From: Saccostrea cucullata
Taxonomy: Eukaryota
DNA length: 64,000 nucleotides
Direction: 5' to 3'
NCBI RefSeq assembly: GCF_032062105.1
Contig: NW_026933663.1
Coordinates: 62,001 to 126,000, forward strand
Position numbers and translations under genes: made by a program. The notes beneath the pieces were generated by a model. The model was not told the origin of the DNA. It made no database searches and saw only the letters and a program-made list of their open reading frames with translations. Of this stretch, positions 1 through 64,000 are shown piece after piece; position 1 is the first letter of the stretch, and each line of letters begins with the position of its first letter.

Positions 1-134
1 CCAGAAAGCAGTCCCTGCTTTGGGACCGCTCTGGGACTGCTCCGGGACCGCTATGGGACGGCTCCAAAAAGCAGACCCAGCAGTCCCAGCTGTCCCAGGG
101 ACTGCTTTCTGGGACTGCTTTTTTCACTCATGTG
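1..134. mobile_element. Right end of a probable EnSpm/CACTA-type non-autonomous element with GGGACTGCT subterminal repeats
   Basis: Repeated GGGAC(T/C)GCT units in both orientations ending in ...TTTTTTCACTCATGTG. The same unit recurs as a tandem cluster at 1437-1510. The left end is outside the window. Confidence 0.5.
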
Positions 135-1436
135 TGAAAGATGTTCTGATTGACATGATAGTTCCGCCCCCTTGCATATTCTGAATTTGCAGACTCACAG
201 TTGTTTTGTTTACTAGCAGCAGAGAGGAGTTTAAACTATTAAAAAGGCAAAGATTTCTTACAATCTTTTTGATAAGAAGAGATTTTTATAAATAAGTAAT
301 ATTTTCGGAGACTGTATATTTACACAAATCTAGTTAAGAATTTTTTTTTTAATAAAGTTGTTCTATAAGGAAGTCAGGAGAAGATTTTTATCCCTAAAAA
401 TAAACTACATGTTTATGAAGAAAAATATCTACATGTAGGCCTATTTTATTATTTAATGTAAAATTATGTGCACACATAGTTTGCATTGGCACTGTTCAAA
501 AATACTCATTAGAGTTAAATATAAGATTTTTAATTGAAAAGCTACATTTTTTAGAGTACCATGCTAAAAAAAGTATTCCATGCAACCTCCAAAAGTCTAA
601 CAATTTATTAAATAACCATGAAATAAAATTATGCTACTGCTACCATTCTTCCATAACTTGAACAATGTGAAAGTGAAACAATGTGAATAATCATTTGTGA
701 ATTTTTCAATGAATTACCGGTAGATTTTAATTAATAAACAAATTATCAAAAGGGTACATTTATTTTGAAAATACCGGGAATTGTGATTTATTTATTTATT
801 TTTTTTTTTGCTGATGTTTATCTGGCCGATTAATGTTTATAAAATGGTATCAACACCCGCGGCTTCAATCGCCTTAGGGCAGAAAATCAGTGCATGTTAT
901 TTGGGTATACGTATCAGCGTTTCACATCATTGAACATGCTGGTCAACAATGACCCTAATTTCAATCTACCGGTATGCAATGTACAAATAAAATTGATGAA
1001 TGAAATGTGTGTGATATCTTTCAGGATTAATCAATTTTGAATAAAATCTTAGGGTTCCATGCTGGTGATTTACAGATGTACATTCTAACATTTACAAATA
1101 AAATACTGAGTAATTTAATGATAGAGAAATTAACAATTAAATTGACATGTCAGTAAAAATAAGCATGACTGAAAAATAATGCTTGGCAAAATTTAACAAA
1201 GAATTTTCTAAAAGTCCCAATACTTAAGAAAATTCCTTTTGAGTATCCCGATAGTATGGAAATATTATTTCAATTTTTTTATGCGCGTACTATTCATAAA
1301 TGACCTTCGCATACATTTGAGGATTCCTGGCAAAATCAATTTCTTCTGCCTTTTATAGTTCCATTATTTAGTGCAAATCTCATTTCTGAGTTAGCTCCGC
1401 AAAATAAATTAATAAACCCCGCCCACTAAGACTGTT

Positions 1437-1510
1437 GGGACTGCTTTCTGGAACTGCTAGGACTGCTGGGACTGCTCTGGGACTGCTGTGGCACTGCTCT
1501 GGGACTGCTT
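1437..1510. repeat. Tandem cluster of GGGACTGCT units
   Basis: About 7 degenerate copies of the unit seen at 1-134. Confidence 0.75.
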
Positions 1511-2123
1511 TATGGTGTCAGGCTGGGTCTGGTCGGTATGGCATTCAGATCCGAAAACTCAATACGTTTTGATTCCATGTCTAATGCATGTTCATTTTGG
1601 GTAGCAGTTCATGCAAACAACTTTTCATAAAATTGTAAACTAATAAATATCTGAGGAGTAATTAAAATAAACCTAATAACAACCACTAAGAAAAATTATA
1701 AAGCGAATTTTTAACACTTTTATTGATAACTTTAATGTTTGTTATCAGTAAAGAAATATTTCATCAAGGCAATGAAAAAAAAAACAACGCCTCAATTCCC
1801 CATGTGCACATTCTACACAGACAACAATTCTTTCGGGTCTCACAGAGCAAACATAAATTTTGCCATTATAACCATGAGGAAGGGGGATATCATCTTGTGA
1901 GCTCATAGCTCATGTGTGCAGTACAAACCTCTAGTTTTGACGGTGTATGGTTTATTTAAATACTTTACGGATACATGTGCGAACTATATGTATAATAAAA
2001 AGGCATTGTTTTCAAATATTTTTTCATATTTAATATGAAATTATAAATGTTCTGATTTTCGTATCAAACGCTCTAAACATAAACACAGAACAGAGTAAAA
2101 GGATGGAATAAAACAAGATTTAA

Positions 2124-2500
2124 ACTAGAGGTACTGTGATCAATGAGCTCACTAAGTGATCCCCCAGCCTCCCATATGATTATACTGGCAAAGTCCATGC
2201 TTTTCTCTGAGGTCACGAAATGAACATCAGATCATAGAGTAAAATAGGAGGTGCACAATGACATTGTGTAATAAAAAATCTGTTAAACTATCATTACATT
2301 TTATTCATTAATATATGCCCGATGAAAATTAAAGTAAAGTAGAAGATGCACAATGGCACTATGTAAAAAAGATTCTGCATCTGATAGTCTCATTAAATTT
2401 CATAGAGCGGTAGCAGAGGAGTTGTGGAATAGAGATGTATAACTCAAAGCGTAACAGACGGACGGACATACCGATCACTATTAGTCGAGATGGGGTATAA
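2124..2500 (+). mobile_element. Degenerate Helentron/HINE (pearl-like) non-autonomous element
   Basis: Starts AACTAGAGGTACTGTGATCAATGAGCTCACT and has a GACGGACG microsatellite near its end. Related ends occur at 1880-1935 and 62568-62881. Confidence 0.55.
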
Positions 2501-5299
2501 TGCTAGTAATATATAATATTGCTACATTTTTCTGTCAGTCCGATGATTCTTCATCATCGAAAAACTATGTTCACCTAGCCCTTTGGTCTCGATGAAACTT
2601 TAACTCCTCTAGATTCTGAATCATCACAAGGACCTTACAATAGCAATAATTGTATAATTTGATGAGATCAAGAAACCATCGATTTATTCCCAGTATAGCG
2701 CAGGTGAGCATTTTTGCCAATAGGTCTCTTTATTTATATTATTTGATTTTGCCCCCTTAAAAATTTAACTTTAATCCACAAGGGGATCATTATTTATTCT
2801 ACGGGGGTCATTATTCGTCTTTAAACCGGCGACAAAATGCACCTCTATTCAACCTTACTACTTAACATATTTTTGTTCGTTGTAACATATTGTTTCCATA
2901 TAAATGCGTTTTGTTTTAAATTAAGCAATTACGTGAAGGCGGTCAATGTTTTTAAGCAAGACTCTGAGATTTGTGATTTACACATCGATAATTATATTAC
3001 ACTGTATTCCCAAAACTTCCAAACATAATCTTTATGTGACCAATAATGGTAGGGAGACAAAATATGTGCAACGATGCTAACCTTATTGTCGCCGAAGGAA
3101 ATACGTATTTGTAAAATATTTTTCTTGTGATGGGCAGGAAAGCAAATGTACAACAAAATATATGCAGCGTAGGTAGAACATTTGTAGCTTTTTGCAACAC
3201 ATAAAAAATCACGATACTTTTTGTCAAATAACCATGAATTGGCACGTATCTTACCTAGACACATATCTACCGATAGAACTGCAGTATTTCCAATGGGTCG
3301 TGTTTTGCTTTCTTAAAATTTGAAAAGGAGTAAGTTATTTTATCACTGATCATTATTTTTCTCATTTTCATCAGAGTTTTTATTTTTTTTTAGAAAATTA
3401 GAACCAAAGCTTGTGGTACATAATTTTGTACTTCGAAATTACTAAATCATTTTAGTAAATTTCTCTTTTGTTTATTCATTAATAGAAATGTGATATGCTG
3501 TATAATTGTTGTGCAATTGTATTTGGAAAATGATTTGTATTCATTATTTTAGAAATTTATACAAACAAGTCATTGCTTAAAATCATTGTATAAAAATCTT
3601 TTGTTGTACATGTATCTCAAATATTGTACAACACCATTAAATGTGTATGAACTTCAATAAATTGATTTTAATTTTTTTTAATTTTACTACTGAGAAAGTA
3701 CTCTTTTACATTGGGAGCATAATGATTTGATATTTTTTCATACTTTGATAGCCAGACTTAAGGATTGTTTGATTGTGTGATTTTTATCGACTGAGGTGGT
3801 TGCAACTGAGATTTGAACTCCCGACCTCCCGATTACGACTGAGCTACCGTAAACGGTCCAGGCGTATGAGATTAATTACGCCTCATACTCTTGGGCATCT
3901 ATCCTGTAGCCCAAATCAGGCTGATTAATTTCTGTTACTCTTAATCATACTAAAAGGATTAAATTACACTCATTAATTCTTCCCACAAAGTCTAGACCAA
4001 TATTACATTATATTTCAATCCTTCATAATTGATTTAAAGCATTTACTAGATTTTATTTGATACAATTGGTGACTTAATGCAATGATATTGAAAGTTAAAA
4101 ATCTTAAACAAATACCCGCTTTTACCATTTGGACAAAAAAGCAATAAAACCAATTTTTTAAAGAGGATGCTGTGTATGTCAGTTTTATCTATAAATGCTA
4201 TCAAAACATCAATGTTTAACTCATTCCATCACTATTATCAAAGGTACATGTATTATAACAATTGGTAGTTTAGATATTTCGAACTTTGTATTCCTTGTAG
4301 TGCATCCATAGTTATTGATTTCTTTCAAGCATCTTTTTAAAAGCCTTTATCTAGTTAGCTGCATATGGATACTTATCAGACACAATCATCTCTATACTGA
4401 ATCGGTAAGTACATGTATGCTTTTTTTCAAGATAAATTTTAGAAAAATATTTTCCTCTCTATTACATTAAAAAAATGTTTGTTCAAACGTAATATTAAGG
4501 ATATTTTCACAGAATTCAATTTGAAATCATATGGAAAAAATCCGGATATCTATATTAAATTTGATATAATTTTAAAGAAAAGGCCAAAAACATACAAACT
4601 ACCATTTTGTGAGAGACTGTAGGCATTTCCTTTGTCTGATATTGATATAAAAAGAGTCTTTTATTCATAACTAGTTTTCTTCATTTTTCATTTAAAATGA
4701 CAGTTTAAAATATGAGTTTTGTCTTGTTTATCTAAAACACATGCCTCAAATTTCGTATTTGACCAAGCTAAACTTTTAAAGCATCATACAGAGATTCATT
4801 TCTCAAATTTCATAAATCTATAGGCTTCTTTCATTTACTAGATATTGACATAAAATGTCTGAGGGAATTTTAATTAAATCAGTGTATTATTATGTGAAGT
4901 CAAATCACATATAAATTGGATTGGACATCAGAAATGGTCTTTATATGTCCTCATTCTGTCTGAAGGTATAGATATTATGAAAAGTTATGAAATAACCAAT
5001 TTGTTCCATCAATTTGATAATAATAATTTAGTTTACCAATTATTCATATCCAATCAAATTCACTCTTTCTTATTATTGATTTTTTACTGAAAAAAAAATA
5101 ACGAGAAGTAAAATATTTCTCCATGTTTTAAATACAAAGATATGCATTTGTTCAAATAAATTTCATTATAGATTTGAATTCGTTCCTTCAGTTTTAAATA
5201 TATAATTCTTATTTTCAAACTAATACTTTTGGATACTGAAATACTGCTTATTATTACGCTAGTCATAATTAATTTTAAAAATGAATGTGTCCTACATTG

Positions 5300-5536
5300 T
5301 ACCGGTAGAGTGGAGTCGATCCTTACGTTGCGGGTTCAAATCCTGCTGTGGGACGTGGAGACTGGTCCTTTAGGCCTTGTGTCGAGGTAGATACTCTCAT
5401 TAAATGATCCCACACTGCTCAATGGACATAAGAATCGATGAGTGTAGGTCAAAATTTCTCCAACCGTAAATGGTGGTATCTCTATGTGAGTGAAAAATCC
5501 TTGAGTAGGACATTAAACAACAAACAAAAAAATCAA
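5300..5536 (+). mobile_element. tRNA-derived SINE
   Basis: B-box GGGTTCAAATCC at 5332-5343; tail ...GAGTGAAAAATCCTTGAGTAGGACATTAAACAACAAACAA. Homologous copies lie on the minus strand at ~8633-8870 and ~17595-17800. Confidence 0.7.
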
Positions 5537-5639
5537 TTTGAATCTAAAACAGGTTTCTGTTATTATATTGAAACATGTTTTGGGGTTGGTGGGAGTTACA
5601 TTCATATACAATTAAATAAACTTTTACTTTATTTTCAGT

Positions 5640-6782
5640 ATGATGGCTAGCGCAAATGTTCGAAGTTTTGTGAAAGACGTAGAAAATATGTGTGAATGTA
5701 ACATTTGCTTTATCGAATATGACGAAAACAAACACGTCCCTAGAGTTTTACCATGTCAGCACACATTTTGCACGGAATGTTTAACTAAGCATTGTAAAGA
5801 ACAAACGCTAAAGTGTCCTGTGTGTAACCGAGAACACTTCACGAAAAATGGGGATGTGGAGACATTCCCAAAAGATAATACCCGTCGTGACTTAAAGGAA
5901 TTATTAGAAAGATTCATGCACTCATTGTGTGGCGTCTGTCGACGTCATGATCACGTGAGATACTTTTGTATCACGTGTAACATTCGAATTTGTCGAGAGT
6001 GTTATAAAGAAAAGAAGTCAAGTGATTGCAATACGCATGATTTTGAAAAGCCTGAAGATCCATCTGCGACTCCGGATACGTCCTTGAAATCTATATATAA
6101 TCAATCAAAAGCGAGATGTTTGCTTCCGGATCATGAGCATAACGAGTTAAAATATTACTGCGCAGAAAAGATGTGTTGCAAAGCGGTGTGTGCTAATTGT
6201 ATTGTGGAGAAGCACAGGGAGCACGCCTACTGTTCCATTGAAGATGGGTATGTCAAGTGTAAAAAGGCTCTACAAGGTACCTGTCATGCAACAAAAAGCA
6301 AAATCGATAGAACAAAGAGGCTTTTAGAAAATGTAGAAAAAGAAATCACATCGCTGCCAGAAAGTGAGAGGAAAATCAAGGAAAGCCTTACTGCCGAAGC
6401 AAATAGAGGCATTATGTACATTCAAGACTATGTAGAGAATGCCAAAAAGAAGATGAAGGAAACTGCACTGAAAAAGCTATCTACTTTGAAGAAAAAGAAA
6501 CAAATAATGCAAACTTTTATTGATAATGCTTCTGAATGCTGTGCCATTTCGAATGAGGCTTTGTTAGAAAATAATTGTATGAAATTTTTGTCGGTCGAGA
6601 AGACTTTGACAGAAAAACTGAATTATTTCAAACAGTCAGAGGTTGATCATCCTTTAGATCCAATGATGAGAGAAAATATGGACCTGCGGCGCCCCGTTCT
6701 CGAGCTAACAGAGAGAATTAACAGAATGACAAGCGATGAAGAAACAGCTGAAAGATCGAATTTAATTCCTACTACTGTATAA
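5640..6782 (+). CDS. TRIM-family E3 ubiquitin ligase (RING - B-box - B-box - coiled coil), 380 aa
   Basis: C3HC4 RING CNIC...PRVLPCQHTFCTEC...CPVC; B-box CGVC...FCITCNIRICREC; B-box CLLPDH...YYCAEKMCCKAVCANCIVEKHREH; long helical region. Splice acceptor TTTTCAG ends at 5638, just before the ATG, implying an upstream UTR exon. Confidence 0.93.
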   Translation: MMASANVRSFVKDVENMCECNICFIEYDENKHVPRVLPCQHTFCTECLTKHCKEQTLKCPVCNREHFTKNGDVETFPKDNTRRDLKELLERFMHSLCGVCRRHDHVRYFCITCNIRICRECYKEKKSSDCNTHDFEKPEDPSATPDTSLKSIYNQSKARCLLPDHEHNELKYYCAEKMCCKAVCANCIVEKHREHAYCSIEDGYVKCKKALQGTCHATKSKIDRTKRLLENVEKEITSLPESERKIKESLTAEANRGIMYIQDYVENAKKKMKETALKKLSTLKKKKQIMQTFIDNASECCAISNEALLENNCMKFLSVEKTLTEKLNYFKQSEVDHPLDPMMRENMDLRRPVLELTERINRMTSDEETAERSNLIPTTV

Positions 6783-7049
6783 CTTTTTTTGTAGACATTC
6801 CAAAGATTTTCCTCCGAGATGTCCATGGCACTTGTTCCCACCTCTGATGTTTTGGAAGATCGTGTTTGTTTTGTTCCTATTTTATATTGTTTGAATAGAC
6901 ATTGAGCTTGAATATTGTTTGTTATCCCCATATACAGGTATTTCATTTGTTTCGGAAAATGATAAGGTACACGCGGATACTTCATGTTTCGATAAAACTT
7001 TCTACGAATCGGGTGAGAGGCATTGAAAAGCATTTTGCCATTATCATGA

Positions 7050-7270
7050 TTATTTACACAATAAATTGTTGACGGATTTTTCCGTTATTTCATGATCAGG
7101 ACAAGGAGCACCCGGCGGGTGTGACCGGTCGGCAGGGGATGCTCACTTCTCCATGGCAACTGATTCCACCTCTGATGCTGTAGACGTCCGCCTTTGCACT
7201 GCTCTAATATTTGTGCTGTTTAATGACTTTTGAGCTTGAATACTGTTTGTTATCTCCATATATTTCATTT
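7050..7270 (+). mobile_element. 3' tail fragment of a Penelope-like retroelement
   Basis: GGGTGTGACCGGTCGGCAGGGGATGCTCAC...TGGCA.CTGAT.CCACCTCTG motif. At 49090-50450 the same tail is linked to RT C-terminal coding sequence. Further copies at ~6820-6945, 44040-44370, 46500-46880, 58515-58680 and 61360-61520. Confidence 0.65.
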
Positions 7271-8632
7271 TGTAATCATTTTTTCGGTGTAGCTAAAATA
7301 AACATTCGGGCATTTTCTAGAGTTTGGTTTCATTTTTATTGAGAAAAACAAAGGTACAAGTTTATTCGATAACAGAGATAAGAAAAACATCACATCAACG
7401 AATGAAAATGATTTCACAGTGCAAAATGTATCCGTTAGATGTTATATAGCTGTCAGTCATCGATCGTTTGAAAAGTCGAAAATTGTGAGAATAAAAATGA
7501 ATGTAAGAAAAATATCAAGAGCAGCAGTAACACAATTTTGTCAAATCAAAGTCAAATCAAGTCCAGGTGAGAAGAAATAGGTTAATTAACTCGTGGCTCC
7601 AAAACGATTATTGTGACAAATTGAAAAGAAAAAAAGTTCCATGCAGGATATTACATTTCTGTAAAGCGGATTATACGATCCATTCTTAATTAAATTGCTT
7701 GGGTGAGTAGCATCACTTCAAGTGTGTATACGTGTGCTTTGTCTCGGGGCTGTCACCTTAAAACATGATTTGTCAAATGAAAAAAAATCTTCATTCTGGG
7801 TAGGATGTTTAAAAATTACAGTCTTCTTCATAGGAAGTTTGTTCTTCTAATTAACATCTTACAAACAAACCATTAATTAAATCTATTGCCAAGAAGTTTT
7901 TCATCTTTTATTGCTGGAAATTACCTTCCGTAACAATTTATTTCTGTAGCAATAATTAATTCTATTTCGAATCTGCCTACGAAATGCCACATTTAGACAG
8001 ACATGTACACAAATTAAAAACTTAATTGTTGTGATCTAATGTTTTAACTCATAAATCTGAATGTCAGTAGATTAACTTTGCTCGGTACGTTGGCAAGGAA
8101 GTTAGCCAGTCCAGGTACATGTGTACTGCAGTTATAAGGAAAACCGCCTCATTGCAATCCTTGGTCCAGACATTACAAATCTACATGTACTGGTGAAAAA
8201 AATCATTTGGAACAATGTTCACAGCAAAAATTTTCCCTTGAAATTATGAGGTACTTTTCAACTTTCAAAAGTATACGCTGTTCAAGTGTTGAATGCTACA
8301 TGTACTTGCAAACAAAAGATTTCAAAATGTCCGTAACAAATTTGTGCTAATTGTTAGGCACTGTGGACTTTTGAGCTTGAATATAAATACTGTTCGTCAC
8401 CTCTATATATTTCACTTCATAAATTCACTATATGTATTTTCTAGTTTTATTCCTTGATTTAAAATCTCCTTACTTCAGGGCCGTAAATCTTTATGGAGGT
8501 CACTCTTGATCCTAGTCCTTTCCGCTATAAAAGTGAGCAGTCTAAATTCTTAATGGCCTGTTACTGCCCTTTAGAAGATTTCAGTTTTACATCAATAAAA
8601 CACTTTTACAGTGTTCAATGTTTCAACAAATA

Positions 8633-8870
8633 TTTTTGTTTGTTGTTAACCCCCCCCCCCCTCCAAGAATTCTTCACTCAGAGGGAGAAGCCACCACTTG
8701 CCGATGGGGAGCTGCAAATTTCGACTTAAAACTTGTCACTAAGTGACTTTGAACAGTTGGGGATCTTTTTCATGTCAACACCTTCTCTGCGACATGGGAC
8801 CTCTTTAAATACGGCCTCATCCAAAGGACTAATCTCCCCGTCCCTCAGTGTATTCCAGCCTGCAACGTTT
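8633..8870 (-). mobile_element. tRNA-derived SINE (same family as 5300-5536)
   Basis: Its reverse complement matches the body and (AAAC)n tail of the 5300-5536 copy. Confidence 0.65.
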
Positions 8871-10861
8871 TTCTGTTTTGTTTGTGTCTTAAGAATCATA
8901 TGTTTTAAAGAACTACCCGAATTTGACCAAAGATTTTTTCGGTTCTTTATTTATTGAACATGCATATCTAAGTATCAAGATTTACAGTAATAATTAGCAC
9001 AATGATACAACCTATATGGTCTAGTAAGAATCATTGCTGCATGCATGATTACATAATATGGCCAAGCTTCCCTACAAGTACTTCATATATAATGTAGTAA
9101 TAGACATGCATGTTCTATATTTGATTACATAAAAATATGGCACACCATTTTAATTGATATTTAGTAGCCTAGAAAGGAAAATTAATTTGAAAAAAAAATG
9201 AATATATGATCTCAAATTTTAACCCAAAATGAGATTTTAACAAAATCATACAAGAATACATTAACAGCCTTACATAGAAATGTATCATGAGTAATCTAAT
9301 AACAATCATAACATGAACTTAAATTTTAAAAAAATCAAATGATGCTGTATACAAATGACTTTTATTTTCATTAATAATTAGATTTTAAGACACTTATATC
9401 ATTGATGTGTCGACAGTTTTTGTTCAGCGTTAATTAACAGACAGAAGATGTTATTTGTATGACAAAAATGATATACAATTTTTATCTTTTCTTTAATCTT
9501 AATATCACATGAGCAGAATATTTTTTAGCAATGATTTAATTTTGTCATTAACTACAAGGGTTTTGATTTTGCAAAAAATGAATGTCAGCTCAATATCTAT
9601 TGTAGAGACTATCTTCATTGACAATAAAATTGCTACAATTTTTTCTTGCTAAAATTATATTCACATTTTGGGAAACAAATAGCTTAATTTGCGTCTAGAA
9701 AAAAATGACTTAAACAGTCTCTAATTCTATATTGTATCCATTAATGGCACCTCATATTGAATAAAATACTGTAAAACCAACTTATATTCACATGCAAAAA
9801 TTTTCTCAGATCTAAAAGGCTTGATCGCAAAAATTACTTTGTCGAAAACTAGTTTACCTCTAGTAAATCGCAAAATACAGTCGTCGCAAATAAAAGTTGA
9901 TTACATTTGTAACAGTATATGATTGTAAAATCCAAATCACACCCCATTTTGTTGTTAACAATAAAATGCACCTTTTTTTGCTTTTGCATTGCCATGTTTT
10001 AACATATACACACATGTACTGTACGTAGATAAAAAATAAAAAATCCCCTTTATAGAGAAGCATATTACACATCATACTGTGTTAAGTTTTAAAACACAAG
10101 AATTTTTGTATACTCACTACATTTTATAAAATGTACAGTGCAATAAAAATTCAAACATTTCAATGAAATGCCCACATGCTAGAGAGAGTATCTCAAGGAT
10201 ACAAACAATACTTATTAACTACATATATGTACCTTATTTACAATTGACAGAATCTAAAGAGAAGCTTCAATGTCAAGTTAAGTATATAGTTAAAAAAGAA
10301 TCAATAAACAAATAATAACATGATTGAAATGCTTTAATTACCACACACTTAAATTCTGTCCAAATAACAAGTACAGGTCATTCAATTAAAATAGGATCAA
10401 AATTCGTAAACTTTATGTAAATAATGATAATGAATGAAATGCAGAGACATAAAAAGAAGGACAGAGCTGCCAACATTATCAAATGAAAAGACCTGGGACC
10501 ACTTAACCCCTAACCCTAGATATTTCAGTTTTGATTTGCATAAGGTAAGATTGCAAAGTGTAGCACAGAAATGGACATCCACATATACACTTGCTCTGTA
10601 AGGACTAGAAATTTTTTAACAAAATAATCATGATAATGGAAGCTGATGGTGAAAAGCTATGAAAATACTGATTATTTCAAACTTCTGATGGATATATAGA
10701 TAAAATATAAGATAAGCATGCATTTATAACATTCAAATCATACGACAAATAGTAAGGTTTGTTAACTCTGTACTGGAGATTTCAGAGACAAAAAAATATT
10801 CCTCTGGTTTACATAGTGTCCCTGAAAGCAGGTTTAAAAGATACAGAAATTAAAAAAACAT

Positions 10862-13800
10862 TTACTCTAATGGCAGGAACCTTTCCCTAAAGCTCTCATT
10901 ATCTATATTGATAATGGCCCCTTCCTCTGTGAACGCGGCCACCTGTTGTTGGGGGTAGTTTCCGTGGGTCTCCGTTATAGGGATGGCTATGGTCTGTGGT
11001 AACTGCCCCTCCACCTCACTGGTGAATGACATGGTCACTGTGTTCAGCATGTTACTGGGGTCACCGTTTGGCTGGTACCCTAGGTCCTGTCCCAGGTTAT
11101 ACCCGGCACTGACCTGGGGTCGTGGTTTGGAGGTCCTCCGTTGTCGTGGCATTAGGTTGTCCTCGATGTGTGTTTTCATGTGTCTCTTCAGTTTGCCGTG
11201 TTCTTTAAAGGCTTTGGAGCAGAGCTGACATTGGAATGGTCTCTCATTTGTGTGGGTCCTGCAAATCAAAGTAGATAATGTCTATCATCTGTGTAATGGT
11301 ATTGATCAATAGTAATTCAGCCCCCCCACTCGCCATTCCATTGAAAATTGTACAAGGATGTTTGAGTTAAATTTAATTAACATGTATAAGTGACTGAAAT
11401 TGTTTACGAAAGGTGAATAATACCCTGGTATTTACAAAGCTTGAGGTTTTACCAGAAAAGATAACTTAAGAAACTTTGGAAAAATTTTTTTAGTTAAGAA
11501 AAGCTAATTTTTTTTCAATGACTTTTCTTTCTTACCTGAGATGAACAGTGTATTGTGAAGCTGATGGTATCTTCTTATTGCAGTAGGAGCAGGTGTAAAT
11601 TTTGCCGTATTTATTGTCGCTCAGTGTACCATTCAGGACGTGGCCCTTCATGTGGATTTTGTACGTCTCAGTATGTTTGAAGGCTTTCTGGCAGACATGA
11701 CACTGGAAGGACTTCTTTGTTCCATGAGTGATCTTGTGTTTTTTTAGATTTCCATACTTAAAAAATTATATGAAAAAACAAATTAACTAGCAGTGAAAAT
11801 GGTCACCGGAAAAAAATTTAACTCTGTTGCTTTTTAGATTTTCTTGAAAGTGATTTTGAGATTCCCATAAAAAATTGTGGTGCCCTATTATTTACTACAG
11901 TGGTACAGCCCAAATTTAAGAGTCTCTATATCTCCACAAAATGGTGCTGCTTTGATATAATTAATATTTATTGTGACCTTAGTTTGAAAAAAAAAATTTC
12001 TCTTGAAGAAGTTTCATCTTTTTCAGTTACATGTACTAGTCTATTAGATTTTTTAAGAGACTTTTTATAAATTAAATGTTTATTTTCATCACAATCCTTT
12101 GAAAAAAGCAAAATTATTATCAATTTATTATTCATAACCAGGTATTTCACTTTGACAAAAAAAATTTATAAAACAAGATTTTTGAGAGTACTGTATTAGC
12201 AGAAATAGTCCCCTACTAGCAAGTGTAATATGGATTTCATTAAAAATTGAAAACTCCAATTTCATCATGTTCACCATTACTCGCATTAGCAGAAAAATTA
12301 TAAACAATTTTTCTCATAGTTCCTTGGCATAAAACACAGTTCCTATTACTTTTTAATTTCATTTGTAGATATGAAATTAATATTAATTCTTAAATCAGAG
12401 TAACATGTTTGATGTTAATACATATTCATTTAGTTTAATGAGCTCCACCCACCTGCCTGAAGGACCGCCCACAAATCTCACACACAAAAGGCATGGCTCC
12501 CGAATGAATATTCATGTGGACCGTGAGGGCGGTGCTTCCAGAGAGGTATTTCCCGCACACTTCACACTGGTACTCCTTCGTCTTCTCATGCGTGTGTAAC
12601 TTCCTGTGCGTGGTCAGCGTATCGCTCTGCTTGAATGCTTTGCCGCAAATATCACAAACATAGTCGCGAATGTTACTATGAACAAATCGTTTGTGCTTAT
12701 GCAAGCTGTTCTGATGTTTGAACGTCTGTTCACAAATATCGCACTGGATCCGTTCATGAGTGAAATGGATTTTGTAATGGGAACACAAGTTCTTCTTGTT
12801 TTTATACACCTTCTGGCACAAGTTACAGGGAAGCTCCAGGTCAGGTTTATGAAAATCCACCTTCCTGGTCCACTGGAGGTTCTGCTTGAACGATCGCTCA
12901 CAGCTGTGCATGGCTAGGAGATAGAACATGCTGTACGCCTGTTTACACTGGTAACACACAAACTTGTTACTAGCACACTGTTTACACAGCCCCTGCTGGT
13001 TACACTGGACTGTTACCCTTTCACAGTTCCTACATGCCCCGGAGCTTGTCCCTCCCTCCTCTCCATCAATTTCTCCTTTACCCTGACCCTCACACCTGTG
13101 TTTTAGGTACATCCTTTCCGAATGAAAAGTTTGGTCACAATTCTTACAGCTCAATTGTTCTGGACTTGGTTCCTTGGATTTTTTGGCGTGAGGCACCCTT
13201 TCTGAATTACAAATCTTCATATGTTTCCCGAGCGTCCCATTCTCTTTGAAAGTTTTTCCACACGTAGAGCACATGAAGTCGCGGTTGTCATTGTTGCAGA
13301 TTTTCGAATGTCTCAACAAAGTTGTCTTTTCTTTGAAACATTTCCCACATAATGAACACATATGCTCTCGCTCATCACTGTGAGCAAACCGCTTGTGCTT
13401 CTTTAACTTACTGCTGTCTTTGTAATACTTAAAGCAAATATTACACTGAAACCTGGTATCACTGTAATGTAGCTTATAATGAGCACAGAGATTCTTTTTA
13501 CTCTTAAAATGCTTAAAGCACATATTACACGTGAGTCCGCCTTCTAGTGTCTCAAAGTCTATAGACAGAATGTCCTCCATGTTCTTCGGATAGGATTTCC
13601 TACAGTCGTGCATGGCCAGGATGTAGAACATCTTGTACCTCTGTTGACACTGTTTACAGGAGAACTCATTTCCACAGCATTCCTCACACAGCAGGGAGCC
13701 TCCTCCCTCTCCCAACTCTTCGCCTTGTATCGGCTTCTCACAGTTAATGCACGTCTCATTCAAACTCTCCCCTCCCTCTTCTCCGTTCTGTTCATCCTCC

Positions 13801-15582
13801 CCATGGACTTTCTTGTGTTGCTCATAAGATTCCTCATCAGGAAACAACCCCTTACACTTCCTACAGGCAAATAAATTCTTGTTGTGTTTGACCTGGTGTT
13901 CGTATAACGTCTGCTTGCTTGGGAACTCTTCATTACATTGGACACAAACGTGGACTTTTTCCCCTTCCTTTTCAGACTCTTTTCTCTTCATTTCTTTATC
14001 CACTGTGTGGGTACTGCGCTCGTGTTTCAGGAGGCCATGCTTTGTAACAAAGCTAGCAGAACACAGGTCACAGAAGTATTTCTTCTCCTGACATGATTTT
14101 GAAGATTTCTGGTGAAGACGGAGCTCCACGATGGAATTGAATTCCTGCTGACAGCCCCTACATTTTTTAGCTTTTGATATTTTCCCTTTCTTGTTTCTTG
14201 ACTTTTCATTGGTAGTTTTATTGTTACTTGATTTCTCATTGGCTCTTGTCCTGACTGAAGTTTTGGGTAAAACTTTTTGATTGGCTTTCCTTCCTCTTCC
14301 TTTCTGAACTGGTGACTTGTCTGTAGATTTTTCATTGGATGCCTCTTTTTTTTGTTTGCTGCTTTCTGAGTTCTCTTCGGTTTCTTCTTCATCAAGTAAT
14401 TTAGCACAAATGTTGGAGACAACATCACTCAGAGTTTTCGCCCCTTCAGCTACATCCATAACTGTATCGTCACTTTCATACTCAATCCCTGAAGCATAAA
14501 TATGGAAATGTTAAACATGTATTGGGCTATGTGTACAGCAAACAAGCTGAGTACATTATTATAAGAAAAATTAACCTCAGGCATATTGGTCTTTCAAATG
14601 ATTTGCATTGCAAAATTATACATTATTGCTGAGAAACCCTTTTCATAGAAAACATATACAGAGGAGCCTCATTTATTCGGATGCTTTAGTTCCTAGTCAA
14701 TTTGTACCGGATATGTGAAGCGTCCAGATACCTGAGTTACCAGTTAAACAAGACAATATTCCGTTCCCATGAAAAAGCGTCCGGATATCTGAAGGTCCAC
14801 TGTAAATTACTATCAAGTGATGGAAAACAATATTTTCTTTGTTTAGGCCCTATCAAAACAATTATTTTTTCAAAAATCCTCTAGTTCACCTACCCGATCT
14901 CCTGGTACTTTTTGCTCTAGATCCCACAAAATCATCACTTCTCTCTTCTTCATTGGGCTGCCAATCCTCGTCATTATCATCATCTACAAAATCATCACCT
15001 GGATCATCATCTTCAGTGTCATCTCCCTCCTCGGCAGTCTTCTTCCCCACTTCTTCTGGGTCAGGCACAAGGCCCTCTTGTTTCCTCTTAGCCTGTCTTG
15101 TAGTGACTCTGGACTTGATTTGTTGAGTGTCTCCAACAGGGACCTTGTCCTTGATCCTTGTTAAGCTTTCCTCTTCCTCCTTGACCTCTGTGACCATTTG
15201 GACCTCTGTGACCTCTTCTTCCTTTTTCTCACTGGCATTACTGACATAATGTTCATCAGGCTTCTCGATTTGATCTCGGACTTCTTCTCCACCTAAACAA
15301 TGAGTACCGGTAATAAGTAAACAATGAGTACAAACAATGTGAAAACAATAAGTAAACATTGAGTAAATAATAAGTAAATGATTTGTAAATGATAAATGAT
15401 AAACAGAAGGCAAATTTTTCTTCTGTTTCTTTACGCTCAGCAGTTTGTTAAATGATAAATGATAAAGAGAAGGCAAATTTTTCTTCTGTTTCTTTACGCT
15501 CAGCAGTTTGTTAATTTTGGTTGCCAATACTTTCAGTAATTAAAAATGTATGGGTGGTGGGGTAAAAATAAAAGTGCCTTCC

Positions 15583-15631
<49 letters not shown>

Positions 15632-16635
15632 ATACATTTTTTTTCTGGAATAGCCCTGAGCAAAAACTATCAAAGAATTCTTTTAAGAAAATAAATAAAG
15701 GTTACCGTAACAGTGGGTGAGGAATTCCTGGAGAAGGTCACATGACCTGCTCTGTAGAAAGGAGGCTCCTTTAGGGGAGGTAAAATGGAGTCGTTCCCTG
15801 GGATCCTCCTTCACAACTAACAGTAGATACTCATGGTTTGTCTGCGTCAACTTCTCACACTGAAAGAGTAAGTGAAAAATTGTGTAGCTAAAGTAAAAAT
15901 TGCTTGTGTATCATAAATAATGCTGGTATAGTTTTTATAATAAAAATTGATTCCTATGTTATTTTTTTTTTGTTTGTCAGGAGCTGACAAATAGATTTTT
16001 AAGGCAGTTGTCCAAGGGCATGTACATGGTCAAAATTCACTTGCCCTACGTGAATTTTTGCTTGCCCTACCATAATCTAAATAATACTGTATTTATAAAT
16101 ATTTTTAAAAAAAGACTGAGTAGATCATGCAAGCCTCCATACCCAGCTTTAAATCTATGGCTAACATATTGATTTATTTTTTATGTCACTTGCCCACGGG
16201 CAAGTGGTTGATAAAATTTCACTTGCCCACTCCTAAAATTCACTAGCCCCGGGCGTCTGGCAATGGGATTTGTCATCCCCTGGTTTGTTTTGTTTTTTTT
16301 TTTTGCTTTTTCAAATGGTCAGAAAAACATTGAAAATTTGTACAAGTAGATTGATTTATGAAGGATATCCTTGGGCCTGGAGGTGTATATATTAGGAAGA
16401 GGGGTGGGTGGGGTATATTCTTATCACTAAAAAAAATGTCATTATATGCCATTAAATCAATATTTCAACATTTAATTACATGCATATATAACAGATCACC
16501 TACAGCATCGTGAAGAAACAGCATTGAGTTTAAGACCCTGGGTTCTCTGACAGAATCGTTCTGAGCACCAGGCACCTGTTTCTTGTCAGTGCATTCTATA
16601 AAGGTTTCTTTGACCATGTTGACCTCCTCCTCCAT
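10862..16635 (-). CDS. Multi-C2H2 zinc-finger protein, ~1112 aa. Coding exons 16635-16504, 15859-15706, 15292-14894, 14488-12453, 11756-11536, 11258-10862
   Basis: All introns are GT-AG and phases join in frame (0,1,1,0,2); total 3339 nt. Roughly 20 C2H2/C2HC-type fingers, including linkers such as HTNERPFQC and HSGAMPFVC, follow an acidic/basic low-complexity region. Confidence 0.92.
15388..15513. repeat. Intronic 63-bp tandem duplication; poly-C run follows at 15584-15631
   Basis: Two near-identical copies of AATGATAAATGATAAA.AGAAGGCAAATTTTTCTTCTGTTTCTTTACGCTCAGCAGTTTGTTA. Confidence 0.85.
15978..16282. mobile_element. hAT-like MITE in zinc-finger gene intron
   Basis: CAGGAGCTGACAAAT ... 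ATTTGTCATCCCCTG inverted ends with internal CACTTGCCC repeats; TSD not clean. Confidence 0.55.
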
Positions 16636-16739
16636 GGTAAGGCAGTCCTTCTCCAGTCAAACCTAAAACAAGATAAAACCAAAGTTAATAAGGACACAGC
16701 AAAGCGGAGCTTACCTTCTCAAACAGTATACCATATGTA

Positions 16740-17130
16740 CAGTAAAACTCATTTACTACAAACACGGATATTGCGAATTCACGGATATAGCAAAGTCATC
16801 TTGGATTCCCAGTTGTATAAATTTAATGAATTCCTTATATACCGTAAATCTGGAAATTTTTGCTGTAGATAAATTTTTAGCAAATTTGCGAATTCATTGC
16901 ATTCGCAAAAATATTTTTCTTAAAAATAAATTACAATAAGGAAATGTAAACAAAGCAGTGGTCATTCCCAAAATTTTAAAACGTAAAAATTAATCAACAG
17001 CATTTTGACCTGAATTCGCAAAATAAAATCGACGTAAAAATTTCCAAATTTACAGTAGTTATAACGAATTATGGATAAAGGGAAGTAATTTCATAGGTCC
17101 CAGCCACTTCTCTATAACCGAGTTTTACTG
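16740..17130. mobile_element. Tc1/mariner-type MITE with a second MITE nested at 16842-17055
   Basis: Outer element TA|CAGTAAAACTC...GAGTTTTACTG|TA. Inner element TA|CCGTAAATCTGGAAATTTTT...AAAAATTTCCAAATTTACAG|TA. Confidence 0.8.
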
Positions 17131-17227
17131 TATACTCGCCTACAAATCGGTCTGCAAATAAGTCTCTTGTATTATTAAAGCTTATATTATATAAATTGAC
17201 CTTCTAAAATACCAGTCTTTTTATACA

Positions 17228-17434
17228 CTGTATACAGGGAAATTTTTGCCCCCGTTTTATTTTCGCCCCTTTTGCCCTCTTCCTGATTTGGCGAATTTAA
17301 AATGGTGCGAATTCAAATTACACAGCATAATTTCTTTAACATAACTAAGACTGGGCGAATTTAAAACGGGGCAAAATTGTACGCAAGTGCAAAAGGGCGA
17401 AAATAACACGGGGCGAAAATAACCCTGTATACAG
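17228..17434. mobile_element. TA-target MITE
   Basis: CTGTATACAGGG...CCCTGTATACAG|TA inverted ends with internal GGCGAA repeats. Confidence 0.75.
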
Positions 17435-18010
17435 TATCACCTGTAAGTCAGACATAGAGTTTTGGACCAATATTTAACTCTCGAAAATCTGACCTATAGG
17501 AGAGTATATACAGTACACCATAAAATTCCTATTGCTTGTTATTCAAACTATTTATATCTTTGCACATGTTTTTGATTTTCACTTAAATCAAGACATCATG
17601 ATTTGCCAGTAGAGGGCTTCAATTTAGACCCCTACTTGCCACTTGCAGCTTTTGAAAGTTGAAAGATTTTTTTTTATGAAACAGGTTCTATTGCAACAGT
17701 CCCATCTGAAGGATGGGTTGTCACATACTGCAGTGGGATTCTGAAAAAAGGATTAACTCTTTACTCCGCAACTCTAGAGCAAACACGTTAACAACTGCAC
17801 CCCTCTTGCTGTTACTGTTTGTTTGCCAAGTGATTAGAATAGGTGCTCATTCATTTTAATTGCACCAGCTCAATTTTAAACAAGTCCGATCCAAAGATTA
17901 TTTTTCTCTATGTAGCTATTAATAGCTACGTAGGTATTAAACGTACCCAAAGCATGCAAAGTAGCTTTTTTGTAGTGAGCGCAGCGAGCTTTGCGCGAAT
18001 AAAAAAACAA

Positions 18011-18996
<986 letters not shown>

Positions 18997-19065
18997 TAAT
19001 AACGTAAAGCATAAAAGGCTTTCATTTTGTAGAAATCTTTCAAAGAAACAACAAATAACTCTGCA

Positions 19066-19648
19066 AGGCCACCCTTAAAAAAATGTTTGTTTGGAATTGC
19101 CGCCTGGGGGTTTTCAGACCCAGGAGGGAGGGAGGGATTTTATTTTTTTTTTTTTACAAATTAAAGCTAAATGATAAAAATATAAATCTCAATGAACAGT
19201 GGTAATTTCCATTTATTATGTTTATTTTTAAAAATCTTTATTAAACAATACTTTTATCAGTCTATTTCGTAGTATTTCTCTTTGAAATTTACCCCTTTGT
19301 TAAGACAACGCTTGCAAACAGTTTGAATCATACAAAATTTCATAGGAATAGCTGAGATGTTTTGACATTTTGGCAGCTTTCAATTTTGTCAAATCGCCAC
19401 CTATAATCGCTATATCATAAATACTATGAAGAAAGCGTTTGATTGACCCGAGTTGTTAAATTAATGTGATATCAAACCCGACTTTGAAAAGCTATTTCGA
19501 CGAACAAACTAACTTGTACTAAACAATGTAAGACGATAAAACGATAAAAAAAATATTGTCAATATTTTGACAATAAAATTTTTTGTGCGGGGGGTATTTT
19601 AATGAGGCGGGCGGCAATTCCAAACAAACTATAATTTTATTTTGGCCC
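19066..19648. mobile_element. MITE with GGCC ends
   Basis: TTTGTTTGGAATTGCCGCC at ~19086 is inverted at ~19611-19628. Ends are GGCCA...TGGCC. Confidence 0.6.
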
Positions 19649-19689
19649 AATGTTTTTCAACCAAAATTGCACTAGGTCTATATTTTCTA

Positions 19690-20210
19690 CCAGACACTCC
19701 TCTGTCTCCGTAAGCTCTGACGAGCTCCATGACATTGTGTGACGTCACAGCTAGTCATGATGTCTCGTGCTGCTTGATTTTTGAAGTGGGTGATCAATTT
19801 TTCAAGTATTTTTCATGGTACCACTGCGCTCGCCCTAGATAGAATGTTCTATTGTTAAAATGATAAATGTCCTACGAACCCGGTTTAACGATAGAATGCC
19901 TTCCGTGTATTCACAATGTAGCAAAGTAACTCATATGAACAATCAAGAGAGTTCCGAACGTAAGCAAGACGTGTAAATTTGAAGCGAGAAAAAAACTTTG
20001 AGAAAAGAAGAAAATACGGTTGTTACCACTATCGGCCTAGTAAATTCGTCAAAAATAAACAATGATACCTTCAGAAATAAAGTGTTGATATATTTTGTAC
20101 ACGATCAGGTCTATCTGATCACGGATGTAAAATGGCGCCAAAACGTCACACAAACGCTACGTAAATCTCAAAACCATACCATGTTTCAATATATTCTCTA
20201 AAAATGGCAG
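19690..20210. promoter_or_regulatory. Probable promoter / 5' UTR exon region of the zinc-finger gene
   Basis: CpG-richer stretch with a perfect CRE palindrome TGTGACGTCACA (19738-19749), a YY1-type AAAATGGCG (20129-20137) and a candidate minus-strand splice donor CTG|GTAGAA near 19690. Confidence 0.4.
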
Positions 20211-20817
20211 TCTTTATATCTTTGATCGCAAAATTCACTTTGGCCGCAATGAACGCGATTCATGAAACTTACATATATTTTTTATAACGCAAAAATGTTT
20301 CGATTTAACAACATCTTGTGAATCGCGTTTGCTGCGGCCAATGTTGAAATTGAGTTTATATGCCTTCTTTGTTTTTCCGGATTTCAAGTTGAGAAATCTA
20401 ATGTGAAATTATTTTTCAATAAAGGCACCGTCATTGCTGTTAATTTTTTTTTTTTAGAAAGTTACAAAATAAGTAAATAAGTCTAATCATAAATCATTAA
20501 GAACATAGACTGAACAATAAATTAGGTAGACAATATATTTTATCCACCCTTCAGGTGAAAACTATCGATAGGGATAACGTTAGATCAGCATGCTTAAAGA
20601 TTGAAGTTAAAGTGTTCATCTGACCCCCCCCCCCCCCAAAAAAAAAAAATGTAACAGAGAAAAATTGTAATAGTACGCAAATAAGATAATATTTAAATAA
20701 TCAAGATTTTTAGCACTTTTTATGTTTGTTTTGCAACTGCATGATATAATTGTTTGATTCTCGCCTGGAAATGTTTATGAATATTACACAATGGATTCAT
20801 TGATGACGTCACAATAG

Positions 20818-23800
20818 CACGGCGGGGAATCTACGTCATCGTAAGGGATTAGGACACACAAAAATGGAGGACAAATGCTCCGCTTCGATGTAAGAAATTG
20901 ATATTTTTGCACTTATAAAGAATGGATATTAAATCAGTATCCTGCCTAAAGTATACCAAAGAACGTCAACTATAATATATATTGTACGTTTGTTCGTGAT
21001 AGAATCTTATTGCTCCAAACACTTCGACACAGTTTGAGAACAAGTGAGAAAAACCCGGAATGTGGGGCACACATTTTTAAAATTCGACCTATTATTCGCA
21101 TGTCCAGATGTACCAAGACATTTTATTCTTCCGCGTTTACACTAGAACTAATATTTTAAAAATCCAGATGTGTTTAATAGTGTATTATGCTTTAACAATC
21201 CAAGAAAAAACTTTAAATCATTTTGTAATCAAAAATGATATAGGGCACACCAACACTAAAACGGATATGGGACACACAATAAGTTACTTTCAAATTGAAA
21301 CATCGAGCATTCATATCTCAATGTTTCCATTTAAATGAATGCTGTTAGGTAGTATATAAACAATAACCTGTAAAACTCATGTTTGTAATACTCATCCACA
21401 TACTTGATTCCCTTGTTTTGCTTGTATCCAAACAAAAATGCTGGTCTATTCCTCAACAAAAGCTTCCAACGAGAATTTTAAATTTTGACTTTTATCAAAT
21501 TTCATGTAGAAATTTACCGGTGTTCACTTGTGCAGGTCTATACTATGGAAAGAGGGGGACCGAAGTCCGGAGATTGTGTTTATTTTATGATATTTCTATT
21601 TTAAATTACACGACCCCCCCCCCCCCCAAAAAAAAAAATAATAAAAACACACATACACATACACACTCACGAAATAAGTTCTTTTTAGGTTGGTTGTTTA
21701 CTCTATTGCTTGTCAAAATAGTCTGATGTCAGAAAATTCTTTGGAGTTTGTGTGGACCCCCCCCCCTTCCATCCCAAAAAAGTTCCTAAATCTGCATATT
21801 GGTATTAATAATAGGATCTTGGGCACTAGTATGTCTTTTAATATGGGAAAGAGATCAAGAACTTTTCTTATGCTCAAATATTTGCAACAACTGACCCTCC
21901 AGATGAATATAAGAATTGTTTTTCTCTAAACATGCTACAATGGTCTATAAAGAGATCGGGAAATTTCAAATTGAAACAAATAGTTTCGGAAAGCTATTTT
22001 ATTTGCTCCTAACTTGCATTCAGGTGAACATAGAATTAGTTATCGAATGTATGAAAGTGGTTGCCAGTGATGGGTAGGGCCAAAACAAAAAATGTCTTTT
22101 CGTTGTTGCCAATCAAAGGTTTTTAGCTGTCATTTTTCTCTGATAATGCCCCCCCCCCTTCCAAAACTTATCCTATAAAAGAGCTTGACATTTCTTTTTT
22201 GGTATAGCTACTAAAGTACTTTTTACAAAAAATCCCACTTTATACTGCTATAGTATTATTTATTTAACCCTGCTCCTATCATTGCTTTTGGCTAATACTC
22301 CAGCAAATTTAAATAAGATGGCATGAAATGCTTTATGAGTACGTAATGTTTAATCACTGATTCATACATGTATAATAAAACAATAATTGTTGGGTTTTTT
22401 TTTCAATCAATACGATGATTTAGCCACCTTCGAAGTACAATATTCATCTTTGTCTTTTTTTCTCAAATATGGAGTCGGTAATAAACTATTAGAATTTTGA
22501 CACAAGTTTGTCAGCTGTTGCAAATATTTGAGCATTAGAAAAGTTTCTTAATCTCCTTTCCTATCAGCTGGCATATTAGAGTCTTGCCGACAAAGATCTT
22601 ATAAATACAAACACTGAATATACGAATACAGAAACTTTTCGGGGGGGGGAGAGGGGGGGGGGGGGGGGGGGGGGGGGTCCACATAAACTAAAAAAAAGTT
22701 CTGACTTCAAAATATTTTTACAAGCAAAGAAATTAAACAATCAACCTAAAAAAAAGCTATTTCATGTGTATTCAATAGGGTCTGGGTCGTGTTACTTAAC
22801 ACAGAAATATCGTATGGTACGTAAAATATACATAGACTCCGGACTTAAACCCTCCTTTTAGATCCGCATACTAGTATCTTTCAATATGATATTTAATAAA
22901 AGTCAAAATTTGAAATTCATTTTGGCAGCTTTTGTTGAGGATCACGCAGGACATTTCAACTTATAATATTTGAATTTTTGTATGGATACAAGCAAACCAA
23001 GGGAAAATCAAATATTTGGATGAGTTTAATTATTACAAAGATGTATTGTACAAGATACAAGATATTTTATTTACCAATCAAGTGCCCCGAGGGGCATTTC
23101 AACACACATAATGTTTATTGACAAATGAGCAAAAAATGTTGTTCATCTTCATATAACATTGTATATAACATTGAGAACACTTTCTAGATTCAGGGGGAAG
23201 TCCTGGATATCTTCCCCTTTCAATATTTAATTAATGTGCAGGAATGCGAAGTTTGTTATATTTTCCTCTGAACATAGTTATTGACAATGTTGAGACAGTG
23301 TTCTCCTCCAAAATTGGTTCTGAAGATGGAATAAGTTCTTAGTTTACCATCATTTTGCTGCCTATTTTCTCTAATTTATTTGGTTTATAAAATATTGTCT
23401 TATAATACATGATGACTTCTTTTTGAATGAACAAGTACTACACGTATATTTTGATAAGTTAATATTTTTGAAAGCAGTTAAATGACCCAAAATTGTCTCA
23501 ATAGATGCAATCCAAGATGGTTTATTTTATAAAAAGATGCTTTTTGAGACGGAGTATGCTTCTTTGAGTAGGACAAAAGATGGATGTAATGTTTTTAGTC
23601 GAAACCAGTAACTTAGCATAGCTTTAATAACTGAATGATATAGGGGAAGAGTCATTGTTCATATACTACCAAACAACAGTCATTTAAATGGAAACATTGA
23701 GATATGAATGCTCGATGTTTCAATTTGAAAGTAACTTATTGTGTGTCCCATATCCGTTTTAGTGTTGGTGTGCCCTACATCATTTCTGAAAACAAAATGA

Positions 23801-24201
23801 TTTAAACCTTTTTCGTGGATAATTAAAGCATAATACACTGTGAAACAAATCTGGATTTTTTAAAATATTAGTTCTAGTGTAAACGCGGAAGAATAAAATG
23901 TCTTGGTACATCTGGACATGCAAATAAAAGGTCGAATTTTAAAAATGTGTGCCCCACATTCCGGGTTTTTCTCACTTGTTCTCAAACTGTGTCGAAGTGT
24001 TTGGAGCAATAAGATTCTATCACGAACAAACGTACAATATATATTATAGTTGACGTTCTTTGGTATACTTTAGGCAGGATACTGATTTAATATCCATTCT
24101 TTATAAGTGCAAAAATATCAATTTCTTACATCGAAGCGGAGCATTTGTCCTCCATTTTTGTGTGTCCTAATCCCTTACGATGACGTAGATTCCCCGCCGT
24201 G
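20818..24201. mobile_element. Long-TIR foldback DNA transposon, Transib/RAG-like by termini (non-autonomous)
   Basis: AATAG|CACGGCGGGGAATC...GATTCCCCGCCGTG|AATAG, a 5-bp TSD. Outer arms (~550 bp) are near-identical; diverged inner arms continue to ~21895/22505. No transposase ORF. Confidence 0.85.
23100..23650 (-). mobile_element. Decayed 3' fragment of an RTE-X-like LINE ORF2 inserted in the foldback's right arm
   Basis: Minus-strand translation gives FPLYHSVIKAMLSYWFRL...GKLRTYSIFRTNF...KLRIPAH*LNIERGRY...RKCSQC...EDEQHFLLIC with stops and frameshifts. It is absent from the left arm. Confidence 0.75.
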
Positions 24202-24694
24202 AATAGATAGTTTAAAAATACCTTTTTTCAACTTTTTTTTAAGTTGCTGACTTGCTGTTGATAATATTTTTTAGAACTTTAATATATGACAATTTATAAT
24301 TGTGAAGAGATCCTGAGATTAGGTTGACGAGAAAGGTAAATTGGTTTTTTTTTTCTTTTTTTTTTTTGTTCAAGTAAATTCAATCGATCTAGACCTACTT
24401 ATATATATAAGAATAAAAATGCTTGTTAAATTTCTAACAAATGAATGGTTGCATGTTCCTTCTGAAAAACGTTCTGAAATCCAGAAAAAGAAAGTATGAT
24501 AGTTATTTTTTTTTTCAGGGTAAGCTGTCCAACAAAACTAGTCATTGTTGCTGTAAATATAAATATCTGGTACACCCGATGGTATTAAGATCATATAAGT
24601 GGGCTCTACTGTATTCAGTGTATTATGTAAAATGAATAAAATCCACTGCCTTTATGTATATTTAGTGGTGCATATTGCATAATACATGTTTCAA

Positions 24695-24972
24695 CACTGA
24701 AAAAAATAATTAGTGAAAGTCACTGGGAAGACTAGTAAATTTACTGTCCATACAATCACTACCTTAAAAGTAGTTTTACTGGGAATTGGGTAGATTTACT
24801 AGATAACATTAGTAAATCTAAGCATTTATTAGTAACTTTCACTAGGTATTTTAGTATCTTTACGACCACTACACCACTTTTCACTATCTTAGCTAGTAAA
24901 CAGGATGATTACTTATCACTGTCCATACAATCACTACCTTAAAAGTAGTTTAACTAGGTAATTCTCTAAGTG
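24695..24972. mobile_element. EnSpm/CACTA-type MITE
   Basis: AA|CACTGAAAAAAA...TCTCTAAGTG|AA with a 2-bp TSD; same family as 40529-41894. Confidence 0.7.
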
Positions 24973-25322
24973 AAGTTCATTACAATGTTTATAAGTATAG
25001 AATGTAATTTAATTATAAAATTGGGGTGGTGGGGTGGGCATGCCCCTTCGTTTGAGAGAATTATTATACAATTATTATACAATTTACCTGTGTAATAATT
25101 TCAAATAATTCCACACGTAACATTCAGAAACCTAGTTTTTTGACTGATTCATAAACCTGTTCTTGCAAAAAAAATCTTAACCTCTCCCGTCCCTTCCCGT
25201 GACAATTTGTATGTATGTACCTTGTTTTTCCTTCTAAAAACAATACTTAAACTGACTCCGCATTGTCAGTTCCTCCATAAATTGCAACAAAGTTGTAAGG
25301 GGTTATATAAATGAGTTATATT

Positions 25323-26623
25323 TAAGGAATAACTGTCTTATTTTTTGAATTCATGAAGTGATCAATGGATTGGCTTGTGTGGTAATTTGCATAAACGCCG
25401 AAGGCGTTTATGCATAAAATTATCACACAAGCCAATCCATTGATCATCTTCATGAATTCGAAAAATTTGACAGTTATTTCTTATATTTACATGCTTTGAT
25501 TCGGCCAATCCACGGGCTCCAAGCCTGCTTCTCTCTAGGTGTGTCCCGCCTTGCACGTGGTTTTTTTTTCGAACCGCGCCAAAACATTCACGAGGAAATC
25601 AATTACATTTACATTTGGTAATTTTATCTCAGACAAAGACATTGGAAATGTAAATATAAATAGATAATATATATAAGCGCATACGAATAAACAGATGAAT
25701 AAGTATTCATTTTCTGGCTTGCACTTGCATTTTGTCTTATTACGACTTGCTTTCCTTATTTTACTCCAGCAATTGCATTTTAGTGTCATTGTTCAAAAAA
25801 GTTGTGTGAAATCATATTCCGATTTTTCTTTCGTCGACTTGAAAACAGACAGCGGTAAATAAATTTCATTTGCATTTTCATTGCAATTGCATTTTAGTGT
25901 CATTGTTCAAAAAAGTTGTGTGAAATCATATTCCGAATTTTCTTTCGTCGACTTGAAAACAGACAGCGGTAAATAAATTTCAATTGACAACATTATAATG
26001 TAATTGCATAAAAGGCAGTCCGATTAAAATCAAACCTTCACAAGCTCCTTTTTATTTTGTTTGTCGCGTGAAGGGTGGTGTCTTCTATAAATATTTACAA
26101 AAACATTTGGACAAGTAATAAAGTATATTCTGACATTGACTGGGGGTATCTTCACCCGTCAAAAACACTGAACGTAGTTTTGATTTTTTAATGCTTGTCA
26201 AATTAACTGGGAATTTAATGAAATGGTCTCTAAACATCATCGAAAAACTCATTCAGTCATACAGTGGTTTAAAAGTAAATATTTCCATTTCTAACTTTTC
26301 TCTCTGTGATAACTCTTTGAGAGCTAGCGGAGTTAATTTCTTGATAATTCTACCGGAATTTAAATGGTAGGTCAATATGTCAGGAGCTAAGGAGGCCTAA
26401 TATGCATGCAAATCTTGTGCACATCTGTCTCGGAGCCTGACGCTAAGGATGCCAAATATGCATGAAAATCTTGTGTGGCTGCCTTTGTGTTTGATGTCAG
26501 TGGGAGAGGGCTTTGGAAATTGGGACGGGAATCATCGTGTAAATTAAATCCATGTCTGTATTTTTAAGGTCTAAATCTACAATTTTATTTCACAATGAAA
26601 TGGAAATATAAGAAATCACTGTC
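25323..26623. mobile_element. Crypton-like element with a large terminal palindrome
   Basis: ~165-bp palindrome centred on GCCGAAGGC (25397-25405). Its arm sequence recurs inverted at ~26597-26623. Internal 115-bp (25769-25982) and ~63-bp (26382-26476) tandem duplications. Confidence 0.5.
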
Positions 26624-26970
26624 TAGTTAGGAGGGTATATCAAGGACATCAACAATAGTGGGAAACATGGGATAATTTAAGCATAACGGGCTTCATTCAA
26701 AAACATGACAAAATTGATGGAAGCGTGTTGTTTTGCGACTTTGCTTCAGGAAGTCTTAGAGCTAGCATCAAGAAGCTCTAAGGTGAGGACTTTGTGTCCA
26801 GGTACAGACTTTGTATTCGTGGACGACATTATTTGCCGGTACTGAAGAGGTCCAGACACTTAGGGAGAACTCTTGCTAAGCTTTGGTTCGAAGCTTCCCT
26901 AAGCCGGGGGGGGGGGGGGGGGGGGTACAAATTATATGCAACATATAATGCCTTGCTACATGTAGGTTTT

Positions 26971-27011
26971 CAGCAACGGCGAGCCTGTGTAACCTTTGGA
27001 TGGGTGACCGC
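26971..27011 (+). pseudogene. 5S rRNA-derived fragment (SINE3-like head)
   Basis: CAGCAACGGCGAGCCTGTGTAACCTTTGGATGGGTGACCGC resembles the 5S internal control region ...TTAGTACTTGGATGGGAGACCGC. Confidence 0.5.
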
Positions 27012-28558
27012 TTCACGTCATAATTATAAATACATGTGCAATGTACATTATTTTAGAAGCATAATAACAGACCCGACTACCACAAATACTAAATACAAAT
27101 TATATGTGATTGTCAAAAGGACAGGGGATGACATATCAGTCGTCGTTGGGAATATTTTCTCTTTCATACATGTAAGATAAATATATTTGTCTGTTCTTTG
27201 TTTTCAAAAAAATATGTAACCTTATTCAGCTTCATATCAATAATGAGTATATACTATTAAAAAGCAGGGACGTGGTATCACTTTTTCTCCCGACATTACC
27301 TTTACTATAGAAAATGTTCACTCAAAGTAAGGTTGGACCCTCCACACTTCAGCACAGTACAGTGTTATAAAGAAAATTTACCCTAAAAACTTCGAATTAA
27401 AAGGTAGTTGGTCTTGAAAAAGTTAGCCACCCCCATACCCCACGCCACCCCACCCCCACCCAACCCACAAAATAGGATTTTCGACTTTGAGCAACTTTTA
27501 ATTTCTCGTTTTTTTTTTTGTTTTTTTTTGCTTTTTGTTTTTTTTTTTTTTTTTTTTTGCTCGTCAACTTTTTCAGGTAAGAAAAAAAAATTCTCAGGTT
27601 GCCCCCCCCCCCCACTTTCGAAAACGATGCTGCGTGCCTGAAAAATACTATACTGTAGTATTAAAACCGAAACAAAGTAATGCATAGATAATGTCTTAGC
27701 TAAATCAAAAATAAATCTTTAATAGGAAAAAATATCAAGGAAAATGCTGGCATATAAAAACTCCTTAAAATCTCCTTAATTCACCCAAGGTTATTGTAAA
27801 AATCAATTCATATAAAGAAAAAAATGAAAGGTTTAATTTAGAACATATTAAATAAAAAAGGGGATAAGTAAAAAATAAACTTAAATATGAATTTATTTAA
27901 GCGAATATATTTATTAGGTTGAGAAATGTACAATTCTTTACGCTGTATAGGAATCATTACGCTAAATTTGATAACGCCATGTGAACGTTACGACGTCATG
28001 ATGTCGTCAGTGTTATTTTCTTAAGAAAACATTGCATTTTTAGTGAGTTGTGTAGGGAAAACGGTTTGAGATATTTTCAAAAAATAAATTGATTTAGAAC
28101 AGGGGTATCCAAGACACATAATTTAAATATTATCGCCAGATTTTGGGACTAGGCGGATTTTGGTGCCTAACGTACCTTCTTTTTAGTTGAATTTTCGCCT
28201 TTATTTAGACTAAACCTTAGGTTTAAATACTTATACAGCCCCAAAAGGTTTGTTTTAATTAATTTATAAGTTATTTTCAGTGCAAACCCGTTTGTATCCT
28301 TCAAAATCATTTCGGAGTGATTCTGCAATTTTTTGCTACATTGCAAATATATGGGTGGTATTCTAATTGGGGTGAGGGCTTGTCCCGAGACACAGTTACA
28401 TTATTCTAACTATGCTCACCCCAATGATCTCACCATAAAATATATCACCTACTTTTTGTATTATCTCAACATGCTCAATATCTGCATTTTGTGGCCAAAA
28501 GACAGAACATCGCAACATAATGAATACCTCATTTTTTTTATACAGTCATGCTTATGAT

Positions 28559-29100
28559 TAGCTGCAGAACTGTAGCTCTCCAAACAAAAATGTATTGATA
28601 GACTGTAGAGCTACAGTGCCACCCATTGAAAAAAAACTGTATATTTATTGCACAAAAAAAGCATTCTTGGTTCTTGATTATTTCTTCCAAATTCTTACGT
28701 CAATTGAAAAAAAAGGGAAGATTTCAAATAATTCCTTTCTCCTCTATCAAGTACTCTCGAAGTTGACATCTGAACGAAGCATATTTGACTGAATTATCTT
28801 TGAAACCAAAATGGCAGTGTAAATAAGAGAAATGTTCGATGATTACAATATCAGGGTTAGGAGGACTATTATCAACAATATTATGAGGAATGTTTTGTTG
28901 CGGAAAGAGTCAAAGAATATGTTATGAACACATGGTTAGTAATATTTTGAGATTACAGTTTTAAAATCATGGAGAAATAAATCGAAAACTGAGCACACTT
29001 TTTAGGGCGCAATAAATATACAGTTTTTTGAATGGATGGCACTGTAGCTCTCCAGTCTATCAATATATATTTTTTTCGGAGAGCTACAGATCTACAGCTA
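28559..29100. mobile_element. MULE/Mutator-type MITE (9-bp TSD)
   Basis: Long TIRs (>70 bp) TAGCTG.AGA.CTGTAGCTCTCC. TSD GCTTATGAT at 28550-28558 and 29107-29115, with an extra CATGTA between the right end and the TSD. Confidence 0.8.
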
Positions 29101-29173
29101 CATGTAGCTTATGATGAATATGACAAATCTTGCCAAAAAAATGAACCATTGTGTACACAGATTGCGTTTTCTT

Positions 29174-29583
29174 TAGGGGTGAAACGGTTCACCGCGGTAT
29201 CGGTTCACCGCGGTATTTTTTCTCGGTTCGATACACGGTACAAAATCTCTACTTTCGGTTCGGTTCGTTTTTTGGTCGGGATCGTCATTCAGTCGGGTTT
29301 GGCATAAGGTATAAACATGCTTCTCTGTGTAATTAGTTCAAAAACGTAAATTTTTGTGGACTTAAAGTTTGTAAAATGATTTTTAACAGTCAAATCAATT
29401 AAGGTGATTTATTCTATCCAGTTTGCACATTAATTCTTTGACTAGATTAAATAAAAGGAAGGATAAAACAACAGTTAAATTTGTTTCCTTCTATCAAAAT
29501 GTATCGTATCGAAAATAACCGAACCGAGATCAAATTTTTCGATACGTATCGAACCGTGAAGGAGGCGTATCGTTTCACCCCTA
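29174..29583. mobile_element. hAT MITE (8-bp TSD)
   Basis: GTTTTCTT|TAGGGGTGAAACG...CGTTTCACCCCTA|GTTTTCTT with subterminal CGGTTC/GAACCG repeats. Confidence 0.9.
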
Positions 29584-29902
29584 GTTTTCTTCTCTAGTAT
29601 CATTTACAAAGACGAAGAATTCCTTGTGGAAGTGAATAATTGTTTAGAAAGATCATAAATAAAGGCCAGTATCACATACCACACGGCTAGGTTTTGTGCT
29701 TAACCAATAATTTTCAAAAATCCAGTTTCGCTTTGTGCTTTTCCATCACCGGAAGTACATCGTTGCAATATTAGTAACTCGTACATTTTAATATTCTAGA
29801 TTAATTGAATTTTCTCCTGCGCAAACGATATTTCCAAATGTGAAGAAGACCCTGTGATTTATATTTTTTTCGATTTATTTTCAGAAATAATGACAATATA
29901 TT

Positions 29903-30305
29903 CGGTCCTACTAAACAGAGTACGCTAGTACGATAGAGTACTTTAGAGTTTAGTATTTTATAATTTAATGCAATTAAACTTCTTTTTGTATGTTTTTCTA
30001 CTTCAGTTTAACATATTGAATATATATTTTAGATAAAACTTATATGTTTTCTTTATTTTAGGAGTTATTTCAATTTTTAATTTCAGGTTACGGTTAAAAT
30101 CGTTTGATCCCGATCTAATTTAACTTAAACATGTTGAAATAACTCATATTGTGAAGGTGTAAAATATTTACACATGCAATTAAATAATGTTTAATCAAGT
30201 TGTACATACATAAATAAATAATTTAATTGCATTTAATATCATAATTTTTCTAGCGTACTCTAAAGTACTCTATCGTACTCTAGCGTACTCTGTTTAGTAG
30301 TACCC
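29903..30305. mobile_element. MULE-type MITE (9-bp TSD)
   Basis: CAATATATT|.GGT.CTACTAAACAGAGTACGCTAG...CTAGCGTACTCTGTTTAGTAGTACCC|CAATATATT. Confidence 0.85.
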
Positions 30306-30694
30306 CAATATATTATGCAGCCAGACAGAGATAAATTTATACGAATTATTCTACGTCACGCTTAGCTAGAATTTGTGTCTGCTTTTTAAATCTCGAATTT
30401 ACTCAACTTTGTTTACAAAACAGATGGTCTGGTAATTTACATTGGAACTCATTTATCATCCCGTTTATAGGTATTTTCCTTAAGAAATAACATAAATATA
30501 ATATTTTTATATCGCATGTGCTTATATTTGTTGGTTAAACGTTTTGTTTGAACTTTGAAGATATGCCAGTGGTATATACATGTACCATACATGTGTTTAT
30601 TTTACTAGGGCAATTAAAAACAAAAAGAATGTCGCATCAGTAACTAAGCTATTGCATATGATTACAAAAAATAAAGAAATGAATGAACGAATGA

Positions 30695-30773
30695 ATCAAT
30701 CCATCCATCCATCCATAAATAAATAAATAAACAAACACACTGATAAATAAATAAATATAAATAAATGAATAAA
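30695..30773. repeat. Compound microsatellite (CCAT)n/(AAAT)n
   Basis: Directly visible simple repeats. Confidence 0.8.
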
Positions 30774-32739
30774 TTAGCAATGACAGGCATGCGCGAGTTA
30801 TGGCACTTTCCTATTCTGCTCCATGCTAAATAGGTCATGTTTATAAGTGAATTAACAGCTTAAATTTCTGTGCATACTTTAATTTCTTGATTCAGATTAA
30901 AAGTTAAAAGACCATTTTGGATAATACATACATCGATTCCTGACAAAAGTGCGTAAAAAAATGCATAACACGAGATACTCGCACGGTTATATAGATAACA
31001 AAGACGTAATGGCGGCCATTATGTGAGAAAACCCTGATGTTATAAATAGGCATTATAATGCTTAATCACTTGATATTAGACAGTCATATGAATGTTTTAC
31101 GAAGGCTGAAAGATAGAGATTTCTAAAAACATCTTGGGTACGTAGATCAAGTCCCATAAATAGAAATTTAAAGCGAAAGTAGATGACATATCGTGTTCAA
31201 CTTCGTTTCTTTCGTTAATTTGCCGTTTTGACAATACTTTGACAGCAATAAACAGAAGGAGAAATCATTTTTCTTTCATTTGGTATATAGTTTCTTAAAA
31301 TAAATCGTTGCGCATAGGTGCGCAATGAGCTTTAACCAGTTATGCTTGACAAAAACGTCGACATTTTTAACAGGGGCAGATAACTGAAATTCCCGCGCAA
31401 CATCGGAGATTCTGAGAAGGCATTATTTCTAAGTTGTATATTTGTTGATCAATGTCAATCTCAAGCTGTTATATTCTTACAATGCTAATAAAAATAATAA
31501 AAAGTAAATAAAATGCATGATTTTAATGAATCAGATCTATGAACTTTGATTAGTATCACTGCATTCTACAACTTTAGGATACCATTAAGTCCATTTGCAG
31601 TAATTGGTGTAATGTATGGATAATTATAATTATTATAATAGATCTATATGTTTTCATTTTTTTAAATTCATATATTTCTTTTAAACAATTTTTATAGCAG
31701 AATATCAAGTGATTGAACAGATTAAGAGGACCTCGAGTTCATACTTGGAATTTTTTTTTCAGGAATTTTTTTTTATCAGATTTATACACATGTACCAGTA
31801 TATCGTACAGCTAGATTAGCATTATTTTAAAATTTGAATTGCTCAAAATAAAAACAATGAATGCTAATACTTTTGAAGTGTTGTTTAAATATTAGATTTA
31901 TATTTTAATCAAATTGTTTCAACAAAAAAGAAATAAAAATATTCTAACAATATTATTTTGCAATATTTAATAATACATGCATTTTTATAACAACATATTT
32001 AAAGATATAATAATTTAAAATCCATGAGTATGTAAACAAAATATAAATAATATTCTTTGCTGATGTGTACTTCATTAAAAGTACTCATGTTCTATCTTAA
32101 TTACTAAGTGCCTGGTTTCCCTATTTGGTATAACATTAAGTATAATTCCGAAGATCCTACAATTTATACTTATAAACTGAAAAATGATCTGGAATCAGGG
32201 GCTTGAAAACAAAAGTTTAATAGATTTTGCATTTGATTCTCAGAGTAAAATCAGCAGTAAATGCTGTCATTATTTAAAATTGTTTAAAATGAATATCAAT
32301 TTACATTTCTTCAAGTGTTATTATTATTTTTTTTTACAACCGAAAAATTGGCAGAAAACACGAAATGCTACTGAATTTCAAATACTTATATCTTTTTTGT
32401 ACATTGACCAATCTGAATAACCTTTACACCATTGAAATCCTTGTAAACTGACCTTTCTTTTGATGTAAAAGAAGTGTGGTTTCAAAATTATTTTAAAAAT
32501 TGCCTGTTATTGCTAAATAAATAAATAATTAATTGATATACAGTCCTATACACCAATCAACTGAAAAGCAGCAATAATACATCTTACACTTTACATTATC
32601 TTTTGTTCTCTTTTAAGCCCCTTTTTTTCTTGTTAATAGCTAGGTGAAGGAAAGAAGCATCAGTTGAGAGGAACTATTAACCATTTTCCAGTAGCTCGAT
32701 TTTTCACAAGGATTCTGTCAGATATAGACATGTTTTGAA

Positions 32740-33657
32740 ATGAATAAACAGTGTCATCTTAAGATGCTGAGCTGTATCACTTTTCGTAAAATTAAAAACA
32801 TATCCCTCTGTCTCATGATGGCTGCCCTGGTCGCAAATCTGATGGGACTTCTGTCTAAAATTTGGACTTCACGCAAAGTAGAGGAACATTCCTACCGTGA
32901 GAGCAAATACAAACTTCCATACCCAAAGACTCCACATTTAGTCCTGGGAAATGACGTCATAAAAGACAGAAAAATCTTAATAATTGGTGACGTACATGGC
33001 TGTCTAGAAGAGTTGAAGGAATTGTTGGAGGAAGCGAAATCAAGGTGCGCGGATCAAGAGATCCTTCCTGTGTTTGTAGGTGATCTTCTTTCTAAAGGAC
33101 CATTTCCGGTGGAGACTGTCAGAAAACTCCAAACTATGGACCATTTTGCGGTGCGTGGAAACCATGACGAAGCAGTGCTTAGACAAGCTTTACTCTACAA
33201 AAGTACAGAAAATTACGAACTTCCAAAGAAGTATGAATGGGTGCCGAAGCTCTCTGAAAAAGATATCACATATCTTCAGGAACTTCCATATACAATTTCC
33301 ATTCCGAGTATAAATGTGATAATTGTTCATGCGGGATTGATTCCAGGAGTTGATCTCTTTAAACAGAATTTGACTAACATGATCATTATGCGAAACATTG
33401 TAAAATCTCCCAATGGTTCTCTGACTCCAGCAGAATTAACAAACGAAGGAGAGGCTTGGGCCTCACTTTGGCCTGGCCCAGATCACGTGTATTTTGGCCA
33501 TGATGCCATAAGGCGTTTACAGGAGCATGCGCATGCAACGGGCCTAGATACTGGCTGTGTGTATGGGAACGAACTAACTGGTGCTTTGGTCTCCAAGGAC
33601 AGAAGAGAATTCATTCACATCAAAGCCAAAAAAGTTTACAAACAACCTGACATATGA
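32740..33657 (+). CDS. ApaH-like phosphatase (ALPH); bis(5'-nucleosyl)-tetraphosphatase/PrpE-like PPP-family metallophosphoesterase, 305 aa
   Basis: Motifs IIGDVHG, FVGDLLSKGP, VRGNHD, VHAG, YFGHD and GLDTGCVYG in the expected order. Uninterrupted ORF with an acceptor-like pyrimidine tract/AG at ~32643 upstream. Hydrophobic N-terminal segment; start codon choice uncertain. Confidence 0.93.
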   Translation: MNKQCHLKMLSCITFRKIKNISLCLMMAALVANLMGLLSKIWTSRKVEEHSYRESKYKLPYPKTPHLVLGNDVIKDRKILIIGDVHGCLEELKELLEEAKSRCADQEILPVFVGDLLSKGPFPVETVRKLQTMDHFAVRGNHDEAVLRQALLYKSTENYELPKKYEWVPKLSEKDITYLQELPYTISIPSINVIIVHAGLIPGVDLFKQNLTNMIIMRNIVKSPNGSLTPAELTNEGEAWASLWPGPDHVYFGHDAIRRLQEHAHATGLDTGCVYGNELTGALVSKDRREFIHIKAKKVYKQPDI

Positions 33658-33775
33658 TAGACTGGGAAAACCACACAGATAGTGCTTCTTATTATTAACC
33701 TTTGTACAAGTTCATTCTCAGATTGTATTTTTGAGATATTTTAGGGAGCCTTTTAATTAGATTGTTTCCATAGTA

Positions 33776-34264
33776 CAGTCAGGGGTGTGACTGAAATCCA
33801 TCATTTTTAAAAATGATGGATAATGGTCATTTCTTCTAAGTATATAATGTACACAATTTTCTGATTTTTGTAAATATGACGTCTTTTCATCATATTTCCA
33901 TTCTCAAGTCAATTTTCCCATCCCATTTACTACAGTAATTAGATATAGTACACTATCCTGCCATAGACCCTTGTGAAGAGAAACATCTTGACAAGTAATT
34001 GAAACCAAAATAATTTAGTGCGCCCCGTAAAACTAATGAGATAATTAAGTGCGCCCAGACCTAACAATTTGATAAAAAATGATGAAAAACAGTCATTTTT
34101 AATATCAGAGATAACTCTATTTCTAAAATAAATTTCAAAATAGAAATGACTGTTTTTCATCATTTTACTAAAAAAAGATGAATTTCCATCATTATTAAAA
34201 ATCAATTTAATGACTGAAAATCATCATTTTTAAAAATGATGGATTTCAATCACACCCCTGACTG
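33776..34264. mobile_element. MITE in the probable 3' UTR of the ALPH gene
   Basis: TA|CAGTCAGGGGTGTGA.TGAAATCCATCATTTTTAAAAATGATG...CATCATTTTTAAAAATGATGGATTTCAATCACACCCCTGACTG|TA. Confidence 0.85.
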
Positions 34265-35412
34265 TAGTATGCAATTTGCAAATATCGTGACATGTATTTC
34301 TAAATGTTCTTTAAAAATGTTTCCATATACTAGTATTCTTTGTGTGTTTATTGAAAGACGAATCAAATTAATATTACAATGTATTATGTTTTTCTAATGA
34401 ACCATGATAACGTTTACAAGTGTATTCAGAAGAGGCGAAATTTGCTTTGGTGACTGGTTTTCCAAGTAACTGAGTCACCATATTTCACTTTATAGAGTTA
34501 GTATAATACTGTTTATATTCATTTTAAAGGAAATATTTTGTGGGGTGCGAACATTGGCTTTTTTTAGTGTATTTGTTGTAGTCCGCTAAATAAAATAATA
34601 TAAATCAAGGTTTGTATCCATGCTTAAAGGTACTGATCGAATTCAAGAAAGATAAATGATCAGCCAGTTGTTAAACGTTATTTATAATTATCGTATTTAA
34701 CTTTATTTTTTTCTTACATAAACAGTTATTCAAAATTATGATCAATCAAATTAAATTTATGGGAAATACTGTTTAAAACTATGTTTGTAAAAAAAAAAAA
34801 TTAAAAATACAAGGATTTTCATCATTTTTTTGATCTGATCTGAACTCCTTGTAATGTATGCTGGTATATTTTGTGTAAGAACGTCTTGTGGTACTATGAT
34901 TTTAAAATGAGAATATCGCTGAAAATTAATTGAGTAAGGTAGATTGTAGACTTTTTCAATAATTATGTACGTTGCATCTGTCCTTAAAAAATATTTGGTT
35001 GCCCTCTCCCGACCGACCGGTTAAAAAATAGCCCGACTTAAAACTTTTTTTAACCTCCATGAGGCAATTATTTTTTAATGTGCTTCGGAAAATTAATTAG
35101 GAAAATTCAGCATTGATGTTGAAATTTTTCTAGAAGAAAAATATTCTTACCTACCTACCGGCCAATTTTTTTTTTTCATCGTGAGTCTGAAGAGGACAAA
35201 CACACATTGTTTTAAACTTGGTCTGATAAAAAGGGGTAAAAAATTTTTTTTATAAATATACCCCAAAACCTCGTGTCAAAATATTTGTACATTTTTAGGT
35301 CACCTGAGTAAACTCAGGTGACCTATTGCTATCTGTTTTCGTCCGTCGTCATGCATCGTGCGTTATCCGTTAACATTTGAACATTTTCAGTTTCTTCTCT
35401 GCAACCACTGAA

Positions 35413-35443
<31 letters not shown>

Positions 35444-35689
35444 TATGAGTGAAGGGGAACAAAAATTGTGAATTTCATGATCCCTGCCCCCCTGGGGTCT
35501 GAGAGGTGGGGCCAAAACCACTAAAATTAATGCAATCTTTAAAAATCTTCTTCTTTACTCCTGGACATCAAGCAGTCAAACTGTTTGCATGATTGTAACA
35601 AGCTTTGAGATCTCTACAAAAATTATAAAATTCATGGACCTGGGGTCAGGGGTTCTAGTGCTAGGGTGGGGCTTAATAAGTAGGTAGTG

Positions 35690-35723
<34 letters not shown>

Positions 35724-36766
35724 GCTCCTGGGTGTTAAATAAACCAACTAAGTACATAGTTATGATGAGCAAGAGTGCCTCTACCGAAATTGTGAATTTT
35801 ATGGCCCCAGGGTCAGGGGTTCTGGTGTTAGGGCGGGGCTCTATTGATTATATAGTGAAAATACATGAATTCTTTGAAAATATTCTTCTCTGCTCCTTGG
35901 TATTAAATAAACTAACTAAGTACATAGTTATGATGAGCAAGAGTGCCTCTACCAAAATTGTGAATTTTATGGCCCCAGGGTCAGGGGTTCTTGTATTAGG
36001 ATTGGGCTCTAATGATTATATAGTGAAATGCATGATTTCTTTGAACATCTTATCCTTTGCTCCTGGTTAATATGCTAATGATCTAATTATACATTTATTT
36101 AGGTTTTATTTTATTTTCATTTTTACAAATCCTCCGCTCAAGGTTTTGAATTTTCAGAAAAAAATTAAACAATTTTTTTCTTTCCGATGTCAAATTTGAG
36201 TCGGGATCGAGATTTCAAATTTACGAACTCGCACTTCCGGCTTTACGATGAAACGGCGGGTAAATAAAGCTAGATCTGAGAAGATAGCTTGGTTTAGTGT
36301 AAAATTCATCGATAAGAGTGCCATTCAAAACGTTTCACCCGTTCAAAGGACAAATAAAATGCTGACGACTTTGTTGCACAATGACATGCTGGTGAGATAA
36401 TTAAAGTATGTATTCGTTTCAAAAGTAACTGTCTGTAAATTATTTTCCTCCCCCAGGTTTTAAACTGCTCGTGGTAGCTATTGCATATTGCCAGCGACTT
36501 TGTTTAGGTCTCTGTTATAGCTTACAGTCTAAGCATCATTTTTCAGAAAAGGATTGCCTATGCATCAGATGTAATGAATAAAACTATAGGAGAAGTTAAG
36601 TCCATTTGAGGAAGAAATAAACAATAACCTGAAGAAATAAAAAAAAAAAAATTCAACTATTAAAAGGCAAGAATATACAAATATATACAGGCATGTAGTA
36701 TCATTTGTTTCAGCCAGAAAAATAATTTTACACTTAATTGAAAAAATTTTCACCCTACTCCCCAAT

Positions 36767-37435
36767 CAGGTCCAGCACAATCTCTTGATTAAGCTATATA
36801 GCTTTAAAAAGCTATATAGCTTTATTAAGCTATTCAAAATAGCTTGATAAAGCTATTTATATGCTATTTTTCACAAAAACGTTTTTTGAAAGAATTAAAC
36901 AAAAAGTCGCAAATATTTAACTATTCATATATGTACTATGGACTATCAAAAATACAACCTAAATCATAGAAAGTTCTAACATTGCTGCTGTTGAATACTA
37001 AAGCAAAATATGAATTTCCATTTTTGAGTAACTGTGTATGCGGTGGGGCGTGGGTAAGTATGATTGCTTCTCGTTGTGCTGAACTGTTACTAATCAATTA
37101 TCCTGTTGGCCATAACTGGTCTCCTTTATAATTTCATTCAAGAAATAACTGTGTGGTCACTCATCAATAGCCCCAAAACTTTTAAAACTTTGAGTACAAA
37201 GTCTCTCAAGGAGACGCAATTTGGTGAGTGATTTTTACATGCATTGTATTCAGAAGAGTACAAAGTTTAATATTTCCACTGCACCAAGGTGCGACTTTTT
37301 GTACATGTTGAAAAAATAACACATTTGAGAAAAAAGTCTGAGAAAATAGCTTAATCAAGCTATTCTGAATAGCGTAATAAAGCTATATAGCTAAATCAAG
37401 CTATATAGCTTAATCAAGAGATTGTGCCGGACCTG
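36767..37435. mobile_element. TIR element with a 5-bp TSD (hAT-like CAGG ends)
   Basis: CCAAT|CAGGTCC.GCACAATCTCTTGATTAAGCTATATAGC...GCTATATAGCTTAATCAAGAGATTGTGCCGGACCTG|CCAAT. Confidence 0.85.
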
Positions 37436-37704
37436 CCAATACTCCATGTCTGTTTTACGAATAAAAAAAATATTATAATTTTTGGGATCAAGTGAATTTT
37501 AGAACAATGTCTACACATTCACCTAACACATATTAAAAAAATGAAGATATATTGAAAGACTTTTAAAGAATTGATTTTTAAAAATATATTTTGATCAACA
37601 TCACAAAATTTATATAACTGGCCCAAACTGGCAGATGATGAAATAAGCAATAAAATGTTCTACTTTCCATTTGTAAGCATTATGTGTCCAGTAGTAAGGA
37701 GCCT

Positions 37705-39087
37705 CCCAAGTGAAAATTTTTTCAAACAAATCACTTACAAATTGCCTACAAATTGCTTTAAAATCACTTAAAAGTGATTTGTTTCAGTGATTTGTAAGCA
37801 ATTCATTTAACAAATCATGCTTAAATCACTTTCTACCTATATGATGACTATGATTTGCTTACAATTTGTTATGAAAGGGTGATTTGCTTGTGATTTCTTT
37901 CCCATTTCAGACAATTTCTGAGTGATTTGTTAAACTTAGGAAATTGTTACAGTGATTTCTTCATGATTTGTTGAACTTAGCTGTTCTTCAAGGTGATTTG
38001 AAAATGATTTCTGGAACTTAGTCTTTCTTCAAAGTGATTTGAAGACGATTTGTTAACTTAGTCTTTCTTCTGGATGATTTGTAAATGATTTGTTGAACAC
38101 ATGGTCCTTCTGCAGAGTGATTTGAGAGTGATTTACTTCACAACTTCCGCCTGGCTTGCTGATTGGTCAGTATTAGAAACTCTACCGCCAATTTTCATTT
38201 ATCAGATTTGAATTGAAATGAAAGGAGCTAGATAAATTGTGCTGTTCTAGATTCATACCTCTTTTCTTTTGTTGAAACTGATGTTTTTTCCATAGCCATG
38301 CAAAATATAGTTTTAAGGTATGTATAACTGTTTTATGCTATCATTTCCTCCTTATAGATTCAGTTAATATTTTATATGTTTACATGCAATTTATTGTTCT
38401 TCAGAGGACCAACAACAAAGTCGGTAGCAATTAATGTTTAAAACAAAATCTATGTAAAGCTATGAGCTTCAGCAAAGTACTGGCTTTTTCAAAGTGTCTA
38501 CACAAATATTTATTTCAGATAAGAAAATTAACATTTACCAACTTCTAAAAGTCAACAATTATATGCTTATAGCATATTCTGAATTTTGAGCCAAGTAGTC
38601 ATGTGTGTATATCTAAACTACATGATGCCATCTTAATTAGAACACATCCTCGTAAAATTTATATTTTAAAATACTCTTGCCAAAAGTATTTCTGTTAATA
38701 TACAACAAATATGCATGCATGTGTGTTTCAAATAGTTGAGGGATGGTTACATGAGGATCATGCACACACGTGTGTATGCACCTGGAGTGATTTGAAAGTG
38801 ATTTGTTAAACTGAAGTGATTTGTTTGCAATTTATTTGAAATGATTTGTTTGCAATTTATATGGAGTGATTTGGTTGCAATTTGTTCAACAGAAGCGATT
38901 TCTACACAATTTATTGAAAGTGATTTCGTTGTGATTTAAGGGTGATTTGCTTACAATTTGTTAGGAGTGATTTGTTAGCTCATTTGCATGGGAATTTGCA
39001 TAATAGCATACTTACAAATCATCTTCAAATCACTGATTCATTAGTGATTTCTTAAAGTGATTTGTTTGAGGATTTTTTTCACTTGGG
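37705..39087. mobile_element. EnSpm/CACTA-type non-autonomous element
   Basis: CT|CCCAAGTGAAAA...TTTTCACTTGGG|CT with a 2-bp TSD; dozens of AGTGATTTG/CAAATCACT subterminal repeats at both ends. Confidence 0.85.
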
Positions 39088-40528
39088 CTATTAGGATAGC
39101 ATAAAAAAAGAATGTACAAATGTTTATAATTGATTTATCGAAACAAAATTTTATTTCCTTCTCCTTCGGGACTTTTTTATTCTCATGTTCATAACTAAAC
39201 CTAAACATAAAAAAAAAATGCTGGCCTTATAATGAAGAAAGGGGCCTCTTTCAAAATAGATAATTTCAGGGCCGCTTGGTCAGGGGTACCAGGGGGGTAC
39301 TTTGACTAAAAATAAATTAATGCTTTGAAATCTGCCCTTTGATAAGCAATGGTGCCTCTTTCAAAATTTGTGAATTTCATGGCTTTTGGATTAAAACACG
39401 AACCAAATACAATCGCTGGAAAGTTGTTACATGATACTCAGGTGACCTATAAGGCCCGTGGGCCTCTTGTCTTTTTTCATTCTAGACTATTGGAGAAAAA
39501 TGATTTTACTTTCCTGTAACCTTTTACATTACGTGACTTTCATTATGTTAATTTTCGGTGGAAAAATAACCCCTTTTCATGTTGTATTTAAATGGTCTAC
39601 TTCAACGTATTATATATAAAATGTAAACATAGGGTCACGAAAATATAGGACAACTAACAACCTGTTATGATGCAATGTCATTGGTATTTTCTAAAAAACC
39701 TTAAAATTGAACGATCTTTGAATAATAGAAACAAAGTGAATGCTGAGAGACATGATTTTAAAAGAAACAGAGAAAATAAAATCTATTACGCGGAGAAATG
39801 ATGATGAAATGCACCTTCATCATGTTCATGTATACAAAATACTCGGTAAATGGATCAAATAGGGTGTTAAACAAGACATTTAAATTATTTTATAGTTGCA
39901 CAGAGATTTTAAACTCATTAAATTTGACATAGCGTGAAGGACATTATTCGTTCTACAAGATAGATAAAACACAATGCATTCATCGTGTTCATGGGTATTA
40001 AATGAGATGGAAGACCTTATAAAATCATATATAATATCGTCTGTATTCAATAGCACGTCCAAATATGAAGCAGACGTGGCAAACATAAAACGGACATAAA
40101 ATTTCTGCATATGTGAAATATATACAATCGTATAATGTGCATTCAATTTTGTTGATAAATAGTTACCTTCTGAATTTCTTTTCCACAAATATGAAAGAAT
40201 TCAAATAAGGGCAATGTAGTATTGTATGCACCCCATAAAAAATTGAAACGGAATGAAGTTGGTATTGAAAAAAAAAATCTCACTCTCTATCCCTCCCCCC
40301 TCCCCAAGATGTAGGATTTTCGAGTTTTGTCTATTTTCCCCCTTTTTTTGCTTGTCGAATTTTTCAGGTAAGTAGGATTTTTTCTCTGGCTCCACCTCCC
40401 ACTTTCAATAACGATGCTTTGTTGCAACCACTATTGAATGTGGTTACTACATGTAACTATGGATGTTATTGAAATGCACTCTCAACCACTACTCATATAA
40501 TTATTTCAATAGTAGTCGTATTTCATTA

Positions 40529-41894
40529 CACTGAAAAAAATAAACTAGTGAAAGTCACTGGGAAGACTAGTAAATTTACTGTCCATACAATCACTATCTT
40601 AAAAGTACGAGGGTTGATCCAAAAGTAATGTCACAGGGTCCATATCTTTTATATTTGGCGTCATATTATCAAATACAATATATCAAAAGATGCACAAATA
40701 TAAATCTAATTAACATTGATATTTTAATTTCATAATGTTCATTTGAATTTATTTTATAGATGTTTAAACCATAGAGCATAGGGGGTGTCGCCGCGTCACA
40801 ACGGAACGTCACGTTTTAAAGTGTATTTTTTCTTAGAATGAAAAAAGACAAACACATTAAAAATATTCTAAAGAAGCACCTATTAGAATCTCCCAATTTT
40901 TTAAAGACACAATTCTCGTCATTTTCTAGTCTTTAATTGAAAATTAAATGATGGCATTGGTATTTGTGATCATCATAAACATTGTTGTTTTACTCTGTTG
41001 AATTAAGCAAAAGGATTGTCGAAATGGAGAAAAAAGGCTCGACGAGTTGTAATTCATTTTTGCTTCAAAATATGGGAATCATCACTAGCGACATTTTCGT
41101 TAATCAATCAGACTTACAGAATAAAGAATGTAAATAAGAGACATCTTAATAGATGGTTTCAGCAATTTTTGGCGGGTGATGGGTCACTGAATGATTAGCC
41201 GAGGACAAGAAGACCGAAAGATAGGAGATCGGACAGAAACGTTCAATGGTGTCTGACGTTGTCAAAAAAGACAGACGTATATAGAGTGACATGTGAATTT
41301 TTAAGTTTGTCTTATGCTACCGTTCAAAAACTTTTGACAGAGGGCTTAATTATGAAAAGAGTAAGTGTATAATGGTACCAAGAATTCTTAAAGAAAGTGG
41401 AATTGGTGAAAGTGTTTGCGAATCACTTTATATTTTTTAATGAAACAAAGGGGAAACGCTTAAAAGTATGACGATGTGTATCCGTCATATGCCGTTATAT
41501 TTAGGTGCGGCGACTACCATAAACGCGCATTGTTTAAAATCCGATATTTTGAAAAGTATACATCATATTTCTTTGAATTTTTCAGGTCTGATTTGAAATA
41601 AATAAAGCTGCCATCATGTAGAATTTTGTTGCTTTACGTCGATTTATAGCAATTTTATCAAAGTTGTGACATTACTTTTGGATCAACCCTCGTAGTTCTA
41701 CCAAGTATTGGTAGATTTACTAGATAACATTTGTAAATCTAAGAATTTCTAAGTAACTTTCACTAGGTATCTAAGTATATTTACGACCACTACTCCACGT
41801 TTCACTATGTTAGCTAGTACACAGAGTGATTACTAATCACGAAGAACTCTTTACTAGGCACACTAGTTAAATCAACTAGGTAATTTTCTCAGTG
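40529..41894. mobile_element. EnSpm/CACTA-type MITE (family of 24695-24972) split by a mariner
   Basis: CACTGAAAAAAA...TTTTCTCAGTG. Collinear with the 24695 copy once 40608-41692 is removed. Confidence 0.8.
40608..41692 (+). mobile_element. Mariner deletion derivative with pseudogenised transposase N-terminus
   Basis: TA|CGAGGGTTGATCCAAAAGTAATGTCACA...TGTGACATTACTTTTGGATCAACCCTCG|TA (28-bp perfect TIR). Mariner HTH-like RVVIHFCFK...RWFQQFLAGDGSLND*PRTRRP and a frameshifted (W)VPRIL motif near 41372-41389. Confidence 0.9.
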
Positions 41895-42597
41895 ATAGTG
41901 GTTACTATTTTTGCTATTGAAATGCACTCTCGACCATTATTGATATAATTATTTCAATAGTGGTTACTAACTAGGTTTACTATTGAAATGCACTTTCGAC
42001 CACTATTGATAGAATTATTTCAATAGTGGTTATTACCTATGTTTGATATTGAAATGCACTCTCAACCACAATTGATATAATTATTTTAATAGTGGTTGCA
42101 ACACTGCATCTTTTTTAAGTTCTAACATGAAATCTGAATTATTCTGCAGTTCAAATTTAATTTTCCATTTTGAACTAATAACAGTACTGTTAATTTTGGT
42201 TTTTAATTTGACAATCCTGGTTGCACACTAATTTGTTTTTTGCAGTGAAATGTGTTATGCTGTTTCTGAAATATCTATTAAATTAATCTTACGAATTCCA
42301 TCAACAAAGTGTGACAAATATGGTAAATATATTATGAAAATCCGGGAAAAAATAGAGCCAATTTTAACTTAAAATTGACACTTTTGAGTAATATCTGAAA
42401 ATTTACATCATATACCTTGCAAATCGGAGCTTGCCTTTGAGTGGGGCGGGGTGTCAACTTTCAATTTGCTATGGACGACAATGTACAATGTATAAAAAAG
42501 ATGTTCTTTTCTAAATATTCAAGATAATTTTGACCTATTTGCCTAAAATCAGAAAAAGTTTAAGACTTTAAAATAATTTTCTTGCTTATTAAATTTT

Positions 42598-43127
42598 CAA
42601 TGCCAGAAATCACTTTTTATTAATATAGAAAGGTCAAATAATTGATTTTGCGAAGCAATTTGAAACTTTTTCTAAGTCATAATTTTTAATGTCTTTTTTT
42701 AAACAAACTTAGAGTTCATTTTGTATTTGGAGGGAAAACGTCAAAAATTTAATTTTAAATTAAGACATAAATTTCAGTGCAAAAAGGTCATATTAAATGT
42801 ACTGTAGCGCCAAAGGAAGCGTATTGATCCCCAATTTTTTATTTGAATTCCAATGCCAGAAATCACTTTTTATTAATATAGAAAGGTCAAATAATTGATT
42901 TTGCGAAGCAATTTGAAGCTTTTTCTAAGACATAATTTTTAAGTGTCTTTTTATAAACAAACTTATAGAGTTCATTTTGTATAATACTTTAATTGAATAA
43001 GAATATTGGAGGGAAAACGTCAAAAATTTAATTTTAAATTAAGACTTAAATTTCAGTGCAAAAAGGTCATATTAAATGTACTTTAGCGCCAAAGGAAGCG
43101 TATTGATCCCCATTTTTTTATTTGAAT
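42598..43127. repeat. Tandem duplication of a ~253-bp unit
   Basis: CAATGCCAGAAATCACTTTTTATTAATATAGAAAGG starts at 42598 and 42851; the second copy has a ~20-bp insertion. Confidence 0.85.
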
Positions 43128-44651
43128 TTTAATTAACCTATGTATGTAGAAACTAAAAAAAAAAACACTTGGCGAACAAGTTTAAAAGTTTAAATATCAG
43201 GATCGAACGTCCTTAAGATGATCGTCTTAGAAAAGGATACATACGTGTATTTCTTAAAAAAATAATTTTAAAACATTGATACATTTTTCGAAGTCAATAT
43301 GGAAACATTTCAATACTGTGTATATTGAAGTAGGTTAATATTTTCAATTTATCATTAAAGACAGACCATAGTATTGACCTTCCAGGTGAATATTAGGATT
43401 AATTTTCCGTACATTTGACTAAAAATAGAATAAAAACAATTCTGAAGTTATTACACCTGAATCCAAATTCCACTCAAGTGAACATTATATTCAATCACAA
43501 AAATAGGATTGCTTATGCAAAGAAAGATGATAATCTACGATATATAGATGATAATGATATAGGTGTTGATCATTCGAGAGTACGTTTAAGCCCCACCCCT
43601 TCAACATGCACGTTGCAATGTAGTCAAGTAAGGCTTAGGGTAAGTGTTGTTTGAAAAAAGAAATTGGTACTTAAAACCCCCTTCTCGAAATAGGATTTTC
43701 GGATTTGAAAAAAAAAATCGATTTCCCTTTTTTTTATGCCTGTTAAGTTTATTTTAATTGAAAAAAAATGTTTTCTCTTTCATTTAGCCCCCCTCCTCAC
43801 GTATTAATTTGCTTATGACGCCCATGTTTATGTGTTCAATTCAAAGCCATTGAAACTACTCAGTTTACTCCATCTTTGCTGAGACGAGCTAAACATTATG
43901 GTTTATAAAGGTTCAACACTTAGAGAACGAGTGCACCTACATGAGTGGGCCCCGATAAAATGTGAAAAAATGCACAATATCTATAAAATAAGGTAAAACT
44001 TTTTTATTGACAAACGAGTTAATGAAACAAGAATTTTAGCAACTTCGTTTAAAGTCGTAATTTCATAAGTTCTTGGGTCGATACAATCTTTGTCAGCAAA
44101 TACAGTTTATCATTAAGTCAAATGCTGAGTGACGTTTTTCATACTTATTGTTAGTCCATTATTTTAATGCACTAAATTGACGACGGATTTTCAAATTATT
44201 CGATCATGTCAAAGAGCACGCAGCGGTCGAAATCGGTCGACAGGGAATGTTCACTACTCCATGGCACCTGATCCCACCTCTGAGGACTTGGAGGACTGTG
44301 TTTGGACTACCCCTTTTTTTGTATTGATTTGATATTGAAAACTGTTTGTTATCTCTATATCCTTCATTCAAAGAAACTAATGTGAATGCATATATATATA
44401 GTATATTTTTTCAAATACAGCGTACAAAATTTATGGTTTCTTCACTATGGCTCTGGGTCAAAGAATTCCAACATAGTTGGGTACAAAAATCTGATTCAAA
44501 TTGTAACGGTGGTCCAATATTGTCAACCTTACGCCAACTATCGGTCAAATATACAACCATTAACCAATGTTGGCCCAACGTATAGTCAGCTATCTTCAGA
44601 AAGTAAGTGAATCTCCCAACAAAAAAACTTTAAATGACAATTTTTTAAAAA

Positions 44652-45580
44652 TGGCGTTTTATGTCTATAACGTCATATGTTGAACGCATTGTCATGTTTA
44701 CAGTACGAGTATAAATATCTTAACATTTAGATTATACAAGTTCTAATAGGTGCAAAATTTAATTTTTTCATCATTAAACTTATTGCGGAAATATATAAGG
44801 ATGACCAGTAACTTATTTTCACTAATATTTTGAAATTCATATTCTCCTCACAAAGTCATAATAAACGAAATAAACATTCCTCGTGCATGATATTTGGCAT
44901 GCAGACAACACTGCCAGTGATAAAATATAAGTTCAGGACTGCATATTTAGGTAAGTAATGGTCAATAAGATCTCAGTCATAACACATGAAATTGATCACT
45001 TTATTTGAAAAGGGTTAAAATAAAACATCCCAATACTAAAAAATTAGCGGAGAGAGGGTGTGCCTGCAATGTTTTTTTCCTTATCAGTCGTAAGCTTATA
45101 TATGACCATTGCTCTGAAATATTAAAACATATTTAGCGCAAAAATAACATTCCGCAAACGTGCCTTGCAATAATCTACCTTCAGATTGTTCAAATGTCGA
45201 TTTAAATATCCACTCCCCTTGATTTTCATTATATCGAAACTTAGATTTGGTACGACTTTTCCGGATTATGGGTAACTATGGGCATTATGAATTATGTAAT
45301 TGCTTTCTATACATGCTGATTTAGGTGAAACTTAACGTATTTTTTAATGAGATATATCCACTGTGTTTAACTATTACCAAAAGAAAACGATTTGGTAATA
45401 TATTTTAAAGTAAATCGGCACATAAATAGGTCCATTAAGAATTGTATAAGTGCACTTGTACTTTCAAAAAGGAGTGTTTACATTCGCTGTGTTTTTCTAT
45501 TTTGAATAGAAGCTTATGGAGACAACGAACAGTATTCAATATCAAATTCCATAAAACAATACAAAATAAGAGCAGAGCAT
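44652..45580 (+). repeat. Copy 1 of a ~0.9-kb dispersed direct duplication (copy 2 at 47842-49150)
   Basis: Collinear sequence from TGGCGTTTTATGTCTATAACGTCATA to AAAAAGGAGTGT and beyond; copy 2 carries a ~360-bp insertion near 48672-49030. Confidence 0.85.
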
Positions 45581-47461
45581 TCATATACCTTTTTGATGGA
45601 AAGTCGCTTTGATCTTACCTTAAACTATTTTTTTGTCGAATATAAAAATACGATTTTCTAAAAACAAAACAAAAACAAAATAGGAACAGAAAGGGAGCTT
45701 ATAGAAATAAAACTTTTTACTTTTTTTTTTCTCACCATCACAAATTATATTTATATATTTAAAGAATTTACTCCTTTTTATTGCTACGATGTTTACAATG
45801 TATGTAGTTGACCATATGTATATATGTTTCTTTTATTTTGGCAATTTAACAAAATGTTATATGAGGAGAGGACTTTCTAAGTTACTGAACTTTTGTCCGA
45901 GCCTTTTGACTTTGTCAATAAAATATGTTCAATTCAATTCAGAAATAAAACTGCTACTCAACGGTCACATCTCTTGCTGTATATAATAAATTAAAGGTCT
46001 CTACGGCAAAACTTTATTATATGGATAGTCCTTGTTGTTTAATAAGTGTGCTGCAAGCGTTTTAGTTTGATGGGTCAAGTGATTTTGGCTGTCTTGAACA
46101 GTAGATAATCGTTTACATGACAGACATTGACGACAGATGATTGCAAGCTGTGACACCTTTATTTTAATCTAGGTTTCATTTTTTAAATGATTTTTTTAAA
46201 CTCCCAAATTCATTGACAAAAATGTCACTATGTGTTTAAAATCTCTTAATTGGATATATCAAAAGACGAATGCCTTATAAAAATACAGTCTTTCTGCAAA
46301 CATTTGCTGCAACTTGTTACAGACACTGTTGCATATTTGCTGCCATAAAGCTAAAACAACACGACAGACTTAAAAACCTTTGTGTTTGCAGCAAGTATCG
46401 ACAACGTTAGAGCAAACAATTTACCATGCAAAAGAGGATTACTGCTAGTCTGCTGCCAATATTTGATTTTCATATGAAAGATATAGGGTTACTTGCTAGT
46501 AACGTAGTGTTCAAGCTCAAAATTCGATTAAACAATACAAAATTGGAGCAAAAAAAAAGAAGGAAACTCTAAACATCAGAAGTGGACACAGGTCCCATTC
46601 ATGGAGGAGTGAGCATCCCCTGCCTACTGGTCACAGGCACCGTGTGTTCCATGTCATGATCGAAAAAAAAACGAAAAAAAAAACCGTCGACAAAACAGTG
46701 TGTAAATAATAGCCTCATGATTACCATATGTACTATGGGAAAAAATATCAGTAAGCATTTGAATATGTTGAATTAATGATAAATTGTATTTTATAACAAG
46801 GTCACTCTATTGAATGAAGGATATGGAGATAACAGATAGTATTCAATATCAAAGTCCATAGAACAATACAAAATAGGAGCATCGGTGGGTATACACAAGC
46901 CAGCGTCTTTCCATCTTTCTCAGTCCCTTTAAGCTCCACTTCACACCAAACTTTCCCGAGGAAAACCGACCGAGTGAAAAGCTCGGCCTTAAATAATCTT
47001 AAATGAAGCTTAAATGTTTGACACTAATTGTAAGACATGCCGTTCGTATAAAATTAATGAGAATTTATCATAAAAAGAGGCTGAATGAAAGTTGTTTAAT
47101 CCTCAGTTTTATAATAAACTACCGAATCAAATGGTATTATGTTTGACAAGTAAGATTGTGAATGTAATTAAAATTGCCATTCCATTATCACATGAAGCAT
47201 TGTAGGCTTGATGCTATGCCTAATCCAGAATCATACATAGAATCAAGTGATATCATACAGAGGAAGTTTGATTAAACTTTAAGGAAGGATTGTTAAAGCA
47301 TGGCATATATATATACTATTGGATATTCAGGTAAGTCGCAGGTTTACTGAATAAAAATTCGTACGAGAAAACATATCTTGAATATTTAATATATATATTT
47401 CCTAAAAATTACAGTGTATTATCTGCAAATTTCATTGAATTTGAGTAGTTATAGTGATATA

Positions 47462-47782
47462 TATAGGATCTCACATGATTTGTAGTTGGATATGATTTTT
47501 ATCCAACGAGTTGTGTGGATTTTATCCCCGAGCCTTGGCGAGGGGATAAAAACACACAACGAGTTGGATAAAAATCATATCCAACTACAAAAACATGTGA
47601 GGTTCTTTTTATCCCATGTTTTTAACAAGACAAAAAATGTTTGACACTGTTTTTATATAGGACTCCATTTCATTTTACTTCATCACTCTAACGCAAAATC
47701 CATTGTGACGTCACAACTGTGTGATATGAAAACGACATCACATGAGCTATATCAACGGGATAAAGGGTTAAACATGGGATAA
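47462..47782. mobile_element. Crypton-like element with a terminal palindrome
   Basis: ~145-bp palindrome centred on TATCCCCGAGCCTTGGCGAGGGGATA, followed by TTTATCCCATGTTT...AAACATGGGATAAA inverted ends. Confidence 0.6.
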
Positions 47783-49089
47783 ATTAATGTAAACAGTTTT
47801 TAGTACTTTTTAACGCTTAACTATTGAAATATATGGAAAATTGGCGTTTTATGTCTATAACGTCATATATTGAACGCATAGTCATGTTTACAGTACGAGT
47901 ATAAGTATCTTAACATTTAGATCATACAAGTTCTAAAAGGTGCAAAATTTAATTTTATTCATCATTGAACTAATTGCGGAAATGTATAAGGATGACCAGC
48001 AACTTATTTTCACTAATATTTTGAAATTCAAATTTTCCACACAAAGTCATAATAAACGAAATAAACATTCCTCGTGCATGAGATTTAGCATGCAGCGACA
48101 ACACTGCCAGTGATAAGATATAAGTTGCTGCATTTTTAGGAAAGTAATGGTCAATAAAATTTCAGTCATAACACATGAAATTGATCACTTTATTTGAAAA
48201 GGGTTAATATAAAACATCCCAATACTGAGGAAATTAGCGGAGAGAGGGTGTACCTGCAATGTTTTTTTTCTTTATCAGCCGTAAGCTAGTATATGGCCCT
48301 TACTCTGAAATATCAAAACATATTTAGCGCAAAAATAACATTCCGCAAACGTGCCTTGCAATGATCCACCTTCAGATTGTTCAAATGTCGTTTTGAATAT
48401 CTACCCCCCTTGATTTGAATTAAATCGAAACTCAAAGTAGGTTTGGTACGACTTTTCAGGATAAAGGGTAACTATGGGCATTTTAAAATATTTAATTGCA
48501 TCCTATACATGCTGATTTAGGTGATACTTAACGTATTTTTGATAAGTTATATCCACTAGGTTTAACTATTACCAAAAGAGAACGAGTCAGTAATATATTA
48601 TAAAGTAAATCCGCAAATAAAAAGGTCCATTAAGAATTGTATAAGTGCACTTTTCCCTTAAAAAAGGAGTGTGTCTGTGCATAGCAGACATACAGAGCAT
48701 AAAATATTATGCAACTGAACATAAATCATAAACTTCTGTAATACATGATCCCATTTTTATAACACAATTTTTGCGCCTTTTAAAACTTAAAATTCATTTT
48801 TTGTTTGGAGATTCATTTATATTTCTCTCTGAGAGAAATTTTCAAGTATTGATCTTTAATTAAGTATTGCTCAATTTCATAGCAAATGAGGTTGCCCACA
48901 CTTTATGAATGTTTTGCAATCAGGAATAAAAAAAAAAGAACGTGTAACAATTTTTCATAATCTTCATCTATCTTATCTAAAAAATAAATGGAAAAAAATG
49001 TTTGATACTTTTAGATGTTCATAACATTAAATTTACATTCGCTGTGTTTTTCTATCAAGCAAATTGTGAAATTGATTTGAATAGTAGGA

Positions 49090-50450
49090 TATGGAAACAA
49101 CGAACAGTATTCAATATCAAATTCCAATACAAAATAAGAGCAGAGCAAGCACGAACCTCTGAAGCATCAGATGTGGGATCAAGTGCCATTGAGGAGTGAG
49201 CATCCCCTGCTGACAGATCACATCCGCCGTGTGCTATTTGTCATGATCGGGAATAACAGAAAATTCCGTCGTCAAATCAATAATGAAATAAGGTATCATT
49301 TTAAAACATCTATCGGGATATAAATAGGGGTTGGTCACGAGATTAAATTCTTTAACGCCCGAAGGGCTTTATGATGAATATAGTCTTGTACCAACCTGTA
49401 TTTATAACCCGAAAGATTGTTGTAAAATGATACCTTATTACTTTTATTACACTTGTGACTTATACATACTTTATATTTGCCTGATTGTGACTTTTAACGT
49501 GTAAAATGCATTATTTTTCAAACCGAACGTCATGTATACAATCACTAAACACACTAAACTCACGTCAACCCTTTATGACGTTACTGAGAAATTACGTCGA
49601 ACGATTATCAATACGCATATCTATGACGTCTTGACCCCGTACCGGTATTTATACAGTTATAGATAAACATTGCTTTCAGTAGTGTTAATATAAAAGAAAA
49701 CATTTGCAAATGTAAATATTATATAAATAATGGACTAACAATGAGTATGAAAAAAGTCATTCATGCAGCATTTGACTTAAAGCTGAACACGATTCGTAAA
49801 TAGGCATACGCCATTTTCGATAGCATTATCTACGATACATCAATACTAGGGTATATGTAATCGTCGCATTCGTTACACCTGACTGCTTTATTGTATCGGC
49901 GTGGAATGGCGACCCGTGTTCTTGAGATTCTTCTGGTTATCTTGCATTACCTTTGTTTATATTTTATTGCAGTTACGTTTATCTATGTTGTTTGAATACT
50001 GCACTGACTTATACAAATAATTGTAAATTTATTTTGTATCTTACTTTCCTGCATTAGACGAAGTATTACGTTATTATTCTCGCTTCCGAGTTATGTATAG
50101 CATAAGTCGGTCTACACCGATGTCGACTGATAACACTGAACAGTGACTAAGTTCTGCCCTATTTATAGGGGTCTGCAGAGTTGCGAGACTCGGAAATAAA
50201 AATGGCGTACAGATTCCTTTTATGAATCGTGTTCAGCTTTAATGATTAATTGTATTTGCTGACAAGGTCATTGTATCGACTATAGAACTTACAAAATGAT
50301 AACTTTAAACTAGACTGCAGATATTCTTGATTCATCAACTTGCTTATCAATAATTTAGCTCGTTTTAGAAATTGTTCATACGTACGTGCTCTTGCATATC
50401 GAATCAACTGAGATATATAAACTCCGTATGTAGGTGATGGAGGTATTTGT
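49090..50450 (-). mobile_element. Penelope-like retroelement 3' fragment (RT C-terminus plus tail), twice interrupted
   Basis: 50449-50246 translates to QIPPSPTYGVYISQLIRYARARTYEQFLKRAKLLISKLMNQEYLQSSLKLSFCKFYSRYNDLVSKYN. A related RT motif, TSASYLDVLL, lies at ~40040-40085 (-). Insertions at ~49281-49720 and 49781-50238. Confidence 0.8.
49781..50238. mobile_element. Kolobok-type non-autonomous DNA transposon (TTAA TSD)
   Basis: TTAA|AGCTGAACACGATTC...GAATCGTGTTCAGCT|TTAA. The uninterrupted Penelope-like copy near 44110 has a single TTAA at this site. Confidence 0.8.
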
Positions 50451-50844
50451 TTGTGTGGATTATTGGAGTGTGAATTACAAAGACTTGCACGAAGGAATAT
50501 TTTTCATAAAGCGCTAATCATGTGCTCCTTGTCCTGATCGGGAAATAACGGAAAAATTCGTCGTCAATTCAGTGTATAAATAATTGACTAACAATGAATA
50601 TTAATAACGTCAGGAGTATTTTACTCAATGACAATTTGTATATGTATAAAAAATGATATATGGTTTCTTTTCATTACAAATTATAGACAGTCTCTCAGGA
50701 CACAATGATATATTTTGTTTTTCAAATAGTGTTACAAATAAAAATTTTGAAACATTTTTATCCAATTCTATATTCTATTGCCACTGGAATTTTCACTAGA
50801 ATATATGTTAAATATGATAATATACGTGAAATAAAAGTAAAAGA

Positions 50845-51240
50845 CACAATTTTGTGCCTCTGCTAGGGATTGAACCCGGCTTCTAACTTTTCAGTCCAGG
50901 GCTCTACGAATGAATTGAGCTAAAGGGTTAATCCAAAAGCCCAACCTAGTAGGATGTCATGTATCTTACTCTGCGGCATGGACCACTTCCAGAGAATGAG
51001 ATCTCCTCACCTCTGTTGGAAAACCGACGCCTGTGGGACGAGATTCTAGAGGCAATCACTTTCACCCACCAGAGAACATCTGGGTCCCAACGTGGGCGCA
51101 AAATATAACAGGGACAATTTTGTGCCTCTGCTGGGGATTGAACCCGGGTCCTCTGACTTGCCGTCCCAGTGCTCTACCAATTGATCTAAAGGGTTAACCC
51201 ACTAGCCAAAGCAAGTAGGATGCCATGTATCTCTACCACA
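50845..51240 (-). mobile_element. Terminal-repeat retrotransposon in miniature (TRIM-type) with tRNA-derived terminal repeats
   Basis: Two ~120-bp direct repeats (50846-50966, 51114-51240), each with Pol III A/B boxes on the minus strand. The internal region has a tRNA-Lys-PBS-like TTGCGCCCACGTTGGGAC next to the 5' repeat, which begins TGTGG. Confidence 0.65.
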
Positions 51241-52388
51241 TATATGTTTCACTAAAATTCAGTTTGTTGGTCATTATTTTCGAATTAACCCATACAAAAA
51301 TAACCGCCCAGATGAGAACCCCTCTTTTCCTACGTATAAATGAAACATAATTTAAGATATATTTAAGATATTTTTTACAAAAAAAATGTCGAAATAATGC
51401 CACATTTAAATTCTTGGGTATTTCGTTTTCATACTTATTCTGCAATTCTATTTGTCATCTGCATATATTTAATGCATCAATTGAAAAGCATTAACCAACG
51501 ACAAGACATATTTAGGAGTTTGTTCATAAAGCAAGAAGGAAAAAGCTGAACGGTTTCGAAAAGGTGCCAGAAATAATGCATATATAAAGGCAAATCTTTT
51601 ATAAACATGTTCCAGAACTTTATAAAATACGAAGCAGAAGGCAAATTATGATTCTTTGTATGCTATTTTGTGTATATATACAGTGTCTTGCGATGAGGCA
51701 AAATTAAAGGTGAGCATCTCACAGTAATTCAAGTTCTTTAACGTTTTTTTTCTTTCTCTCATTAAGTTGGTACAATACTAGGAAGCATTTTCAAATTGGG
51801 TAACATATAACATTATTGAAGTAATATCAATAACAATTGTATAGCTCGTCTTGTACCTTACATGATGATTTATTGATGTAAAGGATTATAGCTTATATAT
51901 TACATATTTAAATAATCAATCTGCTAGTTATCTTATTGAAAGATAAGATATTTCAGATGTTTAAGGCATTCCAAAGGAAACCAAATTTAAATCTGAAATG
52001 CACGAAGAAAAGAAAACCCATTGCATTGCATTGACAACAATTTAGGACCAAAAAATAGCAGTTGTGTTAGGAGGCATAACATGCATAATGTATGTTCCTA
52101 TTTACAAATAACAAAAGTGAAGTAATATTATTTACTAGTTCGTCAGCTATAGAGATTTTATTACTTGTGTTGCATAAGAGCATTTACCTTTAACCCACTT
52201 TTGAATTATATAAATTCAAAAATATATGAATTCATTGTATTGTGAACCGTTTATGTAAATGAATCCCTTTATTTTCATAACATTGGAAGAAAATTTAATA
52301 CAAACATACATCATGTGAGCTACATGTACGTTTCTTAGTTATTTAATACCTTCTAATCTCTTTCAGAAGACAACCCTGAACACTCAAG

Positions 52389-55300
52389 ATGGTGAGTGCC
52401 GTATGGTGAAAAAGATTTTTTTCTGAATATATTTAATGATTAATACTAGTAATAATCTTAGGAGTCATAAAGTACTTCCTTTGTAGGTTTTATTTATCTA
52501 TACAAGATGTCTTGGATATATATTGTACCATAGTACGTTGAACCATATTGCTCGAGATGTAATATATTCTGTTGAGCTGCATTTGTCAAAACTGCATTAA
52601 TCCTTAAAAATTGATGTTCTGTTGATTCAATTTTCATCTTTCTAGGTAAAATTTTAATTCTGATGCTGCATCTTCAAATTCATTGTGAAGCTTTTTATGT
52701 TAAAAAATAATTCATGCTTGTTTCATGTAAATTTCTCAATATCTCTGCAGAAATACTGATTTCTACAAAATTGCAAAGTGTCCCTTCACTTTGTTTTTTT
52801 ATGGAGGTCAATTCTCTTGAATAAACTTGTGATTGAAGCAGCAAATGCATAACTTTCTGCATGCAATGTGCCTTGCAGAGGTTTTTAGATATCAAATGAG
52901 CTTGGCTTTATACAGTAACTAAATTTTTAGTATTAAACAATTTTTTTCCTAGATATTTCTATCATAATGCCTCGAACTAAGAAGGTTATATATAGATAAT
53001 GTACTTAGAATTTTTTTTTCAATCGCGCAAAATTAATAATTGCCAGTTTATTTCAAAGCTTTTAGGAAGGAGTTACGAATACATGTTGCTAAAGTAGTAA
53101 ATAATTTATTCATAGTGTTTCGAACATTTGTTTTGAATAATCGTAATTTTTGAAAAATAACGACATATTTCACATGATTTACATTTTAATACTCTTAAAC
53201 ATATTATCTTTAAATGGTATTTTGCCCTGGAAATGGTAATTGTAATTCACAATTTATTTCTTTAAAGAGTACAACAGACAACAAGTTGCAGAAACCATTT
53301 GATACTCTAGCAGTGGATGGGGAGGTTACATCAGAAAAATACGGAGGAAAAGGTGAATACATATAGTACATAAGGTTTAACCTGTCACATGTAGGAAAGT
53401 ATTTTGTAAAAAAAACCTCTCTTTTAATAAAAAATATATACATTTAAAAAAAAATTCTACATATTTTTATAAATCTCACTATGATAATTTATACATTGCT
53501 GCTAAGATTTTTTATTAGTTTTTTCACCTTGCATAAAACATATGTTCCTCTATATCAAGTTAATTTTCCTATTATTTGAAAAAAAGAAATGATACAACCA
53601 TCCTACCCAGTCTTTTGTAATAAAAAGTAATTTTAATACTTTTTCTTGTGTCTTATATTTCCTCCATACATATACGAATTTTTTAACAACCTACATGTAT
53701 ATTCATTCAATTTTTTTTACTTAGCGGTTATCATGGTAATTACAGTAAGTTTTTTTTAATTCCATGCTGTGTTAAAAGTTTACGTTGATCTTTTAAAAAC
53801 TAATGTTTACATTCACGACAGGTTTTATTTCGTAGGAAACATTGATCGCGAATATAGTGAAAATTAAAATCAGCGAGATGATTTGTCACTCTAAAATATA
53901 TATATATATTTTTTTATCACAAAAAGAAACCTTGACTCGAGGGACACGAGTCGTCAAGGGGCCGGGCTATGACCAAAGTAAACTGTCCGCAGTGGAGGGC
54001 AACTACATCGGTACCATATTACGTGTAGACTTCGATGAGGATGCCAAACCAATACTTTGTATGTTTACAACCAAAAGGGGGAATTATAAAAAACAGAGAG
54101 CGGTCCGTGCTCCGAGTGAAGATATTACAGGTAAATGTATTGTTCAGTGTAATTTGTCTAATTCGGATGTTGTCTAGCTATTCCGAAATTTTGTCTGATA
54201 TGCCATTCAATTCTAATCCCTTTTAGTAATTTTCAATTTTTTTTATATGTTATCTAATTCCATATGTTGTCTGATCTGTCCAATTTCCTTGGAATCAAAA
54301 GTTGCTGGATAAGACATATTTTACTGCATTTTCTTTTTTGATCATGTTGAATAATAAGTTTGAATGCATTTTTGTGAGTTCTTTTTTTGCATTTAATTGT
54401 TTCAAATTATCATATATGTGCCAACGATAAAGTAAAAGATTGTTTCGCAATGCTTTTGTTTTGTATTTTCTATTTTTATATCCATTTTTTCAGCATTTAA
54501 AAAGAGATTCCAAATCAAAGATTACAGAGAGGAAAAAGATGTTAATTTTGTGGAGGTTTATTGGGACAATGGAAAGAAGGAGTATTGTGTTATAGGACCT
54601 GAGTTCTTTGAACTTCAATTATATGAATGTAATCGTAAGTTTAAAATGTCATTTAACAAATTACCTATAAAATAATGTATCCTATTTTAGCTAGGCACAA
54701 TGTCATTCAATTATTTTTACGCCAGAGATAAAACAATCCACTTTATTCTTAAAGTCTAGCTAGGTGACTATATATAATTTCAGGTAGTACATATTTATGT
54801 TTTATAGGTTAATCTTTTGATTTTATAGGTAACTACATTGCTACAATAGTTTCCTATAAATTTAAATTCTTTTCATTATTTCTACATGATGTAGTAATGT
54901 AATTTCATAGATGTGATTAAAACGGTTACAACAAAAATCTACCTAAATGGGCATGTTTCTGGCTGCAAATTGACACAGTTTGTATTTTAATTCAATACAG
55001 AAATAATGTATGTTTTACATTTATTCCTCTGATCAAATATTTATCCCCTTATTCGAAGGAGAGGGGTATACTGTTTTACCTTTGTTTTACCTTTATGTGA
55101 CTGTTAGGGTGTGTGTATGTGTGCGTGAGAGGTGTCTCTGTGTGTGTCTGCAACAATTTTTTTCGTCATTCGTCGCAGTATTTTCAGCAACTGCTCATCG
55201 TACATGCTTAAAATTTTTAGCACACTCTTTCGTGATGCATGCCATATGGTGGTATTCATTTTCCTTGAATCTGACTTCAACTTCTTGTTCATCTTTGCTT

Positions 55301-58300
55301 ATGTCTCTTTCTTGCATAACAGATGTTTCGTCGCAGTTTTTCCAGCAACTCTTCATTGCAGATGCTTGCTCTGTCCATAACTGAACTTGTGTATATTGCG
55401 TATATGAGAGTGTAAATTATCATCAGAGAGGGTATAACAAGTGAGCATTGGTTCAATGACTCACAGACTTCTTGTTTTATTTGTTTTGCTTCTATGAAAT
55501 ATATATTTTTTCTTATACAAAATGTACACATTTTTACCCATTATTTTAAAATAACTGGCAGTTATCAGAGATGACGACATCCAGTGTGACGGTTGTAAAG
55601 AGTACCCCCTACATGGAATCCGCTGGACGTGCATCACGTGCAATTCCACAAATCTGTGCACCTCATGCTACATGACAGATAAGGAAAACAGTAATCACAT
55701 ATATAAAAGAATGCTCACGAAGGGCCTGAACGGGTGTGTAAAAATCAATGCTTTATTTATTAATATTTACATTTGCATATATTTTTTCTCTCAGATGAAC
55801 CAATTGAAGAGAAATAATGTTCAATATTCTGTATGAACTCATTAGCTTGATCGAAGCACAGAGCGAGATGATATCTTGTGTACATATTTTTGGCACCATT
55901 TCGGTGAAAAAAGCGATGAAAAGATAAAAAAATAAACATGTGCATATTTTTCAAACAATTGTTTTTAAATACATCTTTTGATGTGAAGATTATTTATAGA
56001 TAAACAGCATCTTGGCCAATAAAGCTTTTCTGAATGCAAAGATGGGTTCATTTATTTAGAATTTATCAATTTCAAAACCAGGGTCAAAAGTTTAATTCCC
56101 CTTTGTAAAAATTCTGTTCTTAAACCTTGGAGGATTTAAAACATTTTATCCATCAAAATCTGGTTTTAAAACATAACCAAATTTTCAAATTGCAAGAAAA
56201 TGGATAAATAAACAACAAAAAAGCAATATATCAAAATATTGAAAACCTCTTACTAAAGTATGATTTTTTCCTTTGCTATCGCATTAGAGCTGGTTATTAA
56301 ATGACCGTTTTCACTGTTATGAATATGAAAACTGTTATGAATTTTTGAAATAATAATCCATATCTTTAACTTTTATATGATTTTTTGTTTAAGTCTTGAC
56401 ATGCCAAGTCGATTTCGAAGTGCAAAAAATGGTAAAAGGAAAGAAGTTCGAGGTATTATAGTTGGTAACAAGGTTGATTTGCACAAGGAAAATACGCAAG
56501 GTAAACCTCCTTCACACTTTTACATTTTTTTTTTTTGGAATAAAAATTTTTTACTTCTGTCATCGTAGAAAGTTTCATGTGCATTTAATTTCGCTGTTTC
56601 GAGAGAAACAATATTCTTTATAATATGGGATTTAATATTGATCATTATTTCTGTTTTAATGTAATTCAAAATTTCTTTTTTCCAGCGTAGTATAAATCAA
56701 CGCAAAGTAAGCTGTCACCAATGTTCTCCGTGGAACTGCAAACGTTAAACAAAATATGCAGCAATCTATTACACTACATTTTCAATATATTTTGCTTTGT
56801 TTGTCAATATTTTAGGCACAGTGGTAGGATTTGTGAAAGGAAATGTATATAGATACATATTTCAAGAAGCAGAAAATCCCGAAAAGGAGATAGATTCTAA
56901 AACTATTAGGAAAAATTATAAGGATGCCAAAGAAATTAGAATTCGTCTACCTGAGAAAATGCCAAACGATATTCTTCCTCCACTCACCAAAGGTAAAATC
57001 AGGGGTTTTGAAATTAAAAGTGAATAAAAACATTCTGTAAGCATGAAAAAAGATAATATGGGTGAATTAGGTGCCTTTGAACAGGTATACATAATATACC
57101 AGTATTCATTAAACAATAAGTAAAATAAAGATTGCATTGACGCCATCTCAATATAGGTATCTTTTCACATTTTTTCCAAGACATGATAGAGAAATTACCT
57201 GAAATCAGAGTCATTATGCAGCTTGAAGGCAAGGAATTTGTAGCGGGAACTGTGGTGTCATACAAGGAAACAGACGATGATGTAAATTGTATATTTCCAA
57301 CAAACTTTGACGTAAAATACACCAATCCCATCAGAATCTCAAATTTTAACCCTGATAAATAGTTATTATAATAAGATTTATTCTATCGCTTGAAATATCA
57401 AGATAAATTCATTTTCTTCACAAAAATTTTGCATGAAAAAATACATTTATATGTATAAGAATCTTAAGTTATTTGGATAATAATCTTTCTTTTTTTAAAT
57501 ATTAAACAGAAGAGCAATTTGAAGATCAGAATTCACTGGGATGCAAAGAGGGATTTGTGCAAAAAGAAATTTTACAACGTTTCAAAACATTCAAAGGATA
57601 CGAAAGAACACAATGCTCTGTATCTTTTTGAGTATGGTAATGAATTATTTCAGTTTCTTTATTAATTCCAAAGATAGTACAGGACCGTGATCTGAAAAAA
57701 TTAGTTTGTTGATCAATTCTGATGATATCATCAAAGCTTAAAGCAGTTCTGTCATTAGATTTCTTGAAATTTTAAGGCAGCTTGCATAATTTGTTATACT
57801 TACTATTCTGGCCCGAGTCAGAAATTGTAAACGGGTTTGCAAAATGATTAATAAATTTTTTTTAAAGATAAGGCAGCTCAGATATTGCTCTCTCAGTTTC
57901 TATATGAAGTGTTAGTTTTGCATATTTATATGGATTAAGATTTATTTGCAGGAGTTTTGGAAAAAGATGAATGTACAGAATGCAGTAAGCCACCGACCAC
58001 TCATCTGAACGGGGCAGAGATAAAGTCTGATTCGCGCATCAAAGGATTACTGTGGAAATGTAATATATGCACATTACATATATGCACTATGTGTTACATC
58101 AGAGGAAAGCATGAATGTGGAGGGAAGCTTGAATGGGTGTCCAAACACTTCAAGTTAGTCATTTTTTGGTTTTATAAGTGTTTACAGTTTAAATAAAAAA
58201 CAACAATAAAACTTAAGTATTAAATAAGTCTAGATCTTATCGAATACATCACATGACGTTTCATACATATTTGATGTAGCGGTTGTTTCAACATTTTAGA

Positions 58301-61300
58301 TTTACAGGAAATCTCAGCAACCTCTCTGAAGTGAATACTAATTTGCATGTCTTTGAAGAATGGGACAGAGTCCAAGGCATGGACTGGCAGGATAGGCGTT
58401 CTTTGTTTTCTGCTTCTTCAAAACAAACACGTAAGATTTTACAGCAGATTAATTTTAAAGGACATTTTACAGAAGATTAATATTAACCCGAAAGGACATA
58501 TTTTTATTATTTCCCCAAACTTGACAAAGAACACACTGCAGGTGTGACCGGTCGGCAGGGGATGCTCACTCTTCAATGGCACCTGACCCCATCTCTGATG
58601 TTTTGGATGTCTGTGTTTGCTCTGATCCTGTTTTGTGTTATCAAATGGACTTTCTTCTCGTTATCTCCATATATTTTATATTCAAAATTTAGTAGTTTTA
58701 AAGTAATTAATATATCCTCTTCTTACATCAAGGCAAGGCAAACAAAAACTTCAATGTTATAAAAGAGCGGTAAATTCTTTTTAGGTTATCTTGTTGATGC
58801 AGAGATTCATAGATGTTTATACCATTGCGCTGTCCTTCTACAAAACCAGGATGGAGAAATTTTTCTACGAGACATTTCTGAAATGATGCTTCAAAAAAGT
58901 CAGACCAACGTTAAATCAGCAACATTCATCTATCAAGATCATCTGCCAATCATAGGAGAAGGTTATAATTAGCTTAAAATAATTGATTAAACATTATAAA
59001 AATCTTTCATTCTAATAGCACTAAATATTGAGTGACGTTTTTTTTTTTTGGTGTATAAAATGCGTTTCTTTTAGATTTACCATCATTATTAAAAAATGTC
59101 TAAGCCAAAAACCCCTCATTATATCCAATTTAGATTAATAAAAATGTAACTATTCTAAATTGTTTCAATATTGTCTCTTTTGATTATTTTATACTTAATA
59201 TATTTGTTATTTGAATTTTCTTGGGATTTTCAAAATGTGTTCTCGCATAAAAATTAACTTTTCAGGCTTTCACACTATAGTGTTAAATAATGAAAAAAAA
59301 ATCTTTAAAATTTCTTCAACCAATGATTCAATTTATAGATGAATTGGAACATAAGGTGGCAAATATAGAGATAGAAGCCAGACATCAGGTGAGCAAAAAA
59401 TCAGCTTTGTTTATTTTGAGTTGATACATCTTTTTATCGTATGTGATATTCCAAACATTTTTTTCTTCCAATTCCCTTTGACTATTGAAACACTGGAAAT
59501 GCTGTTTAAAAAAAAAATATTTCTCTTTTTAAAACTTTAACTTAAATGCTCTTACTTTAATTCAGAAAAGTCAGGTTGAAATTTGGAAAAATAGAAACTC
59601 TGTGGTGAATATAGAGACAGAAGCACAGTATCAGGTAAGAAAACTTATGCCTTTTTCTATGGTTGGATTGTTAAAAAATATCTTCTCCGCCTTTCATTTT
59701 GCTGGTTGACGTAATAAAATAGCATATATACATATATGGTGATAACTATGCCTTTTCACAGCATTGATGTTTTAAGGCAACTTTCAATTTATATTTTTGA
59801 AAACACTTAGAATGGAAAATTCCTTATTTTGATAAAAAATAAGAACATGTTACTTTTGGTACCTGAACCGAAGGCTCATGTATGCTATTCTGATTGAATT
59901 TTCCCCTTCGTCTTTCTTGGCCTTTTCATTGTCATAAACTTTTCACAACTGCATTTTCTCCTCCAGAAGTAATCGGTGAATTTCGGTCACACTTTGCACG
60001 GAGTATCCTTTGAAAAAGGCTCAAGTGAGTTAAAGTATGTTCATAAGGTGCGACCACATTTTTGTCTTTTGGGGCTAGTTTTTGACCGCTGATGTATTTC
60101 TTCTTTTCAATATTAAACTGATTCTTATTTTGACCTCGCCATTGGGTGCAGGTGAGCGATGTCGCCCCTTGGCTTCCTGTTTTATTTTCATATTTTTACT
60201 AACAAAGTTTTATTTTTTATAAAGAAAATTCAGGTTCAAATATGGAAAAATGGAAACTGTGTGAAGAAAGAAACAACGTTCAGGCCATCTCTACATTATA
60301 TTGTGGAGGATACTTTTTTGCGACTCAGATTGGAAGGTCTACGCTTACTTTTATATAAGTTTAAACGGGTCATATCTAATTATTCTCATTAGCTTCTCAA
60401 TTTTGCTGATGTAAGATAACCTTTTATTTGAATGTGCAATTGGATATAAGCACCTACTTAGTAAGAAAAGTTTAAAATACAGACTCAAACTTATGTTAAT
60501 AACATAGAAAAATGTGTTTTAAGTCCATCAATATTTTTATATTACCGGTATCCCGAAATGTCAGTTAATATTTTCTTTATTGTGACAAACTTTGAAAGAA
60601 TTAACCTGCTGTCCGTGTCATTTTGTCAACGACAAGTTTCTCATCGGTGAAAATCTGGACGTTAAAAACAAGGCATGTGGAGTTCACGAATCAACGACAG
60701 CAGAAGTAATCAAGGTTTACAATTATATTATAGTTTTTGCGTATATTCGAATTTTTTTCTGAGAGTCTCTTTATAGTTTTTTTTTTAATTTAAGGAGGCT
60801 TGGGGTCAACAAATTAACCACCAGATTTAACTTACTTTTTTAGATTTGATATCTTAAACTGCCAACTATCATTTGAATTAGAAAAAAATGCATTTTAGTT
60901 TAAAATTTTTATCCTTTTTATATATCTTTATATGAAGCTGTTCTTCTAAAGGAGATCATAATAGTCTGAAAATGGCCACTTCCCCAAAACCCTTAAAGAA
61001 TCTTGAATAATCTTCGAATCTTAATTTTACTTTTCAATAGAGTGTAGTAAAGGACGGAATTGTAGTTTTCAAACAGATAGAAAAACAATACAAAGAAGAT
61101 TATTTATTAGTGAAATACTTCCTTGGATTGGCAGAGCGTAAGTCTTAGATAAGACCATCATAAAAAATGAAATTAAATGCTAAAATAATTATTTGGCCTC
61201 CCAGTGTGTAATGCTTCTAATTACCCGGTAATTTTAAGGAAAATTTGCAATATGATGTTTTGGCAGATCTAATGGGAGAAGAGATGATGCCCGTTATCAT

Positions 61301-61373
61301 CACAACTAAACCACCAACTGAAAATATGGTTAAGGAGGCAGAAAAACTGGCAATCCCAGTTATATACCTCAAG
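52389..61373 (+). CDS. Mind-bomb-derived protein with two diverged MIB/HERC2-ZZ-MIB/HERC2 modules, >=726 aa. Exons 52389-52391, 53268-53352, 53927-54130, 54494-54634, 55562-55733, 56394-56500, 56816-56992, 57181-57281, 57510-57636, 57952-58153, 58300-58430, 58785-58961, 59339-59388, 59566-59634, 60225-60336, 60599-60714, 61041-61137, 61267-61373
   Basis: 18 GT-AG-bounded exons join in frame without stops. Motifs GTRVVKGPGY...VEVYWDNG...FELQLYE; ZZ CDGC..PLHGIRWTCITC...LCTSCY; RGIIVGNKV; IRIHWD; second ZZ CTEC...IKGLLWKCNIC..ICTMCY; DRVQGMDW; YQDHLPIIG. The start ATG and the 3' end (stop exon 61650-61676 versus continuation into 62317-62560) are uncertain. Confidence 0.8.
55040..55465 (-). mobile_element. 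Helentron/HINE-type element in an intron
   Basis: Hairpin ATCCCCTTATTCGAAGGAGAGGGGTAT, a (GT)n microsatellite, a duplicated core TTCGTCGCAGT, and end GGGTATAACAAGTGAGCATTGG. Confidence 0.6.
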
Positions 61374-62316
61374 GTATTGAAAACATAAAATATAACGGAA
61401 AGAAATAAAATATATGGAGTTTAAAAAACAGCATTTGACTCAAAAGATCATTAAGCAATGCAAATTTTGAAGCAGAGCATGCACACGGACCTCATAAACA
61501 TAAGAGGTGGGAACAGGCCTGGGGGCTTTAAAACTTAGATAAGCTCACTTCTGATCACAGGCTCACTTTTCCAGAGGAATTTAAAGTAGAAAAGTGAAAA
61601 TGAGACCAAAATTGGTGAACCTCCTAATATTTCTTTGATTTCCTGACAGGAAGAGAAAAATACGATTTTGAGATAACAAATTATCCAGTATATGCACACT
61701 TTTGTACAATTATTTCACGTCCGATAGATGTAGGCAATGTATGATGAAAAGGTTACGATGGAGATGGATTTAATTTTTGAGGATTCATGAGGACATGAAC
61801 TATAACCGTTGACATCGACATATTTTATGAAGTACGTTAGCACTTCTTTATAAATATGCTGGCGTGAAGCGTTGTAGTTCAGGTACCTTATGAATTTTCA
61901 AGAATTAGATTCAATTCTTATATTTTCATTATATTAACATCTTTTGATGAGTTGCCCTAGATTGCTCAATTAAACTCTCAATTTTTAATTTTAACAGTTC
62001 GCACTATAGTTTTCACATCAGGTACGGTATTATGACGGAACAATGTAGATAACAGTGATTTTTAATGATATTTTATGAGAAAGAAAACAGTATTCTATTT
62101 TGTAAATAACAATAGGGAAAATTTATTTGACATATAGATATATAAGAATGGAAGAAAATTAAATTGCGATAGGATTGCGATGTACATGTAGGCCATTTGA
62201 GGATAATAACTTGTAGACACATTATATAAATGAATAAATGTTACATTTGGAAAACGCATATCTATGTTTTATACTTTTCTTGCAAAATAAAAAGAAATGT
62301 TACTGTTTTGTTTCAG

Positions 62317-62560
62317 ACACTCACCTCTGTTTTTGTGACATGGCATGGAATAGGTTGTAAAATCGACTCCGAAGGTGGTACCAGAGAATCGCAGGAAAAC
62401 AAGATGGTTTATCATGTTGATTTTCAACAGCCTTGGATGATAAAAAGACTTGAATCTAAGTCAGATTGTATGAATTCTTCTGATGAGAGTGAAAGTATTT
62501 TGTTCACCACGGAAGACGTGAAAGATTTTGATATTCGAGTTTCATCAATCCTTACTGGAG
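62317..62560 (+). CDS. Probable internal coding exon (continuation of the Mind-bomb-derived gene or part of the next gene)
   Basis: TTTCAG acceptor, open phase-0 frame TLTSVFVTWHGIGCKIDSEGG...VSSILTG, and G|GTATAT donor. Confidence 0.55.
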
Positions 62561-62567
62561 GTATATA

Positions 62568-62881
62568 TTTATACCCTCCGAAAGAAAAAGCGGGAGGGTA
62601 TATAGTAATCGTTATGTCCGTCCGCCCGTCTGTACGTCAGTCCGTCTGTCTTTTACGCTTTGGGGTACTAATCTCTTATCAGCAACTCCTCTCATACCAA
62701 TGAGTGAAATTTGATGAAACTTTTACAGAATCTTTATTACATATTTCTATTGTGCACCTCCTATTTTACTTTTCGAACCGATACATATTTTGGGTTTCAC
62801 ATACCAAAACATGGACACTGTCATTTTATACATATGGGAGGCGGGGGTATCATTAAGTGAGCTCATTGCTCACAGTACCTC
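62568..62881 (-). mobile_element. Helentron/HINE-type element
   Basis: Hairpin ATACCCTCCG...CGGGAGGGTAT, a (GTCC)n microsatellite, and end GTGAGCTCATTGCTCACAGTACCTC matching the 2124 element. Confidence 0.7.
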
Positions 62882-63282
62882 AAATCTAATCAATAAAAAG
62901 AAAGCGATGAATTACAGTATCATTATCGTTTCAAAGGCAATTTTGATACGACTTTTGTGAAGAATTCTAGAATAAAAATTGACTGTAACCTGAATAGTAG
63001 TGATTTTGACTTGAAATAGTTTACATTTGAACAGTGCAATGACTTAAAAGATGGATAGATGCAAATGCAGTTAATTAATTTAATTAAATATCATTTCTTT
63101 TAAATATCGAAAGTTAATAAATTATTTTTTTTTCTTTATCGATGCCACATGTTTGCTAAAATTTAAACCAAAGACAATTTTTTTACGTATTATAAAAACA
63201 AAAATCTACACTCAATATATGAATATCCTGTGAGTCTTTTTTTGTAATCACAAAAAGTATATTTCCTCAAAATAATTTTATC

Positions 63283-64000
63283 TTTTTTTTTTTTTTTTTA
63301 ACATTTATTTCCATTAACATACAACGAATTTTGAGGCAAAACTTCCTCAGAAGCCCTCGGTTAATACCTCACCTGGGGTGCCAGGAGCTCCCTGGATCGG
63401 TATATTTTTCAATTTACAAAAGTTTACAATAGAGAAAAACCAGTATTTCATTTTCACAAAAAGACATAAATATTTCAGTAAAAAACATTTCATATTTAAT
63501 AGATATATAGATAAAATATCAATTTAATTACAACGTATATAGAAAAATAAAGATTATAATTCGTCTGCTAACTTTTTCAAAAGATAGTAGTTAGATTTAA
63601 CACTTTTTGCACTCTTTGCTATTACATAATACTGATACAAAGACGATTTCAAAAAAAATAACATTGCATTTTGATTTACTATTTCGTTCTGCAACCTACA
63701 TTTCATTTTATATTTATATATTTTGTATCCCACAATTGATATGACATTATTAAAAATCAATGTTGTGTTATTGAACTCATTATAAAATCCTACAACAATA
63801 TGTTTCCAGGATAGATTTAAATTCAATATTTGAGATATTTTTTCCCATACTCCTTTTGAGTCCGTACATTCAAAATTTAAGTGTTTAATATATTCTACTT
63901 GTCCGCAAGATGTACAATTTTTTGCCACTTCTTTATTCCATTTACTAACATGATAATTACAATTCAGTTGGTTGTGTAAAAGTTTAGAATTGAATTCTGC
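63283..64000 (-). mobile_element. 3' end of an L1/Tx1-clade LINE (zf-RVT C-terminus, 3' UTR, poly-A)
   Basis: ORF 63928-63554 contains CTSCGQVEYIKHLNFEC...VW, a CCHC zf-RVT motif. On the minus strand AATAAA (63309-63304) precedes a 17-nt poly-A (63299-63283). The element continues beyond the window. Confidence 0.85.

Follow-up and report, generated by a model that had tools for sequence, protein, structure and literature searches.

Between positions 20818 and 24201 of a 64-kb stretch of Saccostrea cucullata DNA (the window; contig NW_026933663.1) lies a real, gene-less mobile DNA element of about 3.4 kb with mirrored ends of half a kilobase. It starts with CAC, ends with GTG and is flanked on both sides by AATAG. 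Judged from its ends and its target duplication, it is probably moved by a Transib-superfamily enzyme which is encoded elsewhere and differs from the oyster RAGL-B enzymes, and the nonamer in its ends would be incidental.

The TSD AATAG is located at 20813-20817 on the left and at 24202-24206 on the right, each read on the plus strand. When duplication lengths of 2-9 bp were tested, 5 bp was the sole fit (one insertion, n = 1); the chance that two random 5-mers from the window are identical is 0.002. The terminal heptamer CACGGCG occupies 20818-20824 on the plus strand and, as its reverse complement, 24195-24201 on the minus strand. Both ends consist of this heptamer, 33 nt and the nonamer-like block ACAAAAATG, a chance-level match, which is found at 20858-20866 (plus strand) and, as a copy of the left block, at 24153-24161 (minus strand). 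The termini and the exact 5-bp TSD reported in the initial annotation checked out in coordinates and letters. Likewise, its count of 5/7 and 7/9 identities between each end and the V(D)J RSS was correct upon recomputation. The TSD is one-fifth G+C and the 35-bp target site has 29% G+C (29-33% for the site as a whole) compared with 33% for the window (one site). No second copy of the element end was found within the window; three matches with at most two mismatches were obtained, the third being a lone 12-mer.

Inverted-repeat alignment placed the left TIR at 20818-21367 (plus strand, 550 bp, starting with CAC) and the right TIR at 23654-24201 (minus strand, ending with GTG). The TIRs measured 550/551 bp, in agreement with the more than 500 bp proposed earlier. 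They are 96.4% identical with 20 differences; the first 273 nt are identical and mismatches start at 274. Both the TSD and the TIRs exceed chance. The inverted symmetry extends further inward: an older left arm at 21369-21895 (plus strand) is an inverted copy of 22510-23052 (64%, E = 3e-31, blastn), and it pairs with an older right arm at 22510-23049 (minus strand). With the insertion removed, arm identity per 100 nt declines inwards from 1.00, 1.00 and 0.98 to 0.92-0.96 and finally to 0.74-0.88. Because the symmetry continues past the TIRs, the element is a foldback in which arms of about 1.1 kb flank a centre of 0.6 kb. This unpaired centre (21896-22509) is devoid of a long ORF and is not repeated elsewhere in the window. 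Thus, the long-TIR foldback of the initial annotation is confirmed, but the older inner arms and a nested LINE fragment had been overlooked.

A search for coding remnants in the element was negative. Of the 32 listed stop-to-stop ORFs of at least 40 aa, eight were scanned and none matched Pfam at E ≤ 1; a six-frame reading of 21368-22640 encountered stops throughout. Remnants of a transposase, of RAG1L or of RAG2L were absent from these eight ORFs and from the six-frame reading of the interior, as expected of the non-autonomous element that had been postulated. The predicted fold of a single TIR arm was unremarkable (z = -0.82). The arms carry no regular subterminal repeat array, although there are two or three copies each of a few 7-9-mers, and no tandem-repeat module was seen in them. 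The TIR has CTCCGCTTC (20878-20886) and a TGACGT half-site (20833-20838), both of which are also present in the published 5' end of oyster RAGL-B, 60-95 nt inwards. Possibly these are shared host-factor sites, possibly they are due to chance.

Which enzyme might move such an element? CAC ends together with a 5-bp TSD are the signature of Transib and RAGL transposons in the sections consulted of the respective reports (PMC1131882; PMC7204232; bioRxiv 10.1101/100735). The element has the CAC...GTG termini and, in one insertion, the 5-bp TSD of Transib; therefore, the Transib superfamily is favored, which sustains the original assignment because this combination suits Transib better than Chapaev (3-4 bp) or EnSpm. 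According to the passages at hand, symmetric TIRs prevail among Transib families, some of which lack the nonamer (PMC8289069, PMC9435367, PMC8355894); in HzTransib the TIRs have little or no similarity to it (PMC8289069). Other features agree less well. The Transib terminus is described as 38 bp with a heptamer, a 23-nt spacer and an A-rich nonamer, an arrangement that is not universal (PMC1131882, PMC8289069, both in part). The element end matches this consensus at 4/7 heptamer positions, and at 3/9 nonamer positions with a spacer of 23 compared with 7/9 with a spacer of 33. Published Transib and RAGL TIRs comprise tens of bases, e.g. 38 bp (PMC1131882) or 13 bp (PMC4411706) in the text available. 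Targets favored by Transib (PMC1131882) and RAGL (PMC10629977) are GC-rich as far as these sources were accessible, and the AT-rich target of the element, a single site, may speak against Transib. In addition, a survey of mollusc genomes listed one intact Transib ORF among 14,275 DDE elements in the part consulted (PMC10294476).

The AT-rich target and the long TIRs would be compatible with a different transposase of the CMCT clade, Chapaev-like, EnSpm-like or undescribed, which generates a 5-bp TSD and tolerates long TIRs. CA..TG ends are common to all CMCT lineages, and TSDs in the clade as a whole range from 2-5 bp (PMC12730594, in part). Moreover, CMC elements were present in every surveyed mollusc genome and Transib was nearly absent, as stated in the available portion of PMC10294476. 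However, Chapaev TSDs are 3-4 bp in the excerpt examined (PMC4079192), and readings of 2, 3 or 4 bp fail at this element. Outside Transib, the parts of the literature examined yielded no CAC family with a 5-bp TSD. Taken together, another CMCT enzyme is a possible, though unlikely, source of mobility.

The initial annotation had read each end as an RSS-like bipartite signal. This reading found no support against the window background of 1364 CAC sites, since beyond CAC both heptamer and nonamer are at chance level. An RSS heptamer with at least 5/7 identities is present at 28% of these sites. A 7/9 nonamer match occurs at 7.8% of them when spacers of 10-40 are allowed, which bears out the reservation made at the time that the nonamer could be fortuitous, and at 2.4% when the spacer is 12, 23 or 34 ± 1. 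Heptamer and nonamer features together are found at 2.1% (calculated post hoc). The exact 9-mer has eight copies in the window, one of them at 21432 within the left arm. At the spacers of the RSS itself the element end matches the nonamer at 1/9 (spacer 12) and 4/9 (spacer 23), and in place of an asymmetric 12/23 pair of the V(D)J type both ends are identical. As the ends are copies of each other, the nonamer at the second end is not a second observation. Given these frequencies and a spacer of 33 that was chosen afterwards, the RSS match is not evidence, and the A-rich block is likely to be incidental.

A true bipartite end, i.e. heptamer, 33 nt and nonamer in a symmetric 33/33 arrangement analogous to the 12/23 rule and recognised by a RAG1-like enzyme that carries a nonamer-binding domain, could draw on the fact that spacer 33 is the best nonamer position among spacers 5-59, with 7/9 identities to RSS and Transib consensus nonamers alike. 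Bipartite ends with other spacers are on record, 27/31 in ProtoRAG (PMC8289069), and the ends of PflRAGL-A differ by 10 bp (PMC10629977), both according to partial texts. Against this weigh the chance rates of about 8% at spacer 10-40 and of 2.4% in helical phase as well as the eight exact window copies of the 9-mer. Further, the element ends have neither a TR2 block nor asymmetry. In the portion seen of PMC7204232, conservation at the ends of protostome RAGL spans 13-15 bp only. The block in reverse matches ProtoRAG TR5 at 6/9, and it resembles a YY1-type host-factor box, so alternative readings fit as well. We consider a genuine bipartite signal quite improbable.

Could the element be a non-autonomous derivative of the oyster RAGL-B (Biv1) transposon? 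RAGL-B loci are reported from Saccostrea glomerata and Crassostrea (PMC7204232, in part), and RAGL-B has the CAC end and the 5-bp TSD in common with the element. Yet a tie to the known oyster RAG-like family finds no support in the ends, because oyster RAGL-B starts with CACTATCAAACTT, to which the element is identical at 4 of 13 nt. The degenerate protostome RAGL consensus is matched at 8/17 positions; its AAA at 8-10 (TR2) is absent and GGG is present instead. A RAG1L or RAG2L remnant was not detected in the element ORFs scanned. As far as the accessible text goes, the three true oysters covered by Martin et al. yielded no non-autonomous RAGL (PMC7204232). By its end sequence, a RAGL-B derivation seems close to refuted and has hardly any probability left.

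Relatives of the element were looked up in five public sequencing runs from two organisms (shares 0.10-0.14), four of which were aligned, to 22690-24740 only and at 80% likeness. Contigs covered the right TIR in all four aligned runs. The listed pieces included TIR variants with as little as 1 difference in 139 nt (run X4, record 31) and with as many as 28 differences over 161 nt (records 13 and 21); at least three variants were present among the listed contigs. Records 13 and 21 had depths of 382 and 847 compared with about 20 and about 50 for the lowest listed pieces, depth not being equal to copy number. In three of the four runs the summed depth climbed towards the TIR tip. A contig of 1061 nt resembles the window over the outer 139 nt only, and both its flanks are unlike the window. 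Because several TIR variants occur in the contigs, we take the TIR to be a multi-variant repeat and the element to be a member of a family. Among the 40 of 270 differences listed, none fell within 24065-24201.

At TIR positions 138, 156, 221 and 242 both arms in the window agree, and all listed depth from organism A has another base. Bases common to both arms fit homogenisation between the arms, or else a master copy peculiar to the species, and for this reason the identity of the arms is not a clean clock. Recent mobility of the element is plausible at most; the likeness of its arms could be due in part to such homogenisation. The sole listed loose end at the TIR tip (runs X2 and X3) sets in one base too soon and has A instead of the terminal G, a point against Transib. 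Contig record 6 extends 19 nt beyond the tip, which is under the bridging threshold of 31 nt. The left-flank sequence had no match among the listed loose ends of the runs, which aligned to 22690-24740.

The right arm is interrupted at 23050-23653 (minus strand) by what appears to be the nested 3' end of a 5'-truncated LINE of about 0.6 kb with a decayed ORF2 C-terminus, a short 3' UTR and a TCTTGTA-type tail. The ORF2 C-terminus is broken by stops and frameshifts. Two unnamed proteins matched the fragment in three frames (tblastn, E = 3e-38 and 9e-31). Both were negative in a Pfam search; for one of them the nearest Pfam-bearing cluster was zf-RVT (score 0.93, 60% of members), which may serve as a lead. 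The fragment also seems to have the C-terminal motif of a LINE ORF2. In public contigs, loose ends before 23055 carried mixed sequence, as left by a 3' tail that has entered numerous sites; another loose end, of 255 nt at 23648, indicated that the LINE sequence runs on elsewhere. The LINE label is based on the protein matches, the loose ends of the contigs and the presumed C-terminal motif. A duplication of 4-5 nt, ACAAT on the minus strand, probably borders the fragment. One contig (run X1, record 2, 23539-23698) bridges the junction between LINE and TIR; hence a LINE-bearing arm exists in organism A too. A joint of 23005 to 23654, seen in three of four runs, was considered as a LINE-free right arm and rejected because the left arm aligns identically. 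In all four runs the summed depth of the LINE tail at 23055-23111 was far above that of the LINE body, and the four runs shared loose ends at 23108-23111. It seems that a commoner repeat, perhaps a SINE, shares the LINE 3' tail at 23055-23111.

With a Transib-superfamily enzyme as the preferred reading, the following course may be envisaged. The ancestor would have had arms of about 1.1 kb around a centre of 0.6 kb. A transposase supplied in trans would pair two identical ends by binding their outer few tens of bases; according to the Transib/RAG mechanism in the literature, nicking would take place at CAC, and the target would be joined with a stagger of 5 nt. The inner arms presumably decayed and the LINE 3' end entered the right arm, while the outer arms may have been kept alike by selection or by arm-to-arm conversion.

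The window contains further repeats. At 36767-37435 a second gene-less inverted-repeat element of 669 bp has CAGG...CCTG ends, arms of 92 nt at 91% and CCAAT on each side as a 5-bp TSD; ends and TSD suggest a hAT5-type MITE. The presence of this CAG-ended element, and the 5-bp TSDs which hAT5 generates (PMC12730594, in part), might argue that a hAT5-type transposase moves the foldback element. In the available part of PMC1131882, however, the third terminal base of hAT elements is always G in 22 families, and here it is C. We deem a hAT5-type enzyme very improbable. A nested hairpin at 25317-25489 with 42- and 30-nt arms and a short loop is possibly a small palindromic mobile element. Two short elements at 28582-29076 and 33766-34274 have inverted arms of 66-78 nt and are probable MITEs. 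A repeat at 24689-24920 has window copies at 40521-40607 and 41692-41840; at its start (24694-24700) many loose ends and very high run depth were noted. The window also encodes a RING/B-box protein (5640-6782), a multi-exon C2H2 zinc-finger protein (10862-15539, minus strand) and a PrpE-like metallophosphoesterase (32728-33657). For the gene at 32764-33657 the best named match was a Saccostrea echinata protein with 86% over 78% of the length; identities were 57% with Pinctada and about 51% with Mytilus. By these matches the host is an oyster close to Saccostrea, in line with the initial annotation.

Is the family known? The exact end pattern had no match in IMG/VR or GTDB. Nineteen JGI metagenome loci with this pattern were discarded as chance matches; all had 50-75% G+C and matched over 18-22 nt. 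The literature searched, which does not reach into Repbase and Dfam, held no description of the element end. No similar end was present in the examined portions of the supplements of PMC7204232, PMC9435367, PMC4411706 and PMC4079192, nor in 12 of the 33 supplementary files of PMC10294476. A match of the end heptamer in the transposon literature turned out to be a primer sequence in the excerpt at hand and was dropped. A 7-mer attributed to HzTransib had no match in the Transib literature, and a search for CMC-Transib in the oyster literature returned unrelated matches only. The element is best regarded as a family new within an established type, and its membership in Transib is likely; it may already be contained in Repbase or Dfam.

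The element is an ordinary sort of gene-less TIR transposon with unusually long ends. Families of this kind are common in oyster genomes, and we describe one copy. A search of an assembly with its TIR as bait might reveal a second bivalve lineage of the Transib/RAG clade, or another CMCT lineage with 5-bp TSDs. The bait is of modest value because intact Transib is rare in molluscs (1 of 14,275 DDE elements in the part seen of PMC10294476) and because the ends are unlike those of oyster RAGL. A bearing on the origin of the V(D)J signal would require both a RAG1-like autonomous copy and a conserved nonamer. That the element belongs to an undescribed molluscan Transib/RAG-clade lineage, in which the ends are long and symmetric and the transposase recognises a genuine heptamer-33-nonamer signal, is a doubtful proposition of low probability; if it were true, the autonomous copy would be a further Transib-RAG intermediate, and this among molluscs, from which intact Transib is hardly known.

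Very long TIRs, a gene-less interior and nested insertions are characteristic of the Drosophila foldback elements Galileo and Tetris. In these three respects both resemble our element; in the source consulted Galileo is a P-superfamily element, unlike the Transib-type reading preferred here. Chapaev and Chapaev3 have the same invariant CAC...GTG, whereas their TSDs of 3-4 bp differ from the 5 bp observed (PMC4079192, in part). The asymmetric ends with TR2 and the GC-rich TSDs of RAGL-A have no counterpart in the element, judged from the accessible text of PMC10629977. Oyster RAGL-B Biv1 (Cvi, Cgi, Sgl) shares host family, CAC and 5-bp TSD with the element; the asymmetric short TIRs, the AAA at 8-10 and the RAG1L-RAG2L genes set it apart (PMC7204232, in part). 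TransibSU-1_PM/RAGL of Patiria miniata also has a CAC end and a 5-bp TSD, and 9 of its first 13 nt are alike (PMC4411706, in part). All four differences are G for A, and the match is weak, for 60 out of 1364 CAC sites do equally well. In the excerpt available its 13-bp TIRs enclose RAG1L and RAG2L, whereas the element has no genes, and the heptamer is followed by an A-rich run, in the element by a run of G (PMC4411706). Compared with Transib proper as presented in the consulted part of PMC1131882, the A-rich block stands at spacer 33 instead of 23, the heptamer agrees at 4/7 and the target is AT-rich; arms of 550 bp to 1.1 kb contrast with termini of about 38 bp. The closest likeness in type is to the non-autonomous Transib elements TransibN1-3_AG, TransibN1_SP and Hopper (PMC1131882, in part), with which the element shares CAC...GTG, a 5-bp TSD, the lack of coding capacity and, as in most Transib families, symmetric ends.
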